This document shows positions 1-20,000 of a stretch of DNA of 20,000 nt, piece after piece. Position 1 is the stretch's first letter, and the number at the start of each line of letters is the position of its first letter. Source of the DNA: an uncultured virus (IMG/VR IMGVR_UViG_3300031994_003577). Its lineage: Duplodnaviria > Heunggongvirae > Uroviricota > Caudoviricetes. The translations under genes were made by a program, and so were the position numbers. The notes beneath the pieces were generated by a model. It did not search any database. It was not told where the DNA came from and saw nothing but the letters and a program-made list of their open reading frames with translations. Where the stretch lies: IMG/VR virus record IMGVR_UViG_3300031994_003577, positions 53,474 through 73,473 of that record. One strand, written 5' to 3'.

Positions 1-21
1 ATTCTTGATAAAACAACTGCT

Positions 22-324
22 ATGATTGTGCCAGATTGGGGTGAAATTATAGCTGGCGCTGGTATGGGAATTTTTCTTATTTTTGCATGGGTTGGCATTA
101 TTTGCTTAATTGAAGGTGTAAATAAGAAAAGCACTATAATAATTTTTGGAATATGTGTATTAGGTTTTTTAATGGGAATTTCTTACTTTTTTCTTCCAAA
201 AGTACCAGATATTACATATAAAGTTATTGTAGAAGATAATGTAAATATGAATGATTTTTTTAATAAATATGAATTAATTAAACAAGAAGGTTTGATTTAT
301 ACCGTTAAGTTGAAAGGAGATTAA
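22..324 (+). CDS. hypothetical membrane protein
   Basis: 100-aa ORF with two hydrophobic segments; ends 2 bp before the next gene. Confidence 0.7.
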   Translation: MIVPDWGEIIAGAGMGIFLIFAWVGIICLIEGVNKKSTIIIFGICVLGFLMGISYFFLPKVPDITYKVIVEDNVNMNDFFNKYELIKQEGLIYTVKLKGD

Positions 325-326
325 TT

Positions 327-1580
327 ATGCTTAATAAGAATGGACAGCGTGAACTTGTGTATGTAGTTCTTATTGATGAAATCATGCCTATTGAGGGTTA
401 TGATCGTGTAGAACTCGCGCGCGTTGGTGGATGGCATGTAATCGTTCAGAAGGAACAGTTTAAGGTTGGTGATCCGGCGATTTACTTTGAGGTTGATAGC
501 CGTGTTCCGTCCGATCGTGAATGCTTTGCTTTCCTCGCAAAGCGCAAGTATAAGATTAAGACTATTAAGATGTGCGGCGTAGTGTCGCAGGGTTTGCTTA
601 TGCACGCTGAAGATTTCGGTTGGACTAATGAAATTGATGCGGATGGACATTGCTTTATTTGGGAAGGAACTGACCATTATGCACAACACTGGCCTGATAA
701 TGAATCTCGCTTCCTTACTGAAAAGCTTGGCGTAACCCATATTGAAGATGAAGATAACAAGTCTTCTGCACCGGTTGATAAGTACAAGGCAATGGCGCAA
801 CGTCGTCCGAATATTTTCAAGAAGAAGTGGGCGCGCTGGTTCATGCGGCGTGAATGGGGACGTAAGTTGATGTTTGCACTCTTTGGGCGCAAGAAGAAGA
901 AGTCTGAAACTTCGTTCCCGACTAAGTTCCCGTTCGTTAAACGAACTGACGAAGAAAGAGTCGAGAATATGCCTTGGGTTCTTAAGGATAAGACCCCCTA
1001 TATTGTAACTCAAAAGTGCGACGGTTCTTCTGCTACCTATATTCTCGCGCGCACTCATAATCCGTTCAAGCCGTTTGAATTTTATGTGTGCTCGCGCAAT
1101 GTGCGTATGCTTGACGAGAAGCAGCAATGCTTTTATGATGAAAATGTGTACTGGGAAATGGCAAAGAAGTATGACATTGAAGCTAAGCTTAAGAGCTATT
1201 TAAAGGATAACCGCCATCTTACTTATGTATGCTGGCAGGGCGAGATTTGCGGTCCGAATATTCAGAAGAACCCGCATCATCTTAAGGAAAATCATCTTTT
1301 CTGCTTTCATATGATTGATAGCTCTAAGGGCAAGTATGATATGCGTGAAGCAGAATTAATTTGGCATAGTTATGGTATGGAAATTGTGCCCATCGTAGAT
1401 ACTTCTTATCGTATGCCGGACGATTTTGACGAGTTCAAGAAGAGCGCGGATGGTTTCTATAGCACAGAAGTAACCGAAGGAACTCATAATTGTCCGCGTG
1501 AGGGATATGTATATTATAAGACTACTGACCCGAACTTTAGCTTTAAGAACGTAAGTACTTCATATCTTTTGTCGCGTTAA
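327..1580 (+). CDS. ATP-dependent RNA ligase, DRB0094/Rnl2-like family
   Basis: Nucleotidyltransferase motifs I (TQKCDGSS), III (WQGEICG), IV (EGYV) and V (SFK); N-terminal PIEGYDRVELARVGGW..FKVGD..YFEVDS domain typical of DRB0094-type ligases; AAAGGAG RBS. Confidence 0.88.
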   Translation: MLNKNGQRELVYVVLIDEIMPIEGYDRVELARVGGWHVIVQKEQFKVGDPAIYFEVDSRVPSDRECFAFLAKRKYKIKTIKMCGVVSQGLLMHAEDFGWTNEIDADGHCFIWEGTDHYAQHWPDNESRFLTEKLGVTHIEDEDNKSSAPVDKYKAMAQRRPNIFKKKWARWFMRREWGRKLMFALFGRKKKKSETSFPTKFPFVKRTDEERVENMPWVLKDKTPYIVTQKCDGSSATYILARTHNPFKPFEFYVCSRNVRMLDEKQQCFYDENVYWEMAKKYDIEAKLKSYLKDNRHLTYVCWQGEICGPNIQKNPHHLKENHLFCFHMIDSSKGKYDMREAELIWHSYGMEIVPIVDTSYRMPDDFDEFKKSADGFYSTEVTEGTHNCPREGYVYYKTTDPNFSFKNVSTSYLLSR

Positions 1581-1650
1581 GCACGAATAAGTTGTATTTA
1601 ATATCTAATATTTTTACTTTTATTTGACTAAGTTATAGGAGGAAAAGTAA

Positions 1651-1827
1651 ATGGCAGATGAGACCACTCTTAATAATGAAACTACAGAAGAAGAAGTAAC
1701 TCCAAGAGACATTCTCGTTCAATATATCAACGACGTTTCTTCTGGTAAAAAGGTATTAAATCCAACTATTTTATTGCAATTAATTGATGATTTAAGCGAT
1801 GATGATTCAAGTGAAAGTGATACTTAA
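1651..1827 (+). CDS. small acidic hypothetical protein (58 aa, MADETTLNNE...)
   Basis: AGGAGG RBS at 1637-1642; open frame to TAA; followed by a terminator. Confidence 0.65.
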   Translation: MADETTLNNETTEEEVTPRDILVQYINDVSSGKKVLNPTILLQLIDDLSDDDSSESDT

Positions 1828-1832
1828 GAATT

Positions 1833-1857
1833 AAAGCCCTTAGGGGCTTTATTTTTT
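1833..1857 (+). terminator. intrinsic terminator
   Basis: AAAGCCC-TTAG-GGGCTTT followed by a T-run. Confidence 0.7.
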
Positions 1858-1884
1858 GACTTTTTTTAAATTTTATGATATAAT
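1856..1884 (+). promoter_or_regulatory. sigma-A/70 promoter
   Basis: TTGACT-17 bp-TATAAT with extended -10 TG. Confidence 0.85.
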
Positions 1885-1917
1885 TATTATATAAAATAAT
1901 AGGAGAAAATGATGTAA

Positions 1918-2217
1918 ATGTATACTGCGCGCGACGTAAAAAAATTAACTGATGAATGTAAAAAGTTATGGATTAAATTGGCCGTAGAAAAAGATAGCAA
2001 GTTAATAGATAAATATATCGATAAGTGTGCGAAAAATGGTGATTACAGTTTAACAGTAGAATATCCTGCTTTATATACAACTGCTGAAAAGGGCCGTAAA
2101 GAATTAATTGATAAATATCGAGAAAATGGTTTTGAAGTAGAAGAAGATCATTATATTAGATATGACAATGGTTATATTCATGGTTTAATTATAAGTTGGG
2201 GTAAAGAAAATGAGTAA
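1918..2217 (+). CDS. hypothetical protein
   Basis: ORF downstream of promoter with AGGAG RBS. Confidence 0.75.
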   Translation: MYTARDVKKLTDECKKLWIKLAVEKDSKLIDKYIDKCAKNGDYSLTVEYPALYTTAEKGRKELIDKYRENGFEVEEDHYIRYDNGYIHGLIISWGKENE

Positions 2218-2398
2218 AAAATATTGGTTTTGTAAGAAGTGCGGGCATTTTGAAGAAATTGGTAAAGAACGTGCGGATGTAATTGTTGGACTTTGTCCTA
2301 AATGTTTTTATTATATGAGCGCGCAAGATTGGGATGATGAAGATGTTAAGAAAGCTGAAAAGGCTCGCGCGCTTCGTATCATTAAAAGAACTAAATAA
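2210..2398 (+). CDS. small zinc-ribbon protein
   Basis: CKKC...CPKC; overlaps the upstream gene end. Confidence 0.7.
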   Translation: MSKKYWFCKKCGHFEEIGKERADVIVGLCPKCFYYMSAQDWDDEDVKKAEKARALRIIKRTK

Positions 2399-2400
2399 AT

Positions 2401-2429
2401 TTGAAATTTTTCTAAATTTATGATATAAT
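2401..2429 (+). promoter_or_regulatory. sigma-A/70 promoter
   Basis: TTGAAA-17-TATAAT with extended TG. Confidence 0.8.
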
Positions 2430-2459
2430 AATTATAGAAAATAAAGGAGATCAAAAGTA

Positions 2460-2663
2460 ATGTATCATTATAAAGTTACTTTTTATGATGAACTTTCTGA
2501 AAATAAAAAAATTATCACCGATACTGGGATTACTAGTGGTGGTAATGCTGGAGAAGCAATTAATAAGTTAATTGAATTTTATGGAAAAAAGCAGATAATT
2601 TCAATTGACGAATTTTATGAACTAGAAGAAATTTTAACGAAAACCGACTTGTCAGAAATTTAA
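2460..2663 (+). CDS. hypothetical protein
   Basis: AAAGGAG RBS; first gene after promoter. Confidence 0.7.
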   Translation: MYHYKVTFYDELSENKKIITDTGITSGGNAGEAINKLIEFYGKKQIISIDEFYELEEILTKTDLSEI

Positions 2664-2677
2664 GAAAGGAACGTTTT

Positions 2678-3172
2678 ATGGTCGCAAAAAGCTTTCAAGG
2701 TCTTAAACAGTTGACCGATCCTTATAAAGAAAATGGTAAAGAATATGTTACCGTTGAGACAAAAACTGGAAAAACTCGTAAGGTTCGTTGGTATAGTACC
2801 GATGAATATTGTCGAATGTATCCAGATGCTGATAAAAATGCTATTGCACGTGAATATGATTCTTATTGGCATTCTCTTGAATATGTTCTTATGGGTTCTT
2901 CAGGTTTTGTTTGGGTCTTTGAAGGCGACCCTACGCCCTACTTGGAAGAGCTGTACATGAGTAGGCATATCTGGTATAATACCACTTTCGGATGGTTCAT
3001 TAAGGGCGAAGAAGATGAATCTATCGTTGAAGCCGCGCGCGAATGGTTCGTTGTACATAAGTTGGAATGGAAAGAAATTAGTATTGATGATAATTCGTTG
3101 CGCGCGGATGCTAAAAAAATCATAGACGATAAATGTAATGGAAAGGTAGCCAGAAAATATGTTGCTGATTGA
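2678..3172 (+). CDS. hypothetical protein
   Basis: GAAAGGA RBS; 164-aa ORF in operon. Confidence 0.75.
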   Translation: MVAKSFQGLKQLTDPYKENGKEYVTVETKTGKTRKVRWYSTDEYCRMYPDADKNAIAREYDSYWHSLEYVLMGSSGFVWVFEGDPTPYLEELYMSRHIWYNTTFGWFIKGEEDESIVEAAREWFVVHKLEWKEISIDDNSLRADAKKIIDDKCNGKVARKYVAD

Positions 3173-4070
3173 TGAAAAAACGCCCATCTTTGAAATGCTT
3201 GTTGGCGTAGCCGGTTCTGGAAAGTCTACTTATGCTCTTGCGAGAAAAGCAGAACTTGAAGATATTACTGGTTTGAAATGTGAAATTGTTTCTTCTGATG
3301 CCATTCGTGGAGAGCTTTGGGGCGATGAAAGCGATCAACGAGATCCTTCAAAAGTTTTTGACGTGATGCTCGCGCGCACTCGTAAGTATCTTTCTGAAGG
3401 GTATCACGTAATTTATGATGCTTGTAATGTTGGTGAAAAGTATCGTAAGCATACTCTTCATAATATTTCTAGTTTTGACTGCTTCAAGCGCTGTACTATT
3501 TTTATTGTTTCACCGGAAGAGTGCATTAAAAGGCAGGAGTACAGAGAAAGAAAAGTGCCAGACCATGTAATTTATCGGCAGATTTCTCAGTTTCAGGTTC
3601 CTTTTTGGTCTGAAGGTTGGGATGATATTATTATTTATGGAGAACCTTATTCTGATGGTCAAATTGCAGAAAAGTTAAGCACTTTACGAAACTTTGACCA
3701 GAAAAATCCCCATCATACGCTGCCGCTTGATGAACATTTAATCAAAGCAAGAAATTATGCTGTTGAAAAAAAGTACTCTGAAATTGTGATGTGCGCGGCA
3801 CTGTGCCACGATATTGGAAAGATCTTTACTCAGACTATTGATGATGATGGTATTGCTCATTATTATGGTCATGAAAATGTTAGTGCTTATTATTATTTTC
3901 TTCTGACTGGCGATCTTTTTAATGGTCTAGAAATTATTTGGTTAATTAATCATCATATGGACTTTTTTAAAGGAGAACGGTATCTTGAAAAAGTTCATAG
4001 GAGTATTGAAAACGAAGAACTTTGGGAAATGCTTAATCAGCTGCATGAATGTGATTTGCAAGCCCATTAA
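3159..4070 (+). CDS. polynucleotide-kinase-like P-loop kinase fused to HD phosphohydrolase
   Basis: Walker A GVAGSGKST, SSDAIR, IYDACN, R..RERKVP (Pnk/AAA_33-like); C-terminal HH..H..CHDIGK..GHE..HHM..D HD motifs. Confidence 0.85.
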   Translation: MLLIDEKTPIFEMLVGVAGSGKSTYALARKAELEDITGLKCEIVSSDAIRGELWGDESDQRDPSKVFDVMLARTRKYLSEGYHVIYDACNVGEKYRKHTLHNISSFDCFKRCTIFIVSPEECIKRQEYRERKVPDHVIYRQISQFQVPFWSEGWDDIIIYGEPYSDGQIAEKLSTLRNFDQKNPHHTLPLDEHLIKARNYAVEKKYSEIVMCAALCHDIGKIFTQTIDDDGIAHYYGHENVSAYYYFLLTGDLFNGLEIIWLINHHMDFFKGERYLEKVHRSIENEELWEMLNQLHECDLQAH

Positions 4071-4092
4071 ATAAACCTCATAGGAGAATAAA

Positions 4093-5385
4093 ATGAATCT
4101 TATTTATAATGTTGAAGATAAACCTCGTTTTTCTCAGACACTTGTGTTTGCTTTTCAGCAGTTGCTCGCTATTGTTGCGGCAACTATTGCTGTACCGGCT
4201 ATTGTAGGAAATGGTATGACCGCTAGCGCCGCGCTATTTGGCGCAGGTGTTGGTACATTAGTATACCAGTTGTTCACTAAGTTCAGAAGTCCTGTTTTTC
4301 TTGGTAGCTCTTTTGCCTTTCTTGGTTCAATGTTTGCCGCATTTGGTGGTGCAGTATCGCTAAGCGTTGGATACCTTGGACTAATTATTGGCGCGGTCTT
4401 TGCTGGATTAGTTTATGTAATTCTTGCACTAATTGTTAAGTTTGCGGGAGTAGAATGGATTAACAAGCTGATGCCGCCAGTAATCATTGGACCGATTGTG
4501 GCTATTATTGGACTTTCACTTGCAGGCAATGCTGTAAGTGATATGATGAGCGCGGGTTACCTTGGATTGGTGTGCGCGCTTGTAACACTCTTTGCCGTAA
4601 TAATTAGTAGTGTTTACGGAACTAAAGGAATGAAGTTAGTACCCTTCATTATAGGCATTGGCGCAGGGTATGCGTTAGCGCTAATTCTAAGTATTACTGG
4701 CGCGGCGCCTCTAATTGAGATGTCTAAGTTTAAAGAAATTGATGGTGTATTTGCCCTTCCACAATTTAGTTTTCTTAATGCGTGGGATGGTTTACGTCAA
4801 ATTGATTTAACTTATATTCTCACAATTTTCTTTGCGTATGCGCCGGTCGCATTTGTAGTATTTGCAGAGCATTTAGCGGATCATAAGAATTTATCTTCTA
4901 TTATTAATCGTGATTTGACTAAGGACCCAGGTCTTCATCGTACTCTTCTTGGTGATGGTATTGGTTCAATGGCTGGTGCTTTCTTTGGCGGCTGTCCAAA
5001 TACAACTTATGGTGAATCCATTGGTTGTGTTGCAATTACAGGAAACGCTTCTGTAATTACAATTACAGCGGCGGCGCTTCTTGCGATTATTGTATCATTC
5101 ATTAAGCCATTAATGGTCGTACTTGACAGTATTCCAGCCTGCGTAATGGGTGGCGTGTGTATGACACTTTATGGATTTATTGCGGTTAGTGGATTAAAGA
5201 TGTTGCAACCAGTTGATTTGAATAAGAATTCTAATCTATTTACTGCTTCTGTAATTCTTATTGCTGGTGTTGGCGGATTAAGTATTAGTTTTAGTACCGG
5301 CATGGGTGAAATTGCAATTACTACAGTAGCGTGCGCGCTGATACTTGGTATTATAACGAATTTAATCACAAGAAACGAAAAGTAA
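4093..5385 (+). CDS. uraA: uracil/xanthine permease, NCS2 (UraA/PyrP) family
   Basis: 430-aa polytopic membrane protein; P.FLGSSFAF, PPVIIGP, DG...FGG.PNTTYGESIG..AIT NAT signature, IP..VMGG. Confidence 0.9.
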   Translation: MNLIYNVEDKPRFSQTLVFAFQQLLAIVAATIAVPAIVGNGMTASAALFGAGVGTLVYQLFTKFRSPVFLGSSFAFLGSMFAAFGGAVSLSVGYLGLIIGAVFAGLVYVILALIVKFAGVEWINKLMPPVIIGPIVAIIGLSLAGNAVSDMMSAGYLGLVCALVTLFAVIISSVYGTKGMKLVPFIIGIGAGYALALILSITGAAPLIEMSKFKEIDGVFALPQFSFLNAWDGLRQIDLTYILTIFFAYAPVAFVVFAEHLADHKNLSSIINRDLTKDPGLHRTLLGDGIGSMAGAFFGGCPNTTYGESIGCVAITGNASVITITAAALLAIIVSFIKPLMVVLDSIPACVMGGVCMTLYGFIAVSGLKMLQPVDLNKNSNLFTASVILIAGVGGLSISFSTGMGEIAITTVACALILGIITNLITRNEK

Positions 5386-5400
5386 AAAGTACTTAAAAAT

Positions 5401-5430
5401 AAAAAGTCAACGTAAAAGTTGACTTTTTTT
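5401..5430 (+). terminator. intrinsic terminator overlapping the next -35
   Basis: AAAAAGTCAAC-GTAAAA-GTTGACTTTTT hairpin plus T-run. Confidence 0.7.
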
Positions 5431-5447
5431 AATTTTTATGATATAAT
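5419..5447 (+). promoter_or_regulatory. sigma-A/70 promoter
   Basis: TTGACT-17-TATAAT with extended TG. Confidence 0.85.
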
Positions 5448-5479
5448 ATATATAGAAAGAATAGGAAAGGAATATTACT

Positions 5480-5683
5480 ATGGAAGGTTACATCGCACGC
5501 AGAGTAGTTAAAGAAAGTAAAAAAGCTTATCTTGTAGAAGTCCATTATAATAATCGGCGTGACGGTTGTGGAATTAAATATAAGTGGATTGCAAAAAGTC
5601 TTTGTAAGCCAGTCATGGAAAATGAGTATTCTAGTAAGTGGATTTATACCCCTGAGAACATTATTGGTAGTGGTGTATGGTAA
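5480..5683 (+). CDS. hypothetical protein
   Basis: AAAGGA RBS after promoter. Confidence 0.7.
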   Translation: MEGYIARRVVKESKKAYLVEVHYNNRRDGCGIKYKWIAKSLCKPVMENEYSSKWIYTPENIIGSGVW

Positions 5684-5886
5684 GAACTTTTGTTAAGGGA
5701 TTTATATTTAAAAAAGAAATAAATATTTTACCATTTCCTTTTGGTATGGTAAAACCAGATGACATGACTATAGAAGATTTTTTTACTACTACGGAGGAAA
5801 TTCTTAAAGATAAAATTGAAGCTAACGAGTTTTGTGGTTATTTAATAGTTTTGGAGAATGAAAATGAAAGAGAAGAAAAAAAGTAA
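5677..5886 (+). CDS. hypothetical protein
   Basis: Overlapping operon packing. Confidence 0.6.
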   Translation: MVRTFVKGFIFKKEINILPFPFGMVKPDDMTIEDFFTTTEEILKDKIEANEFCGYLIVLENENEREEKK

Positions 5887-6442
5887 GCTGCGCGCCGAAT
5901 ACGAAAAAATTAATAGTTTTAAACTATTTTCTCCATATTGTCCTTGGACATATCCTTCTAATTGGTGGAAGAATATAAAGTGGTTTTTTAGATCTTTTAA
6001 GTACGCCGCGCAAAGAGTACGTCAAGGATATTGCGATCTTGATTTAATGGATCTTGATAGTTATTTTGTTGGTCTTATGGCTTGCGCGCTTGAAGAATTT
6101 GCAGAAAAATCCGAAGGATACCCTTGTAGATATATTAGTCGTTATTATTCTGAAGATCAAGATAGCGCGGCATGGAAGGCAGAAGTGCGCGGAGTAAGTT
6201 TACATTTGTTCCAATCTTTAGACTGCCTTGAAGATTTTAATTATAATAAAATGAAGTTTCCTGGGAAGCTTGTATTTAAAAAAGATGAAAAAGAACAAAC
6301 TTATGCAACTGTAGAGTGCTCTGATATAGAAAAATTAAATAAGCTCCATGAAGAAGAAAAACTTATTTATGAAGATCGACAGTATTGCTACAGAAAAGCT
6401 ATGGAATGGCTTACGGAATATGGTTGGGATCTTTGGTGGTAA
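5858..6442 (+). CDS. hypothetical phage protein
   Basis: 194-aa ORF ending in a WDLWW-type tail common in phage hypotheticals. Confidence 0.75.
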   Translation: MKMKEKKKSKLRAEYEKINSFKLFSPYCPWTYPSNWWKNIKWFFRSFKYAAQRVRQGYCDLDLMDLDSYFVGLMACALEEFAEKSEGYPCRYISRYYSEDQDSAAWKAEVRGVSLHLFQSLDCLEDFNYNKMKFPGKLVFKKDEKEQTYATVECSDIEKLNKLHEEEKLIYEDRQYCYRKAMEWLTEYGWDLWW

Positions 6443-6443
6443 T

Positions 6444-6680
6444 ATGGAAGAATATATTGGCAAAGATAAGTGCGCGCGGCTTTATTTTTATAAACCTACT
6501 CAAGTATCATATGCGACAAAATGGAATAGTGAAACTTATTTAGTTGGTATAGCCTATTGCGAAGAAATTATCCAAGCAGATGGAAGTTTGGTTTCAGTGT
6601 GGGATTTAAACTATTTGAAAACTTTGGAGTGGTTAGATCTTGAAGATGCTATTCGCGGAGATTTAAGAGAGGAAGAATGA
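6444..6680 (+). CDS. hypothetical protein
   Basis: Start reassigned to ATG 6444 (MEEYIGK), 1 bp after the upstream stop. Confidence 0.65.
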   Translation: MEEYIGKDKCARLYFYKPTQVSYATKWNSETYLVGIAYCEEIIQADGSLVSVWDLNYLKTLEWLDLEDAIRGDLREEE

Positions 6681-6683
6681 GAT

Positions 6684-7148
6684 ATGAGTACGTATATTAA
6701 CTTTTTTATGCGGCGCGCAGATGAATTTATTCCAATTGTTAGTTTTAGTCGTTCTTCTTATATTTATAAAGTAGCTGCTAATTATGCACCATATGCGAAG
6801 ATTGCACCTTTTAGCACAGAAATTCTTAAGAATTGTTGTAATGCTATTAAAGAAGAAAAGAATCGTATAAAAGAAAAAATTAATATTGAAAAATCTCATG
6901 TTGAATATATTAAAAATTTTAATAATTCTGTTTCAGATAAACTTGAAGCTATTGCTGAATGTGAAAGTTCAATAAAAGACTGGGAAGAAGAACTTGAAGA
7001 CGCGAGACGCGCGCAATATTTCTTTACTTTTCTTGAAGACATGACTGATGAAATTCTTTATGTAGATTACAATAAAGCCGAAACTAATAAATATATATAT
7101 GCTGGTATTGAGGTCAATATTCCAACTGTTGAGGATGTCGTAAAATGA
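6684..7148 (+). CDS. hypothetical coiled-coil protein
   Basis: GAGGA RBS; charged helical central region. Confidence 0.75.
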   Translation: MSTYINFFMRRADEFIPIVSFSRSSYIYKVAANYAPYAKIAPFSTEILKNCCNAIKEEKNRIKEKINIEKSHVEYIKNFNNSVSDKLEAIAECESSIKDWEEELEDARRAQYFFTFLEDMTDEILYVDYNKAETNKYIYAGIEVNIPTVEDVVK

Positions 7149-7588
7149 ATGAATATATATCAAAAGAATTAGCAATTAGCGCAGCTTTAAACTTTATTCG
7201 TATGGGTGAAAAAGTAACTGAATCTCAAGTGCGTCAATATTTTAATGATTTTATTGAGCCTGTCACGATTTATTTTGTTTCTACTTGTACTAAAGTTGAA
7301 GGTTTTAACTGGGTAGATCTTGGAAATAGTAATTTTATTGGTTGGTTTTCTTCCTTGGAGGACGCGCGCAAGTGTGTAGAAGAAAATAATTGCGATATTT
7401 GGGAAACAGTATATGATTATGCTTTTATTGAACCATATGTAGAAGGATTTTATGGACAAGATTTTTCTAAAGATACCCTGTGGTTTAAGTATAATAAAGA
7501 GAATGATCGATATGAAGAGATTCCAATGCCTAAAATTACTAAAAATTTTTGCGGTTTGAGTAGAATACATAATAATGAAAAAATTTGA
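7145..7588 (+). CDS. hypothetical phage protein
   Basis: ATGA overlap with upstream gene; 147 aa. Confidence 0.75.
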   Translation: MNEYISKELAISAALNFIRMGEKVTESQVRQYFNDFIEPVTIYFVSTCTKVEGFNWVDLGNSNFIGWFSSLEDARKCVEENNCDIWETVYDYAFIEPYVEGFYGQDFSKDTLWFKYNKENDRYEEIPMPKITKNFCGLSRIHNNEKI

Positions 7589-7736
7589 TATAATAATTAC
7601 TTGCCAAGGTCAAAGTACCCATCATTATGTTACAACACTTTTAGGAGCGTTAATAGTTTATAGTTTTCATTATTTAACAAAAAAGCATTATGGCACTATG
7701 AATTTTATGTTGCGCGAAGTAGAACCTTGGAATTGA
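7575..7736 (+). CDS. hypothetical protein (53 aa, MKKFDIIITC...)
   Basis: Open frame filling the gap between neighbours. Confidence 0.5.
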   Translation: MKKFDIIITCQGQSTHHYVTTLLGALIVYSFHYLTKKHYGTMNFMLREVEPWN

Positions 7737-7753
7737 AATAAAGGTGAATACGA

Positions 7754-8053
7754 ATGACTAATGAGGAACTAATTTATAATCTACGCTATTGTTTTGAAAA
7801 ACGCAAAACGGTTGTTGGCGTACCGTGGTATGTGTGGTGTGATAGAGCCGCCGACGCGCTTGAAGCAGATGAAAAGCGGATTACGGAACTGGAAGCACAG
7901 TTGCCAAAAGAGGGCGTGTGGATAATTATAGGAATTTCGGTTACTGGTAGTTCAACTGCAAAATGTTCAAAGTGTGACGCGATTGTGCATAATAGTTTCA
8001 CAAACACGCCGAACTATTGTCCGAACTGTGGCGCGAGGATGAAGGAAAAATAA
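7754..8053 (+). CDS. phage protein with C-terminal zinc ribbon
   Basis: CSKC...YCPNCG; AAGGTG RBS. Confidence 0.75.
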   Translation: MTNEELIYNLRYCFEKRKTVVGVPWYVWCDRAADALEADEKRITELEAQLPKEGVWIIIGISVTGSSTAKCSKCDAIVHNSFTNTPNYCPNCGARMKEK

Positions 8054-8054
8054 A

Positions 8055-8252
8055 ATGAAAAGAATGTTATTTGAATTGCCTGATGAATCGATTATTATGG
8101 CGTTTACAATCGTTATGCAAGACAGACTGTACACTAATGTATTTACTGAGTGTCATCCTGTTGTAGACGGTCAGATATTTACACTTGTTGATGATGGCAA
8201 GAACGGAAAGACACATTACGTGTGCAGAAAAAGCATGGAAGATAAAGCATGA
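8055..8252 (+). CDS. hypothetical protein
   Basis: GAAGGA RBS; tight packing. Confidence 0.65.
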   Translation: MKRMLFELPDESIIMAFTIVMQDRLYTNVFTECHPVVDGQIFTLVDDGKNGKTHYVCRKSMEDKA

Positions 8253-8265
8253 AAGGAGAACGGGA

Positions 8266-8481
8266 ATGACAGATAGAGAAAAAGCAATCGTCTCAGCATA
8301 TACTGGTTATGCAATGCTCTGCGGAGATAAGCTCTCAATCTTCTATGAATATATCGAGGAGATTCTCGGAAGACCTATTATGACGCATGAACTTGCGCTC
8401 GAAAGCGTTTGGGATGAGATTCATGAGAAAAGTAAGCCAGATTTTATCTCGCTATGTGCAAAAGAAAAGGTATATCGATGA
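8266..8481 (+). CDS. hypothetical phage protein (MTDREKAIVSAYTG...)
   Basis: AAAGGAG RBS supports a start at 8266. Confidence 0.7.
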   Translation: MTDREKAIVSAYTGYAMLCGDKLSIFYEYIEEILGRPIMTHELALESVWDEIHEKSKPDFISLCAKEKVYR

Positions 8482-8630
8482 ATGACCTATTTACTTGCCT
8501 TGGAATCAGTACTGCTATTCTTGGTGTGTGCATTGTCGGAAGTGCGTTTATGATTTGCGATAAAATAAGTAGTTTGACGCATGAAATATGGGAACTGCGA
8601 ATAGATTTAAAAGGGAGAAATAAAAAATGA
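8478..8630 (+). CDS. small membrane protein (50 aa)
   Basis: ATGA overlaps at both ends; one hydrophobic helix. Confidence 0.6.
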   Translation: MNDLFTCLGISTAILGVCIVGSAFMICDKISSLTHEIWELRIDLKGRNKK

Positions 8631-8890
8631 TTGTAAATTGTCGTAAAAAACCAGTAGTTGTCCAAGCTTGCCAATGGACTGGTGAAAATCTACATGAGTG
8701 TTTGGAATTTTGTCACGGCGCGCTGACTGCGATTTATCCTACGTTAGATGATAGCGTTGTAATTCTTGAGATTTCTACACTTGAAGGAGATATGTGTGTA
8801 AGTTTGAATGACTATATTATCAAAGGTGTGGATGGAGAATTTTATCCATGTAAAGAATCTATTTTTCTAAAAACATATGATTTTGTATAA
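8627..8890 (+). CDS. conserved phage protein (PGDYG-like)
   Basis: RKKPVVV.A.QWTGEN...TLEG.M....DYIIKGV.GEFYPCK..IF.KTY pattern typical of a widespread phage family. Confidence 0.75.
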   Translation: MIVNCRKKPVVVQACQWTGENLHECLEFCHGALTAIYPTLDDSVVILEISTLEGDMCVSLNDYIIKGVDGEFYPCKESIFLKTYDFV

Positions 8891-8902
8891 GGAGAGATAT
8901 AT

Positions 8903-8989
8903 ATGACTTTAGCTTGGATTCTAGCTTGTATTGGTTTTTTTTCTGCGGGCGTAGCTTTGGGAATTTTTGTTACAGCTAATTATGTTTAA
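8903..8989 (+). CDS. 28-aa hydrophobic peptide
   Basis: AAGGAG RBS; single TM-like segment. Confidence 0.45.
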   Translation: MTLAWILACIGFFSAGVALGIFVTANYV

Positions 8990-9001
8990 CGTATTGAAAA
9001 T

Positions 9002-9030
9002 TTGAAATTTTCTGAAAATTCTGATATAAT
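9002..9030 (+). promoter_or_regulatory. sigma-A/70 promoter
   Basis: TTGAAA-17-TATAAT with extended TG. Confidence 0.8.
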
Positions 9031-9063
9031 ATATATAGAAAGAATGAGAAAGGGAAAAGAATA

Positions 9064-9714
9064 ATGGAAGATTACATGAAAGTTATCTGCGCGATGGTGA
9101 GATCTAGCGAAGCGTTTTCTGCTTTTATGCACACGCCGTCGAAAGAAAAGTTCTATGATTTCTGTGAAGAGCTTGATGAATTTGATGACTTTAATGTAGT
9201 TGTTGAAAATTCTGAAATCTCTGTTAGAGTTTTTCATGGAGCTACTAAGGCTTGCTTTTATGTTGATGGTTGGTCTACTCTTATTAAAATTGGTTTTTCT
9301 GATTTTAAAGTAAACCATGCTGCGCGCGAGGCGGATATGTATTCGGAAGCGTGCAAATATGGAGTTGCACAGTTCTTAGTCCCGTGTAAAAAAATCGGAA
9401 AATTTTTTGGAACGCCCGTTTTTGAAACGGATTTTATTGAAGTTGATGAAGCTTTGGTCACTTCTGATATGTGGAATCGTTGTTCTGGTTCAATGAGTAA
9501 TGATGAAATTTCTAGCTTATTGGATGATGACGATCAATATATTTCGGTTCTGTTCCCGTTTTATTATTATGAAGATGAAGTAACTAAATTCTGTGATTTT
9601 CTTTCTGAATTTGGTATTAACGATATTCATAGTGGTAATATTGGCTATGATAGCGACGGGCGCATTAAGGTAATTGACTATAGTGGATATTATCCCTATG
9701 GTTATGCAGCTTAA
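9064..9714 (+). CDS. protein-kinase-like (PKL fold) protein
   Basis: G.TK loop, LIKIG (catalytic Lys), READMY (alphaC Glu), DIHSGNIG catalytic loop, IDYSG (DFG-like). Confidence 0.72.
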   Translation: MEDYMKVICAMVRSSEAFSAFMHTPSKEKFYDFCEELDEFDDFNVVVENSEISVRVFHGATKACFYVDGWSTLIKIGFSDFKVNHAAREADMYSEACKYGVAQFLVPCKKIGKFFGTPVFETDFIEVDEALVTSDMWNRCSGSMSNDEISSLLDDDDQYISVLFPFYYYEDEVTKFCDFLSEFGINDIHSGNIGYDSDGRIKVIDYSGYYPYGYAA

Positions 9715-9723
9715 AAATTTTCC

Positions 9724-9835
9724 AAAAAATCCCATAAATTGAATACTCTTGTGGTCTAGGCGCATTAGACGCGGGCACTGTCCTCTCTTGTCATTAAATC
9801 CGCCCGTAAAGAGTATTCAGTTTATGGGATTTTTT
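9724..9835. repeat. 27-bp inverted repeat with 58-bp spacer
   Basis: AAAAAATCCCATAAATTGAATACTCTT (9724-9750) vs 9809-9835, one mismatch. Confidence 0.9.
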
Positions 9836-9867
9836 TATGCTCCGCGCGCAGTTTACGTTTTAAGTTA

Positions 9868-10620
9868 TAGGGAATTTTCTAGAAATTTTTCCAAAAACCT
9901 CATACTATATTCGGAAAATTTTCCAAAAACGTATTATATGCGCGTGTAATTTTCGGAAAAAATTCCAAAAAATTTTCGGAAAACGCATATAAAATTCTAA
10001 AATTTTCCGAAAAATGCGCGTGAAATTTTCCGAAAAACGTACATAAAAAATTCCGAAAATTTCGTGTACGAAAAAATTATAGTTTTGAATTGAAAAAATT
10101 ACATTTAAAATGTAAATTAAGGGGTGTTATAGAAATAAAAAGTAACAGAAAAAGGTTAGGGAATGTCCGGAGATGAGAACGTTACACCAAACGTTCAACC
10201 CCACCAAGTGCACGAAGAACGTATACGTTTAAACGTATAATTAAAACGGGCGAAAGGCCGCCCCAGTCCCAGCTGCCACGAAGAACGTATAAGTATAACG
10301 TATACGTTTAAACGTATACGTTAGGGTATACAGTCGATGCGGGAGTGGAAGTGGCGAGACGGGGTAGTGCGTGAGAATGGAGTGAGATGGAATGAGTCTT
10401 GTAAAGTTTAGTTAGGTCTTGTTAGGGTAGGATAGGTCTCTGCGCCAAATTTAACACCAAAGCAAATTTTAAAATAAAATATATAATATAATATATAATA
10501 TATAATACGTTAAACGTACAATAAAATAACACATTAAATGTATACGTAAAACATATAATTAAAACGTATAATTAAAACGTATACGCTGAACGTATACGCT
10601 GAACGTATAATGCGCGAATC
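9868..10620. repeat. non-coding repeat/palindrome-rich region at the strand switch
   Basis: Multiple GGAAAATTTTCC/TTTTCGGAAAA-like units (9868-10070); CACGAAGAACGTATA x2 (10211, 10277); 28-bp perfect palindrome 10296-10323; AT run 10478-10506; AACGTATA repeats 10563-10609. Confidence 0.85.
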
Positions 10621-10673
10621 ATAAATTTATTGCAAATTTTAACTCGTGTCAAATTTTCGGCGCGCATAAAATA

Positions 10674-10699
10674 AAAAGAGCAACAAACGTTGCTCTTTT
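10674..10699 (-). terminator. bidirectional intrinsic terminator
   Basis: AAAAGAGCAAC-AAAC-GTTGCTCTTTT. Confidence 0.75.
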
Positions 10700-10712
10700 C
10701 TTATACTCCAGC

Positions 10713-11060
10713 TTATTCAGCGCGAGTATAGCCCTTCTGCAGCTTATTGCCGACTTTCACATCAGCAGACACCGCGCGGCCATTCGCAACCAGCATGCGC
10801 AGAAGAGAGCTGGCCTTCGGAATACTGGTGATACCGTCGATGCCGAGCGCGTACACGTCGTTTGCCGTGATAGCCTTATCGCTCAGGTGCGCGAACACCT
10901 GCTCTGCCAGCTCAAGGTTGGCTTCCTGCTTCGGAGTGAGCGTGGTGCGCTTCTTCTCCAGCTGCGCGTCGATCTGCGCGAGTTCCTTCGTCGCAAATTC
11001 CTTGGTCTCGTCGTTCATGGTTCCATTGATAACTGCATTCAAAAATTCACGCTTCGTCAT
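10713..11060 (-). CDS. winged-helix-like protein, paralogue A
   Basis: Aligns with 13125, 16193 and 18024 ORFs (MTx(R/K)EFL...TAxxI/V...KA..L...K.Y); helical N-terminus plus wHTH-like C-terminus. Confidence 0.75.
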   Translation of the reverse strand: MTKREFLNAVINGTMNDETKEFATKELAQIDAQLEKKRTTLTPKQEANLELAEQVFAHLSDKAITANDVYALGIDGITSIPKASSLLRMLVANGRAVSADVKVGNKLQKGYTRAE

Positions 11061-11143
11061 AGTGATTTTCCCTTTCAGCGTCGGTCGCCACCCATTAATT
11101 TTTTAGGTTCTTCGGTTTCTTTCTCCCTTCACCTTACATATAT

Positions 11144-11172
11144 ATTATACTAAAATTTTAGAAAAATTTCAA
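11144..11172 (-). promoter_or_regulatory. sigma-A/70 promoter
   Basis: TTGAAA-17-TATAAT on minus strand. Confidence 0.75.
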
Positions 11173-11400
11173 AATTTGAACGCAGCTTATTTGCGCGAAT
11201 CTTAAAATTTGACAGCTCCAGCTTTTTTGACCTGCGCGTAAAATTTGACAGCTTTTGAAGCATATTTTGCAGCTTTTTGCAAATTTTCCCAGCTCCAGCT
11301 TTCCAGCTCCTAGCTTCGCAGCTTATTTTGCAGCTTCTTAAAATTTGATTAATTTGGAAATTTGCCCGGGTATAAAATTTGCATCCGGTCAAAATTTGCA
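11152..11400. repeat. interspersed CAGCT and AAATTTG short repeats
   Basis: About ten CAGCT and several AAAATTTG(A/C) units in about 250 bp of non-coding DNA. Confidence 0.7.
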
Positions 11401-11458
11401 TATGCGCACCCGCTGCGTAATAAATGAAATAAGATGATTTTTGTTTTATTTGACCCTC

Positions 11459-11487
11459 TTGACAAGCAAAAAAATTTGTAGTATAAT
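11459..11487 (+). promoter_or_regulatory. consensus promoter pointing into the minus-strand array
   Basis: TTGACA-17-TATAAT on + strand. Confidence 0.75.
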
Positions 11488-11545
11488 ATAATGGGTAAAA
11501 CTTGACTTTCGCCCGGGCAAAATGGCCGGCGCGCATAAAGATACA

Positions 11546-11572
11546 AAAAAAAGAGTGCTTATGCACTCTTTT
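11546..11572 (-). terminator. bidirectional terminator overlapping the stop codon
   Basis: AAAAAAAGAGTGC-TTAT-GCACTCTTTTT. Confidence 0.7.
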
Positions 11573-11879
11573 CCTTTTTGGCCTTGGCGATCTTGCGCGC
11601 CTTCTCTTCGGCCTTCTTTTCGCGCTTCTTGCGCGCCTCTTCCTGCTTGAAAGAGTACGCCTGCGCCTCTTCATAAGGGTCATAACCCTCGCCATCCCTC
11701 GCACCCTTGGGAATCTGCACCACAATGCGCACCGCACTTTCCTCGCCGTCCTCAACAATGGGAACGGCATAGGATGCAGAACCGACCTGCAATACATCAT
11801 ACCCAAAGGACTTCAGACTTTCCACAATATGGGAAATAACCTCATCACGCGACTTTTCGCCAACCTTGGAACTTGCCAT
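11559..11879 (-). CDS. hypothetical protein, paralogue of 16852..17166
   Basis: Shared VGS.S...P.VE..EE.AV.IV.QIPKG.R.G.GYD.YE.AQAY.FK plus Lys-rich tail; own promoter TTGACG-17-TATACT (11910-11938). Confidence 0.8.
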   Translation of the reverse strand: MASSKVGEKSRDEVISHIVESLKSFGYDVLQVGSASYAVPIVEDGEESAVRIVVQIPKGARDGEGYDPYEEAQAYSFKQEEARKKREKKAEEKARKIAKAKKEKSA

Positions 11880-11981
11880 AGTTTTTATCTCCTTTCTTTT
11901 TCTGTAATAAGTATACCATACTCTTGGTCTCTCGTCAAGTAAAATCTACGTAAAGTCCCGGGCAAAGCAACTGCGGCGGTT

Positions 11982-12638
11982 TTAATCCCGCCACAGTCTA
12001 CCATCAATAGAGGGCGCGAGGCTCAAAAGATACTCGAAAATTTTACGCTCAATCTGAACATCTTCCAAACCTGTATGCGATTCTGTAAAATCCAAGTCGT
12101 TTGTAATAAACTTGTAAAGGACTTCGGCAGTATATCGTGGCTTACCGTTTGCGGTCACAAAGTTATTTGCAACGCAGAAGGTTTTATACTCATCATTATC
12201 TGCAAGAATTTCTCTTGCCATAGTGAGAGTATCCCACCATTCAACGCCCCAAGGGAACACCCAACGCCAACGTGACGAGGTTTCATATCTTTGTGTAAGG
12301 TGGATAGAATGATAGTCAAAGCGCGCGTTGTGGGCACAAATCACTTTTACATCATTGTCAACGATTGCCTTGTACAATGTTTCGATGATTGCGCGCCAAG
12401 TCCGCAGTTCACGCTTGCCTCTTTGAATATCGCTCCAATAGGCAGGAATCTTGTCTGCGAAAAATGCGGAAGCCATCAGTTCTTTATCACAAAACACGTC
12501 CGCATTTACAAAACTGTTGCGGTCGTAAAGGTTGCCGTCAAGGTCAAAAATTTCATAACCCAAATCATATACAATAGGGTCATCAATAGAGTTAGTGGTT
12601 TCGGTGTCAAGCATCAACACGCGCATGGTCTTGTCCAT
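11982..12638 (-). CDS. DEDDh 3'-5' exonuclease (DnaQ-like)
   Basis: ExoI LDTET, ExoII AHNARFD, WDTL, ExoIII HTGLEDV; own promoter TTGACT-17-TATAAT (12671-12699). Confidence 0.88.
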   Translation of the reverse strand: MDKTMRVLMLDTETTNSIDDPIVYDLGYEIFDLDGNLYDRNSFVNADVFCDKELMASAFFADKIPAYWSDIQRGKRELRTWRAIIETLYKAIVDNDVKVICAHNARFDYHSIHLTQRYETSSRWRWVFPWGVEWWDTLTMAREILADNDEYKTFCVANNFVTANGKPRYTAEVLYKFITNDLDFTESHTGLEDVQIERKIFEYLLSLAPSIDGRLWRD

Positions 12639-12752
12639 TTGTTTTGTTCCTTTCTTTAACTTACAAATTTATTATACATGATATATTGCAAAAAGTCAAG
12701 AGATAGTTATGTAAAATCTATGTAAAACGCGCCCCCCCCCCGGGCCGAGGCC

Positions 12753-12959
12753 TCACTCAAGATTGAGTGAGGCATTCGGATACACGCGCACTTCATCAGT
12801 AGGGAAGAAATGGGCAAATGAGCCATCAGAAAGGCAGACCGCGTTTCCTTCTTCTGTGCATTCTATCCGCATGAAGAATTTTTCATAATCATAGTTATAA
12901 AACACTTCACCGAGATTTACATCTCCAAACATGGCAGTCGGCAACTGATTAATCTTCAT
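12753..12959 (-). CDS. hypothetical protein (MKINQLP...)
   Basis: AAAGGAAAG RBS; promoter TTGACT-17-TATACT (12992-13020). Confidence 0.75.
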   Translation of the reverse strand: MKINQLPTAMFGDVNLGEVFYNYDYEKFFMRIECTEEGNAVCLSDGSFAHFFPTDEVRVYPNASLNLE

Positions 12960-13085
12960 TTTTTTTACTTTCCTTTCCTTTTTCTGTAATAAGTATAACA
13001 CATAGAGAATAAAAAGTCAATACTAAAAAATAATATATTTTTGTGAAAATCGCCCGGGCAAGTTAGACAACTCTAACTATTTTAT

Positions 13086-13117
13086 ATAAAAAAAATGGGA
13101 ATTACTTCCCATTTTTC
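13086..13117 (-). terminator. intrinsic terminator
   Basis: AAAAAATGGGAA-TTAC-TTCCCATTTTTT. Confidence 0.75.
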
Positions 13118-13124
13118 GTTTGGG

Positions 13125-13445
13125 TTACAGACTGTAACCCTTGACCACGCGGCGGTCAACCTGAACATCCGTAACACGGACGCCTTCGAGACGCTTGCAA
13201 AGCGCGGTTGCCTTGGACGTATGCACATCGAGTGCCGCGCCGATTTCCGCGGCGGTCATGGGATGGTTCGCGCTCGTCAGCAAGTTGCGCAGAGCATCAA
13301 GCATGGGAGCATCTTCGGCGGACTTCTTCGCGGCGCGATTGCTTGCGGATTCGTTCGCCTTGCGGAGTGCCTCGGTCGCGTGTGCGATAACTTCGGCGGT
13401 GATGTTGTTCTCGGATACAGCAGTCAGAAATTCCTTGTTCGTCAT
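13125..13445 (-). CDS. winged-helix-like protein, paralogue B
   Basis: HPMTAAEIG...HTSKATALCK...KGYSL; promoter TTGACA-17-TATAAT (13504-13532). Confidence 0.8.
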   Translation of the reverse strand: MTNKEFLTAVSENNITAEVIAHATEALRKANESASNRAAKKSAEDAPMLDALRNLLTSANHPMTAAEIGAALDVHTSKATALCKRLEGVRVTDVQVDRRVVKGYSL

Positions 13446-13569
13446 AGTAGTTTAGTTTCCTTTCTCGTGGTTGGTCACGACCCTTTCTTTATCTTACGTA
13501 CTTATTATAGCACATAGATTCTTGTTTGTCAAGTCCTTTTTTCAACTTTTTCAAAAAATTTTTTTGAAA

Positions 13570-13680
13570 GAGAGGGGTTCCAAGGGCTTTGGTCTTTTTT
13601 TTCGGCTTGGGCCCTTCCGCCTACTCACTTGGGACTTACACACCATTAGCCTCGCCCACAGGGTCTCGCCCTTGGAACAA
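13570..13680 (-). ncRNA. candidate structured small RNA or leader 1 (5' GUUCCAAGGG)
   Basis: Own promoter TTGACA-17-TATACT (13685-13713); no RBS/ORF; perfect 11-bp terminal stem 13577-13587/13668-13678. Confidence 0.55.
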
Positions 13681-13769
13681 TTATAGTATAACACACCCCT
13701 TACAGAATGTCAATACTTTTTTTCAAAAAAAATAATATATTTTCTGCGCGCCCGGGCAGTTAGAAGACT

Positions 13770-13997
13770 TTAACAGTCTTCTGTATAGCACCCCATATAT
13801 GGGTCGAACCCTATTTCAAGATCGTAATCTTCTTCATCTTCGTCCTCGTCATAGTCATACTCGTCTTCATCATCATCCCAAACTTCGGGATTATCTTGCG
13901 GTTCTTCTGCACCGCACCAATATTCGCAATCGCAATTATACGTTGCGTCAAAGGGGCAAACTCCGTCATCGCAAGGGGTTTCACGCTTAATCGACAT
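13770..13997 (-). CDS. highly acidic Cys-containing small protein
   Basis: MSIKRETPCDDGVCPF...long D/E tract...GFDPYMGCYTEDC; GAGGA upstream. Confidence 0.7.
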   Translation of the reverse strand: MSIKRETPCDDGVCPFDATYNCDCEYWCGAEEPQDNPEVWDDDEDEYDYDEDEDEEDYDLEIGFDPYMGCYTEDC

Positions 13998-14127
13998 TTT
14001 CTTCTTCCTCACTTTCTTCTTCAAAGTTGTATCGCCAATATTCGGAACAGTCAAAGGTTGGGTCGGTTACTTTACAGTTACCATCCTCATAAAAGGGGCA
14101 TCGAAAACCATCATAAAGACAAATCAT
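13987..14127 (-). CDS. 46-aa Cys-rich acidic protein (MICLYDGFRCPF...)
   Basis: Four Cys, acidic tail; AAGGAG RBS; overlaps both neighbours. Confidence 0.6.
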   Translation of the reverse strand: MICLYDGFRCPFYEDGNCKVTDPTFDCSEYWRYNFEEESEEEENVD

Positions 14128-14308
14128 TTTCTTCTTTCTCCTTTTCTTCTTTTTCATAGGCTTCCTCTAAACAGAAGTCACCGCCCTGTGCGTGGCAGTA
14201 AGGTCTGCGAGAGTACGAGTGTTTGCCATCTCCGCAACGCCAATGCGGACAGTTGACGCAATGGTCATTTTCCTTTTCGGGTTTGCCCCATCTCTTTGCC
14301 ATAGTCAT
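14111..14308 (-). CDS. small Cys/His-rich protein
   Basis: GAAGGAG RBS; promoter TTGACA-17-TATACT (14332-14360). Confidence 0.65.
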   Translation of the reverse strand: MTMAKRWGKPEKENDHCVNCPHWRCGDGKHSYSRRPYCHAQGGDFCLEEAYEKEEKEKEENDLSL

Positions 14309-14405
14309 TGACTCCTTCATTTGATGATATAAGTATAACATATAATGCGCGCGTTGTCAATAGTTTTAGGATAATATATTATTTCGGCCCGGGCAAACTG
14401 CGACC

Positions 14406-14846
14406 TCACAGGGCGCGCAGAATGTCAATAATTGCATTTGCGTCAAATGCTTCACCCGTCCATGCTTCACGGATTCCTGCATTATCATCAAATAAAATCC
14501 CTTCGGGAAATGCAACGGTTTCCTGCTTCGGTGTGCCATAGGGAACAATAGAAATTTCATCCCATTCCACAGACGGCAAATGCTTTTTCAACCAACCGAT
14601 TTTTGCAACAGTTACGGCACATTCATAGTCCTCAGTAGAATTTTTTGCTGTCCACGAAATGACACCGATATGGTATCCTTCCTTTTGTAACTTGTTCAGA
14701 AGGCGCGCGAGTGTAGAGAGACGAACGAGAGGACGCGCGATAATATACGGCGAAGGATCAGAAGCATGAAGGGCATCAAGCCAACCATTGATATTATAAA
14801 GGTCTGCGAGAGTTCCGTCCATATCGAAGTAAATTGCTTTGGTCAT
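14406..14846 (-). CDS. HAD-superfamily phosphatase (5'-nucleotidase-like)
   Basis: Motif I FDMDGT, motif II ISWT, Lys, motif IV LFDD; promoter TTGACA-17-TATGAT (14878-14906). Confidence 0.85.
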   Translation of the reverse strand: MTKAIYFDMDGTLADLYNINGWLDALHASDPSPYIIARPLVRLSTLARLLNKLQKEGYHIGVISWTAKNSTEDYECAVTVAKIGWLKKHLPSVEWDEISIVPYGTPKQETVAFPEGILFDDNAGIREAWTGEAFDANAIIDILRAL

Positions 14847-14950
14847 TTTAGGATTTCCTTTCTTTCTTTGTGTATATATCATAACATAGTATTATGGATT
14901 TGTCAAGTACTTTTTCGCAGAAAAAATAATATATTTTGTGCGCCCGGTCA

Positions 14951-15517
14951 TTAGGCAAGGACAATGTCCTTACCTAAATATTCGGCAACTAGTTTATTAA
15001 ATGTTCTTGTTGGAATATCAACACCGAAAAACCTATCATTTTTATGGAAAGCTTCGGGGTGTTTCCGAATGTAAGCGGCGCGTGTATAACTTTCCGCTCC
15101 TTCTGCGGGGATCGCGCCGCAATCAATTACGGAACAGATTTCAACATTAGCAACGGCGATCCCATGTTTTTGATAGTATCTGATTTCTTCTTTTAATCTT
15201 TGTTCAGGAAGTCTTGTTGTTGTACCGACTTTTGAACAGATTAACTCTCCATTTTCATAGTAAAATTTGTAGAGGTAAACGAGTTGTCTGCCGCCGCGCA
15301 TAACTGCTTTGACTTTTTGTGTGATGTGATAGAATTTATTACACGCTTCCTCGATACGGTCTGCAAAATCGTGAATATATTTTTTAATTGTTGAAATTGC
15401 ATAACCTGTCCATTTTTTAATTTGTTCATGGGTAAATCCATGCTTATCAAGGTAAATTGTCTGAAGATGCTTTGTATCGGCATCTTCAAAAATTTGAAAA
15501 GCATCAATTTTTTTCAT
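14951..15517 (-). CDS. HTH plus GIY-YIG/T5orf172-like domain protein
   Basis: N-terminal GFTHEQIKKWTGYAISTIKKY (HTH-like); LVYLY...SKVGTTTR.PEQRLKE...E resembles GIY-YIG superfamily; promoter 15550-15578. Confidence 0.6.
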   Translation of the reverse strand: MKKIDAFQIFEDADTKHLQTIYLDKHGFTHEQIKKWTGYAISTIKKYIHDFADRIEEACNKFYHITQKVKAVMRGGRQLVYLYKFYYENGELICSKVGTTTRLPEQRLKEEIRYYQKHGIAVANVEICSVIDCGAIPAEGAESYTRAAYIRKHPEAFHKNDRFFGVDIPTRTFNKLVAEYLGKDIVLA

Positions 15518-15636
15518 GTTTTTTTATTTCCTTTCTTTTTTCTGTATTTAGTATAACATAGATTGAGAGATTTGTCAATATTTTTTTAAAAAAAAATAAT
15601 ATATTATTTCCTGGAATGCGCCCGGGCGAAAACCGC

Positions 15637-15861
15637 TTATAGTGATTCATTATTAAATTTTTCTGTTCCGTATTTTTCCAACCACTTTTCTACTTCTGTG
15701 CGTCGATTTTGTAAAAATGCAAGTTCTTTTTCGATTCTTTTAAGTTCTTCGTGATAAAGCTGTGTTTTTCTTTCTCGCCGTTTTTGTTCTTGTTCGGCAA
15801 GTCGGCGGTCGTTTTCTTCGTGTAAATATTTGATAAAGTCGTTATACTCTGCTTTATTCAT
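15637..15861 (-). CDS. coiled-coil hypothetical protein
   Basis: AAGGAG RBS; start at 15861 (MNKAEY). Confidence 0.7.
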   Translation of the reverse strand: MNKAEYNDFIKYLHEENDRRLAEQEQKRRERKTQLYHEELKRIEKELAFLQNRRTEVEKWLEKYGTEKFNNESL

Positions 15862-15871
15862 TTTTTTCTCC

Positions 15872-16051
15872 TTAGATATAAATAATAATTTCTTTTGGTG
15901 TGTGCCGAATACCGACAACTTTTTCATCGTTTACGTTGGTATTGGAGTTATTGCCCATTCCCTGCCCAACCTTATTGTGAATATCGTCAATATAATATAT
16001 ACTGTAACGAGTGTACCAAGAAAAACATGCAATTAAGTCTTTAACAAGCAT
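15872..16051 (-). CDS. 59-aa hypothetical protein (MLVKDLIACF...)
   Basis: AAAGGA RBS; promoter TTGACT-17-TATACT (16081-16109). Confidence 0.65.
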   Translation of the reverse strand: MLVKDLIACFSWYTRYSIYYIDDIHNKVGQGMGNNSNTNVNDEKVVGIRHTPKEIIIYI

Positions 16052-16192
16052 TTTTGTATTTCCTTTCTTTTTCTGTAATTAGTATAACATACTTATATCG
16101 AAAAGTCAATAGTTTTTTCTAAAAAAATAATATATTTTATCGCGTCCGGGCGCGAGGTGCGACAATTATGTCGCACCCATGGTGTACTCTCA

Positions 16193-16534
16193 TTAGAGAG
16201 AGTACACTTTGACGATGCGCTTGTCTGCCTGTCCTTCACCGATAACGATGCCCTCGATGTGCTTGCAGAGTGCCGTTGCCTTGGAAGGAGTGTAGACGCC
16301 ACTAACGTTGGTGGCAATCTCGGACGCCGTCACAGGATGCCCCTTGGAAGTGAGAAATGAACGAACGGCTTCGAGAAGTTCGCCGTTTTCGGCGTACCAC
16401 TTGTCGTTGCGCTTGCTTGCGGCGTTCGCATTTGCGGTCGCACGCTTTTCGAGTTCGGACTTTGCAAAAGCGATTGCGTCATCGGTCAGAGTTCCGTTTG
16501 CGATAGAGGTGAGAAATTCGTTCATGTTCTTCAT
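16193..16534 (-). CDS. winged-helix-like protein, paralogue C
   Basis: HPVTASEIA...TPSKATALCK...KVYSL; promoter TTGACA-17-TAAAAT (16586-16614). Confidence 0.8.
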   Translation of the reverse strand: MKNMNEFLTSIANGTLTDDAIAFAKSELEKRATANANAASKRNDKWYAENGELLEAVRSFLTSKGHPVTASEIATNVSGVYTPSKATALCKHIEGIVIGEGQADKRIVKVYSL

Positions 16535-16640
16535 AGTTTTTGTTTCCTTTCTTGCGGTAGGTCGCAACCCCTTATTTCTGTAATCATTTTACCATAGGTT
16601 TGGGAGTTTGTCAAGAGGTTTTCAGAATTTTTTTTGAGAT

Positions 16641-16719
16641 TTTTTTGGCTTCGTGGGTGAATCTCAAAACCACTTTTGCCAACTGATTGCCCTTGACAAT
16701 CTCTTGTCCCTTGGAACAA
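16641..16719 (-). ncRNA. candidate small RNA or leader 2 (5' GUUCCAAGGG)
   Basis: Own promoter (16724-16752); 25-bp block identical to 13669-13693 and 18606-18630; no RBS/ORF. Confidence 0.5.
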
Positions 16720-16836
16720 TTATAGTATAACAGATGGGGTAAAAAATGTCAATACTTTTTGTGTAAAGATTGTGTAAAATTGGGCGCCCGGGCAAGTTAG
16801 AGAAATCTAACGATAAAAAATTTTCATAATTTTAGG

Positions 16837-16870
16837 AAAAAAAGGAGAGCATTAGTTGCTCTCCTTTTTC
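16837..16870 (-). terminator. terminator overlapping the stop codon
   Basis: AAAAAAGGAGAGCA-TTAGT-TGCTCTCCTTTTT. Confidence 0.7.
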
Positions 16871-17166
16871 GCTTTTGCAATTTTCTTTGCTTTTTCTTCT
16901 GCTTTCTTCTGCCGCTTCTTTTCGGCTTCTGCACACTTAAACGCATACGCCTGTGCGTCTTCGTATACATCATATCCCGTACCGTTACGTTCACCTTTCG
17001 GAATCTGGAATACGATTTTCACGGCGGTTTCTTCTTCACCTTCAACGGCGGGAATACCGAACGAACCACTGCCAACACGAAGAACATCAAGTCCTTCTAC
17101 TTCAAATGCTTTGCGAACAATTTCCATCAAATGTGCACGAGTTGCTTCACCAATTTTTTCTGCCAT
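16852..17166 (-). CDS. hypothetical protein, paralogue of 11559..11879
   Basis: Clear full-length similarity; promoter TTGACA-17-TATAAT (17198-17226). Confidence 0.8.
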   Translation of the reverse strand: MAEKIGEATRAHLMEIVRKAFEVEGLDVLRVGSGSFGIPAVEGEEETAVKIVFQIPKGERNGTGYDVYEDAQAYAFKCAEAEKKRQKKAEEKAKKIAKAKKESN

Positions 17167-17282
17167 AGTATTTTTCCTTTCCTTTTTTTCTGTAATAATT
17201 ATATCAAAACTTTTTTGAAATGTCAATACTTTTTCTAAAAATATATTATATATAATCCCGCGCCGGGCATCAAAGGCATGAG

Positions 17283-17522
17283 TTAAATCTCATGCCCATC
17301 AGCATCAAAGTCGTAGAAGTTCCCTTCATCATCATCAAAACAAACTCCGTCAAAGGTAAGTCGATAACAAAGTCGAAAATTCCTGTTACAATCGTTACAA
17401 CCACAATTATAAAAGAAGTAATCGTCTTCGGGGTAACTGTCGTAATAGTCAATATTGTCACTCGCGCAGAATGGACAATGACCGTCCTCAACATGATACT
17501 TTTTCTTGTTCGAATTTTCCAT
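17283..17522 (-). CDS. acidic zinc-ribbon protein
   Basis: CPFC...CNDC; D-rich. Confidence 0.7.
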   Translation of the reverse strand: MENSNKKKYHVEDGHCPFCASDNIDYYDSYPEDDYFFYNCGCNDCNRNFRLCYRLTFDGVCFDDDEGNFYDFDADGHEI

Positions 17523-17669
17523 TTATTCGTCCCATCCTTTCTTATGTTTTTCTTTTCGAGAATATTTTTTCTTATCTTTTTCGATTCTTGTATAGGGTTT
17601 TACATCGCCCCAATCTCCGCGAATTTTGTGAAGTGCGCGCAGTTGATTTTCAGAAATCATTTTTTCCAT
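17523..17669 (-). CDS. small basic protein (MEKMISENQ...)
   Basis: AAAGGGA RBS; promoter TTGACA-17-TATAAT (17701-17729). Confidence 0.65.
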   Translation of the reverse strand: MEKMISENQLRALHKIRGDWGDVKPYTRIEKDKKKYSRKEKHKKGWDE

Positions 17670-17748
17670 TGAAGTTTTCTTCCCTTTCTTTGATGACTTT
17701 ATTATATCATCTTTGAATTGTTTTGTCAATACTTTTTTGAAAAAATTT

Positions 17749-17859
17749 TCATGCCATAATCCAAACCATCAAAAGGAAAAGACTAAAAATAGCACTCACA
17801 TAAAGGAAATTTTTTACCCACCAAATAATGGAAAATTCACGCACACGATATTTTTTCAT
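17749..17859 (-). CDS. 36-aa membrane peptide (MKKYRVREFS...)
   Basis: AAAGGAG RBS; promoter TTGACT-17-TATAAT (17888-17916); one TM segment. Confidence 0.6.
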   Translation of the reverse strand: MKKYRVREFSIIWWVKNFLYVSAIFSLFLLMVWIMA

Positions 17860-17993
17860 TTTTTTCTCTCCTTTATTTTCTATAATTATTATATCATAAA
17901 ATTTCCAAAAAGTCAATTTTTAAAATGTAACTATTTTGTGAATATTGGCGCGCCCGGGCGCGGATTGTATATTATATATAAAAATTTTTTTAG

Positions 17994-18018
17994 AAAAAAA
18001 AGAGGGCTTTCGCCCTCT
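17994..18018 (-). terminator. intrinsic terminator
   Basis: AGAGGGC-GAAA-GCCCTCT plus T-run on minus strand. Confidence 0.8.
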
Positions 18019-18023
18019 GTGAC

Positions 18024-18365
18024 TTACAGACTGTAAGTCTTGACGATGCGCGAACCGATGCGCTTTTCGCCCACCACAACGCCCTCGACCATCTTGGCGA
18101 TAGCGGTTGCCTTGGAAGTGTGAGCGATGCCGATGCCAGCGCTGACGATTTCAGCAGCGGTCAGCGGAGCGCCTGCCTGCGACAGCAGAATGGATACAGC
18201 TTCGACAAGCGGCGCGTCCTCTGCGTTCTTCTTCTCTGCGCGCTTCTGCGCCGCCTTCACGGCTTCCTCTGCCTGCTTCGCAAGCAGTTCCTGCGCCTTC
18301 TGCGCCATCTCTGCGGTAACAACCGCGCCTTCGGTGATTGCCTGATACAGTTCCTTGTTCGTCAT
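18024..18365 (-). CDS. winged-helix-like protein, paralogue D
   Basis: APLTAAEIV...HTSKATAIAK...KTYSL; promoter TTGACA-17-TATAAT (18452-18480). Confidence 0.8.
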   Translation of the reverse strand: MTNKELYQAITEGAVVTAEMAQKAQELLAKQAEEAVKAAQKRAEKKNAEDAPLVEAVSILLSQAGAPLTAAEIVSAGIGIAHTSKATAIAKMVEGVVVGEKRIGSRIVKTYSL

Positions 18366-18505
18366 AGTTTTTTCCTTTCTTGCCTTTCGGCTTCGCGTCG
18401 GTCGCGACCCTTTTTATTTAGTGGGGCTTTCGCTCCTCACTTTCTGTAATCATTATAGCACGCTTTACGTTGGTTGTCAAGGGGTTTTTGAAAGTTTTTC
18501 AAAAA

Positions 18506-18617
18506 TTTTTTCGGCTCTCACGAGCGCGCCTTGCGCTTCAACATACCGCCCCTTGGCAACCTTCTTTCCCTCGGTGGGTGAGTGCCCTCGGCTGTTTCCC
18601 TCACCCCCTTGGAACAA
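18506..18617 (-). ncRNA. candidate small RNA or leader 3 (5' GUUCCAAGGG)
   Basis: Own promoter (18622-18650); GC-rich; repeated CC(A/G)AGGG; no ORF. Confidence 0.5.
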
Positions 18618-18744
18618 TTATAGTATAACAGATAGGGTGAGTTTTGTCAATACTTTTCTGCGAAAAAAATAATATATTATTTCTCGGCGCCCGGGTAAAA
18701 CAGGAATAAATAAAACAAAATGATTTTAGTTTTATTTTATGGCA

Positions 18745-18990
18745 TAAAAAAAGATCTATTTTATAGATCCTTTTAATGGCTCTGCTCCGTCCATCCGCGG
18801 CGGTTGGTTCGTTTTGCGCTCACTGACAACCAACTGTGCCATCCGCGGCATCTTTGCCCCACTTATATTTTACAAGGGTAGACGACTTACTGACTCTCAT
18901 GGGTCTCACACTTTCGAACTTGGTGTGCTTTGCGTCTTGCGGAGAGAGGGCCTATGCCCCTTGGCTTGGTGGCCCTTGGCTCACCTTGCA
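18745..18990 (-). ncRNA. candidate ~245-nt ncRNA occupying its own cassette
   Basis: Promoter TTGACA-17-TATAAT (18996-19024); terminator GATCTAT-AAA-ATAGATC plus T-run (18746-18774); no RBS-led ORF. Confidence 0.55.
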
Positions 18991-19085
18991 TAGTTATTAT
19001 ACTGCAAGGCTCTTTATTTGTCAAGAGTTTTTGTGTAAAGATTATGTAAAACAGGTCGTGCCCGGGCGATAAAAAAAAAGAGGCT

Positions 19086-19544
19086 TTACGCCTCAACGCG
19101 CGCGAGTGTTTTTTCGCTTGCGAAGGTCGCGCGCTGGAATTTGATTTGATAGGCGATTCCGTTTACTTCGATGTCACCGCCCTCGGTGAAGGGAAGGTTA
19201 TCTTTTTCCCATTCCTGTCCGAAGCTTTCGGTTACGAGCTTTTCAAAAACTTCGCCGCGATTGTAAATACTTTCCGAGCAAGCTTCTTCGAAGTACTTTA
19301 CCGAGCAGAGAACCTTCGAATTGTTCAGCATGAAGATTTTTTGGTCTTTCGTGGGGCAGAAGCGGATCGAATAGCCCGCGCCGCGGCTTGCATGGTCAAG
19401 GGTGAGAACGAACGGAAGAACGCTTGCATCCGTTTTGGTCATGTATACATTTCCCTCAAAAGTAAAACCGAAAATGTATTGATGGGTATAGGAAGCGCGG
19501 TTGTATCTGTCAATCATGGAATTGAAAAGCGCCGTGTTAGTCAT
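19086..19544 (-). CDS. hypothetical protein, possible PD-(D/E)xK-like nuclease
   Basis: Start MTNTALF with AAAGGA RBS; promoter 19576-19604; C-terminal GEVFE...GDIE.....QIK pattern. Confidence 0.6.
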   Translation of the reverse strand: MTNTALFNSMIDRYNRASYTHQYIFGFTFEGNVYMTKTDASVLPFVLTLDHASRGAGYSIRFCPTKDQKIFMLNNSKVLCSVKYFEEACSESIYNRGEVFEKLVTESFGQEWEKDNLPFTEGGDIEVNGIAYQIKFQRATFASEKTLARVEA

Positions 19545-19731
19545 TTCTTTGAGTTCCTTTCCTTTTTCTGATACAAGTATAACATACGCAACCGGTTCTG
19601 TCAACGGGTTTCTTGTAAAAAGTATGTAAAATTAGAAAAAAAATTAATATGATTGTATAAGTTGTATTTAATGGGTCGGTGGATGTTCGCGCTCCCTTTC
19701 GGTACCACTCCCCGTCCCTTTTTCTATATTT

Positions 19732-19760
19732 ATTATATCATGAGAAATTCAAAAAGTCAA
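19732..19760 (-). promoter_or_regulatory. sigma-A/70 promoter preceding a GC-rich non-coding segment
   Basis: TTGACT-17-TATAAT with extended TG. Confidence 0.75.
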
Positions 19761-19888
19761 CCCCTTTTTCAAATGTTCACATTTTGTTCATAATTGCATA
19801 ATGATTCCGTGCGCTGCATAAATTATACACTGGGCGACTAAAGAGAAATAAAATAAGATGATTTTTGTTTTATTTTTTTTCGCCCGGG

Positions 19889-20000
19889 CATTTACGTAAA
19901 CGTTTGCGTACAACCATTTACGTAAACGTTTGCGTACAACCATTTACGTAAACGTTTGCGTACAACCATTTACGTAAACGTTTGCGTACAACCATTTACG
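19889..20000. repeat. 26-bp perfect tandem repeat (at least 4.3 copies, truncated by window end)
   Basis: Unit CATTTACGTAAACGTTTGCGTACAAC at 19889, 19915, 19941, 19967, partial at 19993. Confidence 0.95.

Follow-up and report, generated by a model that had tools for sequence, protein, structure and literature searches.

The window analyzed here, a 20,000-nucleotide stretch of DNA, comes from a 121-kb rumen phage. Its tail module, with tape measure and Dit proteins, is siphovirus-like, TAG is read as an amino acid in its late genes, and its promoters and ribosome-binding sites resemble those of a Gram-positive host. The right part of the window is occupied by an array of small early gene cassettes, every one of which has its own promoter: twenty sigma70-type promoters of near-consensus TTGACA-17-TATAAT form (10-12 of 12 matches) lie between 11144 and 19760 on the minus strand, all directed leftward. 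The genes, likewise on the minus strand, include four paralogues of the winged-helix-like F0 family (18024-18365, 16193-16534, 13125-13445 and 10713-11060), three of which sit behind a P1 - leader - P2 arrangement, two paralogues of the F1 family (16852-17166 and 11559-11879), a HAD-type nucleotidase (14406-14846), a DEDD-like exonuclease (11982-12638) and F4 (19086-19544), a 152-aa early protein. The scattered paralogues remarked on in an earlier note on this DNA are real, a 113-aa family having four copies and a 104-aa family two copies in the window. At its end the contig runs into a perfect 26-bp tandem array (19889-20000; 4.3 copies, with a 14-bp palindrome per unit), inside which the assembly broke. 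A 121-kb record represents the same phage (99.994% identity over 18,017 nt), and there the cassette array runs on for about five more units past this break.

A short palindrome confined to the array

The cassettes are delimited by the palindrome GCCCGGGC (hereafter the GC box), as the earlier note had proposed. At a threshold of at most one mismatch the window contains 16 matches, nine of them exact, versus 2.46 +/- 1.52 expected from 200 shuffles, none of which reached 16 (largest count 7). Fourteen of the 15 sites noticed previously, with coordinates that count the preceding C, are recovered at this threshold; the remaining one, at 17261, is a two-mismatch variant (TGCCCGGCG), and an additional site absent from that list lies at 11364. 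The match at 19374 (GCCCGCGC) falls within coding sequence and is probably due to chance. Genuine copies are confined to 11364-19889, with no match at up to one mismatch in the window to the left of 11364, in keeping with the earlier observation that the left 10 kb lacks the motif. Nor is it equally common elsewhere in the genome, a point for which a genome-wide count had been suggested: all 13 occurrences of CCCGGG in the 73,473-bp contig fall within window positions 11364-19889, and all 10 exact copies of GCCCGGGC in the 121-kb genome lie inside a single 10.8-kb array of host-type promoter cassettes. In three records the exact copies falling within one array number 10/10, 8/8 and 8/8, with a reversed-pattern control giving 0, 1 and 0.

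Read from the right, the first exact box (19882-19889) adjoins the tandem array and has its promoter (19760) 121 nt downstream, and the second (19060-19067) follows the F4 stop codon by 18 nt, with a -35 hexamer at 19024, 35 nt on. Further exact copies occur at 17952-17959 (within CGCGCCCGGGCGCG; -35 at 17916, 35 nt on), 16786-16793 (as CTAACTT-GCCCGGGCG; -35 at 16752, 33 nt on), 15620-15627 (stop 9 nt before; -35 at 15578, 41 nt on), 14387-14394 (stop 11 nt before; -35 at 14360, 26 nt on), 13750-13757 (stop 12 nt before; -35 at 13713, 36 nt on) and 13052-13059 (again as CTAACTT-GCCCGGGCG; -35 at 13020, 31 nt on). The variants, given as they read on the minus strand, are ACCCGGGC at 18689-18696 (-35 at 18650, 38 nt on), GCCCGGAC at 16144-16151 (-35 at 16109, 34 nt on), GACCGGGC at 14942-14949 (stop 1 nt before; -35 at 14906, 35 nt on), GCCCGGGG at 12738-12745 (stop 7 nt before; -35 at 12699, 39 nt on) and GCCCGGGA at 11956-11963 (stop 18 nt before; -35 at 11938, 17 nt on). 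The degenerate two-mismatch site occupies 17262-17269, with a promoter at 17226 downstream. A distal pair (11364-11518; exact at 11511, variant at 11364) is without a strong downstream promoter, and the arrays of relatives likewise finish in promoter-less doublets or triplets of boxes.

The entire array comprises 20 sites and 28 strong promoters; for 18 of the promoters a site lies no more than 135 nt upstream, and for the other 10 none does. None of the five promoters that had been singled out as internal (19604, 18480, 17729, 16614 and 13532, all among the twenty of the window) has a site within this distance, which suggests that the box is added to the core promoter rather than belonging to it. 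Also borne out was the placement of the site close behind the preceding stop codon (1-18 nt after it in 8/20) and upstream of the -35 hexamer (31-41 nt before it in 11/20). In eight loci 68 of 91 sites have a promoter (at least 10 of 12 matches) within 150 nt downstream. The gap between box and -35 varies from 13 to 121 nt overall, with 10-11-bp phasing absent (Rayleigh n*R^2 0.4-3.7), and this variability implies a geometry unlike that of a classical activator or a promoter-overlapping repressor.

Conservation of the box and its replacement in sister lineages

In 258 comparisons covering 120 query sites of diverged junctions (HSPs of 70-90% identity), the box was kept in 89.6% and its central CCGG in 93-95% of subjects, the corresponding values being 65-70% for the adjoining 4-6 nt and 79-81% for the wider flanks. 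Judged by these comparisons, the box is under selection. Among 344 unique sites, positions -1/-2 avoid A (2% and 5%) and positions +1/+2 avoid T (1% and 5%), the flank constraints being mirror-symmetric. We accordingly consider GCCCGGGC the probable core of a symmetric recognition site in duplex DNA, with a predicted footprint of about 12 bp. That the box instead works at the RNA level, as a processing site or a piece of a terminator, is scarcely credible: it does sit close behind stop codons or terminators, and one copy lies inside a 14-nt hairpin-capable palindrome at 17949-17962, but a loop-less 8-nt palindrome cannot self-fold, the mirror-symmetric constraints bear on duplex DNA, hairpin room is missing at 8/20 junctions and RNA-library contigs cross two of the sites (14387 and 17262; the library may contain DNA). 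The same contigs suggest that whatever protein may be bound lets at least some read-through pass.

In sister phages the same slot holds another perfect palindrome, TTAGACG..CGTCTAA, TCGTACG..CGTACGA or GGCCGGCC, these alternatives being 19-23 bp long. Among box-less relatives, TTTAGACGT..ACGTCTAAA is found in L018, L037 and L036, TTTCGTACGT..ACGTACGAAA in L020 and GGCCGGCC in L068 and L088, and their internal promoters likewise lack a slot palindrome. Slot types are never mixed: among 31 loci, 23 have at least three GC boxes and zero TAGACG-type palindromes, and three have 13-22 TAGACG-type palindromes and zero GC boxes. In cassettes common to the window phage and L018 homology begins exactly at the -35 hexamer, which indicates that the slot alone was exchanged. 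Furthermore, slot elements switch in concert across all of a genome's junctions, which requires spread by recombination.

This concerted change, together with the existence of a group (that of L093) that manages without a slot element, could be taken to mean that the box is a functionless passenger, spread or kept uniform by gene conversion among promoter modules, or a mere GC clamp between AT-rich tracts. We regard this as very unlikely: diverged junctions retain the box far better than the bases right beside it, the palindrome is exact and its flanks are constrained symmetrically, and a mere GC clamp leaves the long perfect palindromes of the sister lineages unexplained. A role for the host, whose regulator or nucleoid protein might bind the box, or whose CCCGGG-type restriction-modification system might interact with it or have left it as a relic, appears distinctly unlikely. 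Early promoters must act before any phage protein exists, and other junction palindromes of relatives recall host-regulator sites, GAACATATGTTC resembling what we take to be the Gram-positive LexA box and TGTGA-N6-TCACA presumably the CRP/FNR type. However, the slot palindromes differ strongly between close relatives whose F0 proteins are near-identical (nucleotide identity about 80%), as would be expected more of a phage-borne reader than of one from the host, and a restriction target would be purged rather than kept at every junction under selection.

Reshuffling of the cassettes

Cassette order and content vary among relatives, and one relative fuses two units at motif copies (the X6 joint, whose ends correspond to the sites at 18689 and 15620). 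To this extent the earlier proposal of cassette shuffling with GCCCGGGC as the crossover core is supported; the crossover core itself is not. Recent indels between near-identical genomes of GC-type loci carry at their ends 72-92-bp direct repeats of the junction/promoter module, those in motif-less loci carry 16-78-bp direct repeats, and in arrays without any slot element the indel ends still cluster on promoters (78 and 79 of 175 versus about 20 expected). The motif would hence be a part of the repeated module, neither the crossover point nor needed for shuffling.

The array resembles an integron in that short gene units follow one another and a site recurs at every joint between them. Its cassette order varies among relatives. 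An integron-like core, in which a recombinase exchanges strands within GCCCGGGC and thereby captures, excises or reorders cassettes, could also draw on the motif copies at both ends of the X6 joint and on the 21 of 293 HSP starts located no more than 3 nt from where the motif begins (neighbouring bins 0 and 2). This spike would, however, arise in any case, since no conserved element of a module lies further 5' than the motif. Integron attC sites are imperfect and 57-141 bp long, whereas the box is an 8-bp perfect palindrome, and every unit here has its own promoter. A search for a recombinase elsewhere in the genome, as had been advised, found none of the tyrosine or serine type, hence no IntI-type enzyme, in two genomes of at least 95% completeness, with the controls found in 14/14 and 12/14 genomes. 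With no recombinase found there and with long repeats, not the 8-bp core, at the indel ends, such a dedicated site is highly improbable and largely refuted, and the integron comparison of the earlier note fails.

Its other comparison, with the promoter-early stem-loop (PeSL) cassettes of T4-type phages, holds for the array. Those cassettes are exchanged via homologous recombination within the module; both systems combine small, mostly orphan genes, a near-consensus sigma70-type promoter for each and a repeated intergenic module of lineage-specific sequence, and in both close relatives differ by insertion, deletion or replacement of units (PMC2839356, PMC4122927). Set against that description, the present phage differs in its siphovirus-like tail module, TAG-recoded late genes and Gram-positive-looking promoters and ribosome-binding sites, and its module contains an extra short perfect palindrome, not a stem-loop terminator, which is better conserved than its flanks, gives way to other palindromes among sister lineages and varies in step with a small early protein.

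A candidate reader of the site

F4, the best candidate for a reader of the GC box, is encoded in 13/18 GC-type loci and 0/5 long-palindrome loci, being missing from the fetched stretch of the other five GC-type loci. Of 79 loci drawn by F4, 56 have at least one exact box, 40 have at least three and none has a long-palindrome array; 23 are without an exact box, so F4 is not sufficient for it, and 13 of these (L093 is typical) have no slot element at all. Conversely, 22 loci drawn by a protein with a PD-(D/E)XK motif contain no GC box, in 20 of them most strong promoters are preceded by long palindromes, and the palindrome subtype tracks the subfamily of this protein. Shared ancestry confounds the association between protein and slot type, since these loci are not independent of one another. 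Different palindromes accompanied by a different small protein suggest that site and reader were exchanged as matched pairs.

Based on these observations we propose, with a probability of about one half, that the GC box is a symmetric docking site for a phage protein that joins about 20 promoters into one regulon, the shuffling being a PeSL-like homologous exchange between repeated junction/promoter modules. GCCCGGGC would tag the upstream edge of nearly every early transcription unit, and a dimeric phage-encoded protein, possibly F4, would dock there and allow otherwise independent strong promoters to be handled together, for example in shut-off or insulation of the early units after takeover. 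The suggestion of the earlier note that the motif is an operator for early genes fits best, given the conserved box, symmetric flanks, slot replacement and co-variation with a protein; the binding of a protein to the site, F4 as the binder and a transcriptional effect are all three inferred.

F4 might alternatively be an active enzyme of the restriction-endonuclease fold that nicks or cuts the GC box, the breaks stimulating module exchange and thus shuffling, or priming recombination-dependent replication. Its residues E101, D124 and Q133-x-K135 are, among others, invariant in 40 sequences, and in the alternative partner family an E..D..ExK constellation is fully conserved (E58, D78, E91 and K93 kept in 99-100% of 110 aligned members). 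The language-model look-alikes of F4 include type II restriction enzyme clusters (ThaI family 0.90, SmaI family 0.86), a lead-grade hint of a link to such enzymes, and the core of the motif is CCCGGG, presumably the SmaI site. Indel ends just upstream of CCCGGG are in modest excess (9/64 versus about 1 expected), one relative's units are joined at motif copies, the phage encodes a RuvC-like resolvase, and break-started exchange would resolve in flanking homology, the stretch that the 72-bp repeat of L074/L075 covers. We nevertheless consider cutting unlikely. Slot-less arrays give the same promoter-centred indels, the L076/L081 indel lies 247-338 nt away from any CCCGGG, and no link of F4 to a nuclease family emerged at the HMM level: Pfam yielded none at E<=10, the SmaI model had no hit in three records translated in six frames, and a profile search of PDB sequences returned nothing credible. 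Moreover, no C5 or N4/N6 DNA methyltransferase capable of shielding the 13-20 sites in the phage's DNA was found in two genomes of at least 95% completeness.

The proposed docking site has partial parallels in other phages. TF1 binding sites occur at SPO1 early promoters. As described, the host-takeover module of Bacillus phage SPO1, a 12.4-kb block of about 26 small early genes in operons, has no palindromic tag shared by its unit boundaries, but it has in common with the present array the clustering of small early genes and the strength of both host-type promoters and ribosome-binding sites (PMC6873191). The stoperators of Cluster A mycobacteriophages are asymmetric 13-bp sites, oriented with transcription, distributed genome-wide, mostly not promoter-associated and read by the monomeric immunity repressor of temperate phages (PMC6550527, PMC9283540). 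The GC box, by comparison, is palindromic, is found only within a single early array of 10.8 kb and in most cases precedes a promoter, and neither an integrase nor a lysogeny module was found in the phage. The two systems share about 20-30 mostly intergenic copies of one short site per genome, a consensus that varies from one related phage to another in step with the cognate DNA-binding protein (here a candidate), and the government of many transcription units by one protein, as proposed for the GC box.

The box and the layout of its junctions

The palindrome GCCCGGGC (the box) matches the window 16 times at no more than one mismatch, nine of these exactly, as against 2.46 ± 1.52 matches in 200 shuffles, none of which reached 16. 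Of the 15 sites that an earlier note had placed at intergenic junctions, 14 are recovered at this threshold and the one at 17261 proves to be a two-mismatch variant; a further copy at 11364 was absent from its list. The copy at 11364 is the first of the window, with no match at up to one mismatch to the left of it, in keeping with the motif not having been seen earlier in the left 10 kb. All 13 CCCGGG hexamers of the whole contig are confined to window 11364-19889, and its other one-mismatch matches are of the GCCCGCGC type only. The confinement also holds genome-wide: in each of three whole records the exact copies are all within one array, and a control with the reversed pattern gave 0, 1 and 0 matches in the same records. 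The observation is real and general. Among ten relatives drawn by the exonuclease of the array (44-100% protein identity), nine carry 3-13 exact boxes, and 373 exact tags were found on the distinct contigs fetched. A full-text literature search for GCCCGGGC with 'phage', limited in extent, gave unrelated papers only, and a megablast comparison with the phages of GenBank found no match to the array.

Read on the minus strand, a junction begins with the stop codon or terminator of the preceding unit, followed by the box, a spacer of about three kinds, a near-consensus TTGACA-17-TATAAT promoter and an AAAGGA-type ribosome-binding site, after which the unit has either one to three short genes or a stretch that is not translated. 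The box often reads T-GCCCGGGC-G with its neighboring bases, and CTAACT(T)-GCCCGGGCG is seen three times. Within the window, 20 minus-strand promoters have 10-12 of 12 consensus matches; the whole array has 28 strong promoters and 20 sites, a site lying at most 135 nt upstream of 18 of these promoters and being absent from the other 10, among which are the internal promoters already described as lacking it. In 11 of the 20 cases the site is 31-41 nt ahead of the -35 element. Terminator-like hairpins occur at some junctions (e.g. 18018-18001, 19094-19080 and 11576-11545), and 8 of the 20 have no room for one because the box stands only 1-18 nt past the preceding stop codon. Across eight loci a strong promoter follows 68 of 91 sites at 13-121 nt, with continuous and unphased gaps; most of the 23 promoter-less sites belong to doublets or triplets with which the arrays end distally. 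In the window a promoter with 12/12 consensus matches (11459-11487, plus) opposes the array between two distal boxes, with the box at 11511 about 17 nt past its predicted start and a bidirectional terminator beyond it at 11549-11572.

A sheep-gut metatranscriptome run contained 47% of the sampled words, with contigs showing zero differences over eight stretches, and runs X5-X11 contained only 6-15%, a share from which we infer nothing about habitat. Two of the metatranscriptome contigs extend from a gene of F0, a multi-copy early protein family, through its proximal promoter (P2) and leader to about the start of the distal promoter (P1), and two bridge the boxes at 14387 and 17262. As neither strand nor transcript ends are visible in these contigs and DNA in the library is possible, they are weak evidence of expression.

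Exchange between junction modules

Homologous exchange between intergenic modules is described for the promoter-early stem-loop (PeSL) cassettes of T4-type phages in passages of two papers (PMC2839356; PMC4122927). The likeness to PeSLs suggested by the earlier note is apt, the array being made up of PeSL-like cassettes, though in a phage of quite another kind. As in PeSLs, each repeated intergenic module has a strong sigma70-like promoter, and indels between close relatives are module-bounded, with direct repeats of 72 and 92 bp and ends around promoters. Unlike PeSLs, the array is not set in the genome of a T4-type myovirus, the phage having a tail module with a 2694-aa tape measure and a Dit protein, as well as a portal protein. 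The note's second analogy, with integrons, fails: no IntI-type tyrosine recombinase (PF00589) is present, and whereas integron cassettes are promoter-less and end in an imperfect attC palindrome, every unit here has its own promoter and the site is an 8-bp perfect palindrome. The lack of a recombinase noted for the window extends to the genome, neither tyrosine nor serine recombinases being found in two genomes at least 95% complete; PF00589 was absent from both G001 (95% complete) and G002 (100% complete), with the control detected in 14 of 14 genomes.

The proposal that GCCCGGGC is itself the crossover core is not borne out, as the ends of recent indels carry repeats of the module and do so in slot-less arrays too, which have no palindrome at the place of the box. 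Indels were compared in near-identical pairs (at least 93% identity), giving 246 boundary pairs in which the same event may recur, the counts being non-independent. In the slot-less arrays left ends fell +30 to +100 from the -35 in 78 of 175 cases and right starts at -60 to 0 in 79 of 175, about 20 being expected for each, and the ends overlapped by 16-78 bp. The GC-type arrays, which carry the box, showed the same promoter-centred ends (left 13/64 against 2.7 expected; right starts 29/64 against 6.5), with a modest extra excess just upstream of CCCGGG (9/64 against about 1). The expectation that breakpoints fall at the motif was thus upheld only as far as this modest excess, and not for the ends at large, which cluster around promoters. 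For example, the 1.7-kb insertion that distinguishes L076 and L081 is flanked by a 92-bp direct repeat starting 10 nt before the -35, with the nearest CCCGGG 247-338 nt off. In L074 and L075 a 0.9-kb insertion has a 72-bp flanking repeat reaching from 22 nt before the box to just beyond the -35.

A contig of 938 nt from an independent sample joins window 18695 to 15630, both of them box copies, with a shorter side of 121 nt; this shows reordering at a junction, the junction being only about 10 nt wide. Joints in the compared contigs with sides of only 21-42 nt lie inside promoters and were discarded as unreliable because promoters are alike. Likewise set aside as proof of crossover was a spike of HSP starts in diverged arrays (21 of 293 within 3 nt of the box; 0 and 2 in the neighboring bins), as the motif is the first conserved element of the module and BLAST stops there anyway. 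We conclude that the shuffling is homologous exchange between junction and promoter modules in the manner of PeSLs, for which the box is not needed. A role of the box as a break site feeding recombination or replication, to which the excess upstream of CCCGGG would be congenial and the distant CCCGGG of the L076/L081 insertion would not, strikes us as improbable. Two easily confused processes are thereby separated, namely shuffling by whole-module homology and the function of the palindrome, which is something else.

Constraint on the box, its replacements and candidate readers

Conservation was assessed by requiring the box in the query only and scoring the subject, over 258 junction comparisons from 120 query sites in HSPs of 70-90% identity. 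The subject kept the box at 89.6% and its central CCGG at 93-95%, the adjacent 4-6 nt at 65-70% and the wider flanks at 79-81%. Further, 344 unique exact sites avoid A at -1/-2 and T at +1/+2, a mirror-symmetric constraint. Conservation and flank symmetry together speak for recognition of the site as duplex DNA by a putative symmetric reader, and speak against a neutral passenger and against a signal in RNA. Across relatives the box is constant and the neighboring sequence lineage-specific: one clade has a GAACATATGTTC palindrome ahead of the box and a TTGTTAA-N-AAATTAACAA palindrome after it, and another has a GTTAGC..GCTAAC hairpin directly against it. In L006, L009, L010, L011, L013 and others each array has 7-20 copies of the GAACATATGTTC palindrome, usually 4-10 nt upstream of the box, and we take its sequence to be the consensus of the Gram-positive LexA (Cheo) box; it is absent from the window phage.

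Relatives that lack the box have another perfect palindrome in the same slot, after the preceding terminator and before the outermost -35, and their internal promoters are likewise devoid of a slot element. This element is TTTAGACGT..ACGTCTAAA in L018 and L037, a related form with half-sites in L036, TTTCGTACGT..ACGTACGAAA in L020 and GGCCGGCC in L068 and L088; L007 has degenerate CCGG boxes and the L093 group none. Among 31 loci, 23 have at least three GC boxes and no TAGACG-type palindrome, and another three, all devoid of GC boxes, have 13-22 palindromes of that type, the boxes and the long palindromes never occurring together. The cassettes common to the window phage and L018 are 66-72% identical and differently ordered, with homology setting in exactly at the -35 hexamer, and a gene that is 94% identical in L020 and L006 is preceded by very unlike slots in the two. 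It follows that the slot element changes in concert across the array, whereas divergence of the genes takes its ordinary course.

The reading frames of 26 distinct loci were clustered in a search for the reader. F4, a 152-aa early protein (window 19086-19544, minus), is present in 13 of 18 GC-type loci, in 0 of 5 long-palindrome loci and in L007, and a protein of about 215 aa, the EVKT family, is found in long-palindrome loci only (3 of 5), a 157-aa protein of L018 being its distant relative (hhalign 77%, E 2e-5). In 79 loci drawn with F4, at least three exact boxes occur in 40, one or two in 16 and none in 23, with no long-palindrome array (0/79). In 22 loci drawn with the EVKT family the GC box is never found (0/22), long palindromes precede the majority of strong promoters in 20, and their subtype tracks the protein subfamily. 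These two independent draws confirm the split of F4 and EVKT by slot type, the loci sharing ancestry and the counts being non-independent. Conversely, the F4-bearing loci with no exact box (23/79) mean that F4 is insufficient for the box. The winged-helix-like F0, with four paralogues, was rejected as a reader because its putative recognition helix is about the same in loci of the GC-box, TAGACG-type, CGTACG-type and slot-less kinds. Its predicted model (pLDDT 82.4) weakly matches MarR-type winged-helix proteins (best E 6e-3), and that of F1, another multi-copy early family (pLDDT 77.4), has no meaningful fold match (best E 0.29).

Based on these observations we propose that a phage protein docks at the box and has a part in regulation, a reading to which we give a probability of about one half; readings other than this and the break site we hold to be less probable than either. 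The earlier suggestion of an operator is favored by the conserved, symmetric site and by the slot type tracking an early protein, but meets a difficulty in the insufficiency of F4. In stoperators and other dispersed operators the site consensus follows the cognate DNA-binding protein. Here the slot type follows F4 or EVKT, both of them putative readers, in loci that are non-independent. Stoperators are asymmetric, oriented with transcription and genome-wide, whereas the box is palindromic and confined to one array.

Among 110 aligned members of the EVKT family, 99-100% retain E58, D78, E91 and K93, a pattern that we take to be the PD-(D/E)XK nuclease signature, and in F4 E101, D124 and Q133-x-K135 are invariant in 40 sequences. 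Language-model look-alikes, with scores of lead grade, include clusters of type II restriction enzymes, namely ThaI (0.90) and SmaI (0.86) for F4 and ThaI (0.90) and NgoPII (0.90) for the EVKT protein; the only link of F4 to the SmaI family is the score of 0.86, the SmaI-family model PF17411 finding nothing at E<=10 in six frames of three records. Further results run counter to this lead. Seven F4 proteins gave no HMM match to nuclease families at E<=10, and F4 no match to PDB sequences; 79 EVKT-family relatives gave no credible Pfam domain and one sub-threshold Cas4 match (E 0.009). By hhalign F4 and the EVKT family are unrelated (0.1% with shallow and 0.4% with deep profiles). Complex prediction of an F4 homodimer (score 0.00, mark 0.42) is evidence neither way. 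A reading in terms of DNA methylation was dismissed, as the PHROG 'methyltransferase' is a serine hydroxymethyltransferase (PF00464) and C5 and N4/N6 DNA methyltransferases (PF00145, PF01555) are absent from G001 and G002; the cognate DNA methyltransferase of a restriction-modification pair is thus missing from both.

This raises the tentative possibility, with the odds against it, of exchangeable matched pairs, each consisting of a small early protein of restriction-endonuclease fold and the palindrome that it reads at the head of every early unit. F4 would then read GCCCGGGC or GGCCGGCC and the EVKT family the 19-23-bp ACGT-centred palindromes, so that a single protein would target about 20 marked joints of the phage genome that encodes it, as master switch of the early regulon, as nicking enzyme seeding cassette exchange, or as both. 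If true, the swapping of pairs would amount to private control codes among related phages, comparable to immunity specificities, though in a phage that shows no sign of lysogeny. No parts of phage genomes are less understood or more variable than the early 'takeover' regions, and in a large group of uncultured phages of rumen and gut this region is assembled from standard parts that share an address tag. New are the selected short palindromic tag with its lineage-specific alternatives in the same slot, and an apparent pairing of slot type with a small early protein, possibly of nuclease fold. Co-variation may allow the reader of the tag to be identified, turning an anonymous motif into a protein-DNA pair that can be tested at the bench. 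Were the reader a nuclease-fold protein re-used as regulator or self-nicking enzyme, this would be a new way to coordinate many promoters and a possible source of orthogonal site-protein pairs for engineering.

The phage genome and further elements of the array

The window contig, of 73,473 bp with the window as its final 20 kb, begins within a gene and ends within a perfect 26-bp tandem array. A viral record of 121,389 bp holds the same phage (99.994% identity over 18,017 nt; CheckV completeness 95%), and in this record the array continues for about five further units, followed by a divergent gene and a second block of AAACGTTT-type repeats. In its late genes TAG stands for an amino acid: frames of 790 and 795 aa have 12 and 11 in-frame TAG codons and the tape measure has 80, and a tRNA with anticodon CUA heads a cluster containing 16 other tRNAs (17 in total). 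The recoded late and structural genes and the tRNAs (L002 1777-14627, L014-L016, L003 11-87) lie in genome 20-53 kb and in the part missing from the window contig. The array genes have zero in-frame TAG and are mostly orphans, except for a DEDD-like exonuclease and a HAD-type nucleotidase; a tRNA search of the window found none. Also encoded by the phage are a DNA polymerase (matching the PHROG DNA-polymerase family), primase, helicase, topoisomerase, ligase, RNA-repair enzymes, a RuvC-like resolvase, dUTPase and serine hydroxymethyltransferase. The last (L014 154-750, a fragment; PF00464, E 6.5e-70) adjoins the dUTPase and a thymidylate-synthase-like PHROG, a set that may feed nucleotide synthesis or a modified base; modification of the DNA would bear on the ability of a nuclease to cut the boxes. 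A 451-aa TAG-containing protein adjoining the array head (L016 2830-4185, minus) matches a PHROG sigma-factor family (E 1.2e-10) and no Pfam family; as a candidate sigma factor of the phage, it would serve the switch off host-type early promoters. A 430-aa protein of the xanthine/uracil permease family (window 4093-5385, plus; PF00860, E 1.7e-69) is encoded next to RNA ligase and polynucleotide kinase-like genes; for a phage, a transporter of nucleobases in the membrane is unusual cargo.

Three F0 genes are preceded on the minus strand (13545-13682, 16625-16721 and 18492-18619) by a boxed promoter P1, a leader, a box-less promoter P2 and a short 5'-UTR hairpin. With its invariant 5' end AATTGTTCCAAGGG, the leader measures about 100-140 nt; it is conserved in L005 and L018, and its RNA yields no consensus structure (-0.2 kcal/mol, 0 covarying pairs). 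Elsewhere a perfect promoter (19024-18996) drives about 230 nt (18760-18990, minus) with no convincing reading frame and with a hairpin and T run at its end near 18770, a candidate small RNA; Rfam gave three chance-level matches in the window (E 0.3-0.5), none of them to this region. The array is bracketed at both ends by repeats built on ACGT-centred palindromes (window 19889-20000 and 10200-10650; L004 1-170), with CGTAAACGTTTACG in the perfect 26-bp tandem array at one end and ACGTATACGTT-type repeats at the other. They resemble the long slot palindromes of sister lineages and may represent an origin, a terminus of the genome or relics of slot elements. Finally, the gap in which the rightward genes and the array converge (window 9900-10100) holds several TTTTCCGAAAATT-like palindromes, which resemble what we take to be the CodY box, AATTTTCWGAAAATT.
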